From assembly GCA_010093605.1 (NCBI GenBank), contig MU004198.1, positions 64,726 to 128,725 on the forward strand: DNA of 64,000 nt, in the 5' to 3' direction. The position numbers and the translations under genes were made by a program. Shown here one piece after another: positions 1 to 64,000 of this stretch (positions within the stretch are counted from its first letter, which is position 1; every line of letters begins with the position of its first letter). The notes beneath the pieces were generated by a model. It did no database searches. It saw nothing but the letters and a program-made list of their open reading frames with translations, and was not told the DNA's origin. The stretch is from Lophium mytilinum. Taxonomy: Eukaryota.

Positions 1-30
1 GAGCAGGCGATAGGACCTTGGCACCATCAT
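1..30 (-). CDS. Possible 5' end of a gene running off the window (MMVPRSYRLL...)
   Basis: CACCATGATG start context on the minus strand; TATATA about 300 bp upstream at 325-330; only 10 codons visible. Confidence 0.25.
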   Translation of the reverse strand, partial: MMVPRSYRLL

Positions 31-779
31 GGTGAACCGCTGGGTAGGCTCCACTCCTCGTACGGAACGTGACAAACGTGACGGGTGCCGCAGGGCAGGT
101 CTGGCGCGGTCGGGGACAGGCCTCGCTGCCAGACAAGGTTCGTGACGTTTGGTCGCAGGACGCTGGCGGGTCGCTTTACGTTATTGCCTCGGCGGGATTG
201 GATGCAGGGCCACAACGGGGTAGCTGAGGTTGACATCGGGCGTCCCAGGGGAAAGGTCGGCTTGGCGAGGCTGTCAGAGTCGTGTGGTGTTGTTTGACGA
301 AGGACAAAGAGACGTGCTGGTGGGTATATAGGGAGACGACTGAGATGGGGGCAGTGAGACCGAGCGCCAGGCAGGAGATGGGGGAGTTTGGGGGTGATGA
401 CGGATACGACAAGTCAAAGCCCGATAAGAGACGGGATGCCATCGGCTTTACTCGCTGCCACCTGCCAGCGGTCGCGTGTGCCCTCGGGCGCTCAGGCTGC
501 CCTCAGGCTGATGTGACTCTGCAGCGCCTGCCCGGCCTTCGCCTTGCACGCTGCAGCGGCCGCCCATTCCGGCTGGACGAGGCAGAAAATAGCGCTCCTT
601 GCGGTTCTTCGGGGGCGTGCTGTCCCTGTCGCCGGCATCCCGAACGACTGGCTTCAGATCTGACGCGCGAATAACGCCGCCTCCAATTGGCCCTCTCCCA
701 CATGCCTAAGTAGGGCTGATCTCCTTACAAGGGACGCTATGTCTGCATCATTCCACGCCCACGCTGCCTCTCCAAATTA

Positions 780-1054
780 CAAAGGGTGCGGCCGAGTGCA
801 TATTCCGGTTACGTAAGCATCTCACCCAAATCTCAAAAGTTGTTTTGCACCACCCACCATCGCTCAATAATTTTACTTGCTTCGAGCAATATCATCAAGA
901 AGCACCAAAAGATACTTCTAGCAATTTAGATTGCATCTGGTCGCGGTAATTGTCGTGGTGTAGCTCTTCTGAAACACCAAAATCTGGTGGTTTTGATGTT
1001 CCTCGCCTCGCGTAGCTGGTGGAGATCGGAATGTACACTCGGCCGCACCCTTTG
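780..1054. mobile_element. 275-bp MITE, Tc1/mariner-like
   Basis: 28-bp terminal inverted repeats, CAAAGGGTGCGGCCGAGTGCATATTCCG (780-807) and 1027-1054, with 2 mismatches; TA on both flanks (778-779, 1055-1056); no coding capacity. Confidence 0.8.
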
Positions 1055-1578
1055 TAACAGCGCAGGCGGTGAGGATGAAGTCTCTGCATCAGTCGTGTGC
1101 GGCTTCAACAGGCCAGCCAGCACAGCACCCGTCTGCGCATCTTGCATCTTGCATCCTCCGGCCAATTTATGTCTTCAGCTGCAGACGCAGGCCAGGTCAC
1201 ACCCCCCGTGCCATAGGGCCTCTCAGCTGCCTCAAGCTTATCTCGCCCAGCATCTTCGGGCCTGCCGCTGCATCATGCGCGCCAGCAAGTCGTGCAGCAA
1301 GCCGGTCGACTTCCGCCAGCCCCTTGCGAGGCGCGACCTTACCCCACAGCAACACCATACTGTAAACAGGCTGCCTATCCTGTAGAAATCCGGGGGAAGT
1401 GATAGGCGCGCCAAACACCCTGCGATAAGCATTTTCCACAGCCGCCGTTCCCGACCCTCCCGGGCGAGCTTGCCTTGACTGAGACTGAGTAAGAAAGATA
1501 ATAATATGAGCGTGGCTCCACCAGAATTGATTGCACTGTGACTGCTGAGCGGAAGCGACTCCGTCCCGCACGTATTTA

Positions 1579-1702
1579 TGCTCACCGTTCACGATCCCGC
1601 GTATAAGCATATTTGTTTTGAACATGATGTCTCGCTGCATACGCCACCGATCCGCGTGGGAATCGAGCGCCGGAGCAGTGATTCGAGCCCTGCGAGCCCA
1701 CT
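1579..1702 (+). repeat. Direct repeat, copy A (partner at 11747-11843)
   Basis: TGCTCACCGTTCACGATCCCGCGTATAAGCATATTTGTTTTGAA is 43/44 identical to 11747-11790; weaker similarity continues (GCTGCAT, TGATTCG..GCCCTG). Confidence 0.85.
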
Positions 1703-2337
1703 AGAAGATCAGACGGCAGGGGGTGTACGTGGGGTGTACGTAGAGTGAAATAGGGGTGTATAGTTGTCCCAAAAATGAAATTCAAGCCAAATCCGACCAC
1801 CACACCACTTCCAATCGATCCCAAGGTACTGTAAGAGGCTGTGCGGCATCCGCTGAGACGTCCCCCGGTGTCCATTTTGTGAATAGACCTCTTTTTTCGA
1901 AAATCGTCCATTTTGGCCGAAAATCGACATTCCACAACATGATCCAATTGCCCTGAAACCTTCGCTGTGCAGTCCTTGCGGTCTGAAAAGGCGGCCTCTG
2001 TGATTTGAGTTACCGACATCCAAATGAGCTTGTGAACCGCTGATTACGGGTATAATAGCCAAGGCGTTAGAAGGTAGATCGAATGGAGTTGCGAGCACAT
2101 GTGAGAAGCATTCTAGTACGTGGCTCTGTTTTGACTTGTGACACGTGAAGTTGCCTATTACTGCTTGGGGCCCTCTGGCATATGGTTCACCAAATGTGAA
2201 GCGAAAACATGGTGGCAGTCTATGCCAAGCCTAGCTCACAACTTCACCTCACTTCACTTTCCACCGCGTGCACTCATAACCTCTCTCCTCTACAACCACG
2301 ACACGACCTTAATCTTACACCTCTTCACAGTTCCACA

Positions 2338-2946
2338 ATGGATCCGACTTTCGAGAACCTCGCGTTCGTGAAGGCCATGGAAGAGGACCTGAAAGCAGCT
2401 GAGAGCCGCGCGAAGGCAAGAAAGGAGGCCCTCGAGAAGTTTGAGGTGAGAAACCAGAAGCTGAACGAGAGGGCCTCCACCCTCATAGCGGAGCTCAAAG
2501 AGCTCGACAGCCCTAGCTCTTCTGAGGAGGTCGCGAAGCTCATGGAGCAGCTGGAGCAAGACAAGGCCACCATCGCTGAGAAGCTGTCGCAAAAGCGTCG
2601 CAAAGATGCTCCGGTTGAGCATTACGACCCAGAAGACGACAAGATGATGTCTGGCCTTGGTGGTGAACAGGTCCCTTTGGGCGAGGAGCTGCAACAGCAA
2701 CTCGCACAGGATCAGTCGCCGAAGAAGAAGGAATCGCAGACACGGATCTCCGAGGCCTCGAGCAAGGGCATCCAATCTCAAGCTGAGCAGCTAGAGAAGT
2801 CCGAGATTCTTGGGCGGCGCGGGCAACTCCAAGATGCCCAACGACCGGTGCACAAGACCAACGAAGCTTTGAGCAAACTCGAGGCTGAGATGGCTCAAGT
2901 GCAGGTTGTGGACGAGGAGGAGATGTCGGACGAGGAGATCCTGTGA
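2338..2946 (+). CDS. Orphan coiled-coil protein (202 aa)
   Basis: Intronless, E/K-rich helical ORF starting at CACAATG; shares the GGEQVPLGEEL(Q/H)QQLAQ block with the ORF at 10320. Confidence 0.6.
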   Translation: MDPTFENLAFVKAMEEDLKAAESRAKARKEALEKFEVRNQKLNERASTLIAELKELDSPSSSEEVAKLMEQLEQDKATIAEKLSQKRRKDAPVEHYDPEDDKMMSGLGGEQVPLGEELQQQLAQDQSPKKKESQTRISEASSKGIQSQAEQLEKSEILGRRGQLQDAQRPVHKTNEALSKLEAEMAQVQVVDEEEMSDEEIL

Positions 2947-3329
2947 GAGATCCTCTAACGCACGAAAGACAGACTAGTCCAATGGCTGCTGTCTCCACCC
3001 GAAGGTGGTTCCCACGGTAAAAGCAACCTTTGACCGTGGTGTGCGTGTGTTCAAGAGGGAGTTTTATATCAGGTAGTTAGTATTGAGAGCTTTATCACTA
3101 ATCACCGTCACTGAAGTTGCTCTCTGAATGAATTTGCTGCGATGAACTCCCTTCAAGACGTGCATCTCTTTCATATATCACCATCCAACAGACAACGGCG
3201 TAAGTCGTGGCATAGACGCCAAAGGCCCGTAAGGAATGTCGGATCAATCATGCTATTATATTAATGTAAATGGGTGAGCTTATATACGTGATGAACGAGG
3301 AGAACAACGTAATATTTGTAGTGAACACT

Positions 3330-3570
3330 CTCTTTACTTACCACTGTCTGAGGTATCCTGTACCCCCTTTCAAAAGCTGATTTACTGCATTTTGGGCGGC
3401 TGGAAACACCGTGAGGGCACCTCAGACAGTTAATTTCTGCTGTGCATAACATAACATGCTCAGGTCTAGCAACGCCGCTTGGACCAGCAATTTGGATGGA
3501 GGCCCGCTTGTTTCGAGGCTGAAGGTCACGATAAATGAGGCCTTCAGTATACATACAGTGACTGTAACGA
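3330..3570 (-). pseudogene. Degraded protein-kinase fragment
   Basis: MYTEGLIYRDLQPRN...IQIAGPSGVARP...GYRIPQ resembles the kinase HRDLKPxN, DFG and YRAPE motifs, with catalytic residues lost. Confidence 0.35.
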
Positions 3571-3931
3571 GAAGAAATTGAAAGCACACTGCGACAGATA
3601 TCTTATGAGTGGATGAGATAGTGACAAAAGTCGGGAAAAGTCTTTTTGATCTACACTGCGCTGAAGGATACATACTTTGACCACTCGTCCATAACTGTGA
3701 TCAAGCGTAGCATGCTTCCCACTTATCTGTTGAGAGCGGTGCGTATCGTTTCGTCACTTTTCTACACCTGAGCATCACCTTGACACTGGCGTGGCAAGAC
3801 TGAGCGAGACCGAATTGACCACAATCCGGCTATGATTCTGGAAACTGCCTACACACACCAACACACACCCTTGCCACAATCGAATTAACGTCGACGCCAA
3901 CGCCAACGCTCTCAGTTCTTTTTTCGTTGAC

Positions 3932-4324
3932 ATGTCCAATCCCTTCAACTTCCAACCCAGCGCAGACCGAGGTCGCGGAGGTCGTGGAGGCTGCGGAGGA
4001 CGTAGTGGGTCTGGTGGGTTTACTGCTGGACATGGCGGCCAGGGTCGCGGTAGTCGTGGAGGCTCTTCTGGGGTGCCTACGGGTCTTGCTGCCGCCCGCC
4101 CTGCACCAACGTGCTTGACGCGCGGTCGATCCGGCTACGGCTTCCGGGACTGCCGCGACAAATGCTAGCAATGTTAGAGCTCCCAGCACCCGCGTTAAAT
4201 ATGTTGGGCGAGCCCGCGGCTGTATCCTATAAATTATTAGTGGCGGACAGATGTCTAAAGGCCAGAATAGAGTGCCACCTTTCTTATGCCCTGCGAGCTA
4301 GGCTACGCTAGCCGCTTCGGGTAA
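3932..4324 (+). pseudogene. RGG-rich protein with two CCHC zinc knuckles, inactivated by RIP-like mutation
   Basis: RGG repeats, then CLT(R)GRSG(Y)GFRDC and C*QC*SSQHPR*IC; reading TAG/TAA as CAG/CAA restores CX2CX4HX4C. Confidence 0.65.
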
Positions 4325-4454
4325 AGTCATTCGGGCCGATGATAATCCCTGACAGCTGCGCTCAACGGTACGTGTTGATGCCGCGTCAATCCTAGACCGC
4401 ACCACCTCATCCATTCAGCGATACAACCCTACACACGTCCACCTGTCTGTCAAC

Positions 4455-5450
4455 ATGTCAGATAAAATCACCTCTTATTTGACAAGGCCTGGCGAGAAGG
4501 GAGAGACGCTGGGGGCGTATGCGCGGAATTTCGGGCCCGGCTTCGACCTCCAAGAGATCGTAGAGAACGTGCATCGAGATGGAACGAGAGTTTACGATAA
4601 AGCTCGTCTAGCGGAGTTGAAGGCAGAGGTAGAGAAGAAGGCTAAAAGGGTCCATCAGCTAACTGAAGAGGCCAAGCCTCTTTATACTACTCTATTTGAC
4701 TCTAGCAAAGGCTCCGCAGAGGGGTGCGACGCCCTGTGGGCACACTACAAAGGCGTCGAGCGGGCTTCGGAGACCAGGTTCAGAGAATTGGAGGCCCGAG
4801 CAGATGCCCGCGTCGCTCGCGCGGAAGCCCGAGTGGATCAACTCGAGGCGATGGCGAACGCCTCGAATACGCAGATGATGGCACTCACTGAGAGCCTTGC
4901 GAACGAGACGGCGATGCGGGGGTCAGCGGATCAAGCCCTGGCTCGGGCCACCCAGGACTTGACGGAAGAGAAGGAGAGGAATGCGCAAGCCGGACTCGTC
5001 ATGAAAGCAGTGCCACAACTGGCCTCTTCGATGGACCTGCTGCAGCGCAAGTGCGATGAGCTTGAAAAAGAGGTCGCACGGGGAAAGGGCCTTGAAGAGA
5101 CGGTCAAGAACTTGACCGAACGTGTTAAGCAATCCGACGATGCCATCAGGAAACTCACTGAGGAAAACAAAAGATTGAACAACGAACTTGTTCGGTCTAG
5201 GATCGCTGAGGCTGCTTGGGCTGAGTCGCTGGATTCCAACGAAGTCTTGAGGACTCGTGCGATTGCCGTACGTGATCGGGATCAACTCAGTGCGGCTTTG
5301 AAGAACATGGCCCAAGATCATTGCCAATACGAGTCTGACCTGCGTTACTATCGGGACATGATGAACGCACACAAGGCCGAGGCAGAAAGACACAAGTCCG
5401 ATGCAGAACAGGCAACCAAGCTACTCGAACAGATCGCAGGATCACGATGA
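4455..5450 (+). CDS. Orphan coiled-coil protein (331 aa)
   Basis: Long intronless ORF with good start context (CAACATG) and heptad-like E/K/A/L composition. Confidence 0.65.
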   Translation: MSDKITSYLTRPGEKGETLGAYARNFGPGFDLQEIVENVHRDGTRVYDKARLAELKAEVEKKAKRVHQLTEEAKPLYTTLFDSSKGSAEGCDALWAHYKGVERASETRFRELEARADARVARAEARVDQLEAMANASNTQMMALTESLANETAMRGSADQALARATQDLTEEKERNAQAGLVMKAVPQLASSMDLLQRKCDELEKEVARGKGLEETVKNLTERVKQSDDAIRKLTEENKRLNNELVRSRIAEAAWAESLDSNEVLRTRAIAVRDRDQLSAALKNMAQDHCQYESDLRYYRDMMNAHKAEAERHKSDAEQATKLLEQIAGSR

Positions 5451-5821
5451 GCTAGTCTATTCTGAAGCTTCTGTCAGGCAAAACGTGTAGGTTGGGAGTG
5501 TTGAGCACGCGTGCCGGAGCTCGGAGAAGTAGCAGCTCACAGTTGCTTTTTCTGAGCCTTTGGCCGCAGGCTTTGCTTTAACTCACGGGAAGGCAGGAGT
5601 TGGATCTCGCTAGTTCTGCAGCAGAGGGCGTTGTTATGACTTCCAATGAGGTCAACAACAGCCTGAGCTATGAGGACTATTCAAGCGATTTCCACAATGC
5701 CTCCGATTTGTGAGAAAGGGCGAGGTGTGAGGCGGGATTGGCTTTCTTCCTGTTTCTGGGTACGGCGTTTTGATCTTTGTTTTAGAATTGAAAAAGTGAA
5801 CCTTCTCATTCCGGACTCTTC

Positions 5822-6529
5822 ATGCTTGGTAGTGAGGTCCCTGAACCACGCCTGGTTAAGATCATAAGGCTTGTAGTCAGTAGAGTACAGAACACTCCAA
5901 GCAGAATAACGCTCGAGCAGAAAGGCTTCACGATTGAGGCCGGGGAAGTGCTGGACGTGAAACGGGACTAGGAGGTGGGGAAGGAGACCTGGTCCACGAA
6001 CATGGACGCGGCAAAGTATGAGTTGGAGCCGTGCAAGTGGTACCTCCGCGATACTGACCAGCACCTTGAAAATGAGCGTAAAGCTCACGCTAAGGATCGC
6101 GAGCAAACTCGCGAGGCCTATGACGAAGGATAGGAGCACGCCACTAGCACTGCGTACCAGGGGGCGATTCCGATCGTCTAGAGTCAGGAAGCTGAAGTGG
6201 CTCGTTTGTCCGCAGAGCTCGAAAAGCACCAGCTCGATCTCGCTGCGGCGATGGAGGAGGTGGAGAGACTGCGCGACGAAAATGATGAGCTCAAAGCTGG
6301 TCAAGGTACTGATCCGACAGTACCTCCTGCTTCGACCCAAAGTCCAGGTCATGGAGAAGCCGGATCCGCCAGTAGCGCTATGGGACGATTGGCTTCCAAA
6401 GAAGTCATCCTTGACCCAAACCATCCAGGCTACTTGGAGCTGGACTTCTCCGACGACGATCAGGGTGGAGATGCCAAAATGACGGGGATGGAGGGGCACT
6501 GGAAGCCGTCCTCACGACCTAACAGTTGA
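5822..6529 (+). pseudogene. Coiled-coil orphan gene interrupted by three in-frame TAG codons
   Basis: One frame stays open from about 5822 to 6529 except for TAG at 5969, 6131 and 6179; in frame with ORF 6197..6529. Confidence 0.55.
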
Positions 6530-7156
6530 TACTTAGACCTTGGACTGGTCGCCTGTGAGGTTCAGAGACCGGACAGATCCGGTTGATGTTCCTCCCTAGT
6601 GATTCCAATTGGCAATATCTTTGGGCGCTGAGAGAGAGGGTGAATTGGTGGAGTTGTTCGTAGAAGAGCAGTTTTCGATCTCTCAATCATCTTTCCTTGC
6701 GGGAGCGAAACACCTGTATGTTTACTTTTCTATCTTATTGACTAATGGAGTAGCTCGTGTGCCACTTCCCAATCTCGGGCATCTATTGAACGGGTAACTT
6801 CAGACGACAGTGACTGATAAACTACGCGTTCTCTAATAAGACCGAGAGCAAATACTACATTTTCCTGCTGCTGTACTCGAATAGTGGTCGGACCCATTTG
6901 AAGCTGTCATGGAATATGGTGGGGTCTGTGAGCCCATGGACAGCAGCAAGAAGCGGTCTCGTCTCAATAGCTGCCGGCGAAAGACAAAAAAACAGTCGTG
7001 AAACCTACCAAAAGCTAGGGCTAATTTAACTACCTACTGCGCATCTTTTCGGCGTACTTTGAGGGTATTCGAGGGCTTGTGGCGCGCCGTGCTGAATTGG
7101 ATGGCACTTTGCTGTGGACAAATTAGGCCTAGCGCGCGTGACAACATGGGTTTGTT

Positions 7157-8393
7157 TTGAGCGCGGTCGGTCTTGATCCTGCTCTTTACAACCCACACAA
7201 GCCCATCATCTGTGCTACCAAGGATGAACTCGACACTTTTATTCGGTCTACGATGACCATGACGAGGGAGCAGATGCGCGCGAGGGGTGAGGAGGCTGCC
7301 GCGATTGTGTTCGCATCTGACTTTGGTACGCTTCCTTCCTGTCGCCCATGGTTGTCATAGATTGCCAACTTTGTGCAGTATCCCGTGCCTTCTCCTAACC
7401 ATCTACAGCCGAAGTTGCAGATTGGGAAAACTCCAGATACATGGAGTAGGAGGGGCAGGACGATGCCGGCCCTTAGCTTGACGACAGTCGCCCAGGGGCG
7501 ATTCCGAAGGCTAGGAAGAAGTCGGCGACCTATAAGATAGCTAACAAGCTATACTGAACGAGGAATCAGGAAGCGAAAAGGCGGTGGAAGGCGAAGAAGA
7601 AGGAGGACGCGCAGGACGACACCGTTTGTCACGCGAGCCCGCCTGGCAGGGCTACCGTCACAAAAAGTGAGACTCTGAAGCACCGTGCGCCCCGCTAAGT
7701 AGAGTCTCACTTTTTGTGACGGGAGCCCTGCCTGGTGTGGTGCCTGGCAGCAGCCCCAGCTCGTCCAAAATGGCGAGTATTGCAACGCCAAGTGATGCCA
7801 TCGATTGGGCGACGATTATGAACGATGCCGCCGAAGCGGGCAAAATGGAGTCGCCGCCTGCGCCTATGAAAGTGGTGAAGAAGTGCCGATTCTTTGGAAC
7901 ATCGCAAGGTTGTCCATTTGGCCCACAGTGCCTCTACAACCACATCGAAAAGGACGGCACGGTGGTGCAAACAAGTTTATGCCCGCCCACCGAGCCCACT
8001 GGCAGCAAACACCGCCGGAGTGACCAAAGTCACCGAGCGGAGGGGTCTTCCAAGAAGGCCCAGCTGAACCCAGAGGCTGTGCCGTTCGGCGATTCGGCGA
8101 CTTGGAAGAAGAAGGCTGTGGTCAATATAACGGCAGATGGGGAGCGGACGAAGAAGGAGAACGGGGAGAATCGGAGTCTGGCGGCGAGTGGTCACAAGTT
8201 TGTGGCCCCGTCGCTGCGTACGTTCCACAATGGCGTCGAGCTTCCGTTTTGTCCTGGCAAGGGTGACGGGGAGGGTGCTGAGGGGAGTGCGGCGGGAGGG
8301 GCTACGTCGGGCAATGAGATGGCCTTGAAATATATTTCTTTTTTCTTTTGTAATCGAAATGAAGATTCCAGCAAAAATCCAGCTACTGGGTGA
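7157..8393 (+). pseudogene. CCCH zinc-finger gene disrupted by stops and a mini-MITE
   Basis: Intron 7326-7408 (GTACGC..CTAAC..CAG) keeps the frame; stops at 7447, 7474 and 7555; removing the insertion at 7647-7735 rejoins the frame to CRFFGTSQGCPFGPQCLYNH (C-x8-C-x5-C-x3-H). The 3' part from ATG 7770 could still be expressed. Confidence 0.65.
7647..7730. mobile_element. 84-bp mini-MITE with 5-bp CCTGG target-site duplication
   Basis: 30-bp TIRs, CAGGGCTACCGTCACAAAAAGTGAGACTCT (7647-7676) and 7701-7730, with 1 mismatch; CCTGG at 7642-7646 and 7731-7735. Confidence 0.85.
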
Positions 8394-8824
8394 CTCGCAC
8401 AGAACAAGGAGCTGTAAGCCGTGTGCGTGATGTATTAGATGATGATTGACTAATGATATAAGGGAGAGAGAGATCTGGAGGAAGGTGAGGCCTCATAAAA
8501 GAGGTAACACGTGCCTGCCGTAGCCCTCACCGCTCCTCCCTGACAACTAGGGCGAACGCGAGGGGAGAGCACGTAGGCCTGCATGTTTGCAGCTTAGCTT
8601 AAGGATCTTATTGGACACTCAAATATCAAAAGTAATTTTTTGAAGAAGAAGATAGTAAAACCTCTCATATTATTAACTACGTCTTGGCCATCTGATTCTG
8701 CCCGACAAGCCAGTCCTTTACGAAAGATCGCTTTCGTTATGGAAGCCACTTGGGTTGCCAAGTTGGATCCAACAGAGCGAAGCCCTGTTGTCTGGAGTCC
8801 TGCAATGGAATCATGATACCATCC

Positions 8825-10087
8825 TCACCCATCCAACCCGTCGACGCCTTCGATATCTTCGATAGGCGCAGGCAGGACTTCCCGCATAACCTTGATTTCC
8901 TCCTGGAGGCGGCGCTCTGCAATGTCCCAATAAGAGGAGGCCATAAGCGTGTTGTAGATCTCCCACTCTTGGGCAGGATCTTGGACATCACGTTTTGACC
9001 CCTCTGAGACCATGCGCTGCCACTCGAGCTCCGTTTCTTTCTTGGAAAGCTCCACCAGGTTTCGTTCAAGTGCCTCGACCTCTTCTCTATCCGGCCTGCT
9101 CTTCTCTTGGACTCTCGCAAGGTTCTCTTTCAATAAAGGGCGCCTGTAAACATCAGTTTGCCACATGATCCAATTCCCCTGCGTGATCCTCAGCAAGCTA
9201 GGATTATTCTGACCGGCGGGATGATGACTGAAGCCAAATCCATCGTAGATATAACCCCTCCCTATCATCGTGAACAAGCTCTCTGCAACGAAGCCGTGGT
9301 TAGCATTCCAGATATAGTAAATAATCTGCTGTCGCATCCGATACTTGTCCTCCCCCCACAGTCCCATACAAATGGATTCTGTTAGATTCATGATGAAGTT
9401 TGAATTCCTATGCTTGGCATGGCTTTTCAAACGGTCTTCAGAATCAGCAGCATATCCGAACTCGACGAGAGGTATTGCCAGTGGCTCATCTCCATCTTCG
9501 GATGGAAAAGCGAGCATGCGAGTCTCTAGCGCGTCGCAAAACATTCGCAGCAGCCCTGACCTATCAGCGACTGGCACCGTTGGGTTGCCTTCGTCGCAAA
9601 GATAGCGTCGCAAGCCTTCTCTCTCGTCGGCAATGCTCCATGAATGCGCGCAACTTAGCCGCTCGTCGACCTCAAGAGCATATACGGGATCGCGCAGGTA
9701 TTGCCTGATCTTTCGCGTAACCCTCAAAAGCTCATTCGGAGACGGGCTCTTGCCTTTCTTGTCGGAAAGGAGCTGCATGTATATAGATGGCTGCAACTTG
9801 CCGCGACTTTTGTGAGCATCTAGCAGCCTTCCAACTGCTCGATCTTCTCGGTACAATTTTTCTAGATTCCCACCCACGATTGCGGACAACAGCCTTGGGT
9901 CAGTTGTCAGCAAAACCTCGTAGCAGGATATCTCAAACCGATCCTTCCTCAGACCCGTCACAATCGAGTGCCGTTTGTTGTTAGGTAGCTTCTTTTGGAG
10001 CTCCGTCCAAACAGCCTCTATCAACCCGTGAAATCCGCGAGTCCGCAAGCTCTCAGCAAACAGGTTGGCCTCTTGGTAGCTCGCCAT
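8825..10087 (-). CDS. Hypothetical protein (420 aa), possibly a divergent GIY-YIG-like nuclease
   Basis: Intact intronless ORF with ordered motifs PSIY...EFGY...RLKSH...AES...GFGFSHHPAG; the functional call is speculative. Confidence 0.7.
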   Translation of the reverse strand: MASYQEANLFAESLRTRGFHGLIEAVWTELQKKLPNNKRHSIVTGLRKDRFEISCYEVLLTTDPRLLSAIVGGNLEKLYREDRAVGRLLDAHKSRGKLQPSIYMQLLSDKKGKSPSPNELLRVTRKIRQYLRDPVYALEVDERLSCAHSWSIADEREGLRRYLCDEGNPTVPVADRSGLLRMFCDALETRMLAFPSEDGDEPLAIPLVEFGYAADSEDRLKSHAKHRNSNFIMNLTESICMGLWGEDKYRMRQQIIYYIWNANHGFVAESLFTMIGRGYIYDGFGFSHHPAGQNNPSLLRITQGNWIMWQTDVYRRPLLKENLARVQEKSRPDREEVEALERNLVELSKKETELEWQRMVSEGSKRDVQDPAQEWEIYNTLMASSYWDIAERRLQEEIKVMREVLPAPIEDIEGVDGLDG

Positions 10088-10319
10088 TGCTGATTATCGC
10101 CGTTAGTTCGTGAATTGGTGATGATGATTTAAGACGGTGAAAGATGAGCTGACGGAGAAACAAGTTCGCGAGAGCGAGGTAAATGAATTAGGGTTAGGCT
10201 AGACTAACTGATTAGAGACTAGCGGGCATGGTCCTCATGACTAAGCAGATGTTTGTCGCTACGAAGAGTTACTCAGCCGCCTTCAACTGCACCTTCCACA
10301 TCCTGACCAACTCAACATC

Positions 10320-11249
10320 ATGGAGCGCACACGACATACCAGTCCGGATGACGACGTTCTACTGTTTGATGTTGAAATCAGAGATAGTTACGAGGCTAAA
10401 TTTGCAGATCATCAAAAGCTGATCCAGGATAAGTTGGCTGCCTCCCAAAGATTGCGCAGCCTCCGTCCTAATCGTGCGGAGATAGATGCAGGTCTCGCTG
10501 AGATCTCTAGTCGTGACACGTCTGAAAGGTTAAGTAAAGTAATGAAGGTTCTCCAAGACTTTCCTGGTCCATGGGAGCCGAAGCGCCGAAAGGCGGCTGA
10601 TACTACTGCTGACACAGACGAGGTCATGTTTGACGTTGGTGGTGAACAGGTCCCTTTGGGCGAGGAGCTGCACCAGCAACTCGCACAGGCGAGCCCAACG
10701 GCGTCGAGGGATCAGTCGCCGACCAAAGCTGGAGGTAAGTCTCAGAAGAAGAAGGAATGGCCAACGCTGGTTCCGTACAACGCTTCTTCGCCAGACTTGC
10801 TTGTCCCCGAGGGATTCCAGCTTATGCTCCTTGTCAAAGGCGATCTGGAGACGGGAGAGATGCGGAGGTTCGAGGAGCTGCCCGATGACACGCAGCTTGC
10901 TCTGTTGAGCATCCTCCAGCCTTCCTTCCACGCAGAAGGATACAGTATATTCTTCAAGTCGGACCCGAAGGACGTGTGTCTCTACCGGAGAATGTTCACA
11001 AGGATGAAGGCATCCAAGTGGCAGAAGGACGACCATGATGCGGTTTGCGAAAACTGCATCTATGCGCGGAGGCCCTGTGTACGTTTGGTCTCGGAGGGGG
11101 AGAAGACGAAGAAGGGCTACGCCACTGGCGGAAAGCTCGTGTTTACTCCCCTTCTTCCAAAGTACAGGCCTGGCGTGGAGAGATGGGAACGGGAGGAATA
11201 CTGGTGTCTGAAGGAGCATATCTCGGCAACACGATCTTCAGGTTTTTGA
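10320..11249 (+). CDS. Hypothetical protein (309 aa) with a C-terminal Cys cluster (C...W...CxxC...PC)
   Basis: Intact ORF divergent from 10087; contains CLYRRM...KW...VCENCIYARRPCVRL; KRRK is a possible NLS. Confidence 0.7.
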   Translation: MERTRHTSPDDDVLLFDVEIRDSYEAKFADHQKLIQDKLAASQRLRSLRPNRAEIDAGLAEISSRDTSERLSKVMKVLQDFPGPWEPKRRKAADTTADTDEVMFDVGGEQVPLGEELHQQLAQASPTASRDQSPTKAGGKSQKKKEWPTLVPYNASSPDLLVPEGFQLMLLVKGDLETGEMRRFEELPDDTQLALLSILQPSFHAEGYSIFFKSDPKDVCLYRRMFTRMKASKWQKDDHDAVCENCIYARRPCVRLVSEGEKTKKGYATGGKLVFTPLLPKYRPGVERWEREEYWCLKEHISATRSSGF

Positions 11250-11746
11250 ATCCACATTGGCAACCCATGTGGATTCAATCGTGAAAGCAATCATTTACGA
11301 TAGAACTAGATCCCGAGATCTCCCAAGATGGTCCTGAAGCCGCTTTGGCATTCCAAGTGGTTTCAATTGCGAAACAAACTTTTGCTAGGACAGCCAGAGC
11401 ACGGACATAGTCAAGAATAGAAGCTTAGTGATTTTCAACCTTTTGCGACCGTTCAGCGTAGAGCTTTTGACAGTGATCTTTGCAGCTCTGTCATCATAAC
11501 CCGCACTTTCAATTCTTCGTCGATGAAGACGGATGAAGATCCCATCCGCTAATTCTCGCAGAGCTTGAGAAGCGAGCCAGTCGTCAACAAGGACCCCCGT
11601 TCCTTTTTTATCGCGTGTTTGTCATAGTCATTACCCCCGCTCTGACGCCGTCTGAGGTGCCCTCACAAGCTCTCCGACCGTCCAGACTGTAACATATCTG
11701 GTTTTAGCAAACAGCACGGGGCACCCCAGACAGTGGCATGAAGTGG

Positions 11747-11843
11747 TGCTCACCGTTCACGATCCCGCATATAAGCATATTTGTTTTGAATTTATTGTCT
11801 TGCTGCATCATCGTACATTGATTCGCCGCCCTGTGCGCCCGCT
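11747..11843 (+). repeat. Direct repeat, copy B (partner at 1579-1702)
   Basis: See copy A; lies at the boundary between the island and conserved genes. Confidence 0.85.
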
Positions 11844-12426
11844 CCCACGCCGCTAAGCCAACGCGACACGTCGCTGAGCCAGAAGAGCATGCAGAGGCTG
11901 GAGACGGCTCGAAACGGCCAAACACCGAAAACCCAAATTCCCAGAAACATGTGCCGCCCATACGCCCATCAGAACGCCTCCTTCCCGATTGCCTGACAAA
12001 ATGTGGGGAAGCAGACCAGGGCCTGCCACCGATCGACCAAGGGGACCGCGGCCACCACCAGAAACGTGCAGCGTGGGTTTGAGACATGAGGAGACCAGGC
12101 CCACCCATGCCACCTCAACCAAAAGACCTGAGGTGACTCCGATGCTCACTTCGTGACCGCCTGTCCGCCGAGGAAAGAATTGAAGGAAAAGAAAGAAAGG
12201 GAATTATGAGAAAGCACACCGCTTGTTGCAACCAATGAAGTATACAGGAAAAAAAGCAAAAGCAGGCCCGAAGAACTTTTCGCTCTGCAGCCTACGATGC
12301 TGAGGGAGCTGTCGTCATCACCCGTACCTGAATCATACCCGAAGCGGAACGACATGGACATCGTCCTGCACGTGATGCATCAGTCAGAGGGAATCGTAAG
12401 AAAAAAGAAGAGGTGAGAGATGCCGC

Positions 12427-14860
12427 TCAAAAAGCATCTTCGTCGGTCCATCCAGCCTCGCTGCCTTCCACGCGCACGAGCTGGCCGCCTTCGCCTTCCA
12501 TCATCGTCTGCGGGACTCCGTTGCCTCGAAGTTTCTTGCCTAGCCCCCCACGGGGCGAAGCATAGCCACCATCCGGAGTAAATCTCTTTCGCGCTTGTTG
12601 TTGTTTCTGGTAGTTGAGGTATTCGTCCTCGGACTCGTCATCGTGAGAGCATGTCTCCCAGTTTTCCGATCCAGGCGCTGTATTGGCGGTGGATGCCGAC
12701 GATGTTGCTGAGATCTGTCTGCTGGGGGGCGCCCGCGGGGGATACCCGTGCTCATGGTACTGCTGCGTGCGGGCTATTTGCGCGGTTGACATGTAAGTGC
12801 GGTCATCGTAGACGTCCTCTGGCTGTACATGGCGAACGATGCTGCCGCTGCGATCTGAGTTGTATGAATACGGATTCACTGGCGTCTCTGCGGGTACTGG
12901 CGGGGGTGGCATGAAGAGGTCCTTCATCTTTGGTGGCGGAGCACGTGGTGGTCCCATCTTCCGAATCGTCGACTCATCCCTCTCCTGGCGTGGCTGACGT
13001 TCCGGCGAGTTATTGCCATGCGGCATGTTCTTCAAGGGTGCGCGTGCCGGAATCCTAGACGGGCTCTTGTTGCCACCCGTTCCAACCTGAGTGATCGAGT
13101 TGGGAAGAGGGTTCCGCGATACACTCATCGCGAAACTATTCGCAGTCGGTGTCTTCGCCCTGGCGGACTGTTGAGGTCCACGAACCGAATTGCCCCGGCT
13201 GGGTGGTGCTGACTTTGCTGATTTGGGTGCCGTCTGAGGTGCAACTGACGGTGTCTTTGACCTAGGAGGTGCCGGCTTGGATGCAGCTGCGTAGAGCTCC
13301 TCGAGGTATCGCTGTCCATGGACCAGGAATGGCCGGCCGTACTCGTTCTCCCAGTTCTCAAGAGTCTTCCTCAGCTCAGCCTCCACTTTGGGCAACTCCT
13401 TGGCAATCCTCTTTCGCATCTTCTCCTCCCGAAGAAGTTTTCCGGGGTCACGCTTCTCGCCCTTCTGTCCTCGCGCCATTAGACGGGATGCATCCTGGCT
13501 GGAGGTCTGGAGGTCTTCGCGTTCCTTGACAAGCTCGCGGTGCCTGTCGATCATTTCCAGCGTAGGTAGACGTTGTTCCCGCAGGGCTTCCAATCGCGCA
13601 ATTTCGGCCTCGTGTGCGGAAAGAAGAGCATCGCTGTAGACATCTAGAACAGGTCAGAAGGGAAGATTTGTAAGTTTGGACTTAACATACCAGAGAAGGC
13701 AGGGGTGAAATCGAGCATCTCCTCCTCAGAGAAGTACAAGCTGTCCCAGAGTTCCTGGAGCTTGTATCTAGCATCTTCCACGAAAAGATGCAGATTCTGT
13801 CGCTTCAGCTCGTTCAGCCTAGCCAGCTCGTCCTCGTATTCGTTAATGGTCCTCATCCCACATCCACGATTCTTCGCCAGGAAGCCTCTACGTTCGTGCT
13901 CCGGAGTGCTCAGGCGTTCCCAGAGGTCCTCGATGGTGGCCCGAAGCTCCTTCAGTCGGCGCTCCCTACCCCGCTTCTCTTCGATGAGCTTATCCTTCCG
14001 AGCGCGGAGATTGAGCATGTCGTCTTTGCGGAGGCCGAGCTGTTCCGGGCAGTCACGCGCATACTTGAGGATCGCGGCATCGGTCTGGGCCTGTGGAGTT
14101 CCGAGCTCTGCCCAGAGGTGGATGATTTCGTCAGACATGACCCTGACTGTCTCGACGCGTCGCGTGTATTCGTCGTAAACACGGGAGAACTCGCGATCCA
14201 GTGAGGTGATATAGGGATCGGAGATATCGAAGGACGGAGATATAGGTGTATTCGGCGAGATGGGTGGGAGTTTGATCTGAACGAACGCCTCCTCGAGGTG
14301 GGAGGCGTAGGACTCGAGGGCCTCAACGAGCTCTGCGGAATATTAGCAAGAAACGTAGGAGATAGACTATGCATACGCACTCTTGACTTGCTCGAAGCGC
14401 TCGCGATGGAGCTTGCTCACGGTGTTATACTTCTCCTTGAGGTTTTGTAAACAGCGCGTCAACGGATATGTGATCTTGGAGTCCGAGTCGTCCAAATCGT
14501 AGGCGCTTTTCGATTTGCGATCGTCGAGGGAGGACTCCATCTGCTTGATGGTCTTGGACAAGCGGCGGGCTTCTTCGGTCATCTCATGTTTCTCACTAGG
14601 CGCAATATGATCAGCTTTGGTGTTTGCATGGGGGATGGCGGGACCTACTTGGTGACAACGCGCAGCTGATTGTGCAGAGTCTCGGATAGAGCAGAGAAGA
14701 GCTGTAGAGACTGTTAGCAAAGTCTTGCAGCCCGGCGCGGGTATAGTACCTCTGCTTCGCGCTGGTCCCTCTCATGGCTGGGGACGCCGATCTCGTCGAA
14801 GAGGCCATGCAGCTGGCCGATGATGGTGGTAACTTGCTGCGCCAAATAGCTGGTGTCCAT
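12427..14860 (-). CDS. ASE1: Microtubule-associated protein of the MAP65/ASE1/PRC1 family (multi-exon)
   Basis: MDTSYLAQQVTTIIGQLHGLFDEIG start; ELWDSLYFSEEE, KLLREEKMRKRIAKELPK and GRPFLVHG motifs; GT-AG introns. Confidence 0.92.
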
Positions 14861-15200
14861 GACTGCGGTGCCTGCCAGCGGCGGTGTCGACTCAATTGTT
14901 CATGCACTGTGGATCGGGTTTGAGGTTGAAGCGAGGAATGCGGTCGACAGTGACGAGGCCGGCGGAAAGGTAGAGATGGTGGGCGACACCAAGCGCGTCT
15001 CCAACGATGCCAAAATATTAAACTCCTGAAGGTGAAACGAAATGTGGAAAGGAAGATGGGTGCGCTGGAGATGGTGGGAGTGACGCTGGCAGGTGGTGGT
15101 GGATAGATGGAGGTCGACGATCATTTGTTGTGCTAATCGAAGTCGTTGCTGTGGAAACCAGGTAGCGCCGTAGGGCTGAAACTGCAACCTCTCGTGACAC

Positions 15201-15966
15201 CCGGATGCCTCACCATTAACCCTGAAGCCGACACCAGTCTAGGACGACTTCCGGCGCCTCGTGAATGGTTGAGAATTCCACTGAGGCATAGCGGGCCCGT
15301 TTGTGTCTGGCACGGTGGAAGTAACGATGGAGGAGGCATCAGGGGAGCCACGACCGGGAGATGATGGGATATCGAGATGGACAAAGCAAGCCGCAACTCG
15401 CAGATGTGGAACCAGAAAGAGAACTCTACGGCTGCAGCGGCTCCTACCCACACGTTCGGCTCTAGTGTTCTCGTTCTAGGGGGAAGACAAAACGCTTATA
15501 TGGTGACTAGGGGGCACAGATGGCGGCAAAATGAGGCGGCAACGAGACGGCACGGCAATTGGCGAGCAGAGGCAGACGGGCTGGAAGAAGAAGAGGAAGA
15601 AGATCGTGAGAATAAGGTTTTCTGCTATACAGAGAAAAGGCGCGTGGAAAGTGCCAAGAAATGAGGCCAACGTGCCTGCTTCATCCTCTAAACCCCAGGA
15701 AAATCACACTCCAGTGCCCGCTTGCACGCCTACCTAATGCTGCGTCTCTTACATGCTGTTCCGCCGAAGAAGAATTCCTGGCCGTTCGGGCGCCCAACTG
15801 CGGACCTTGCCCAATTTTTTTTGCCCGGATTGGAGCGGTGGTGGTGGAGTCCGGATGCCTCACCATCAACCCGAAGCCGACACCACTCTAGGACGACATC
15901 CGCCGCATCATGAATGGCTGAGCATCTCGTTGAGGGATGAAGGCACGCTTTGATCTGGCACGATGG
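15201..15966 (+). repeat. Two diverged ~116-bp direct copies (15201-15318 and 15851-15966)
   Basis: Both read CCGGATGCCTCACCATYAACCC..GAAGCCGACACCA.TCTAGGACGAC.TCCG...TGAATGG.TGAG...TCTGGCACG. Confidence 0.8.
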
Positions 15967-16049
15967 CTCGGGCTTCTCACAGCCCCTCAGGCGCCGCTCA
16001 ATTTGCCGCAAACGGTTGGTCAAACCGGTAGTGAAAGATCTTGTTGTGA

Positions 16050-17000
16050 TTACTATCTAGCCATTCATAGTACAACTACTCGTCATAGGGATCCGTACAC
16101 AGGTTCGCCACTGCTTGAGGAGCCTTATGGCGTTTTCATCATTCCAAATAAGACAAAGTACAGCATTTCGGACTACAAAACTCGCGAGGCTACGCCAGCC
16201 AGTCCTAAAATGATGTACGCAGTTTGAAAGTGTATCCGCTATCCCTGGTTTCTAATTTTACGTCAGAGCCCCTCAAACAAAGGTACGGAAGTGTACGGAT
16301 ATTTCTGGCAGGGCACTGTGTTAATAAGAAGCTTCCGGCTTCCTCTCCGTTCTCTTAATGTTTGGTGTTCTTTCATACTCCTCGGCCAGTTAGAACCTGC
16401 CGCCGCTTTCTCCAGTGTATGCAAGGTACAGTCCAAGCCGCAGCAAATGACATGGATAGGCCGGCAAGACATTGTTTGTTGTGACTCGTTTCCTGTACTC
16501 GGCGGAGCTCTTGACATCGCTAATATCACGTGACAGCTTCAAATTACTCCACCGCTCACAACCTTGAGTGTAAGACGGTGGGTTTTCTTTCTTCCATTCA
16601 GACTACACTTATACCTCGTCCTTCTTATTTCTCGGATGTTCCGAGTCGTAGTGCAGTTCCTTGGACAGCGTGTGCCTAACCTGGAGGCTGTCCACAAGCT
16701 CTCATGTCCACAAGGCTCTAAAGTCCGACAACCCAGGCACACACTTTCCTCGGTTTTCTCATTATAACTCAGTATGCCATCCGTTTACACTTGCCTTTGA
16801 AAGCAGTCGATTTGCCTGCGCACCATTCCCTGTAATAGTGTGTACATCTGCGAGCACAGTATTTACGACTGCGCGCATTAAAGTCTATGTCTAGACTATT
16901 TGGCAGACTTTAGACCCAAAGGCCAACTATCGGTGTCATTATTGACATATGGTAGAGCAATAACACGATATTGGTTGGAGGTCCTTCGGATTCTAGCTCC
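16050..17000 (-). pseudogene. Heavily degraded O-methyltransferase-like remnant
   Basis: Fragments in shifting frames (CQKYP, RIHFQ, WNDENAIRLLKQ) occur in the order expected for fungal class II OMTs; many stops. Confidence 0.3.
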
Positions 17001-17324
17001 GAACTTGCACGCCTTATCGGAGACATGGCTATCGCCATCTCTTACGTACAGCAGCGTCGCGACATAGCAATCGCAATTACCAGCTTTGATCAATTCTGTC
17101 GTCTCTCTATTGGCCTGGGACGAATTATGTCCTCGTATACAAGGGCTGACATCCAGATAAGAGGACAGAATATATGTAAGATGTCTACAATACAAACGGC
17201 GGACTTTTAACTCCGGTAGCGAACATCTCGATCGCTCCACAAGTTTGCTCCACCCAAGAAACAAACACTTGTCGTTCTCTCAATAGCTTTCTCCTTCATT
17301 CTTATTCCTCGTCATTCAACAGTT

Positions 17325-19598
17325 ATGACCACAGATCTTTCCGGGCGAAGTTCGCCCACCATCAACATGGCCGGGCCCCGAGCTGCATTGAATGTTCGAC
17401 CACATCCGCTACAGATTATTACAGAGCAAGAAATATCCCGCGCTAGGGTCATTGTCGGAAAGCTGGCGCAAAAGGAGGGTGCGTCTGGCGGAAGTGCTAC
17501 AATAATTCGGTACAAGAGCATCTCGCTCCATGAGCCTCCTAAGGCACTACTCTTGCCCTACCTTAATGCCGAAGCAGCTGGAAAACCAACATCAGAAAGG
17601 CCGTTTGTTCCGCGATGTCTAGCCGTAATCTGGAGCCCCGACAACGACCGCACCGTCATCGAGAGTAGCATAAGCTTGGACGCGAACCAAGAGATTGAGC
17701 GTTCAGGGATCGCAAAGGGCCAGCACGGCGCGATTGACAGAGGCGAAAACAAGCTAGCAATGGGCAAGATCCTTAACGATCCGCAAGTTCTGAAAGCTAT
17801 CAAGGGACTGCATCTCCCAGATGACGCTATTGTTCAAACCGACACATGGATGTACGGGACCGACAGAGACTCGGACATCGAGACGCACAAGTTCATGCAA
17901 TCTCTACTATATGCCCGCGCTCCGCACAATCACCCTGATAGCAATCAATACGCATTCCCGCTCCCTTTCTCGCCAGTATTTGACCTCTTCCTCGGAAAAG
18001 TGGTCCGCATCGACGACCTAGCCACTGGAGGCAAAGAAGACGGACTGGCCTATCATACGGCTCCTGAAAGGCCAATGGAGCACTGTGTCGAGAATGAATA
18101 TCACCACGACTTGCACAAAACGGCACCAAGGTCAGACCTGAAGCCGTTGAGAGTCCTGCAGCCAGAAGGCCCAAGTTTCAAGGTTTCAGACGGCAATTGC
18201 GTAGAGTGGCAGAAATGGCGCTTCAGAGTAGGCTTCAACTTTCGAGAAGGCATGACTATCCATGATGTGAGATACGCGGGACGTCCGTTATTCTACAGAT
18301 TGAGCGTCAGTGAGATGACAGTTCCCTACGGAGGTAGGTCCTGATATCTTCCTTCATCATAACTGCTCCCACATATATCTACCGATCATCTATGCCCCGA
18401 AAAAATGTCGTCCATATCTAAATGATCGCGGAGATCCTCGAGGGTACGATGCTAACGTAGCCCATCTCTAGATCCTCGCAGCCCCTTCCACCGCAAACAA
18501 GCCTTCGACATTGGCGACTGTGGGGCGGGAAGCGTCGCCAACAATCTAGCTCTTGGTTGCGACTGTCTAGGTAGCATATACTACTTCTCGGGCCATCTCA
18601 ACGACGAATCTGGTACTCCTATCCCCGCACCCAACGTCATCTGCATGCACGAACAAGACGCCGGAATTGGCTGGAAGCACACGAATCACCGAACCGGCAA
18701 CGCAGCAATCACCCGTGCGAGAGTTCTTGTCCTTCAGAGCATCATCACTGTCGGAAACTACGAATATATCTTTGCATGGCATTTCATGCAAAATGGTAAC
18801 GTCGAACTCGAGACACGCGCCACCGGAATTCTTAGCACCCATCTAATCGACGCTGGCAAGACATCCGAATGGGGAAACGTCGTTTCCCCCGGCGTCCTAG
18901 CACCAAACCACCAGCACCTCTTCTCTCTCCGTATCGACCCGATGCTCGACGGCCCCCTGAACACCGTCATCCAAGAAGAAAGCATCCCCGTCCCGCAATC
19001 CGAAGAAGAAAACCCACACGGCAATGCATGGCGTGTCGTGAAGACGCCCTTCGAGACTTCCGGCCACGCAGACGCCAATCCCCTCGCCAACCGCGTCTTC
19101 AAGATGGTAAACGAAAACGTCACCAACCCCATCTCCGGCAACCCCGTCGGCTACAAACTTATCCCCCAGCCCTGCCAGCTCATCCTCGCCGGCAACAACA
19201 GCGTCGTCCGCCGCCGCGCCCGCTTTGCAGAACACCATCTCTGGGTGACGCCCTACCGCGACCACGAGTTCTGGGCTGGCGGGAAGTGGACGAACCAGAG
19301 CTTGGACGAGGTGGATGGGGTGCGCGATTATGCGTCGCGAAGAGATGACGTCAGCAATAAGGATGTTGTAGTATGGACGACGTTTGGCATGACGCATAAT
19401 CCGAGGGTTGAGGATTTTCCGGTCATGCCGTGTGAGATTAGCACATTGAGGCTGACACCGGCGGATTTCTTTGAAGGTAATCCGGCGTTAGATGTGCCGA
19501 GGAGTGTGCAGGAGGTTAATGGGAGTGTATTGGTAAGGGATCCGGTTGTGAGTGGGGAGGTGAAGGTTGGGGGACATTGGAGCAGAGGGTTGCTGTGA
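17325..19598 (+). CDS. Copper amine oxidase
   Basis: TPQ consensus TVGNYEY, HQH copper ligands, AFDIG catalytic Asp, WQKWRFRVGFN and EDFPVMP; one intron at 18334-18471. Confidence 0.95.
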
Positions 19599-20025
19599 GA
19601 ATAAGGCGAAGCTGTAGAGAAGGGGATTTAGAATATGAAAGTTATTAGAAAGTAGAAATTAAGTTATACACCAAATGAGGATGCAAAATCATTCTCTAGG
19701 AAACTGTCCCATATTCTTCAGCACGATGTTCTTAACAGCGTCAACCCGCCTACCATCTCAAATATCGCCCTAAAGCGGTTAAAACCCCCGATATGCAACA
19801 ACGGTCCTATTATGGAGTCTAGCAGCCACCATGCAAGCAACGCGCATGTCCGCTCCCGACGCCCTGGTCGACGTCCCAATCCGTACCCCGCAACGCGACT
19901 ATCGCGTCCCCCACCTTTCGTTGATTTCGAATCTTTTCGAGTTATTCCAGTTTCCTTCTTTCAATCCTCAATTGTTTAAATCGTGATTTTGACAGAATCT
20001 ATCATTGGGTGAATTGATCTAAGAT

Positions 20026-21161
20026 ATGGGTAAAAAGCGTGTTCTCGTGGGCTACGGCATTGATGTAGATGCTGTGAGTAATCATATCAACACCACGGTT
20101 GGTGGGAAGGCGAATCTGTGTAATGTCTCGCGAGGTAAGTGCCCGGATCTCGTTTTGCTTTCGGAAGCTACAGGATTGCTGCTCTTCGCATTATGCATGC
20201 GAGGATTCAAGCTGATATATACATTAGGTGTTTTCGGAGCTACACGTGGTGTCGAGCGGCTGCTGGAGCTTTGGAAGCGAAACAACATCAAGACTTCTTG
20301 GTATATACCAGGACATACCATCGAGACCTTTCCGGAGGATATGGCGAAGATCAGAGATGCCGGACATGAGATGTGAGGATCCTTGATATGGATAAATTAG
20401 GAGTTCACTAACCTGAGTGGAACAGCGGCCTCCACGGATACACACATGAGTATGAACTCCACAACCCATCGTTTGAGACACAGAGTAGCTTCCTGACCTT
20501 CCCAAAAGATTTCCATCCGACCTCAGCAAAGAAAGCCTCGAAGCCATCCTCGTCAAAACCATCAAAATCCTCACCGACTTCTGCGGAAAAAAGCCCGAAG
20601 GTTTCACCTCCCCCGCCTGGAAAAATAGCCCCGACCAGATCAGCCTCCTCCAAGAGCTGGGCATAAAATATGGTCCGTCTTCCCTTCCCTTATCTCGCTC
20701 ACTCCTTATCGTCATCCCTAGACCACTCCTTCATGCACGACGACTTCCAAGCCTACTACGTCTCCACCGGCCGCGAAGAAGTCATAACCACCGACTACAA
20801 AAACCACCCAGACACATGGATGGTCCCCATGAAGCACGCCACCACCTCCGACGTCGTCGAGATCCCTGCCTCGTGGTGCTTGGACGACTGGCCGCCGTTC
20901 CAGTGGGACGCCGCGCGGCCGAATGCTCATGGGTACGTAGACCCGCATAGTGTGGAGCGCATGTGGAAGGAGCAGTTTGAGTGGTGTTATAGGGAGTATG
21001 ATACGTTTATCTTTCCGATGAGCATCCACCCGCAGGTATCTGGAAGGCCGCATATTTTGCTGATGCATGAGAGGCTGATTGAGTGGATTAATGGGCATGA
21101 GGGGGTGGAGTGGTGTACGTTTGGGGAGATGGCGAGAGAGTTTAGGGAGGGGAGGATTTGA
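20026..21161 (+). CDS. CE4 polysaccharide deacetylase family protein (PuuE/HpPgdA-like), about 5 exons
   Basis: IDVDA, WYIPGHTIETFP, GHEI-GLHGYTHE across introns, EIPASWCLDDWPP and IHPQVSGRPH. Confidence 0.88.
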
Positions 21162-21345
21162 GAGCGAGACGCCGCTGCGGCGCCCGTTCCTGCCTGTTAG
21201 CTTACTTACTCATCACGATACCGTATATCTATCTTTCCGTTGTAGCTAGCTTCCTCCCTCACTCATCAAACAGTACACTACTCTATTAGCCGCTGCTACG
21301 TGCACCTCACCTCACCGCCAACTTCAACCAGGCCCAACGAGAACA

Positions 21346-22094
21346 ATGACGCCAATCCGCCGATCGGACGGCCCAGGGGTCAGCAGCCATTCGACCCACA
21401 ACACCGTGGCTACATCTCTGCCACCCCCTGTGCATGCTAAGAGAAAAGCCACTCCATCGCCATCTGCGGTGTACTCACAGAAGCGACGGATTTTGGGGCA
21501 TCCAGCTGAGGTGGAGTCACCGCCGAGAGACAACGTTGAAGTCACGGACTCGGATGAGGGATCAAACTCTGGATCAGACGACAATGGCCGCCCCACCGAG
21601 ATCTTCGGAGCCACGACCCAATCGACAGAGAGCACATCTGATGGCCCGGCGGTCTGGACATTCCGCCTGGACAACCTCGCGCTTGTAGTTGAGCCTCTAC
21701 AGCTGGTAGCCGATGTGCTCGACGTGGAGGCACAACTAGCAATGTTGGAAGGCTACAAGGCGGGATGAAGGCAACCAAAGAGGGGAGCTGGGATTTTCGG
21801 CTCGACGGCATGCATTACGCGGTTTTGCATGGCACGGCCGTCGACCTGGTCGAACAACGACAAGCACGCGTGTGACTATTGTGTGGGTAAGGGCACGGCT
21901 TGCTGGCGAGTGGGAAAAGATAAAGATAGGGTCACACTAACCGCCTTACCCTTCCGTTGAAGTTTCGGAGCGGTAGTTCGGGCGACAATAGGTTCTAGGT
22001 GCAAGGATCTGAGGACGATGAGGATGAGAATGAGGTGGAAGAGGAGGGGTCCTCTGGAGACGAGGACAGTTCAGATGAGCAGGAATTGGACTGA
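21346..22094 (+). pseudogene. Disrupted paralog of the 10320 Cys-cluster family
   Basis: Beyond TGA 21766 the frame continues CITRFCMARPSTWSNNDKHACDYCVGKGTACWRV, then frameshifts to LPLKFRSG...RF*V and an acidic tail. Confidence 0.55.
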
Positions 22095-22149
22095 GTGATG
22101 CCGGCAAGAATCGGAGATGTGTTGAGTGTATTTGAAGGCAGAAATCAAG

Positions 22150-22900
22150 CAGCAACCGTCATATATCTTTACGTAGAACCAGTATATAGGGACTACAAGC
22201 CACGTTTGTAGTGACGCCCGGGGGCGCAGAAAAGCGACAGTTGAGCGAGGGGTACTTAGACGTCCAAGAGTTGATCTGCTTAGCTTTTTTCTTTAGTTCT
22301 AATAGGTAACCTTTGGTACCGCGACGAAGATTTAAGAATGGTTGGGTCGTCAAAACATCCTTGTCATTCTTCCAAGCTTCCTTCAATCTTCCTCAAATCC
22401 CACTCCAGTTCAAGACTACATGACTGAAGCTATAAGCTAGACGCCGCACTTTCCCCTGCACTAGAGTTACTATTTTATCTCCACGATAAAATTTGAAAGA
22501 GCTAAGCAAGAAAATGCTTTGCTTTTCAAGCTGGGTGTATTAACTCCCTAGCTAGCTCAAATCCCTCCTATGAGCACTACTAACTTACATGGATTCTCCT
22601 CAAAAAAGTGAAATTAGCCCTTCTTTTGATGTACGGCAGTTATTTTGAGTCATTGCATTTTAGATCTTGATTCAAGGTAGTCTTACTTGTAGCAGGGTAA
22701 TCTAGAGGGACTAGATCGTGCGTAATGTAACTATTAGAGAGCACACTTAGGCTTGCTTAGTGGCCTGGGTAACAATCTATTAAGAATTAGTAATATTAAG
22801 AGAACAAAGAATGCATAGCTAACTTACCTGCGATGATTGCTTTATAAACTGTAAAAGCATGTTTGCGGGAAGATGGAACGACAGATGACATGAGTAGAGG
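22150..22900. other. AT-rich, TpA/CTAG-rich degraded sequence (likely RIP relic)
   Basis: Clear drop in GC, abundant TAG/CTA/TAA and no long ORF. Confidence 0.45.
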
Positions 22901-23021
22901 AAATACTGCAGGTTAAAAGTCTAATTCTAAAAGATAGGCTATGCAGCCGTGGTATCATCATAATTATCGTAAAGGGTTTCTAAAACTCCAGCCGCTGAAC
23001 TCTAACGCTCTCTATAACGCT

Positions 23022-25089
23022 CTAGAAAACTTTCGGGCCCTCCGAGTCATGCTTTGGATCGCCGCTCGTCACGCTCTCCTCATCGTAATTATCCAAATCG
23101 CTATCCTGGTCATAGGCGACCCTCATGTTGCGGATCTCATCACCAACCTCGAGCCACGTCTCGCTACACGCCGGGATGGGGAAGAACTTGCACAACAGCC
23201 AGTAGGCGACGCTCGCAACGATGAAGCCGCCGAAGAAATTGAGATTGTAGATATACGTCGCGCCGACAGGAACCTTGCGGCCGACGGCACCGGCAAACCC
23301 GACTACGTTGATAAGGATTCCAGCAATGTAGGCAGCATATCCGCGCCAGTGGATGCCGAGGGTGTAGTAGTAGGGATCGGTCTTCTTGCCGGAGTAGAGC
23401 TGCTTGACCTCCAGGTAGCCCTTGCGGACGACGTAGTAGTCGCAGCAGATAACACCAGCGATGGAGGAGAGAAAGACAGAGTAGGAAGAGAGGTAAGTGG
23501 TGAAGGAGTTTGAGGACTTGAGCAGGCTCCAAGGGCACATGACGAGACCAACAAGGGCGCAGATGTAGCCGCCACGACGAATGTTGAGGTAGCGGGGAAG
23601 TAAGGCGGTCATGTCGGTACCAGCAGAGACGGAGTTGGCGGCGATATTGGCGCCAAGTTGGGCGAGGGTGAAGGCGGCGGCAATGATGAAGACACCGAAG
23701 CGTTGGCCGGATCCGCCTTCTTGGAGGAACTTCTCAAGCAGATCCAGGGGGTTCCAGATTGGTGCGCCTCCGAAGATGACGGTAGAGGAGGATCCCACGA
23801 TAATGCCAATGAAGGAGGTCACGGCGAAACCAATGGGGATGGTGATGAGCTGCGACCAGAAGGCATCCCTGGGTTTGCGGGCGAAACGAGCGAAATCGGG
23901 GTCGTTGACAATGAGAGTGGCGAAGTTGGCGATGGCATTCATGATTCCCTTAACCATTTGCCATCCAAGCTCGCTGCCGTGAATAATGCTGCCCTGGTGA
24001 ACAATTGGACCAATGCCCTTGGCACGAACAATAGCCCAGATAAAGAAAGCAAAGCCAGCCACCGGGACGAAGAAGGCCTTGACGGTGAACAGATGCCTGA
24101 TCTTTTCGACTGGAAACCAAATGGCGGGCAAGCTGCCAGCCCAGAAGAGAAGGAAGCTAACGAACATGACTGTGTTAGTGCCGGAGGCGGGGATGCCGTT
24201 ATGGATGTTGTCCTGATAGCAACATTAGCACTAAGATCGGATGATCTGGCAAGGGGTTTCTTACGGGTCTCCAGCTGTTCCAGATAGCGCGAATCATCAG
24301 ATACACACAGTTGCCACCGATCCAAGACTGCACGCCATACCAGATACAAGCCATCGCAGCACGGTTGAAGATGGGCCATAGAGCACCCCAGATACCGAAG
24401 GACGATCGAGCGATGACAGGGAAACTGATGTGGTAGATGGCACCAATACGACCGGTGAGGCAGATGAAGCAAGCGGCGATAGCATAACCAAGCCAGACAC
24501 AGATCCATGACTGCCACCACGAAAGACCAGCCACGATCATGGACGAGGATATCATCCAGGTGTTGATGTTGAAGGAATCGGCTATCAAGAGATTAGCTCG
24601 GCTCTCAATGCACTAGGAGATGTGATGTCACAAACCGATCCAGAAGCCCACGAAGTTCCAGGCTCCCCATTGACGACGCTCGGGTTCAACAGGCTTCAGG
24701 TCGTGGTTGAACAGCATGAGCTGGGCATTGGAGAGGCCGGGCTCGCTTTCGACCGCGATTCTATCGAGGAAGTGGCCGACTTTGGAGGTTCGGACTTTTT
24801 CCATGATGAAGTCGATAACGGAGTCTTCGTCGGAGGGTGCAAAGCGTGGTGCTGGACGAGGTGATCGAGAGGACGAGGCCTCTGAATAGATGTACGCATT
24901 GCTGTGACGTGGGGAAGATATGGACGACGACGGGCTGCCGAGCAGCGCCTGGCGCTCATGACGATCCGTGGTACCTGCAGATAGTGCTTCAGGACCCTGG
25001 TCAGAGTCGACTGAAGCCAAACTTGGAGGACGGGGTGGATAGTCCGCAAGTGCGATATTAAGTTCCTTATCGGGGGGAGGGAGTGGCAT
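23022..25089 (-). CDS. NCS1 nucleobase permease (Fur4/Dal4 uracil-allantoin family), 3 exons
   Basis: [47 protein letters not shown] and [12 protein letters not shown]; many TM helices. Confidence 0.93.
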
Positions 25090-28000
25090 GCTATATAGTC
25101 GTGGGCAGCACCACTCACACCCAGGGTTCGTAGGGCTGTTCACCCCTGCGGATTTGCTCGGATCAGGCCGATTATGGGCCTCTACCACGGTGGTGGACAG
25201 CCTTATCGTGTTCTGGTGGGCAGCTTATCGTGTCCAGCTGGTCGTTATCAGCGGCGTAGGGACGTCAGGTTTCTCGGTTCTGCTACAGGGCGTGGCAGGC
25301 AGTGCCATTAGGCTCAATCCGCTGAGGCTGTTCGGACCTTGCGAGTGCCGCGGGCAGCGCTATCAAGTAGCTGCGTGACGGCGAGTCTGGTGTCCTCAGC
25401 ATGTGTGATGGAGCCACGCGAACTGGTTGACCATGGAGGCCAACAATAGGCGGGTGATGAGCGGCGTGGTGCTCTTGGCTGCCGGCTGGCTCGTCTCCGC
25501 AACGCCTATCCAGCTTTTTCATGCCGTGGAGATCTCCAGATAGCTATTCTAGTTGACTCGATAGGAACTACTAAATTACAGCAGTCGAACTTCCCTATCT
25601 GTCGGTGTCGCATGCACCGGCCATAGGGTTGCATTTCGCAAAATCCTTCGCGCTGAGACAGTTGGCCCTATCGCAAATCGGGTATGGTGTGGTCTGGTAG
25701 GTCAGCCGCTGAGGATAAGGTGTGGGGAAGCGGGAGCGGCTTAAGGATTGCTCGATGAGATCGAGTAACAGCTCGCCGGGGAGAGAGATAAAAGGGCCAT
25801 AGTTAGCGTTGATATCTCGCATAGATGTCCGCGAATCGAGTGCTGTCCGTTTAACAGGGACCCCGCTGTCAGCCTCAACAACATCTCCACGTACCTGCTT
25901 CCCCATCTTCTCCAACCACCATCGCATGTCCACCCGACCAGATCTTGCAGGTCAGCCTGTACATCCCACTTCCATCTGTCAGTCCGAACCGCCAGATTTC
26001 ATGCCCCTTTGAGGTCTCGTGGCGCCAACGTCGCTTCGCACGTTCAACGCTGCTGCTTTGCTTCTCTGTCCCGTCCGGGTCCTCGCTATCGCCCTCTGCA
26101 TCGCTTCCGCGATCCCGATTTTCTGCAGCGTCTCTTATCAATTCCAAGACTGTCCAGTATTCGATACGCCTTAGAGAAGCAATGTGGGTATTGGAATCTC
26201 GATATTTTACTTTTTCTCTCTGCTTCCAGGAATGCTCCAGTTCACCGGCGCGCAGCTGGAATGGCCGCTGCACGATCAGCAACTCCTGACTGGCTGGCTT
26301 GAGTTTTCCTCCTCGTGCAACTCAACGTGCTTCTTCAACCGCAGGGGCTGTCTAGCCGGTTGATCATGTCGAGCCCGAGGGACCAAGAAAACAGCCCGAG
26401 ACGCGACGTCACAAGGTCGACCTGTTCTTATTCTCGCGTGCGTTAATACAGCTGTAGTTGACCTCGTGCAGTATCGTCTCCGCCATGAAGGGAGGTCAAG
26501 ACACGTGGCCTATATCAGACCGAATTTCAGAAGTCTATCGCGAAACAAGGCGCTCCCAGGTATCTCCAGACCTTGTTCGATTGCAAATGAAAACATGACT
26601 AGGAGATTGCAAGACTTCGCGATGTTGATTGGAAGATCGAAGAATGGAAATAACAATGAGTACCGTGCTAGGAACTCCGCTTGCTTGTAATGAACTAGCG
26701 CCGTAATTTCCAGACCTCCTTTACTCCTGGCCTACTAGTGCATTTCCACCTCAGCGCAAACTGCGCAACTTGTAAGTTCACCTACAACACTAGCCCTCGC
26801 GATAAAAACTTGTGTTTCAGTGCCTACTCGTCCCTCTGTGAAGAAGTATGAACTTTCTGGAGGAGAGATACAGAAAGTTGTCTCCCCAGTCAACCATAAA
26901 GCCTACGACGCGTGTTTTCGTTGCCAGCACTATTCCCAGTACTTTATTCGAAATCGTTGCTACCGGCGTTGTTGAAAGGTGCTGGTGACATGGCAAGTCC
27001 TGGCATAGTGCTATCTCCCTTAGGGACTTGTAGCTGTGCCGGAGTCTCTGACGTTGTACGGCGCACCTTCTCTCCGAATGGTATGGGGGCCAGCGACATG
27101 GACGAACAGGTAATGGCTTGCAAATCTCCCTGTTGGCTTGCTTTTTGCTACATGAACTTCACTCCCTCATTTCGCTGCGTCATGGCTCTTGCTAAGAGGA
27201 AGCCAATGCGACCGGATTCATGATTCGAGCGACTTCGACAATGAGAAAGGAGCGACGCGAGATATTGCGGAGGCGAAAAACTATGCGGAAACGGATCTTA
27301 GGGAGCTGGAGTAGGCCAGTATGTCCATGTTCGTGATCGAGTCTACAAAAGTTGTGATGAGAAACTTGACTTCCGAGCCAACAACCCTGCTCACACGATG
27401 ATGCAAATCATCTCTATCTTCGTCATAGTTCCTACCGACAGTCTGATCAGGTAAACTCGGACTCGACGTCAATGCCGAAAGCTTGGTCAACCTTAATGGA
27501 AATGAGGAAGGTTTGCGGCTGGGGATCCCAGCAAAAGAGCATGAGAAAAGCAAAAAACAACTTGTCTGATGGTATTGTTTTCCGAGAATGGACCCACTAG
27601 GAGTCGAACTCATGTTAAACCTGGGTGCCATCGGCGGTATACTCGAGGGACTTTGTGGGTGTTTTTGTGCGCAGTACAGCTGAATATCACACTGTACTAC
27701 TCCCAGGTTTATTCCTTAACGACTAAAATAAACCAAAACATATATGCAAGCTGGAGCGTCACTTAAATACAGAAAGCTACCGCGCAGGATGTGTTAAGGA
27801 AAGTTGGGGAGCTGTTGCAATGAAGCGGGCGACGAGGGAGTATGCTGGAAGCATATTCTAAAGGTGATGCAACCGCCAACCGCGCACCGCGGATTTTTTT
27901 TGCTCAACGATTCTCCTGCTTGATGTGCTACTCGTCTCGGTATAGATCCAGAGAAAATGTAAGTTTCGTCAAGCCAGAAAAGGCTCTCATTCCTCAGGCC

Positions 28001-28311
28001 AAGATTCGAGCTTGCTGTTGCAGCTTGGGCTTGATCGGCTTTCTCCACAGGGCACCCCCGTGCTTTTCGCCTATAAACAAGAGCAGGAATGAACTCTTAA
28101 TGCATCTGGAGATGGTAGGAGCCACTCCAAGTTCTTGACTTTGAGGTCAGTGTAGGTATATTTTACCTTTTTGTCACCTTGCCGTTTCCGTCTTAGCGCG
28201 GGTTTTCGACGTCACGTCAACTGACATCGTGAGCCTCTCGCGTCCTGATCCTTTCCATCTCACCTCACCTCTCATCCCAGCTCACTTCAAACTTCCGCAT
28301 TGAAGGCCGCA

Positions 28312-29016
28312 ATGGCGTCCGAGCCTCACGCCGTCGACCTAGTGGTCGGTGTCCTCAAATGCATGAAGGACAGCAGTGTCCTTACGCTCATCGCATCCGT
28401 CTGCCGCGAAGATGAAAACACTCTCGAACTCATCGCGCAAAAGCTCCAAAACACCCCGTGTGTAGTAGCACAGGCCGATCACTCAACAGTCAAGGCTGAG
28501 CCAGGAGAATCAAAGAATGGTGTCAAGCTAGAGCCGACCGAATCGAAAGCCAACGACTATGATGACGCAACGGGAGCTGGCAGACGTAAACGCAAGCGGA
28601 TGGACTACAACAAACTTCGCTATCAGACCTGCAAAGAATGCGGCAAGCAGTTTGACATTACGAAGAACAATGACGAGGCCTGTGTCTGGCATTATGGTAC
28701 GACGTCTTACTTTGCGTTTAGTAACATCCTTACGGTTTCCAATGCTGACGCCCAGCCAGGGTTGATGACACCAATCTTTACGTTTGCTGAGCGGAAGGAA
28801 GGTGAAAGTTTGGACGACTATGACACCTTCATCGGCAAAACACGTGTGTATGAGTCCAGTGAAGACGAATCCTTGGAGGCGAGGACACTCGAGAGGCACC
28901 AGTTTGAGGCAGACATGATCAAGAAACATCCAGAGGTGTTCCGGTACAGCTGCTGTTACGGACGTCCGTTGTCCAGAGGATGTAGAAAGCAGCTGCATGT
29001 GGTCAAAGAGCTGTAG
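28312..29016 (+). CDS. Fungal hypothetical protein with a Cys/His zinc-binding-like motif
   Basis: CKEC...CVWH and YSCC...GC...H; RKRKR possible NLS; likely in-frame 63-nt intron at 28697-28759. Confidence 0.75.
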   Translation: MASEPHAVDLVVGVLKCMKDSSVLTLIASVCREDENTLELIAQKLQNTPCVVAQADHSTVKAEPGESKNGVKLEPTESKANDYDDATGAGRRKRKRMDYNKLRYQTCKECGKQFDITKNNDEACVWHYGTTSYFAFSNILTVSNADAQPGLMTPIFTFAERKEGESLDDYDTFIGKTRVYESSEDESLEARTLERHQFEADMIKKHPEVFRYSCCYGRPLSRGCRKQLHVVKEL

Positions 29017-29299
29017 CCTATGCGGAGACATCTTTGCCCCTCGAGACGACAGTGTTTGTGATGTAACGGCTATACATGTATGGGGAAGTGGCAGCAGGCT
29101 CCGGAAATGTGATTCGGGGGATATATCATACGCAGGAATAGTACATAGGCACAATCTGTGAGCCATCTTCGGCCTACTGCCAAAATCAATCGCATAACCT
29201 GCGACTTACAAAGCCGCCAACTTCAAAGCTTAATTGCAGTGTTTCTTTCTCGTGCTTCGTGATTTGTCTTTACGTCAACTCTCCCGCCGTGACTCTGTC

Positions 29300-30600
29300 T
29301 CTCGCTGCCCGGCTCGCCTGCCTTTGTGATACATCCCTAGTCATCTTGCCTAAGCCTACAAGCATAATCTCTTCACTAGCTCATCGTGAAGTATATCTAG
29401 CATTCGCACTCTTGAAGAGCGGAGCACCGATAAGGCCTCCTTTATCATAGGTCCTGCAGTCATAGCTGAGCCACTTGGTGATATGGTAGCCAGAAATCTG
29501 CCGGAAATCTGTCTCAGTCAAAGCGACCATTTCAGTAAAGTACTAATTGAGAGAATAAAGTATCACGTATGTGGCCATTCTCATAAGGTGACGGGGCGTA
29601 GATCTAGCAAGAGAAGCTGCCATGTGTCTAATCAATGGGCTTGATACGGACAGTCAGCTTAGTAGGCCAGAAGTGCATAGCGGCATTGAAAATAAGGCTA
29701 GTGGGTGTGAGAACAAAAGAGGTGCGAAGGCAAGACTGATTGAAACCTTGATTTAGCTCTACTAAAGAGTGAGTAGCATCAGAGGCACGGCCGCCCCATA
29801 AAGTCACGTGGCGATATGCTGTCCTCTAGCGATCATAAAGAGATATTCTCCTATGTATTAACTTTGCGCTAGTATGTCCTACAGTAACAGTACTAGACCA
29901 TAGGTCTGAGCACACGAGTTGTCACTGTTTTGGTCCAATCATGCTCAGCTACTTAGGCAGTGAATTAAGCAACTGTCTGATATGCAAGACCTGGAACCTG
30001 CCACCGCGCCTAGATGTTCAAAAACTTTTGGGGGTGCGCCAAGCAGTATCCAGAGGGTGCGCATACATTTCTAACTTGTTACTGTATGAAGCTACTTAGA
30101 ATGTACAGAAGTAGGACTATTACTATGTGTCCGGTGGACGAAAGTCTGGATCTGAGCTACCAAAAATGACTAGAGAACAATCTCAAATGTTGGAATCGGT
30201 CTCTCTTCAGCAGGAAGAGTGCTACCATACTCTCGGAATAGAACGATTGTACTCCGGAACGAGACGTACGATTGGTGCTAACACTCCGGTGAATAAAGTG
30301 GGGTTGCTCTTATCTGATCCGCTTCTTGCATTTGGGGATCTGCGCCTTTTCCCACGCCAGTTCGAACAGATTTTTGAGTTCTTTACTTTCAGGCCTACGG
30401 AAATCCTACTCTAGCACCATTAATACTGTCCCACAGCAGCTTAAAGCTGATTTTTCGTAGTCTGATTGCCTTCAAAGCCAGCTCGCAACGATTCAAACGC
30501 AAAGGCAACTCCATGCTAAAGACGGATCTGATAACTCTATTTGCCTTAGTGGACAGGGGGTGAAACGGCTTTCGGGATGTCAACGTCGCGAACCTTGCTC
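29300..30600 (+). pseudogene. Degraded sequence, possibly a fungal transcription-factor relic
   Basis: TAG/CTA-rich; the fragment ESVSLQQEEC...RRTIG..VNKVGLLLSDP faintly resembles the fungal TF middle domain. Confidence 0.2.
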
Positions 30601-30806
30601 AATACAAGCTCGATCAGCTCTCCTAGCACGCAGGAACATCTAGCATTGCGTTAGCCTAGGCATCAGCTTGTAGCGCTTACAAACATGACGGCATTCCGGC
30701 CTTGATCATGTCCTTCCCGTCTCTCATATAACCGTCGTCCCTCCATCCAAGGTTCGTTCCATATCTTGAGCAAGCAGCTGGCTTTCCTGCCTACACTCCG
30801 ACCATC

Positions 30807-32379
30807 ATGGCTCCCCCTAAAGATGATAGTGTTTCCACGAACGATGCGGCTGTGCTTGAGATGGGACCAATGGCCGTGCCCGCTGAAACTGCCACTGTCA
30901 CTGCCACCACCAAAGAAAATGACTCCTTTCTCGTCACCTTCGACCTGCCGTTCGATGCCGAGAACCCGCTCGACTGGCCCACGAGTCGCAAATGGGCCGT
31001 AACTGATGTCCTCTCTGCTACCGGCTTTAATCGCATCATGGTGTCAACGATCATGGCACCGGCCTTGACAACTATCGCTAAGGAGCTAGACATGACCTCG
31101 GCGGAGTCGGCAATGGCCCTTTCGATCTACCTTCTAGCTACCGCTTTCGGCCCGCTATTTATTGGTCCACTTTCCGAGATCTATGGTCGACAGGTCATTC
31201 TCCACGGCTCTAGCGTGTGGTTCCTCGTTTGGAACATTGTCTGCGGCTTTGCGAAGACCAAAGAGGTGCTCATTGCCTCTCGCTTTCTTGCTGGCTTTGG
31301 TGCCAGCTCAATATATGCACTCGCTGGTGGAGTTCTTGGTGATGTGTGGCGACCTGAGCAAAGAGGACGTTCGCTCGGCATATATTTGCTAATCCCATTG
31401 CTCGGTGCAGCTGTTGGTAAGTTTGTCACTCAGAAATGAGGAAGCAAATCGGCTAACCTGCTATACAGGTCCTATTATCGGCGGCTTTATGGCAGCACGC
31501 ACAACCTGGCGTTGGATGTTCTGGTCCACCTCCATATTCCAGGTCGTCATGATCGTCGTATCACTTGCTACCTTCCGTGAGACATTTGGACCACTAATCC
31601 TCCGTCGTCGAGCTGAGCGCCTTCGTCGTGAGACTGGTGACCAGCGATACTACACGGCGAGTGAGTGGTTGGATAGCGGCAGGTCAACATTCAAGAAACT
31701 GGGTCGTGCTTTGAGCCGTCCGCTTCGTCTCCTAGCCTTCCATCCGATCATCCAGGTCGCAACTATCATCTCGGCTTTCAACTATGGCCTCCTGTACATC
31801 GTACTTTCCACTTTCTCCGACCTCTGGATCCAGTACTACCACCAATCCGTGGAAATCAGCGGCCTCCACTACCTCGCCATCGCCGGGGGCGAGGTTGCCG
31901 GCTCGCAGCTCGGCGGACCGCTGATGGACTTCCTCTACCGCCGTCGACAAGCCAAAAACGTCAATGCGAATCCGACGCCGGAGTTTCGTATCCCTCTCAT
32001 GTTCCCATGCGTTATTATCGCGCCGTTGGGAATGCTCTGGTACGGATGGATGGCGCAATACCGCCTACACTGGGCAGCTGTTGACACGGGCGTCTTCTTC
32101 TTCATGTTCGTGTCCCAAATAGGGGGCATGCCCTTGACCGCTTACATCATCGACTCATACCCAGACCATACGAGCAGTGCTATGGCGGCGACGCAGTTTG
32201 CTAAGAGTTTGACCGCATTCCTCTTTCCGCTATTTGCACCGCGCATGTATTCGGTGCTTGGATACGGGTGGGCTAACAGCACTCTTGCATTTACAGGCCT
32301 ACTACTAGGCATCCCTGCGCCAGTGTTGATGTGGAAGTTTGGCGCGAGATTGAGAGCCAAGGCAGCGTCGAGCTATTGA
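30807..32379 (+). CDS. MFS transporter, DHA1 multidrug family
   Basis: ENPLDWPTSRKW, GPLSEIYGR, GPIIGGF, WRWMFW and PEFRIP; intron at 31417-31468. Confidence 0.93.
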
Positions 32380-32716
32380 GCGAAAGTGCCATCATAAAGA
32401 AAGAGAAAATAACGAGGAGCACACAGCGATAAGGACAGCATCGTGGGGTGAGGGCGTGTGAGTGCCCCGAGCGCGCGTTTGTTATGATTACGATTTCCAG
32501 GGTCCAACCTTGAATGAGTCTATATATTCCTATCATTTTTACACACCTCTAATACTAACCAAACAGCATACAGATGTAGGCCATTCAGAAAACCCGTAAA
32601 AAATTGCGACCTTATAGCATAAGGCGCAGGGGGAGCTGAGCGGTCGAACTGTTTTGCCATTTTGAAGTTTGAGGTCTAATCCCGCATTATGTGTTTCTTT
32701 TTGATCCCATTCTGCT

Positions 32717-34765
32717 TCAGTAGATACTGAATACCTCTCCTGCGTCTCCGCTATCTCTTCTTTTGGCTCCCTCTCCTTTCATCAGCCCATGCACGTAGCA
32801 CTCGCCTAAAAATCTGTATCCCTTTTCCGCGGGGCGAATAATATACGGCACTTTCCCGCCGAATAGGACTGCAATCAGGTCGCCCTCCTCTATCGCAGTG
32901 GGGCCAACACCCATCAGTCCATCGTCCATGACGAAAAACCGTCTCGCATACCCAGCATCAACATACTGGCTCTTGAACTGCTTCTCAAACTTCGAGATAC
33001 CTAAGAACGGCGCCAGCACATCCGCAGCCTGGTTCGCTATTCCCTCGTCATCATGCCAAATCGCCGCATCCCCACGAATCATCATCTTCAGCTGCTCATA
33101 CTGTTCTGCCATCTTCCCGTCGAGGGATGCCACCCAATTATCCCGCCACTTCCTCGCCCCATCCGCGTAAAGCTGCTCGTCGTACGTCGCATCTCCTTCT
33201 AGCAAATCCTCATGTACCAGCGCCGCAGTCTCCGCCAACGCAAGCCTATGCCGCTGACACGTCTCTGGCACAGGTGGAGGATTGGGGTTCAGTATCTGCC
33301 CATACCGGAACCACAGCATCATGGCCTGGTTGGTCGCGAAGTCAGCGTAGATGCTGTCTCTCCACTTCATGTCTTCCGGCGCTGCTCCCTTCCCTTGGCG
33401 GTTTACAGAGTCGAACAACACCCTCGCGCCGCACAGCGTCGTCCATAGCAGCGCTTTGATGAGCGGCTCCCTTTCGTACGGCGTCTTCGCATACTGTTGA
33501 GCAAGCTTCCACGCATCCCTGAACTGATCCAGCACGTGGTCCTCGTAAACGGGCTGATTCTCCGGGTCGAATGCTACGCTGCTGATGTATTTCACGACGC
33601 CACACCTCATTCCCTCAATCTTCAGCACCAGCTCCTCTCCTGCCACCCCATCGTCCGCCGCAAGCTTTAGCTCCCTTCCCCCTGCGGCGTCGAACCCCCT
33701 CGCTTCCGCTAGGATTGAAACCGGCGTGACACCGGATGCCTCCCAATCCGGCACCCAGCTCGGCCACTCCCCTACCTCCTCATCCCCCTCAAACGCAAAT
33801 GCGTTCGCGAGGACCTCCAACCCCCCCTCCTTCCTCACCACCGCCCTTGCCGCTTCTGCAAACACCACCTCCACAGCCTTCCCATAATCCACCCCTACAC
33901 ATCCCGTCTCCTCCTCCCTGAGCAGCCCAAGAAGCGCAAACACCCTATCCCGCCTCTCCGTCGCCTCCCTCCCCGCCCCTAGACGCAGTAGCCCATGCAA
34001 CCCCCTCTCCTTCAAAATCAGCGGATACGCGCGCAACAACGCATCCCGCCGCACCGGCGAGTCAGGCATGTTATGCAACCCTACGCTCTCCTTACACCAC
34101 TCCAACGCCCGTGCCAGCTCCTCCCAGTCAAAAACAGTGGTGTCCCACAGGATCAGCCGCGAGGACGCGAGGATGCATTCCTGCAAGATCCACATGCGGG
34201 AGAAGTACGGCAGCGCTAGTAGTGTGTTAAAAGCGGCCCAGTCTTCGCCATCTCTCTCCGGTAGACCTGCGGCGACGAGGTTGGCGGTGGTGGGCACGAC
34301 GTCCTCGGGCCATATCTTCCGCTCGGGTTCTCCGAGTAATTGGACCATGCGGAGAGCACGCGGTGCGGTGTGGGAGGGGTCGGGACCCAGCCACATGATT
34401 ACGCGGGAGGCGTGGGTGTAGATTGTGCCCATGAGCTGGACTTGGGAGCTGCGTTCGGAGATGTCGGTTTGGTTGATGCAGAGTTGGTCGATCCATAGGA
34501 CGCGGGGGTCGGCGCTGCGAAGGCGGTGGAGGACGTCGTGGAGGTTTTTGGTGATTGGGACGCTTTGTTCGTTGAGGTGGATGTGGTAGATTGAGGAAGG
34601 GGGGCCCCAGACGTAGGAGAGGGCTTCGTAGGGTAGGCATGAAGTGGAAGGGGGAAGAGGGTGGGTTGACAGGGTAGCTGAGATATGGGAGGTTTGGGTA
34701 GTCAAGGGATGGAGTATTAGGAGGCGGAAAGCGTTAGGGGGGAGAGGTTGGTACGGAGTAGACAT
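32717..34765 (-). CDS. HET-domain (HET-6-like) protein, 682 aa
   Basis: YEALSYVWG, LWIDQLCINQ, QVQLMGTIY, YFSRMWILQE, PSWVPDW and GECYVHGLMKGE. Confidence 0.93.
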   Translation of the reverse strand: MSTPYQPLPPNAFRLLILHPLTTQTSHISATLSTHPLPPSTSCLPYEALSYVWGPPSSIYHIHLNEQSVPITKNLHDVLHRLRSADPRVLWIDQLCINQTDISERSSQVQLMGTIYTHASRVIMWLGPDPSHTAPRALRMVQLLGEPERKIWPEDVVPTTANLVAAGLPERDGEDWAAFNTLLALPYFSRMWILQECILASSRLILWDTTVFDWEELARALEWCKESVGLHNMPDSPVRRDALLRAYPLILKERGLHGLLRLGAGREATERRDRVFALLGLLREEETGCVGVDYGKAVEVVFAEAARAVVRKEGGLEVLANAFAFEGDEEVGEWPSWVPDWEASGVTPVSILAEARGFDAAGGRELKLAADDGVAGEELVLKIEGMRCGVVKYISSVAFDPENQPVYEDHVLDQFRDAWKLAQQYAKTPYEREPLIKALLWTTLCGARVLFDSVNRQGKGAAPEDMKWRDSIYADFATNQAMMLWFRYGQILNPNPPPVPETCQRHRLALAETAALVHEDLLEGDATYDEQLYADGARKWRDNWVASLDGKMAEQYEQLKMMIRGDAAIWHDDEGIANQAADVLAPFLGISKFEKQFKSQYVDAGYARRFFVMDDGLMGVGPTAIEEGDLIAVLFGGKVPYIIRPAEKGYRFLGECYVHGLMKGEGAKRRDSGDAGEVFSIY

Positions 34766-35558
34766 TCTGGGAGTGGTGTCTTGTATGTTGGCAAGATAAG
34801 ATGGATTGAAAAGATGTGTGAAGAGAGAAAAATTCAGCTATGTTGTTAAGAGGCATTGAGGTTTGATATAAAATGCCAATAGCAGAAGCATGATGACGTC
34901 GGACTGCAGGAACGGCGCCTAGATGGCTGAGAGCTAGGCGGGAGTAGTTGCAGCCCTGAAGACACCTTTGAGCAGGAGATGTATTGATCTCGACTCAACG
35001 TGTCTTTGTTTCTAGGCACAATAGTGTCAACTTTAGCATATTACAAACACCCTCGAAGCGCCCTTGGACCCTTAAGATATAGACAATATCCTTATCCCCA
35101 TCGAGGTTATAGACCGAGGCGAGATTCACGTGCCCCGCGTAGAAAACCCAAATCGGAATTCCAATAAGCGTCCTATTGCTCTTGACGCGAGGATTTGAAG
35201 GGGTGTGTAATGGGAGCCAGCGAGCACGCCTTGGGATTCAGGGGGCTTGTCAGGCTTGTCGCTTTTGGTTTAGCATGAAGCTGGGACCGCACCTCTCCAG
35301 AACTCTCACCTCACCAGACTCACAGACATGAACGCCAACGGTCGTCATTCCGGAGTGCCCAAGGATGCTTTGAGTATATCATTAGATTGTACACCAGTGC
35401 CCAATATCGGCCGTGCCACTCTTGCCTGCTTGATATCACTTCCGAGGTGGCCTCATCAGACTCTGTTTTCACAAAGCCAGCAAACACTGGCCTGAGTCTT
35501 ATCTCAGCGACCTTCACACTGCATCCAATCATTGCAAGGTACTAGAATACATCAATCA

Positions 35559-36383
35559 ATGGCGAGCGAGATCAGGCAGGCTTATGATGACAGGAGTTTT
35601 CTTCTCGCAATGGAAGGCAAGAAAAACTTTCTGAACCTCCCCAGAGAGCTTCGCGACCTTATCTACGAGCACGCACTCCAGGCACCAGGAGCGATTATTA
35701 TATACACGAAACCCCACCAGCTCCTGGGGTTCGTTCTGGCGGCGAAGAACATTCGAGAGAAGAACGTCGGACCGCCTGAACCAGTGCCTCTTGAATCAGT
35801 CCTATCTTTAGGCTTGATGCGAACATGCCGCCAATTGCACGCAGAGTGTAGTCCAATCTTATATGGAAACAACACCTTCCGGCTTTATACACCAGAAGGC
35901 GATTTTGCTGCCGCACGCTATGCCCGTCTAGTCCGCCATGTTACGCTTGGAAGCAGTATCAATGCCCGGAAGGCCTTGGTTGAACCCGCCAACGGAGGTG
36001 TTCACTGGGAAAGATTCTGGCCGAGCGTCCTTTGGGGCTGTCAAAGGTTGCTGAACGTGTTTCCGAATCTGCAAGACATGACGTTTCTTCTACATGCCAG
36101 TAGCGCTGATGGTCTCGTCTACCGACCTTACTTCATCGACTTCGGGAATCCAGACCGCGCCGGGCGTATCGCAGCGACAGCCGCTTGGTTTAAGGAAAGA
36201 TGCTCGTTCGGAACTGAGAATCTGCGGTGCTGCTTGCATCTGCAGCTCGCCCCTCCCCCGCCACGCACTGCGCGCACCGAAGCTTTGTCATCTTCCGACC
36301 ACGAACCGTGGGACATCTCCGAGTTTTACGAGGCGTTTGAATTGATGAAGACACAATCAACGAGCTTACAAATTGAATCCTGA
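35559..36383 (+). CDS. F-box-like fungal hypothetical protein
   Basis: FLNLPRELRDLIYEHAL...LMRTCRQLHAECSPILYGNNTF; start position uncertain. Confidence 0.8.
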   Translation: MASEIRQAYDDRSFLLAMEGKKNFLNLPRELRDLIYEHALQAPGAIIIYTKPHQLLGFVLAAKNIREKNVGPPEPVPLESVLSLGLMRTCRQLHAECSPILYGNNTFRLYTPEGDFAAARYARLVRHVTLGSSINARKALVEPANGGVHWERFWPSVLWGCQRLLNVFPNLQDMTFLLHASSADGLVYRPYFIDFGNPDRAGRIAATAAWFKERCSFGTENLRCCLHLQLAPPPPRTARTEALSSSDHEPWDISEFYEAFELMKTQSTSLQIES

Positions 36384-36599
36384 GGCCATGCAAGATGCCT
36401 ATCTATGGCGTGATTCAATTGGTGGCCTGGTGGCTGTGTTTATTAGCGCTGCTGCGCCTGCATGCTATTATATGTAGGCAGGATGGTTACCTCGCGCAGC
36501 ATCCTTCTAATATATCAGTCTCTGCTTCCAAATCGGTCGCTCCATATTATCATCGTTGACGCCTCCAAGTTTAGTCAGAAAACGTCAACGTCACGTGAC

Positions 36600-37145
36600 A
36601 TGGAATCTTCTGCATCCTTCAAAGAAGTAAACAGTGCCGTCGCCTCAGACACCACACCTATCCAGGAAGAGAGGACCCTTGGGAGCAACGGCGAGGATAC
36701 TCTAAGTCCTGCGCGTCCCGAGCCCGAAGGCACCCATGAAACTAATACAGCCTCGAAACAAGAGATTTCGTCTCCAAGTACCTAGCCCTAGTTCTATAAA
36801 TGTCCCTTGCCAGACGACATCGGCTCACATCAATCTGCAGAGCAAGAGTCATCGCTTTTTCCTTCTACCTTCGACGTATATGTCAACAACCCCTTCATCG
36901 CTGCCGCAAAACAACATCCTATTAAATACGGCTTTGAGCCTAGATCCGAAGGCAATGACCTCGGCCCTGACGGCCGTGCCCTTCCGGGCGCCGCAGCACG
37001 ACCGAGGGGCCTAGCAGGAAGGAACTGGAACGAGACAGATACGCGGCAAGGGGTGATCGTGTGTACATTACCTGGACGTATGACAGATAGACGTACGGCA
37101 GAGGAGATTGAAATGCATAGGAAGAGACTTGACAGGATACACTAG
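36600..37145 (+). CDS. Small hypothetical protein, interrupted by two in-frame TAG codons or a very short intron
   Basis: ORFs 36462..36785 and 36807..37145 share a frame; TAG at 36783 and 36789. Confidence 0.35.
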
Positions 37146-37305
37146 AACACAAGTGGTAATGCCGCTGAAAAGGTCTTTCAATTACTCGCCAAATACCGTA
37201 ATTCTAGTTCGATGTTTCCGTCCTGATATAGGCCAGCGTGCTCATATCGCCGTTCTTGATTCAGGTAGCGGACTAATCTGGACTGTTCGCCCATTCATTA
37301 TCTAT

Positions 37306-38598
37306 CTACGAAATGCTTACGGTCTGAAACAACCGCGAGCTTTCTTGAGCTAGTTCGATCACTCTGATCACATTGCTCGCTTCTTCTGCTGAAACGGGGA
37401 CCGGGCCGTCTTCTTCGATCGCTTCGGCGAAGAGGCGGTAGAACTCTGTGTATGTGGCTGCGGGGGAAGGCGGAGTGAGTTTTTTGCTGATGAAGGAGCC
37501 GTCCTTGATAGTCGTCAAGGTCCCTTTTTTCTGTTAGCTGAATGTTCTTCTTGTAGATAATGGGCTAGTGCAAACCGTAGTGGCTCTCAGGCTCGACAGC
37601 ATATGAAGCATCGCCGGGGCGGAGACCAGCTTTGAGTTGGTCTTCCTGGTAGTCGAGGTGGCACTATAAAGACAAGGATTAGCCAAATGAGTGCTTACAA
37701 TATCCTCTCTTTTGTTGAAACATTCAGGAATCGCTTTGACCATAGCACTGTATGGAAGAACATCACTCACCTTTCTAAAACTCGCCTTCTCCCCCCTAAC
37801 CCAAAACCTCAACTGTTCGCTCTCCGGACTAATCGCCGCCGCCTTTGCCGTCACCAACAACCCATTCTCATAATGCAGCAGCACCGTAAACGCATCTTCG
37901 CCCCCCAATACCTCTCCTCCAATCTCCTTCCCACTCCGCTGATTCCCCACAAACGCCGTCACCCGCGCCGGCATCCCAAATAAACACACCACCTGATCCA
38001 GCAAATGCGTCCCCAAATCGTACACCTGCCCGACCCCCGGCCGCCCAGCCTGCTGCCGCCACCCCTCCGGACTCACAGGCGTATGCCGGTCAAAATGCGT
38101 CTCGAACTCCACAATCCGGCCAAACACATCCTCCTTAATCAGTTTCTGAATCGTCAGGAAGTCCGCATCAAAGCGCCGATTCTGGTACACCGCCAGCTTC
38201 CGCCCGCTCTTCCGCGCTATCGCCGCGAGCGCGTCCGCCTCCGCGCTCGTGGGCACGAAGGGCTTCTCGACGACGACGTGCTTGCCTGCCTTGAGCGCGG
38301 CTTCGGCGAGCGAGAAGTGGGTGTCCGGGAGCGTGGTGATGATGACGATGTGCACGGCGGGGTCGGCGAGCATCTCGTTTGTGGTGCGCCAGACGAGGGT
38401 GCCGGGGAAGTCGGTGGTGGGGTTTGATGAGGGGTGGGGGTGGCGCTGGACGATGCCGTAGAGGTTGTAGGTTGGGGAGGTGAGGAAGGGGATTTGGAAG
38501 ATTTTGGCGGAGAGGCCGTAGCCGATTATGGCGACGTTGTAGGGGGGTGATGATTTAGGGCAGGGGACGGCGTGGGTAGAAGGTGGAGCGGCTGACAT
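37306..38598 (-). CDS. Gfo/Idh/MocA family NAD(P)-dependent oxidoreductase, 3 exons
   Basis: IIGYGLSA, GKHVVVEKP, YQNRRFDADF and YDLGTHLLDQ. Confidence 0.92.
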
Positions 38599-39417
38599 AG
38601 TGATGGTGGTACGGTCTGATAAGTTCTGTGTGGATGAAAATTAGATAAAATGGAAAGGGTATTGACGTTGGGCGGTTCTAGTAAGACGAATGTCGTGATA
38701 GTGAGGGGTTGTGGATACAATGGTGTACGGAGTCAAAATAAACTTTATCATGGACGTAGCGCTGATACGGGTTGAAAATAGCGGGGGCAAGAACCTATTT
38801 GTGCAGCGCCGATTCGTGGATTTGATGTATATCATCACGATGATCGACGCTGACGTTGAGTATTTATCCGGGGTTTGACGTCCGCAAACCCACAACTGCA
38901 CCAATCACAGCATTGATCATTAGTCTAAATCAGCCCTAGATGAGCTTCTAAGGACTGCATCTTCGATGATCTGTACTGATAGACTAGTCCCTCGTAGATT
39001 GTCTCATCCTTCAACACTCTCTTGCTATCTACAGAATCCTACTACCTGTAGCAGTTTGAAAAATATTAAAGCTATTGAGAGGTGGACTACGCCGTCTAGC
39101 ATGCTGTGGCCCAGCGAGTTCAGAGATGATTCAAGATAATAAGCTGTCGAGCCTGAAACTTAAAGAATGCATTGAGGCGCCAAAAGCAGTGGCCATATGG
39201 TATGAGGCAAGTGTATGCCTGCTGAAGGCAGGCTCAACTCAACCTTGGTTCTCACCTCGCTACCTCAAAAATCAAACTTGGAACAAGACAACACGCCTGG
39301 AAATTGAATCACATCATCCCTCGATTATTCAGCTTATAAGCTTCTTCGCTCGCTTTGCATGCCTCTCACTTTCCAACCTATAACCCCAGAAAACTCGTCT
39401 CCTGCCAAAAGGACAGC

Positions 39418-40376
39418 ATGGCGTCCAGAACCAATGGAAATCCAACCGACCTCCTCCGCCTCCAACAACAACCTTCTCGCCCAACTAGTGGCCCAGGCTT
39501 GCTCTCCTGGGGAGATGTAGCATACTGCTACACCGAAGCGACCGTTATCATCGCCGCTATCGCCTACTTCGCAAAGCCAACAATCACTCACTGCGACAAC
39601 TTCATCGTCCTGCTTGGCGAGACAACACGTCTCCTCATCCAGCTAATGATCTTACGCTGGAGCCCTCTAGCCATATGGACGAGCAGCTACCCCTTCATAC
39701 GCATCATATACTACCTGGGTCGCTTCCTTTGCGTAGGCGGAACAACACACGAAGCAGAAAGCGATCCGATCGTCTACCGATTTGGCGCAATACGGCCATC
39801 CAGCAGCACAGGCCTGATATCATTCTACCTCAACACAGCTGAGGGCAATGCTCGCCTCTTCGCCTTCTTCGCCGGTTCCGCCTGTTCCATACTGCGGATG
39901 ATGTGGGAGAAAGACGTGAGCTCCTCCTAATCCCATGCGAAGCTAAACCTCAGAGCACCCACACTGACATTCCCTTGCCACAGAAATTGACGAAGAAAGA
40001 AAAGTTCTGGCGCGTGTTCGGGCCATACTTGTTCGCGATGAAGATTATTGCATTTTTACTAGTGTCATTGACCGCTGTGGCACTTTTGGACGCTATCGTT
40101 GAGAAAAAGACTGGAATCCAGCTGCTTGGCTATGGAGACCAGGAAGGTGCGAGTTATGAGGCGAAGCCGAGCGTGGCGTTGATCTTGTGCTTCGGGGCAT
40201 GGGTGGGTACGCATTCTATTGTCGCCTATATTAAAGGCCGCTGCTTGCTTAGATGCTACACAAAAGACTGTGACTGCGCGTATGGGTGGATTGAGAGAGA
40301 CGAGAAGGAAAGGAGCGCGATTCTTAATGAAGGAAAGGACGGAGAGAAAAGCGCTTTTCTGGATGCTGAGGGCTGA
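39418..40376 (+). CDS. Hypothetical multi-pass membrane protein, 2 exons
   Basis: Intron 39916-39983 joins the two ORFs in frame; hydrophobic segments; paralog at 63.6-64 kb. Confidence 0.7.
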
Positions 40377-40827
40377 GAGCGAGGAGGAGAAAGGTTGGGT
40401 GTTTGTTGACGAGAAAGCATCGCTAACGGGCAACATGATAGAAGGGTAGAATCATCCCTAGGACGTTCTTGGAAAAGAGAGCAGCAAGAATTACGGTTGT
40501 ATTATAGCGAACATCCATCGGAGCCTACAATTCAAAAGCGCTTGTACTCTTGGAAGGCCATTGGATTAGTGAAGTCGATACTTACGCGGATGTCATTTCG
40601 GCGCCTGTGAAAGTCAGTAGCGCAGGGCTTCTCATGCGATTCTCAAGCGATTGAGCGTCGAATTAGTGGCAACTAATTTTGCATATACCTTCAAATTGCA
40701 GTGATTGTAGATTGATTTGTGGAAACCAACCCAAACCCCCAAACGCTCGATTGTTGAAAGAGCAAAAACCCGGCCTCCCAATTCATGTACACCGCAATTA
40801 TTATCCCCAAGATTCCCCGGCGGCTCT

Positions 40828-41541
40828 CTAATCTTCAGTAAATGCCTTATACTCCTCTCCCGTCATAAGCTTTCCTGTCGGCTCCTCTGTTACCGCAATC
40901 TTCGCGATCCACCCTTCGCCTTCTGGGTCCTTGTTGATCTGACCCGGCTTCTCCTCCAGCACGGTGTTCACTTCAGTCACAGTACCACTGACGGGCGTGT
41001 TGATGTCTGAGGCTGATTTGACGGATTCAACGGCGCCAATTGCGTCGCTCTCGCTAACTTCCAGGTCGATCTGTGGGAGCTCAATGTAGACGACGTCTCC
41101 GAGGGCGTGCGCAGCGTATTCGGATATGCCAAGAGTATCTGAGGCTGCGTTAGATATCGGGACCATGGCAGCTGATTGCAAGGGTAGGTACAGGTCTTTC
41201 CATCAGCTGATTTCTCGATCCATTCGTGGTCTTCAGTGTATTGCTTCTCTCGAACTATAAAATATTAGTCTGAATGTCGAATTATACTACTCCTTGAGGT
41301 TTCTCCAAGAATAAATAGAGACGCGAGGAAAGAGGGTATCAACACCAGGAACTCAAAAAACGGGAGCTTTATAAGACACAAAATCTATCTTACTTGCAGC
41401 GGAAACCGAGAATAACCGACTCTGCGGCGCTGGAGCAGTCTGCCATCTTCTGCAAGAAAATCTCGCAGCCGCAGAGGGTCGGCGAGAAGCCGAAGAGGCG
41501 AATTGGCGTGCTGCCCGCGCGATCGAGAGTCGAGAAGCCAT
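40828..41541 (-). CDS. GCV3: Glycine cleavage system H protein, 3 exons
   Basis: Arg/Ser-rich mitochondrial presequence, YTEDHEWI, LGDVVYIELP and lipoyl motif VESVKSAS. Confidence 0.95.
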
Positions 41542-41694
41542 TGTGATATCGTGGTGGAGTGAAGCTCGAGCGAGCTCGGAGTGGAAGAATGACGAGAGCT
41601 AGGATAAATCCGCGCTAGGCGTCGGTGAAACTATTTCGCGATCTTCCTTTTCGATAACCCGTCGTGAAGTTATCAACGACGAGGAAACGACACA

Positions 41695-42171
41695 ATGTTG
41701 TACGAATTGATTGGGATTGTGAGTTCCTCTTCTACAGGACTTTGGTTAAGGTGGAATGATAGCTAACAGTGTGCAGGTCCGCCCGGGCAGAGTCTCGGAA
41801 GTCAAAGAGTACGCTATCCTCCTCCGTACCTGCACCAGCTGCACCAACAGCTACAATCAGTCCACTTCTCGTCTGACATTATAACTAGAATCGCAAAAAC
41901 CGCCGGGAGCATCATCATCAACAGCGGCGGCGTTGTGCGCGGCTACTCCAACTGGGGCACCTTCTTACTTCCCGCACCCGCGAAAAAACTCCAATCCACA
42001 CACTACACCGGCCACCACTTCATTATGCGCTTCGATAGCTCGGCAAAATCTCAGCACGCGTTACGGAGGACGATGGGACTGGATCCGCGATTGATCAAAT
42101 ACTCGGTCGTGAAGCTGGGCAGTAAGCTGGAGGATATCAAGGATGTGCCGGGGGAGGCGAAGTTCCATTGA
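41695..42171 (+). CDS. MRP17: Mitochondrial ribosomal protein bS6m, 3 exons
   Basis: MLYELIGI-VRPG...GGVVRGYSNWG...GHHFIMRFD...LDPRLIKYSVVK; head-to-head with GCV3, 153 bp apart. Confidence 0.9.
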
Positions 42172-42792
42172 AGCAAAGGATCAGGACTTATTGTACAAAA
42201 GTGAAAGAGTGTATCATATTGCGGTATAGTGGTAGCATTGGTAGGCAGAAATGCCTGCGGCGTTACGGGCATTTTGGGGAAAAGAGTGGGAGTTCTGTCT
42301 CACGTGTATAAAGTTTATACGGCTAGGAAGGCACAATGAGCAAATGGGAAGCCCCTCATACTTATGGATTGGCTATCTCCACAAATTTCTTCATCACATA
42401 TCCGTCACGTCGCGAATTTCATTCTCTTTTTCGTACAAGTCATTCGCGATCTATATTATTGCGTCGTTGCAAAGTTCAAGTTGGTACAAAATGTGATCTT
42501 AATTCGAGAGGGGGTGTTCAAGTCTACCTTTGAACAGTGAGGTAAGTTTACATTTCAGCTACAGTACTAGGCCACGAGTCTAGGCAAACGGACTCAATAT
42601 AGCTTGGTTCTGACTTGCTCGCTCGATACCACTGTTGGGGCTAGCCTGGCTGCTGAGCAGCCAATGGGTCAAGAAGCAATCCAATCTGCACTGCTTGATC
42701 CTCGACATCGCCCTTGGGTCTTCGACATCCTGTGGGGGTACCCCAGGCAGTGGCGTACCAGTGTGCCGAGATTTGTGGCCTCTTACTGTATC

Positions 42793-43635
42793 TTATCCCT
42801 CAACAGGGCGACGCTGGCGTCTTTCGCATCCTAAGTCCGTGCGACAGGTCGGGCAAAGATTGCTATTATCCTGCGCACTGTTCAGCCAATGCGAAAGGCA
42901 GTTGAAATGAAAGTAATGATCGCAAACCGTTCGAATCGGACGCTCTTCACCTTCCTCCGCTCCCGCCAGCGAAAGCTGACAGATGACGCAGGACATATGG
43001 GGTGGCAACGGGCACGAGATCGCACGAGTGAAGCCAGAGATATCTATCTTCTCACCCACCGCTTCGAGGGTCACAGGTGATAGGTCTTCGGGTGGACCAT
43101 CGCCATCACGATGCCCGCGCTCGAATTCTACGACATCGTTATCGTCCCACACTTCCATGGTCCCTATCCCCTCCCCCTCGGTGAACGGTAGCGTCTCTAC
43201 TGCTGCGATCTTCAGCGCCGCAAGCACGATGCGCTCAACGGCCCTATAACCATCCTCTCGCTTCCAACCCTCCAGGAGCGGATCACCGTCACCGGCATCC
43301 CCCGTGAGGACACCAATGGTCAAGCACATATCTTCGGGAGAAAGGTTAAAGCAGGCTTCTTCAGAGATCGTGCCATCATTCAGCCGCACATCTAAGAAAT
43401 TCCGCGCCTCTGCCTCGACGTTGAAGACGTTCATTCCCCGCGAGAAGCGATATATGATGATGTAAGCTAACAGCTCGGCCGTGAAGAGAAGGTGTCCTGC
43501 TTCGTAAGGATCAGTCCATGCTCCGTCGAGTGTGAGCCTTACGCCTTCGAACTCGAGGTCGATGTCTGCGGGTGTGAGTCCAAACTGCTTCATGAGCTTG
43601 GCGAGCTCCTCTGGAGCGGTCGATTCGAAAACCAT
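42793..43635 (-). CDS. RING-H2 finger protein (280 aa)
   Basis: CVIC...CDHYFHFNC...CPTCR at the C-terminus. Confidence 0.85.
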   Translation of the reverse strand: MVFESTAPEELAKLMKQFGLTPADIDLEFEGVRLTLDGAWTDPYEAGHLLFTAELLAYIIIYRFSRGMNVFNVEAEARNFLDVRLNDGTISEEACFNLSPEDMCLTIGVLTGDAGDGDPLLEGWKREDGYRAVERIVLAALKIAAVETLPFTEGEGIGTMEVWDDNDVVEFERGHRDGDGPPEDLSPVTLEAVGEKIDISGFTRAISCPLPPHMSCVICQLSLAGAEEGEERPIRTVCDHYFHFNCLSHWLNSAQDNSNLCPTCRTDLGCERRQRRPVEG

Positions 43636-44693
43636 GCTGAAGAGTAGGGGTTTCGTGTGGAATGTTACTGTCTGTGTGTCGAAAGGTCTGTTTATGAGAA
43701 GGTGCGCTTGTGAGTTTGAAGGCCTCTTTCCACGTTCCGATAGATGCGACGCTGATAGATTTTATAGGTCATTCTTACTATTGTATTTGTCTATTGCACA
43801 GACTATTGTAAAGATAGAATTGAGATTAAACCCGTGGTAATGGAATGGAAAGGTCTAAGATGCCTTAAATGTTGTTGACAAACTAAACTATTTTCTCCTA
43901 CTCCTACGCGTTGTCACTGAATTTGCTCGCCAAGTCGGTGCAGAATGATAACATTGTAAGCACATGATCCTCACCCATTGATTATACTCCAATTAGGGAT
44001 AGCGTCACGGGCTCAATTATGCCTCAGGCAACAAAAACAACCTCGCGATAGCTTTCCACCCGGAACACAGCCACAAGCTAGCCCATGGCCCCTCCCTACC
44101 TTGCCAGAACTCTGGAAGCAGTCGCTTACCACCGTTGGAGGTGCTCCGGCGCATCTTGACAGTTTTAGGAGATGTATAGTCCTTGAGACTTTGAATTAGA
44201 CATGTCTTAACCGCTGTCAGTTGGCCGTCCTGCCGCTGTTGGTGGTGCTTCAGCTCATCATCACGGACCGAAACAAGATGTGAAATACGGCATGCCCAAA
44301 CTTACATCCTGGTACTGTTGGTGAATTGATACCCTACGATGAGAATGAACGACGATATCTTAACAATCACACTGTCTTCTACGCTGTGTCCTTGATGAAT
44401 GCACAGCTTTCACACTTTATCAGCGCGTAAGTCCTCACTTGTGCTAAGGTTACGGTTACCTTCATGCTAGAAGTGTGACCTACCCTCACATAATCGAGAT
44501 TCAGCAATATTTCTGTCACGTCATAAGGGAACAAAGGGTGGTACAAGAATTCAATTTCGTTATTGTGTTTGAGGTAGTTAGAGCTTCCACACTTTGCATG
44601 GAAAACCCGTTTCTAGACTACCTCATCGGCAGAGCTGTCTAACGGCAGTCAGACATACATACGAGGAGGCCGCAAGCATCAAACAAGCTGAGC

Positions 44694-45851
44694 TTAGTTG
44701 TCTTCATCTCTAGAGTCATATGATTCTTCAAGAGCCTCCAATGCAGCCCGCACGCCATCTGCATGAGCCTCCAAATCAGCCGGCGAGGCAGTCAGTAGAA
44801 AGGTTGTGAATCGTGACATGGAATGCTGCGTCTCTTCCACAAGCTGTCGGGCTTCAGCCATGGTATCGACTGCACCGACATTTAGGACCTCTGTGGCGAG
44901 TAGCTCGTCGGGGGGCTCAGCGGCGACGAGACGCAGCGTTCCCCGACACATAGGGCAGGTGGCTTGCCCTTGTGGGAACCCAGAGAGCCAGTTCTGAAGG
45001 CAATCGCCGCCAAAGATATGTTCGCATCCGGTTCGAACAGGATAATGCTCTGTCTCTTCAGTCAGATCTTCGCGGCAAATGCTGCATTCGGGGTCCTCTT
45101 CAGGGATTTCGCATCGAACGGCAACATCCAGAACCGAATGTTGGCCGTTTTCTTCACCTTGGTTCGCGCCTGGGTGCCATCCACCGCCGCCGTCGTTGAA
45201 TGCCGTAGCGATAGCTGCATTGAGTGCATTGAACGCATCATCGTCGACGACTAGCCCGCTCCATGTTGCCCGTCCTTCAATGAATGGCCACCTCACGTAA
45301 GTGGAAATGATACGTGTGATATTGACGTCAGACCAGCCATCCTGGAGACCTAGATATGGCAGAACCTCATTCCAAATTTCTCGAGAGAGACGTAGCCTCA
45401 TGTAGTCAAGGAGTGCCGGTAGGTTCTCTTCATCCCACCTACCTCCTTGGAACTCAAGAATCTCGCGTGCCCAGGCTATCCAGCTTCGAGCAGTTCGCAG
45501 CAAGGGTTCTAGTTCCTCTGCGCTTGGCATGTCTTCGCCGTTGTTGGGATGGTTTGCCATGAATACCTCGCGATAATAGTGGGCATCTTTGGGGTCCTCG
45601 TTGGTCAGACGATGGTAGACCATTGGAGCGAGAAATTCATCGATCGCAGCTAATCGACGACCTTGAAGTCCTCGGGTTGTATCCGCTGTGATGTAACGCT
45701 CCAGGGCTCGGGCGTCGACACGAAGAATTGGATTATCGATTCCAATCGCTCCCCTAGGCCATGGAGAGTATGGGATGTCGTGTTCAGAGGACCAGAGTGG
45801 TGGCATTCTGTCGGTGTTGTGATTTGTGTGGATGTGGTGAAGAAAAGGCAC
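44694..45851 (-). CDS. RING finger protein (385 aa), variant with Gly at ligand 5
   Basis: CSIC...CEHIFGGDC...CPMCR. Confidence 0.85.
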   Translation of the reverse strand: MPFLHHIHTNHNTDRMPPLWSSEHDIPYSPWPRGAIGIDNPILRVDARALERYITADTTRGLQGRRLAAIDEFLAPMVYHRLTNEDPKDAHYYREVFMANHPNNGEDMPSAEELEPLLRTARSWIAWAREILEFQGGRWDEENLPALLDYMRLRLSREIWNEVLPYLGLQDGWSDVNITRIISTYVRWPFIEGRATWSGLVVDDDAFNALNAAIATAFNDGGGGWHPGANQGEENGQHSVLDVAVRCEIPEEDPECSICREDLTEETEHYPVRTGCEHIFGGDCLQNWLSGFPQGQATCPMCRGTLRLVAAEPPDELLATEVLNVGAVDTMAEARQLVEETQHSMSRFTTFLLTASPADLEAHADGVRAALEALEESYDSRDEDN

Positions 45852-46631
45852 CAGTTACGGTGGTTCGGAGCTCCTTTAGTACTCCTAAGAGGATACAGCT
45901 GTTGATTATCATAGTGAAAGCTTCACCATTGTGGAACCACCTAGTGGCCAGAAGAAACTTTGCAATCACATCCAGGGTGGTGATTTCAGAACATTGTGTC
46001 GCGATATGGTGAGAAACTCAACTAGCACATAGAATTGGTATGTTCGGAAACGTGTACATGCACAACGCAGAGACAGTGTCGAAGCTTTGCGACTGACAAT
46101 AGAAAACTTTGTGTTTCTGCAAAGAAAAACGTGCTAGAAAATGTTCCGCCAGAAGTCGAACTTAGAGTGGCAATCTCGCGACTCCGCGAACTGATTGGAC
46201 CGAAGAAGGGCAACGTGAGGATGTTGTTTATAGACAATAGCGAACGATCATACGCACTTGATGTCATATGTAAGCCAATTGAACTTGAACCTGACAATAC
46301 GGCTGGAGTCGTACCTTCTGTGATTTCCAATAAAGCGCCCCACCGAGGCGTGAAAAGCTACATCTCTTGACTCGATATACTTCAAAGTGAAACCCAAAAC
46401 AGTATTCCGGATGTTGTTGCAGCTCTAGCCCCGCCCGACACCATCAGCCAGGCGTCAAGAACTCCCACTTTCGCTTTGTGATTCACAACGCCCAGATTTG
46501 ACATGTGATGTTGACTGTTGATCCAGTTCGGCGGGCCCTCCAACTGCGTCACCGACCACCAAAAGCTCATTTTCCTGTTTATTCGATTCACATCTTTCGT
46601 AACCCAACTAGCATTCCAAAGTCCAAGCAAC

Positions 46632-49600
46632 CTATCCAGCCTTGTCACCTCTCTGCTTCTTCCACTCAACATAAACCCCCTTCCACACGGCCCTCGTACT
46701 CCCATCCATTGCCGCACTCATCGCCCGCAGTGCCGCCTTATCCGTACAATCCAGGGCCGACCACAATCCTGGTATCAATCGCGCTCTTACTTCGGGCTCC
46801 AGCCTTCCACTAAGCATATCCTTACAGAACGCCGCAATCAGCGTAGGCATATACTGCCCCGCATACTGTCTCGCTTGCTTCGTCGCGTCCACGAGATCGG
46901 CATGGTGGTTCTTGCGGCCCTTCTGGAGACCTGAGACGGCGGACACGGTGGGCGAAGACGTGGTAGTCAAGAGGCGGGTGAAGGCAACTGCCGCAGCAGG
47001 TGATAAGGGGTAGACTGAGGGAGAGAGCCAAGGCGGGAGGTGGGCGGTAGGTGTGCCGCGGCGGGTGGTGTTCGGGATGAAGAGGCAGGAGAGGCAAGCT
47101 TGAAGGAGTGGCATGAGAAGGTGGAAGCGGCCGCCGAGGCGAGACCGGTGGAGTGACAGGATGATCTGGATAGATTCGCACAGGCGGATGAAGATGGCGG
47201 AGGCTTGTGATACGGGTAGGTAGGGTCCTGCGGGAGATGTGATGGCGATTAGAGCTCCGATGAAGGTCTCGATGCCGTATTGGGACGCCATGAAATGCTA
47301 TTGCGGGATCGGTTAGTGCTTCTGTTATTATTGACGGCTCACAGCGTACCTTAGAGCGGAGAATGGTGTCAACGCAGTCCAATAGTGCATTAGAAAGGGC
47401 CAGGTCGTCAGAAGTTGCCAGATGTGTAGATAGGCTCCCTAGTATTGCTAATAGCTGAGCCTTGGTCTCCGCGTCATCAGATGCTAGGTTGTTGCTGTTA
47501 GCTACGATATCGTAAGTTAGAAAAGCAGCTTACGCGCAAGGGTAGGAATGAGAACGCCAAGTATGCGTAAACATCCTGCATCAAGTTGATTCTCTCGCTG
47601 AGGGAGCAGCAATGGGAGCTGCTCCAACGTTGTCGGCGTATCGAACGAGAAAAAGGCTTCTTTGACTGTGTCAATAACGCTTTGAGCTTGTCGGGCAGAC
47701 AGATCTAAAGTTGTCAGTATTATCAACACTTGAGAATGTGTGGCCATCGTACCTAGACGCATCACCATCCGAGATAGCTGAATGATTTCTTCCACGCTGT
47801 CGCATATCTGTAATCTCGTAGCGAGCTTGTGTATCAAAATCCAGTACTCAGATGATGCTAGATCTGCTGGAATATGCACCGGATTCGAACTCATATAGGG
47901 AGTGATCCACTCCCGCACAATCCTTTTGATCATTTTGTAGCGCTCCACTAAACGGTGTTAGCGGCTTCTTCGAAGCCATTAGGGCAGTCCTTACCTTCAA
48001 TTTCAGCTAATTGAACAGGGACATCACTCAGTAGATTTAAGACGCTTTCAACACCGACCGTGAAATGCTTTCCCTTCGGCTCGTCCAAGTCGAGCAGGCC
48101 TGATTTTCGTGATACAATCAGATTTTTGGCACAATATTTGACGCATATGCGCGCAACATTGTCCGATAGGCTTCTTTCAAGAGTGTACCTTCCGTCTCGA
48201 ATGGATGACATGAGGCCATCGACAAACATCATTACCTGGAGCGTGAACGAATAAGATTCCACGGAGAGACTGCCTAACATGTTTTCCAGTCGTTTAGTAT
48301 ATTCTTGGCTGTGCTTCTGATCCGGCTCAGAAAGAACATGACTACACCATTAGCACTGCCAGCACTCATAGCCCGGAAAGTTCTTACTGTAAAGTCAATC
48401 TGACGAAAAGCTGGAAGGCCTCTGTAATGTCTGGGCCGGCTTCGAACTCCTCTGTGTTGAGTACCTCGGCTATTTTGACCAACGCATACGGGTCCGTTGA
48501 CTAGAAACAATGAGCCTTAGTTCAAGAAATACGGCGTTGTGTACTTACAATGTTAGCGGTAGCGTTGGGAAGCTCCATAAGTTTGACCATAAGAGCAAGA
48601 TGACGTAATACTTGTTCTCTCGATGCTTCTCCCGTGAGAAGAATGGCCTGCGTCTGATCTAATATTTTCTCCCGCTGATTTCGGGAAAGCACCCGGAGCG
48701 GCATTTGCGCATACAGAGACGTCGAAAATTGGTTGAAGTCTCCACAAAAGAAGTTGACCTCAGGCTCCAAGCCGTATTCTTCGAAGCCCGCAAATATCGC
48801 AGATAGAAGGTCGCCTAGAGAGGTTAGTATAAGTAGAAAGTTCAGTTTTAACATGCGTACCTTTCAATTCAGCATTAGCTAACGAGAGAACAGGACCGGA
48901 AGATGCTACCAGCAGATCTTTGTAGCCACGCCTTGATCGATCGATCGCACCGAGCTCAAAGAGAAGGTTGAAGAGTGCAGCTCGAAGATCTTGTTTCAGG
49001 TGCACAAGCAGCGTAGGAGACCCTATGAGCAGTCTCTCCATACACCGAAGAAACTCGTGAGATGACACGGAATCTATCTTTCTGGCCGGCTCTTCGTGAA
49101 TCAAACTATCCTTGCTGATCCCTCCGTCTTCTTCGAAAATAGCTGAAGGCATCAAGACACGTAACGCGTTGTCCAGGTACCGAGCCACAGGTTCTTGAGC
49201 AGCGGACATATTTTCCAAACGATCGCATACGGTGACCAGAAATGCGAAAGCAGCTGTCCTCGAGCTAACGTCCATATCAGGATGCACTTCCCAGATGTTG
49301 ACACCACCTGGGGCAATGGATGTGTTTGCGAGCTGAGCGATCTGTGAATTGAGTATGTCACTGGGACTGGCGAGGTATGTTTGAGACTCCAAAGGCCAAA
49401 GTAAGGTAAACAGCCGAGAGAGAGCAGTCCATGTCTCTGCCATGTCCGCATAGGTCCTGTATGCAGCAAGGTCTGCTAACGCGACTAGATCTGACTGCAG
49501 GGCCTTCAAAACGTGTCGTAGTCCTACAATGGTGTCGTCCGATTGAATACAGCGAATGATTATGGAAACCATAGCAGTATTCACATTCGAAGCCTTGAAG

Positions 49601-51750
49601 AACGCTTCACCCATAGTCTGGTTTGAGATACCATCAGAGCTGAGGGTCTTGAGAAGAGAGGAGAGCGAATCATGGTGTTGTTGCAGGAGGCTCGTCTTTT
49701 GCGTCAATGTCAACGAGTTTTCGAAGACTGATGCCAGAGCGGAGATGAGATCATGCCCTTGCCAGATCGAAGGGTTTGCGACGCTGCTTTCTGTTGCACG
49801 AAGCTGATCGGACAATTTGTTGATGAAGCCAAGCAGATCACGGTTTCTTGCAAAACTTTTCATGATTGGAACGATGACATGCTGTCGTAACGCAGTTCTC
49901 GCGGTCGAAAATCCGGTTTCTGACGTTGAAATGAGACCTGAGATGATATGCGTGACATTCCATGTATCATCCTGTTGAACCTCCTCGGTAGAGTCGAGGC
50001 AGTGTGATGAATATTGAGAGATCTGGCGGAAGAGCGCACGAGAGAGGTCGTTCTGAGAGAAGAAGCCGGTAGAGTCGACTACCTTGGCCGCTGGAAGGAA
50101 AATATCCGGATCGAGAGCAACAATTTTAGCGACTAGTCCCCACCAGACAGTACGATGTCGTCCATCGGGGTGACTAGGTACTCCGGTGAGATACTTGAAA
50201 ATGTACTCAGTGACGATGGAGTCCACAGAGAGGTTCCAATCAATGAACGCTTGCAATATGTCTTCCATTGATCGAACGGACTCCCAAATGACGGGGACAC
50301 CTTGTTTTTCCAATGTACAACCGGTACACTCTAGTAGCGCAGTCAGGACTGCTTGGTTCCATGGCTTTTCGGCAATCCGGCCTCTTGGTGTTTGACGTGG
50401 GGAGCACCTGATGGCAATGTCCATCAACTGTGGGACAGTGCGAAAGAGCAGCTCAGATGATAGAGACGCCGGTTGTTCCATTCGTTTCAAGATAGTGGCT
50501 TCAGTCAGATTGGCTCGAATATATCTCAGAGACTGGTGCAGCTTCATAGCTCTAGGTACATGCTCTTCTTTTGATGGTTTAGACTCACTAGAGTCAATGG
50601 GAACAGTGTCGCTGGAACCTAAGTTCGAAAAGAAATCCGAGCGAGCGGGCCCGAAGATATGTCTTGCGTAGAGCTGCTCAAGTGATCTTATTACTGAGTT
50701 CTGCGTATTGCGCAATCGCTGTTTTGTGAGCTTGGTTTCTTCTTCTAAACCCAAGAAAGTATCATCATCTTTTACCAGCCCGAGCAGAATCGTAGCAGGA
50801 AGAAGACAGTGCTCCGAGAACGCGTTCAAACTCGCAACAGTATCGTCTCCACGTCCCGGGGTCCTCATATCCCAAATTCGAATAATCGGAGTGAGTCTCA
50901 TAGCGCCGTCCGAGGCTCCAAAAAGGGCGGCTTTGGCGTCCTTATCCAGCAGTATCGAGACGAGAGCGTTCAGCCAGAACTTCAGAAGCTTAGCCGCTTT
51001 TTCGCTGTCAACGAGGAGGACCATTCGCATGTGATCGGCTACAATCTTGTCCTCGGACTCTGTATGCAAGTGTGACTTGGCTATGATAGTCTCGAGGCTT
51101 CTAGCAACGGCGTCGAAAAGGTCCTTTGGCGCTCCTGCAACCAAACCAATCTTCTTTGCTGGGCTTTCAACTTCGACATGCCGTTTCCGCTTCCGCGACG
51201 TAGCAGGAAGATCTTCGGCGGCAGCACTTGACTCCGAGGCTTCTCTACTAGCCGTGGTCCCAATATGAGGCTCAACGTCGACCTGAGAAACTTTGTCGTG
51301 CACAGCGTCCCCAAAGTTTTCCTCCAGCACTTTCTCTAACGTATTAACGTAATCCCCAGCTCTTAAAAGAACGGCGGCATTCGAGGTCGGTATCGTAGTT
51401 ATCAAACACCTCAGTAGTTTCCAAGCTCTCATATTCTTTCGCGCCTGGCTTCCACCGATTCCTCTATCCTTCAACTTTTCCAGAATCCAGCGGAGGACCC
51501 ATTCTGCGCGGGCGTGGTATTGCTGACTTTGAGGTTTCTCGGAGCTACTATCCGTAAGACTGGAGGTATCCCACGTATTCGAGAGCCCTAAGACGCTTGC
51601 GGCTTCGCGGATTTGCTGATTCAAGTCTGTTAAGGTCTTCTCGAGCGCGAGGAGCCGTTGGAGTGATGTCGGAGCCAGTTTCTTCGATCTGATTAGCTTC
51701 CACACAACTTTTTGGGGTTGAAAGTATCACACCTTAGATTGAGGCGCCAT
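46632..51750 (-). CDS. URB2: Nucleolar ribosome-biogenesis protein Urb2/Npa2 (multi-exon)
   Basis: Very large helical protein; N-terminal EWVLRWILEKLK; C-terminal RLGGRFHLL...LIPGLWSALD...RAVWKGVYVEW; introns link the ORFs. Confidence 0.8.
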
Positions 51751-52017
51751 TCCATCCCCTTACCACAATCAAACCCCTCACACGGTGCTGTTGCTGTAGT
51801 GGTGGGGAATCTCGAACTCGTCTGAAAAAGTTCGCTCACGGACCACCAGGCTTCTCTTGGCGCGAACGTCGGTCGACTTCCGACCCTCATCAGTTCCTCG
51901 GGAGCTCCAACACCACCTCCAAACATCACCATCAAGCTCTCCGACCAGCTCTCCTGTGCCTCTGCACCCCTCCCTCGCCCGGCTTCACGAGATCAATTGG
52001 TCAAACACACACAAACA

Positions 52018-52630
52018 ATGTCGGAAAGCACTCCCACTGCTCCGGTCGCGCGGACGACCCGGCCGGTCAGCGAGTCGCTGTTGAATGAGAAGGTAGGCTT
52101 GCGAATATCTTCTTAGAGCTCAATTACGCACAACATATACTTCACTCAGTTTCAATGTGGAAATTGGAGTCCTCGGGAGCTCTTTTGCGGAAATCTCAAG
52201 CTCGACATGACCTCCAGCACACCACCGCCAACCATCCCCTGGTTATCCCATAACTCTCTGTCACTTCCCCACCATCCCAGGCCCGTCGCATTCCCCTTCA
52301 TCTCTACACTACCAATCAGATACTAACAGACAAATCGCAGTGGGACCGCTGCCTCTCCTCCATGCTCATCCGCTCTGGCCTCGGCCTCTCCTTCGGCATC
52401 GTCTTCTCCGTCCTCCTCTTCAAGCGCCGCGCGTGGCCCGCAACCGTCGGACTGGGCTTCGGTGCCGGCCGCGCGTGGGAAGAGTGTGATAGCGTACGCT
52501 TCCCCACCTTTTCTTCTTAAACAAACACCATTCGAATCCGATGAGTAAAACGGGCTAACGGGTTCATGGATAGTCATTCAAGCACGCCGCCGCACCATCG
52601 AAGGACGGACTGAGAGTTCTGCGACCATGA
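52018..52630 (+). CDS. MIC10: MICOS subunit Mic10, 3 exons
   Basis: SESLLNEK-WDRCLSSMLIRSGLGLSFGIVFSVLLFKRRAWP...GLGFGAGRAWEEC. Confidence 0.93.
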
Positions 52631-53889
52631 GAAATGGAATGTGCAACTGAATATGATGAGCAGGACGTTGGAGTCGGGCTGTCAGGGGACGAGATGGCAT
52701 AACTGTGGCTTCAGGGGAGTGATTTGAAGTCTTCATGCACGAATACGCTGTATAGTAGGGCAGGGTTTGGGATTAGAGAGCAGCGAGCCAGTTTAGTTCA
52801 GTTCCGTCCGTTCAATTGAGCATTGTACATTTGGTCTAAATCCCCTCTTCAATAACGCGAGTAAATGTGTCACTATGCGCGAGAATGTTAGGAGAGGTAA
52901 TAGTACAGCCGTTCGAGGCTTTAAATCCTTCACTGAGAGCAGCTCCATGTGATGAGCGGCTCTGGGTATCTCAGGTCCCTTTCGTTCGCACTTCCAAGAA
53001 TCTACCTAATGTTCATCTCGTTTGTGAATATAGAAGGTGAAGATTCCCGTCCTAATATACACAACATCCTGCGATCCCTCTAGGGAAGTGGTACGGAAAA
53101 CCAACAGCAGCTTTCGGGTTCGGTGATCCAGACAAGACTACCGGCACCTGAAGAGGGAATGGGCGAGAACTTGTCGCATTGAGATGAAGGGTGTGCGATC
53201 GCACAGCAAAGAGAGAAGTAGTTTGATCAGAACAGAAAATCTTAGCCAGCGTCTTGTAACCGCCGAGCAGAGACAAGCACGTTACTTCCGTTCGAATTCA
53301 CGTATTACGTTAAAAGAAATCCGACCTGGGTACATCGTATATAGGCCCTCCTCGTCAGGCCTCAGCCGTGAGCCAATGTGGTATGTCACGCGGACCAACT
53401 CACCGGAGCCTGCCTCGTGGAAAGCCTACGTGATGTGCGATGGTGTGCAGATGCCAATTAGGCTTCCACAACCCTGCCCTTCATCGAAGGTCGTGGCAAG
53501 GGTGTACCAGTGATGGGTGGCGTTCGATGCCTACTCACAAACATGTGCCCAACATAGAATTCAGCGTTGATCGTGAGCATCAGCAAACCCTTTCGCTACA
53601 GAGTGCATGATCATAGACCTGTGTACATTTCTTTGCCGCCGTCAGAAGTGCCTCGAGGAGCTTTTCAAGATTCCGGCGAGGTCCAAATCCGTTCTTTTGA
53701 GCAATTGGAAAACGCGCCAGCTCACCCCTAACAGTGATAGAAGTGTGTAACGAGTACGCCAACGTATGATCAACTGAGACTAGGGCAGGGAGACCAGGCA
53801 AAGCCACAACATTCTTTTTTCAAAGGCCATCTGATATACTTTACAAAGAGGATGCACCCATAGGGGGCGCAAATGAAATACTAAAAGCA

Positions 53890-54415
53890 ACCTTACCCAG
53901 CCCACACCAGTCTCAAATTTGCTAATAACACAGCACCGTCACGGCAAGATCATCAAGTAGATGCCTAGAGAAAACTAGACTCCTTACCTCTGATCTTACC
54001 TCAATGGCAAAAGTTTGGAACCCATCGGTTCCTTATCAGTTCTGGATACTTACCCCCAAAAGCAAAAAGAACAAACCATGTGGTTCACCCAGCACCAAAA
54101 CACAAAGGAAAAGCCATGCATAATAAGACATTCAAGAACCACCCCAAATGAGCCCTGTTATCGATTTAGAAGGTCGATGTTTCGAAATCGGGTCGCCCGT
54201 GTCGTCCAGTTGGTACGTTCGGATACCTCGTTGGGTCGCCCCCCAGATAGCGTCGTGTACCAGTCAAAATGAGGAAGGAAAAGGTCGAAAGTGGATGGCG
54301 AGAGCGGTTCTGTAGTTGAGCATGCAGTTGAGCTTACCGCTTACCCTGGTCGATTTTGATGTTGATTTGGTGTTGAGGGAATTCGATGTGGTTGCAATAC
54401 TTGACCGCTTACCCT
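53890..54415 (-). promoter_or_regulatory. Cluster of seven consensus 5' splice-site motifs downstream of the U1-70K stop
   Basis: G|GTAAG on the minus strand with GT at 54412, 54344, 54337, 54053, 53999, 53987 and 53896; function inferred. Confidence 0.55.
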
Positions 54416-54505
54416 TGGTGACGAAAGGGAAGAAAGTTGAAGTCGGAGAGAACAGAGAATACCCATTGAGACAAACCCATTCGCTGCTCAGCTGAATCGA
54501 GACGC

Positions 54506-55918
54506 TCAGTATCTGCGTTTGCTTCGGGAATCGTCGTTGTTGTCGCCATCGTATGCGCGCTTCCTGGGATAGTCATCTCGGCCATACCCACCACCACTCT
54601 CTCGGTCGCGGTCCCTATACCCGCTACCTCGATCGCCTCGGTCCCGGTCTCGGCCAGCGTCGCGGTCTCGTGGTCCCCGCTCGCGGACAGGTTCGCTGTT
54701 GCTGCCGCTCGGTCCGCGGTCACGGAAACCGCCTCTGTCGTCGTAGGAGCGTCCACCGTATCCGCCGCCGTTGGTGTCAAACGAACGGCCTCCGTGGCCT
54801 CCTGAGAACCCTCCACTTCGGCCTCCTCCACGAGGGCCAGAGGGTGCGCCGTCCGGTGGTGCTCCTGGGCTGCCGAAGCCGTTCGACTGGTAGCCAATGC
54901 CGCCTCGTCCTCCATACCCACCTCTGTCACCTCCAAATCCGCCACCTCGGAAGCCACGATCTCCTCCGCCGCCAAAGCCGCCTCTGAAGCCGCCGCCGCC
55001 ACCTCCACGGCCACGGAATCCTCCTCCACCAAACCCCCCACCGCGGAAGCCTCCGGGCGCAGATGGCGGTGCGGCTGCTGCGCCAGCTGGTCGGGCTGGC
55101 GGTCCCTTGGTGTAGTTTCGTCCTCCAAGACCTCCGCCATAACGACGAGGTCGCCATTCTTGCATAGTGCGGCCACGTTCGACGTCGACTAGAACTTTGC
55201 GGTCTTTGATACGAATGCCATCAGTCTCCTTGTAGGCAGCTAATGGTTAGAAGCATGTTAGTATTGTCCGAGTATTTTACCTGATCGAGGGGAGGGTGTA
55301 GATGTTGTTACCTTTCATGTCCTTCTCGCGCTCATAGACAACGAATGCATAGCCCGTATGCTTCTTCTTTGGCTTTTTCTCGTTAGGGTTCTTGACGATG
55401 CGAATCTATAAATGCTGTTAGCACGTGTAGAGCAAGGACCTGCATCTCGTATGGGAAGGCGCATACTCTCTCGATCGGACCGAATCGTCCAAACTCAGAT
55501 TCAAGATCCTTCTCGGTGGCCTCGTAATTCAAGCGTGCAACGAACAGCGTCTTGAAGGCATCACCGCGGACATTGGGGTCATTAGCAGGCTTGTCTGCAT
55601 GCCATTAGCATTTGTTTCCATGAGGAAATCTGCAGATACGAGTGGCGACTTACACTCCTTAATACCTTCTTCGAGGAGGTGCTTCTGCTTGGCTTTCTGC
55701 TCAAGCTTCTGCCTGTCTTTCTTCTGAAGCCAGCACTCTCCCGAGTCCACGAACAGGTCCTTGTCCTTGTACTCTCGAAAGGCGTCCATGAATTGGCCAA
55801 CGCCCCCGAGCCTATTGGTAATACGGGCTTCGGGGGCATGGTCGATGGGGTTGAGGTAGCGCAGCGCCGGGCGCGGGGCGAAGAGCGCGAGGAGGTTGTG
55901 AGGAAGCTTGTCCGTCAT
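54506..55918 (-). CDS. SNP1: U1 snRNP 70 kDa protein (multi-exon)
   Basis: [20 protein letters not shown] ([17 protein letters not shown]), [22 protein letters not shown] and an RGG/RD tail. Confidence 0.95.
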
Positions 55919-56202
55919 CGTAAGGGGCGGGGCCCTACGAAAGAGCCTGTGGTCTGGAGACGACTAAGTAGATTAGCTGCCACGAAGAAACTCGGCGATG
56001 CAACGGCAATGATGGCGACACGGTGAGGCGTGGGCGACAGTGAAAGAGCTAGGAGGAGCGAAGGCAGCGACGCGACTCCAGTCCAGCAAGTTGTTCTTTT
56101 GGAGCTAGCGCCGGCAGAATAAACGGCCCTAGATGTCTTGGCGTTATTCGTGAAAGCCGATCGAATTCATCGTTCAGGGTGCTGCTAAGTAAATTGTGCA
56201 TC

Positions 56203-56720
56203 ATGCCGCTCTCCGCTGTCAAGGCAGTGGCCAAAGGCCAGGTACGCTTTAATTGCAATGATACCCCGTCGGGAATCTAACAGTTTCTCCAGAACGGCGT
56301 CGGCGCCTTCATCCTCCAATGCAAACGCCTCGACTTTCACTACTGCGACTGGGCGGGGAGTTCCAAGGGCATGAAGTATATTCGCTTGTCCATCGTACTT
56401 TGAGATCCGGATAGCTAAATGGTTACAGCGCATTCATCCACAAGCGTCTGCCCCAATTCGCGCGCGAAAATCCTCAGATCGAAATCACCGTCTCACCTCG
56501 ACCGCATAAGCACCCTGTCGTCACGGGCCACTACATCAATGGACGGGAAAAGGCCGTCTGTGTGAGGAACATGACTACCGAGTTGATCCTCGAGAAAGCA
56601 AATCTGCTGAAGGAAGCCAGTGGGGAGAAGTTGAGGAGGGTGAACAAGCCGGTGACTAGCGTCAACGAGAGCGTGAGAGGCATTTGGAGTCCGTATCACG
56701 GCGCGCAGTATAAGATATAA
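56203..56720 (+). CDS. MRPL51: Mitochondrial ribosomal protein mL43, 3 exons
   Basis: NGVGAFILQCKRLDFHYCDWAGSSKGM...HPVVTGHYINGREKAVCVRN...SVRGIWSPYH. Confidence 0.93.
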
Positions 56721-56965
56721 GATTCGCAAAGAGGCGGGTCATGTACAGATGTATACCACAGTTGGCATGGAAGGCGCAAGGGGACCTGGGCATGTATATA
56801 TATTTGTAGAGCTAGTGGAGTGGAGCGAATCCTCGACACAGCTCAGCTTGAGCAAGCTTGCATTTACCGTGTCTTTCCCTTTTATGCCCACGATGTGAGC
56901 TAGAGTGAGACACAGACTTCGCGTCATGCTGGTATTTCAACCGCCCGCAAGACTGGCATATCTGC

Positions 56966-58094
<1,129 letters not shown>

Positions 58095-59196
58095 GATTGC
58101 TGATTTGTGACTGAAAGATTTAAGTAGGGTTTTGAAGTTTTACGGACGAAATTGAGGATAATCAGGTGTTCGTCGTGTGTTGTTGATAGTGTTGAGCTAT
58201 GGCGGGGGAGGGGAGCTTCTTTTAGGTCGGGCGATTTCGGCTTGCTTTTTGAAAGAACGTGAGAGCAAAAGCAACCCATATCACGCATCGCTGCGCCATT
58301 AAAACCTCTGCAAACCCGCATTCTCCACTTCCAGGTCATGAATAGACAAACAGAGCTCGATGCGAAGCTTACACGTCACGTGAACTCTCCAGAGCCTCCG
58401 CCGACGTCCCACGGTTGGCCCCTGGTGACTCAACACAACCCACGCGCTCCCACTCCACCACGACTCGGTTCAGCTGTATCAGCCTCGTTCACAGACACCG
58501 AATGCTTGGATGTGCTTGGTTGAGTATCTAGGATCTAAATATACGACCAACGGCCAAGACATCTCTCACTGGGTGGTTCGCCGGCAACCCTCTTGAAGAC
58601 GCGCTTGATATCATCATCTCTGTCCAGTATACTGATGCGTTCCACGCGCAGACTAACAAGTTCCATGATGTCGGCCAGTGGGAATCATCCCTTGCTATCT
58701 TGGGTTCAAACCCAGACACGCTCTCCACAAATCGTTCCAGAACACAATAATCCGAACCGCCGCTCTAGTGGAGTCTTCCGGAGCATTGGCCGCGCTCTAC
58801 ATCCCGTTTATGTGTTGATACTTCAACTTTGAAAAGGTTGCCTGGCGTAATGAAACAACCAAACCCCAAGGTCATCTTGCGTGGTCCGGGCTTCGCGCCC
58901 ATTCTCCTCCTGTCTCATCTATAACTCTACTGGTACACCATCTTCGAGGCCTTCTCCCCGCTGCCCCTTTCCTTCATCGACCCTTCGAAGCTCTTCATTC
59001 TGGTATCTGCTGGCCAGTACCGTCCGTTCGCTTTTTAGTCACACTAGTCTTTTTTGTCACTCGTTTACATTTCGGTGCCTTTGCTACAGTCTTAATAATT
59101 CTTTTCCGGGCACTAATAACTAGAGCGTAATCTTGTTACCATACGAATATATATCCAGAGTACCACGTCTCGGGAGACATTGGTCTTGACGCGTTG

Positions 59197-60277
59197 ATGG
59201 ATTTTTCGAACAGTACGCTTCCTAATGCCGTCGCGAAAGACCCTCAAAGTTCAGCATCTCACGATCCAGCTCCTCAAGATCCAGTTCCTCAAGATCAGGC
59301 TCTTCACCAGCAGCCTCCTCACGATCAAGCTCTTCAAGAGCAGCCTCCTCGTAATCAACCCTTTCAGCATCATCCAGCCGTTGGGAGTCCCCTTCCACGA
59401 GAACCAGCTCGTACAAACCGGTTCTCCCTAGTCAACGTTTCAGGACGAGCGAAAGCGTTCATAGGGTAAGTCCCGCTGGCCTGCTATATCAATCAAGCTA
59501 ACGGAAAATAGAAACTTCTATGGAAACATTATCAACAACCCGAGGAGGAAGTCAAGGAGAGAGAGGATCGCTGTGTCTATCGGCATTGCGACTCTTGTGA
59601 TCATGATCTTAGCGGCCGTACTTGTTCCATTATTTGTTCATCTGAGTCAACCATTCCACAAGCCGTCGGCAGAGCAGCAATCGATATCAACCGTGTCATT
59701 ATGGTATACAGCCACCTTTCACGATACTCCTGTGCCAGGATCACCTGGATCTGCCTATGTCTCGGCCTCTCTACTTTCTACCTCCTCGTCCGATTCAAGT
59801 CGGAAAGACGTCGAGCCTTCTAGTGATACAAGCAGGATCACCATCCTCAGATCACCTGCGTTCGTTTTGGCTCAGACTACATCAACTCCTGGATCACAAA
59901 CCCCCCCACCTGATGTGGTCACGATTCAGCCGTCAACGAAGGAAACAGTATTCGCCGCTGCAGTAACCTCGTTCCCAGCTTCTCAGACCAGCTCCGACTC
60001 TCCACGAACAACGAGTATTTTGTTCGGGGCTACTGGGCCTGTCAAAACCTATCTCTGGGATGGAACAACGACGTTTTGCACTCGCTGGTCCGGTTTGGGC
60101 TGTCCCGGTGATCAATGCAACAGCAACACCTGTCTCGACCCGTTGCCATGTTGGGAAGGGCGCTGCTGCACCAGCGGCTGTGTTGAGGGTTGGGAATGCA
60201 CTGGGACATGTGTCTCTGCCATGTCATGCGTCACTACAAATAACGATAGTACGGGGGTATGCAGATATACTGCTTAA
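59197..60277 (+). CDS. Predicted type II single-pass membrane protein (344 aa): cytoplasmic amyloid-like motif, TM helix, Ser/Thr stalk and 12-Cys C-terminal domain
   Basis: Intron 59466-59511 (GTAAGT..GCTAAC..TAG) joins ORFs 59194 and 59573 in frame; RRKSRRER precedes the hydrophobic IAVSIGIATLVIMILAAVLVPLFV. Confidence 0.8.
59260..59379 (+). repeat. Degenerate 15-nt coding tandem repeat (about 8 pentapeptide units)
   Basis: HDPAP QDPVP QDQAL HQQPP HDQAL QEQPP RNQPF QHHPA. Confidence 0.7.
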
Positions 60278-61397
60278 ATGGACGACATGAAGGCGGATCG
60301 CCTCTCAGACGGCGGAACAACGAGATGACGCAGTGGAGACGTACCGATCATCAAGTCGTATGAGAAACGAGATGAGGTTTCATTCTCACGATGCGGCAAG
60401 AGGCTAGTAATGGGGACTGTGCCGTTAAACGACATAGCCTGGATGTACGATTGTTTGTATGGATTGTAAGGAATGAATGTTTTCGTGTTCATTCATGCGA
60501 ATCAACGTCGAACTGTCAGCTAACGCGCATTGAAATTTGAGCCTCATCCTGTGTGGGTGTGGGCAAGCATGAGCTAAATCGGGCGTTGTGCATGCATGGA
60601 AGCCTTCACCGGTTGCATGCATCTTCAGCCACTCGCGAAATCAAACCGCCCAATCGGTACGTCGCGCATCCGATTGATCGGCCATCTGCAGTGGGCTGCC
60701 TCAAACCCCGAGCATCCAATCTAAGAGATTCGGCTGAGTATGGGCGGTGAAAAAACCGTTCAGCGTTTTGAAATCACTGGACATGGTCGCGCTTCGAACC
60801 CACATTCCAAGCATCTTCCTGCAACAAGCGCCTGTGGGTCGAACGTTTTCAGGCAACTCGTCGACGTGGCACTGATGCCTTACGGCAACTCATTTGCCTT
60901 TTTCCATGGCAATTCGCCTCTTGACACCAGCGATCCTCGTCCATACCCAATTGACGCCTTCAATAAGCACGGCTACTCCTTCCTAAGAAAATGCCTGGAC
61001 GTAGAAGGTCCGCGCCGGCAGATTCGCAAGGCTTGTCGTAATTTCGCGCCTCGAGGTATGCCTCAGGAGGCGGCATGTTGATACACAGCCGAGCAGACTG
61101 AGCACTGAGCAGACATAAAGTACTCTATGCTCACTCGCAGTGATCAGTTACGCAGAGCGCGCAACCTCTCGCTCACAAATACTGAAAATCTTTTGTTCGA
61201 CTTGATGGATTGTTACACTGCACGAGCTCGTTTCCTCCGGTCAGCCTTACCACTCGGTATCCAATTCGGCGTCCCGAAGCGGAGTGACAACGCACTGTGG
61301 CCGCTTGGAATCACCTATATGCGCGTGAACGCCCTCGGAACCCTTGGTCCTTCAATCGGCCAGCCCTGGTCTTATCATTGGAGGCAACCGATCCAAG

Positions 61398-62591
61398 ATG
61401 GCTGGAATCGAGGTTCTCGGGGTGATCGCAAGCGTAGGGCAAATAATCCATTACGGCGGGGTTATTGTCATCGGGCTACATGACCTGTATCAGCAAGCCC
61501 AACATGCACCAGAACGTTACGCCCAACTGGCCAATCAGGTCGAGCAACTGGTCCATACAGCGCAGCTCATAGCTGAGACGGAAGCCTTAAAGACCGATCT
61601 CGTCCGTCGACACCTTGATACTCTTCTGGACACCGTTAAGAGCCTCGATCACACCATCAAACGGGCACTAAAAGACACGTCAAAAAGGCCTGGAAAAAGA
61701 TATTGGAGGGCTATTTGGTCCAGTCACAGAGAGGAGAAAATATCGAAAGGATTCTCAAGACTCGAAGAGAACAAAAGCTCCCTCGTACTCTGCATACTCG
61801 GAACGTACGGCGAATTTATGATGCCAGCTGCGCAGGTGACAGATGGATCAGCCAAACTCATTGATGAGTCCCAGGACCCGAAGCGCAACGGGGCAAACTC
61901 ACGAACGAGGCGAGCACCAAGAGACAAACCTGAACGATTAAGAGGAGGAGCTCTGAGAGGCAAATCTTCTCCGCCATCTGAAAAAGTATGTGCATCCTGA
62001 TCGCCAGCTCAGTCATCCTACTTACACATAACATTGTCTACTCAAGTGGTCCCAGATCAGTCATTACAGAACGAAATCAACGATGAAAGCTCCGACCAGG
62101 AACCAATGTCCAGAGCGTCCACAGCCGTAGACATGGATAGTCCAATCGCACAAAGCAGACGCCCAACCCAAGAATTGTTTCCACACCATGAAACGCCTAG
62201 TGAGACGAAACAATACCCAGATCTGCACTCATCAGGCTCGCAACTCCCAGATAAGGCAATAGCCCTTTATGGGCAGGAGCCGTTTCTACCTCATCAAGGT
62301 GCCAACATCCGTGGCCGCCAGTATGCCAAACCCTTCAAGGACTTGTCATCAAGACAACCCACCCAACTCCCCAACGGCCAAGGATCTTTCAACTTTAGCG
62401 GAGATTACTTTGATGAAGTCACTGCTAGCGGCAATGCTAAGCAATGGGCTGGACGATTCGGATCGGCCACTATGCCACAAGCATCCCAGTCAACCGGCAA
62501 TTACTATGGAAAGATCAATTCTACTGAAAGTTCGAGGACATACCTTGGCCATTTTAGTGATGAGCAATGTAAAGATATTTTCAACCAATAA
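61398..62591 (+). CDS. SesA/HeLo-like N-terminal domain protein with a C-terminal two-repeat HET-s-like amyloid domain
   Basis: MAGIEVLGVIASVGQII...RYWRAIWSSHREEKI..RLEENKSSLVLCI; donor GTATGT at 61986 with an in-frame acceptor at 62060 or 62069 (uncertain); C-terminal repeats DYFDEVTASGNAKQWAGRF and NYYGKINSTESSRTYLGHF. Confidence 0.72.
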
Positions 62592-63652
62592 GTCTTATTG
62601 GCCAACCCTCCCGAATCTCATCACGGTGAGACGACGTCGAATGCCTATCACTACGCTATGGCTATTATACCATAGCCAGAGGCTGAAGTCTTTCAAGTTC
62701 CCAGAAAGATGCCACGCCGTCTCTAGAGCTAGGATCTAACTCCGACTTGGATTCTCATGATCTCATCTGGTATCGATATCGACTCGACAAACTCGCCACC
62801 TTATATCTGCGATCGACTCATCACCACGATCGATTTACCAGACCGCGACTCCACGAAGGCATACCTCATATACCCCAGCTCAGCTCCCTCTTACGCCTGA
62901 CCTTCTCACTCACATAATCTACACGCAAACGAAAAGCCCTTCGAACTAGAACATTGGGGTTCGATAGCTGGCTCACTTGACCCGCGTATCAACGATCTCG
63001 ACTTTTCGATCTCGCCTGATAATCTACTCTGCGATACACCCTACTAGTTTCTTCTAGTTCTTTCCTTTCTACTACACCTGTACGCAGATCATATTCCACG
63101 CAACCTTCACGAGTTTACGAGAATTTTCTCATAATCTCAGGGGCTTTCCTGGAGTGAAAACGTTTCATTTTAAGGTGGTAAAAGGGAACGTCCAGAACAC
63201 CTTCCCTCCCATGCACAGATCTTTGTTTATTCTATCTTCTCTTCAAAATATTTCTACAGTTGATAACAAGACTAAGACAGCCCATACCCCTCTCATGCAT
63301 CCTAACCTCACTGCTTCTTGAGGTCTCCCGATATGTTTCTAGGACTCCACACAAAGGCGACAGCATCCTTGTCTGTGTAAATCCGTTGACTACCATGCGA
63401 GGTCTTCTAATATACTCTGAAACCCGGGGCCACAACTCCAAGTAATGTATATATTTTAAGTCTCCGAAGCTGACTTGTGGGCTGCCCTTTTCATTGCACC
63501 GCCGGTGTCGATGAGCTGGCCGTATTGAGCCCAAGCTTGTCGAGCAGCCGCAATGTGACATGCACACAGGCAACGGAACCACCTACATACCGGTTCGAAA
63601 GTGAGTTTCTTATGAAGCGATCCACCCCACACATCAGCGATATGTTCTTTGC

Positions 63653-64000
63653 CTAAGCCCTGTATTCGCTTTCCCGGGCTGCCGCGGTCCACTCGTACGC
63701 ACATTTACAGTCCTTTCTGCGGCACCCGACCCAGCAGAGCGCCTTGATTTCGACAATAACTAAATGTGGAAAAAACCATGCCAAGATGCACACAAATAAT
63801 GCCATACTAGGCTCGACATCGTCTTCGCTTCGCTGTCCTTGTCGAGAGCTCAGCTCTATACCGAATATTTCAAAGACGACTGCCATAGTGATAAACATTG
63901 CGATAAGCGGGGTGAAGGTTTTCAACATCAAGAAGTATGGCCCGCAAGTACCCCAGAACCTCCGTTTTCCGGGTGATTGCTACCAGCTAAATTAGCCTAG
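63653..64000 (-). CDS. 3' exon of a membrane-protein paralog of 39418-40376 (runs off the window)
   Basis: RFWGTCGPYFLMLK...PSMALFVCILAW...IKALC..C..KDCKCAYEW aligns with KFWRVFGPYLFAMK...PSVALILCFGAW...IKGRC..C..KDCDCAYGW. Confidence 0.65.

Follow-up and report, generated by a model that had tools for sequence, protein, structure and literature searches.

The closest described counterparts of the locus analysed here are the fungal amyloid signalling pairs. In NWD2/HET-S of Podospora anserina (HRAM1), two adjacent genes encode an effector, with an N-terminal pore-forming-type helical domain and two 21-residue pseudo-repeats containing Gly19, and a partner carrying one N-terminal copy of the motif (PMC4518210). 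In FNT1/HELLF of the same species (HRAM5), the effector has a HeLo-like rather than a HeLo domain and highly diverged repeats; HELLF keeps the HET-s fold at 17% identity, according to PMC7889193, and Q at position 16 is the hallmark of HRAM5 (PMC4518210). PMC7889193 also describes Bell/BASS-NLR pairs of filamentous bacteria, in which a helical membrane-targeting domain with a C-terminal motif is encoded beside a receptor with an N-terminal motif; these are prokaryotic, use other motifs, and the partners published there are NLRs. In the literature searched, the upstream partner of every described fungal system was an intracellular NLR whose ligand is unknown.

Gene 1 and gene 2 of Lophium mytilinum, located in a stretch of 64,000 nt (the window; Table 1), share with NWD2/HET-S the adjacency of the genes, the effector layout and the single N-terminal motif of the partner. 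However, the Lophium partner is a 344-aa membrane protein without NACHT, WD or other NLR domain, and the effector domain is SesA/HeLo-like, not HeLo, with no PF11558 match in the protein. Likeness to FNT1/HELLF lies in the HeLo-like domain, the highly diverged repeats and the Q16 of repeat R1 and most relatives, the Lophium repeats having been compared without a published HRAM subfamily profile; FNT1, unlike gene 1, is an NLR. Judging from sequence features, we consider the pair a plausible variant of fungal amyloid signalling in which a membrane protein takes the place of the NLR, and put the probability of this reading at roughly 45%. A preliminary description of this DNA had proposed such an arrangement, and is partly supported by our results: its two adjacent, co-oriented genes with single and double motifs hold, both as gene models and as motif counts, and no description of this architecture in fungi was found in the literature searched.

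Table 1. Features of gene 1 and gene 2, numbered from the first nucleotide of the window
Feature	Position	Strand	Details
Gene 1, single-pass membrane protein	59197..60277	+	orthologues P0002, P0003, P0004, P0005
Small in-frame N-terminal intron of the NCBI model (P0001)	59213..59278	+	66 nt
Single HRAM-like motif r0, NRFSLVNVSGRAKAFIGNF	59416..59518	+	intron interrupts Gly19 codon
Gene 1 intron, 46 nt	59466..59511	+	GTAAGT..GCTAAC..AG; phase 2, inside Gly19 codon
Basic juxtamembrane patch RRKSRRER	59543..59566	+
Predicted transmembrane helix IAVSIGIATLVIMILAAVLVPLFV	59567..59638	+	mean Kyte-Doolittle 2.83 over 19 residues
Ser/Thr-rich stalk	59639..60076	+	30% S+T
C-terminal 12-Cys domain	60077..60274	+	highly conserved
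Gene 2, SesA/HeLo-like effector with C-terminal double repeat	61398..62591	+	372 or 369 aa with intron removed
N-terminal helical-bundle domain	61398..61877	+	hydrophobic first helix MAGIEVLGVIASVGQII...
Predicted phase-0 intron of gene 2	61986..62060	+	GTATGT...CAG; alternative in-frame acceptor at 62069 (61986-62069)
Repeat R1, DYFDEVTASGNAKQWAGRF	62403..62459	+	G116 invariant in 19 sequences
Repeat R2, NYYGKINSTESSRTYLGHF	62499..62555	+	12.5 bits with family repeat HMM; G148 invariant
C-terminal tail SDEQCKDIFNQ	62556..62588	+	aligns with aromatic 'FF' tail of relatives

Spliced from 59197-59465 to 59512-60277, gene 1 encodes 344 aa, in which NRFSLVNVSGRAKAFIG is joined across the exon junction to NFYGNIINNPRRKSRRER, directly followed by the transmembrane segment. 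That the motif becomes complete only after this splicing, as first described, was borne out by the NCBI model (P0001), in which the intron is removed, and by a 5395-nt contig of run X1, which skips the same 46 nt with GT..AG ends; X1 is the sole transcript-type source, with its RNA status presumed ('RNA?') and no run on record as RNA. The NCBI protein (KAF2489621.1) is 100% identical to the product of exon 2 and measures 322 aa because a further small intron is removed in that model. RNA-type contigs end at 59212 and resume at 59270, a gap of 57 nt that an alternative acceptor at 59269 could explain; this choice touches only the low-complexity tail of gene 1. In L001 an intron (3733-3784) has the same position and phase, and it is the same intron that divides the motif's Gly19 codon in Lophium and in the Cenococcum-like loci.

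The order of motif, basic patch, transmembrane helix, Ser/Thr stalk and 12-Cys domain agrees with the computed K/R content, hydropathy, Cys and S+T. Specifically, the transmembrane core is flanked by six K/R in 15 residues on its N-terminal side versus one on its C-terminal side; all 12 Cys lie after the helix and none before; Ser and Thr make up 30% of the residues after it; and an equivalent hydrophobic segment is present in all orthologues. Gene 1 is therefore best described, in terms of its charge distribution, as probably a type II membrane protein with a cytosolic N-terminal tail. The cytosolic N-terminus first proposed is likely, although the positive-inside signal, clear in three of the five orthologues, is neutral in the other two. 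The 12-Cys domain has 44 invariant positions across 10 sequences, no match in Pfam, PDB or ESM Atlas, and an AF2 model (10 sequences) with a pLDDT of 51.4, too poor for a fold search. Pfam detected no NACHT/NB-ARC, WD, ANK or TPR domain in gene 1 or its orthologues, as the preliminary description had held for NACHT/NB-ARC; at E<=10, the whole orthologues and the gene 2 tails gave no HET-s, HeLo or receptor domain, and the four exon pieces gave only noise. Fungal cell-wall sensors of the Wsc/Mid2 type have a Cys-rich head, a Ser/Thr-rich stalk, one transmembrane helix and a short cytosolic tail. Compared with this layout, gene 1 has the same head, stalk, helix and tail, but in inverted orientation, with the head C-terminal and without a signal peptide; its tail carries an amyloid-type motif instead of a Rom2-binding region, and no WSC domain was found by Pfam.

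For the N-terminal domain of gene 2, phmmer found 273 relatives, of which 81 have E<=1e-10. In two of the 20 relatives fetched, P0113 (1024 aa) and P0138 (1072 aa), the domain starts at residue 1 and is followed by NPHP3_N/NACHT and ankyrin; that is, the effector domain of gene 2 also heads NACHT-ankyrin NLRs in relatives. Nine of 30 relatives matched SesA (PF17107) below the gathering score (best 25.3 bits, cut-off 26.3), three of 30 matched PF17111 weakly, and the UniRef names of P0006 and P0037 agree with the SesA matches. The HeLo/SesA-type effector of the preliminary description agrees with these sub-threshold matches and the NLR-borne domain in the family; the Lophium protein itself has no Pfam match at E<=1 and no above-threshold HeLo or SesA. 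The AF2 model of the domain is a helical bundle (pLDDT 86), with the best natural fold matches being Rx-CC (Z 11.5), MLKL (10.7 and 10.4) and NRG1 CC-R (9.6), followed by AtMLKL3 and MLA13 (both Z 9.3), although Z values of 9-11.5 fall below the caution line for helical bundles. HET-S HeLo was absent among the 50 structural matches listed, Foldseek against PDB gave no match at E<=0.001, and PDB sequence-profile searches (alignments A3 and A1) yielded nothing relevant; actinin and spectrin profile matches were set aside as reflecting helical composition.

The deposited gene 2 model (P0167) is the 200-aa ORF 61398-62000, and the predicted intron contains the single in-frame TGA (61998-62000) that divides this ORF from a downstream one. 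For gene 2 to be one protein, removal of 61986-62060 or 61986-62069 is therefore needed. It is possible to read the locus as a decayed module, in which the 200-aa N-domain protein is all that gene 2 still yields in Lophium, the repeat ORF survives untranslated as a relic and the ancestral function of the pair is gone. Such decay would agree with the X1 contig, the sole transcript-type contig, which skips the gene 1 intron but retains that of gene 2; with the unspliced deposited models in Lophium (200 aa) and Mytilinidion (197 aa); and with an intron that has no consensus CTRAC branch site and in which the AG that comes first behind the likely branch region, at 62046, does not keep the frame. 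However, the downstream ORF stays open in the same frame for 196 codons, starting immediately behind the TGA, and still encodes the two repeats plus the tail, with 37% identity to the tail of the Lepidopterella orthologue over 67 ungapped residues (E 5e-12). Moreover, canonical introns occur at the homologous place in L001 (6670-6721), L002 and a Botryosphaeria relative; in L001 and L002 the exons differ in frame, so that only splicing can join them, and a Botryosphaeria contig has the corresponding intron removed. Of the five truncated ORFs, P0168 is the exception; the other four (the Lophium ORF, P0006, P0010 and P0174) stop within 1-4 codons of a preceding GTN codon, as a frame that enters an intron would. 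We consider decay very improbable, and the repeat exon is probably lacking from the deposited models in Lophium and Mytilinidion. Read-through of the single TGA was rejected as a general mechanism, the ORFs being in different frames in L001 and L002. More speculatively, intron retention may limit the amount of full-length effector.

The repeats start at residues 99 and 131 of ORF 62106-62588, that is, 32 aa apart as first described, with a loop of about 11. They have the features of HRAM repeats: two pseudo-repeats of about 21 residues, Gly19, the pattern of R/K at 15 and hydrophobic residues expected at 5, 8, 10, 16 and 18, a loop within the 6-18 range and an aromatic tail. Gly19 of both repeats is invariant across 19 aligned sequences including the Lophium downstream ORF, position 16 is Q in R1 and T in R2, position 10 is A in R1 and S in R2, and an internal tandem repeat score of >=27 was obtained in 23 of 52 longer relatives. 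At E<=10, PF11558 (HET-s_218-289) matched neither the C-terminal ORF of gene 2 nor P0007, P0008 or P0014; this profile matches only 38 of 155 published HRAM proteins (PMC4518210).

The single motif of gene 1, r0, occupies residues 74-92 of 344 and occurs there only once. In HRAM numbering it reads N3, F5, V8, V10, K15, A16, I18, G19, N20 and F21, which fits the positional rules given in section 3 of PMC4518210. As the preliminary description had counted, R1 is identical to it at eight positions (F, V, S, G, A, K, G, F). The Smith-Waterman score of Lophium r0 against its own repeats was 37, compared with a shuffle mean of 24.6 (sd 4.0; p ~0.012, 2000 shuffles), and Mytilinidion r0 resembled the Lophium repeats with p 0.0005. 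A pattern derived from the four gene 2 repeats of Lophium and Lepidopterella (hydrophobic at 5 and 8, K/R at 15, hydrophobic at 18, G19, F21) matched only the two gene 2 repeats in the six-frame translation of the window (97,800 residues), where shuffles averaged 0.75 matches, and also matched the spliced gene 1 motif and two of the three other orthologues tested. The two are P0002 and P0005, in which r0 is a conserved island within otherwise divergent tails; P0004 has no pattern match.

Profiles gave a less favourable picture. The family-wide repeat HMM scored the gene 1 motifs at -1.2 (Lophium), -0.1 (Mytilinidion) and 2.5 (Lepidopterella), against random six-frame matches of up to about 3.7-6.4, and a subfamily HMM built without Lophium also left them at background. 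Only an HMM including the Lophium repeats raised Mytilinidion (7.2) and Lepidopterella (6.2), but not Lophium (2.1), over the background maximum of 4.8. The six-frame HMM scan missed the gene 1 motif because the intron cuts it. Lepidopterella r0 was not significantly like its own repeats (p 0.32) and was closer to those of Lophium, and Cenococcum r0 gave no significant local alignment with Lophium or Lepidopterella repeats. The likeness of the gene 1 tag to the gene 2 repeats is modest.

These background scores and the dissimilar Lepidopterella pair suit a rival account, in which the gene 1 tail motif has another role, such as sorting or partner binding, and gene 2 is an ordinary HRAM effector orphaned by the loss of its NLR or by the location of that NLR at another locus, the two being neighbours only through a syntenic block. 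We found that the genes are adjacent and co-oriented in four lineages, namely Lophium, Mytilinidion, Lepidopterella and, with two metagenome loci, a Cenococcum-like one; consecutive accessions join the members of a pair (KAF2809103/KAF2809104 and OCK82325/OCK82326), and ~1.26 kb separate gene 1 from the downstream gene 2 in L001 and L002. The upstream flank (L51/S25 and the next gene) is, however, also syntenic between L001 and the window, so that the adjacency, although kept, could be plain synteny of a wider block, and 57 of 155 HRAM effectors are themselves without an adjacent NLR (PMC4518210, section 7). Against this account, r0 fits the HRAM positional rules and is N-terminal like other r0 motifs, its pattern would arise by chance only about 0.75 times per 97,800 residues, and r0 scored best with its own partner in three of four lineages (Lophium 30, Cenococcum-like 23, Botryosphaeria 45), the exception being Lepidopterella, whose r0 prefers the Lophium repeats. 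Among the three gene 1 lineages, the true pairing had the highest summed score of the six possible pairings (permutation by hand). With so few lineages, the co-variation of partners anticipated in the preliminary description is suggestive.

A parallel in Botryosphaeria also argues against mere coincidence. There, a 153-aa ORF (P0177) adjoining a member of the gene 2 family has a hydrophobic C-terminal segment and one N-terminal motif, to which the family repeat HMM gives 18.3-18.5 bits (iE about 1e-7), a highly significant single motif on another membrane-anchored neighbour. P0177 is a small membrane-anchored protein unrelated to gene 1, with no usable ESM Atlas match. We regard coincidence with synteny as rather unlikely. 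Two membrane proteins of this kind were observed: one is the Cys-rich, probably type II family shared by Lophium, Mytilinidion, Lepidopterella and Cenococcum, the other the tail-anchor-like Botryosphaeria protein of ~150 aa. P0173, considered as a transmembrane protein with its own double repeat, was rejected as a chimeric model that ends in the linker and repeat exon belonging to a second effector, an orthologue of P0036.

Another possibility is a three-component system, in which the true sensor is an NLR that bears this motif and is encoded past the window end or at another locus, gene 1 serving the amyloid as an additional target or as its docking site at the membrane. This would resemble the extra motif-bearing effectors of the sigma and PP clusters, and multi-effector clusters with SesA/SesB and PNP_UDP partners are known (PMC9815663); the window extends just 1.4 kb downstream of gene 2. 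On the other hand, no NACHT/NB-ARC or other NLR domain was found in the 43 window ORFs scanned or in the flanks of the pair in L001 and L002, which were covered over 3.6-5.9 kb on the upstream and 4.5-5.5 kb on the downstream side; and the gene 1 motif, like that of receptors, is a single N-terminal copy, whereas pore-forming effectors have a C-terminal double motif. A system of three components is, in our view, distinctly unlikely.

If gene 1 does take the place of the NLR, the following sequence of events may be envisaged. Gene 2 would be a HET-S/HELLF-like executioner: its SesA/HeLo-like bundle, in which the first helix is hydrophobic, would be connected through a disordered linker to two HRAM-like pseudo-repeats of 21 residues each, stacked as a two-rung beta-solenoid. 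Gene 1 would expose one r0 copy in the cytosol, ~16 residues from the membrane, and outside the cell a Ser/Thr stalk of the O-glycosylation type topped by the conserved, putatively disulphide-rich head. An event at the head (ligand, cell-wall damage or contact) would cluster the protein; the r0 copies so brought together would assemble into an amyloid nucleus on the inner side of the membrane; this nucleus would template the gene 2 repeats; and templating would free the N-terminal helix of gene 2, which would insert into the adjacent membrane, with cell death as the presumed outcome.

A non-fungal analogue of such a pair is found in Drosophila, whose PGRP-LC is built as a type II membrane protein and bears its motif in the cytosolic N-terminal tail. 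Cryptic-RHIM amyloid signalling from PGRP-LC and PGRP-LE to Imd was reportedly treated by Kleino and colleagues in 2017. According to PMC13506858, these pattern-recognition receptors nucleate the amyloid of downstream Imd through a short amyloid motif. The resemblance is one of analogy, not homology, and is architectural only, as no PGRP or other Pfam domain was found in gene 1; motif type, ectodomain and output all differ, with NF-kB signalling in Drosophila as opposed to a presumed pore-forming effector in Lophium.

Since at least two unrelated membrane proteins with a cytosolic single HRAM-type motif lie beside SesA/HeLo-like double-repeat effectors, membrane-anchored non-NLR nucleators could tentatively be seen as a second general input class for fungal amyloid-controlled cell death, though we hold this more general view with some doubt. 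If true, cell-surface or membrane events would be wired straight to a pore-forming executioner, in a fungal counterpart of PGRP-LC to Imd, and some of the 57 HRAM effectors without an adjacent NLR could be accounted for. The systematic annotation error in gene 2 models, meanwhile, hides such effectors from surveys. With a surface partner whose ectodomain is conserved, the field would gain a receptor that could be driven from the extracellular side, for example through ligands, stress on the wall or forced clustering. Such a partner would also mark amyloid templating as an output module that can be moved between systems and does not depend on NOD-like oligomerisation, and would connect fungal regulated cell death with cell-surface sensing.

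The gene pair of the Dothideomycete Lophium mytilinum, a putative single-pass membrane protein (gene 1) and a SesA/HeLo-like effector candidate (gene 2), may represent a variant of fungal amyloid signalling with a membrane protein as the partner, a reading to which we assign a probability of about 0.45. The anatomy proposed for gene 1 in the preliminary description was recovered from the spliced 344-aa protein, in which a Gln/Pro-rich tail is followed by the HRAM-like motif r0 (NRFSLVNVSGRAKAFIG, then NF), the basic patch RRKSRRER, a single hydrophobic helix, a stalk with 30% Ser plus Thr, and a 12-Cys C-terminal domain. The deposited protein P0001 (KAF2489621.1) was 100% identical to exon 2 of gene 1, and the 46-nt intron, whose removal had been predicted, was absent both from P0001 and from a 5395-nt contig of the public sequencing run X1 (59464 joined to 59511, GT..AG). 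The RNA status of X1 is a guess by the tool only, and X1 being a transcriptome fits the precise excision in gene 1 and a 30-fold depth gap between adjacent contigs. A second, small in-frame N-terminal intron was also removed in P0001, with an ambiguous acceptor: X1 contigs stopped at 59212 and resumed at 59270, just past an AG at 59268-59269, and the acceptor in P0001 was 59278.

Coordinates in the window and in the Cenococcum-like metagenome loci L001 and L002
Feature	Position	Strand	Details
Gene 1	59197-60277	+	344 aa after removal of 46-nt intron
Gene 1 intron	59466-59511	+	46 nt; GTAAGT..GCTAAC..AG
Gene 1, second intron in P0001	59213-59278		small, in frame
Gene 2	61398-62591	+	two same-frame ORFs divided by one TGA, 61998-62000
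Gene 2, predicted intron	61986 to 62060 or 62069		phase 0; GTATGT donor, CAG acceptor
HET domain ORF	32720-34837	-	706 aa; PF06985, E 2.6e-34; heterokaryon incompatibility
RING-H2 finger ORF	42796-43761	-	finger near residue 257-307
RING-H2 finger ORF	44697-45854	-	finger near residue 257-307
L001 gene 1 intron	3733-3784		
L001 gene 2 intron	6670-6721		GTGAGT..TACTAAC..CAG
L001 Gln/Pro/Asn-rich ORF	10093-12738	-	882 aa; no Pfam domain
L002 Gln/Pro/Asn-rich ORF	12596-14122	-	no Pfam domain

Of the five relatives found for gene 1, that of Mytilinidion resinicola is 68% identical; the others include a Logan contig protein and sequences from Cenococcum geophilum and Lepidopterella palustris. All have in common one TM segment, a stretch of ~30% Ser/Thr and 12 Cys C-terminal to the TM. 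The C-terminal domain is strongly conserved, with 44 invariant positions in 10 sequences; it had no match in Pfam, PDB sequences or Atlas, and its AlphaFold2 model was poor (pLDDT 51). The suggested cytosolic N-terminus followed clearly from the positive-inside rule in three of the five proteins (K/R 6/1, 6/0 and 4/0) but not in the other two, which were neutral; an N-in orientation is likewise suggested by the putatively disulphide-rich C-terminus and by the absence of a signal peptide. Amid otherwise divergent, putatively cytosolic tails, the motif block has been kept, as RFSLVNVSGRAKAFIGNF, RFSLINVSEQARAFIGNF and RVGALQNSGNARTMVGNF, and in Cenococcum as KKFSFINVGERSNVVNG followed by D. The orthology of this last block is fixed by the intron, which in both L001 and Lophium interrupts the Gly19 codon between bases 2 and 3. 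In the numbering of PMC4518210, the gene 1 motif has N3, F5, V8, V10, K15, A16, I18 and G19, which are the published HRAM rule set (Daskalov et al. 2015, PMC4518210 section 3).

A phmmer search with gene 2 exon 1 against 1.84 billion representatives returned 273 relatives (81 with E<=1e-10, 5 with E<=1e-30), the region shared by all being an N-terminal domain of ~140 residues. Two of 20 fetched relatives (P0113 and P0138) were NLRs of >1000 aa, with the gene 2 domain at residue 1, NPHP3_N/NACHT and ankyrin repeats; an effector-type domain heading an NLR is a signature of fungal NLR effector domains. UniRef names the Mytilinidion orthologue a 'Fungal N-terminal domain-containing protein' and a Glonium relative a 'NACHT-NTPase and P-loop NTPases N-terminal domain-containing protein'. 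For the proposed SesA/HeLo-like assignment, sub-threshold matches occurred among the relatives (SesA PF17107 in 9/30 and PF17111 in 3/30, all sub-gathering), and the Lophium protein itself had no such match. AlphaFold2, with 90 sequences, gave a confident helical bundle for the N-domain (pLDDT 86.1; helices 2-34, 38-60, 67-96 and 109-159). Foldseek found no match at E<=0.001, and VIA-align over 48,161 chains placed potato Rx-CC (Z 11.5), MLKL (10.7/10.4), NRG1.1 CC-R (9.6), AtMLKL3 (9.3) and MLA13 (9.3) high, with designed and generic bundles interspersed; resemblance of the modelled fold to Rx-CC/MLKL is suggestive, but the scores fall short of the line below which the tool advises caution on helical proteins.

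As described previously, two HRAM-like repeats, R1 and R2 (DYFDEVTASGNAKQWAGRF and NYYGKINSTESSRTYLGHF), lie 32 residues apart in the second gene 2 ORF, and r0 matches R1 at eight identical positions. By local alignment, r0 scored 37 against its own repeats, compared with 24.6 +/- 4.0 for 2000 shuffles (p ~0.012), and the Mytilinidion and Lepidopterella gene 1 motifs scored 44 (p ~0.0005) and 34 (p ~0.012) against the Lophium repeats. The Lepidopterella repeats had no significant similarity to any gene 1 motif in such alignments (p 0.14-0.58). A pattern derived solely from four repeats, those in gene 2 of Lophium and Lepidopterella, was found only at R1 and R2 in the 97,800 six-frame residues of the window (0.75 hits in shuffles), and it also fitted the spliced Lophium gene 1 motif and those of 2/3 other orthologues tested. 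Gene 1 motifs scored at the level of random six-frame sequence both with the family repeat HMM (47 segments from 30 relatives; -1.2 to 2.5 bits) and with a subfamily HMM of four segments without Lophium. Only an HMM including the Lophium repeats raised Mytilinidion (7.2) and Lepidopterella (6.2) over the background maximum of 4.8, with Lophium at 2.1. Judged by these comparisons, the likeness is real, though modest.

The predicted co-variation of the motifs was scored as a BLOSUM sum over an anchored 23-column comparison, taking the better of R1 and R2, and the own partner ranked top in three of four lineages. Specifically, r0 of Lophium scored 30 against its own repeats (Lepidopterella 5, Cenococcum-like 21, Botryosphaeria 10), that of Cenococcum 23 (other lineages 9, 6 and 18) and that of Botryosphaeria 45 (6, -8 and 22), but Lepidopterella r0 preferred the Lophium repeats (22) to its own (13). 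Lineage-specific residues are shared by r0 and R1, namely SG.AK in Lophium and F..IN.G..S in Cenococcum. With so few lineages (n=4), the co-variation is suggestive only.

In Botryosphaeria dothidea and relatives, a small gene encoding a 153-aa ORF (P0177) is flanked by two gene 2 family effectors. Its N-terminus has one HRAM-type motif, QNEARGQANQLNGNIYD, which scored 18.3-18.5 bits (iE ~1e-7) with the family repeat HMM, with or without Botryosphaeria repeats; the C-terminal end of the ORF is the hydrophobic segment ALAIMGAPIIVAMVFGWAARR, and no P-loop was found. From its single motif and hydrophobic end, P0177 is therefore a second, unrelated, putative membrane-anchored single-motif protein beside such effectors. 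The NCBI model KAF4313316.1 (P0173), in the 90% cluster of a Botryosphaeria gene 2 family member, was rejected as one gene, being a chimera of one effector, part of the small downstream gene and the repeat-bearing exon from another effector, the orthologue of Diplodia P0036.

Adjacency was kept, as anticipated, in Lophium (gap of 1.1 kb), in Mytilinidion and Lepidopterella, where the pairs have consecutive accessions on the same contig (KAF2809103 for gene 2 and KAF2809104 for gene 1; OCK82325 and OCK82326), and in L001/L002, where the gene 2 N-domain (185 bits with its HMM, A1) lies on the same strand ~1.26 kb downstream of gene 1. However, adjacency alone is weak evidence, because synteny also extends to the upstream genes (L51/S25 and its neighbour). 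No NLR was found in 43 ORFs scanned (14 + 29) of the 83 in the window that reach 130 aa, the window holding just 1.4 kb downstream of gene 2, or in the L001/L002 flanks, which contained NmrA-like, L51/S25 and an 882-aa domainless ORF. The Gln/Pro/Asn-rich ORF of these loci is downstream of the pair and adjoins the NmrA-like gene. The window also has a HET-domain ORF, another non-self/cell-death-type gene, ~25 kb off the pair, and two adjacent RING-H2 ORFs, apparent paralogues.

In the proposed mechanism, gene 1 would be a membrane-anchored nucleator occupying the NLR's place; that the full mechanism operates, with such a nucleator replacing the NLR beside an amyloid-tailed effector, we put slightly short of even odds. 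The observation in the preliminary description stood, and its interpretation was only partly supported. In the portions of the fungal amyloid-signalling literature searched (including PMC9815663, PMC13506858 and PMC7889193), every upstream partner was an NLR, and the words 'transmembrane', 'membrane' and 'non-NLR' do not occur in PMC12261475. This agrees with the claim that the architecture is undescribed in fungi, although the supplementary lists of PMC4518210 may already include these loci; in that study, 57 of 155 HRAM effectors had no adjacent NLR. The closest functional analogue is Drosophila PGRP-LC/LE acting on Imd (PMC13506858). Because the HRAM fold of HELLF persists at 17% identity, with a few side chains governing cross-seeding (PMC7889193), weak motif similarity neither excludes nor proves templating.

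An internal C-terminal tandem repeat scored at least 27 in 23/52 gene 2 relatives (240-599 aa), with five more seen by eye; it most often reads Y..h......S.Q.NG[DN], where position 16 is Q, an HRAM5 trait (PMC4518210). Three pseudo-repeats of the ..S.Q.NG[DN].G type, ~24 residues apart, end P0069, P0076, P0085, P0105 and P0106, and in P0097 two repeats precede ~100 strongly hydrophobic residues, which could be a fused neighbour or a read-through model. Aligned to the relatives' tails, the Lophium downstream ORF has both Gly19 invariant (19 sequences), and its gap-free alignment with the C-terminal 67 residues of Lepidopterella P0007, a single 367-aa protein containing both N-domain and repeats, shows 37% identity. 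Whether the two Lophium ORFs are joined depends on the predicted intron, for which the first AG past the likely branch region (62046) is out of frame. Against splicing, the X1 contig is unspliced across 61986-62069, the deposited models end there in Lophium (P0167, 200 aa, the first ORF) and Mytilinidion (197 aa), and no textbook branch site was found in the Lophium intron. For splicing, the orthologue in both Cenococcum-like loci has a canonical 52-nt phase-0 intron at the same place, where splicing is obligatory because the exons sit in different frames; four of five truncated ORFs terminate 1-4 codons past a GTN codon; and the downstream ORF is intact over 196 codons. Long-contig ORFs of a Botryosphaeria relative terminate in '...DPKV*' (P0174), but in a contig of 1393 nt and in the NCBI model (P0032 and P0173) '...DPK' continues as 'LALIG...' into the repeats. 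On balance, a spliced full-length product probably exists in Lophium, and intron retention in X1 may be regulatory. One unbroken X1 contig runs from spliced gene 1 through the 1.1-kb intergenic region and intron-retaining gene 2 and beyond (59270-62700 and ~2 kb more), which could reflect read-through, overlapping UTRs or antisense RNA. Since P0167 and its Mytilinidion orthologue P0006 end inside the predicted intron, they are without the repeat exon, and surveys based on the deposited proteomes of Lophium and Mytilinidion would overlook the amyloid-type tail of gene 2.
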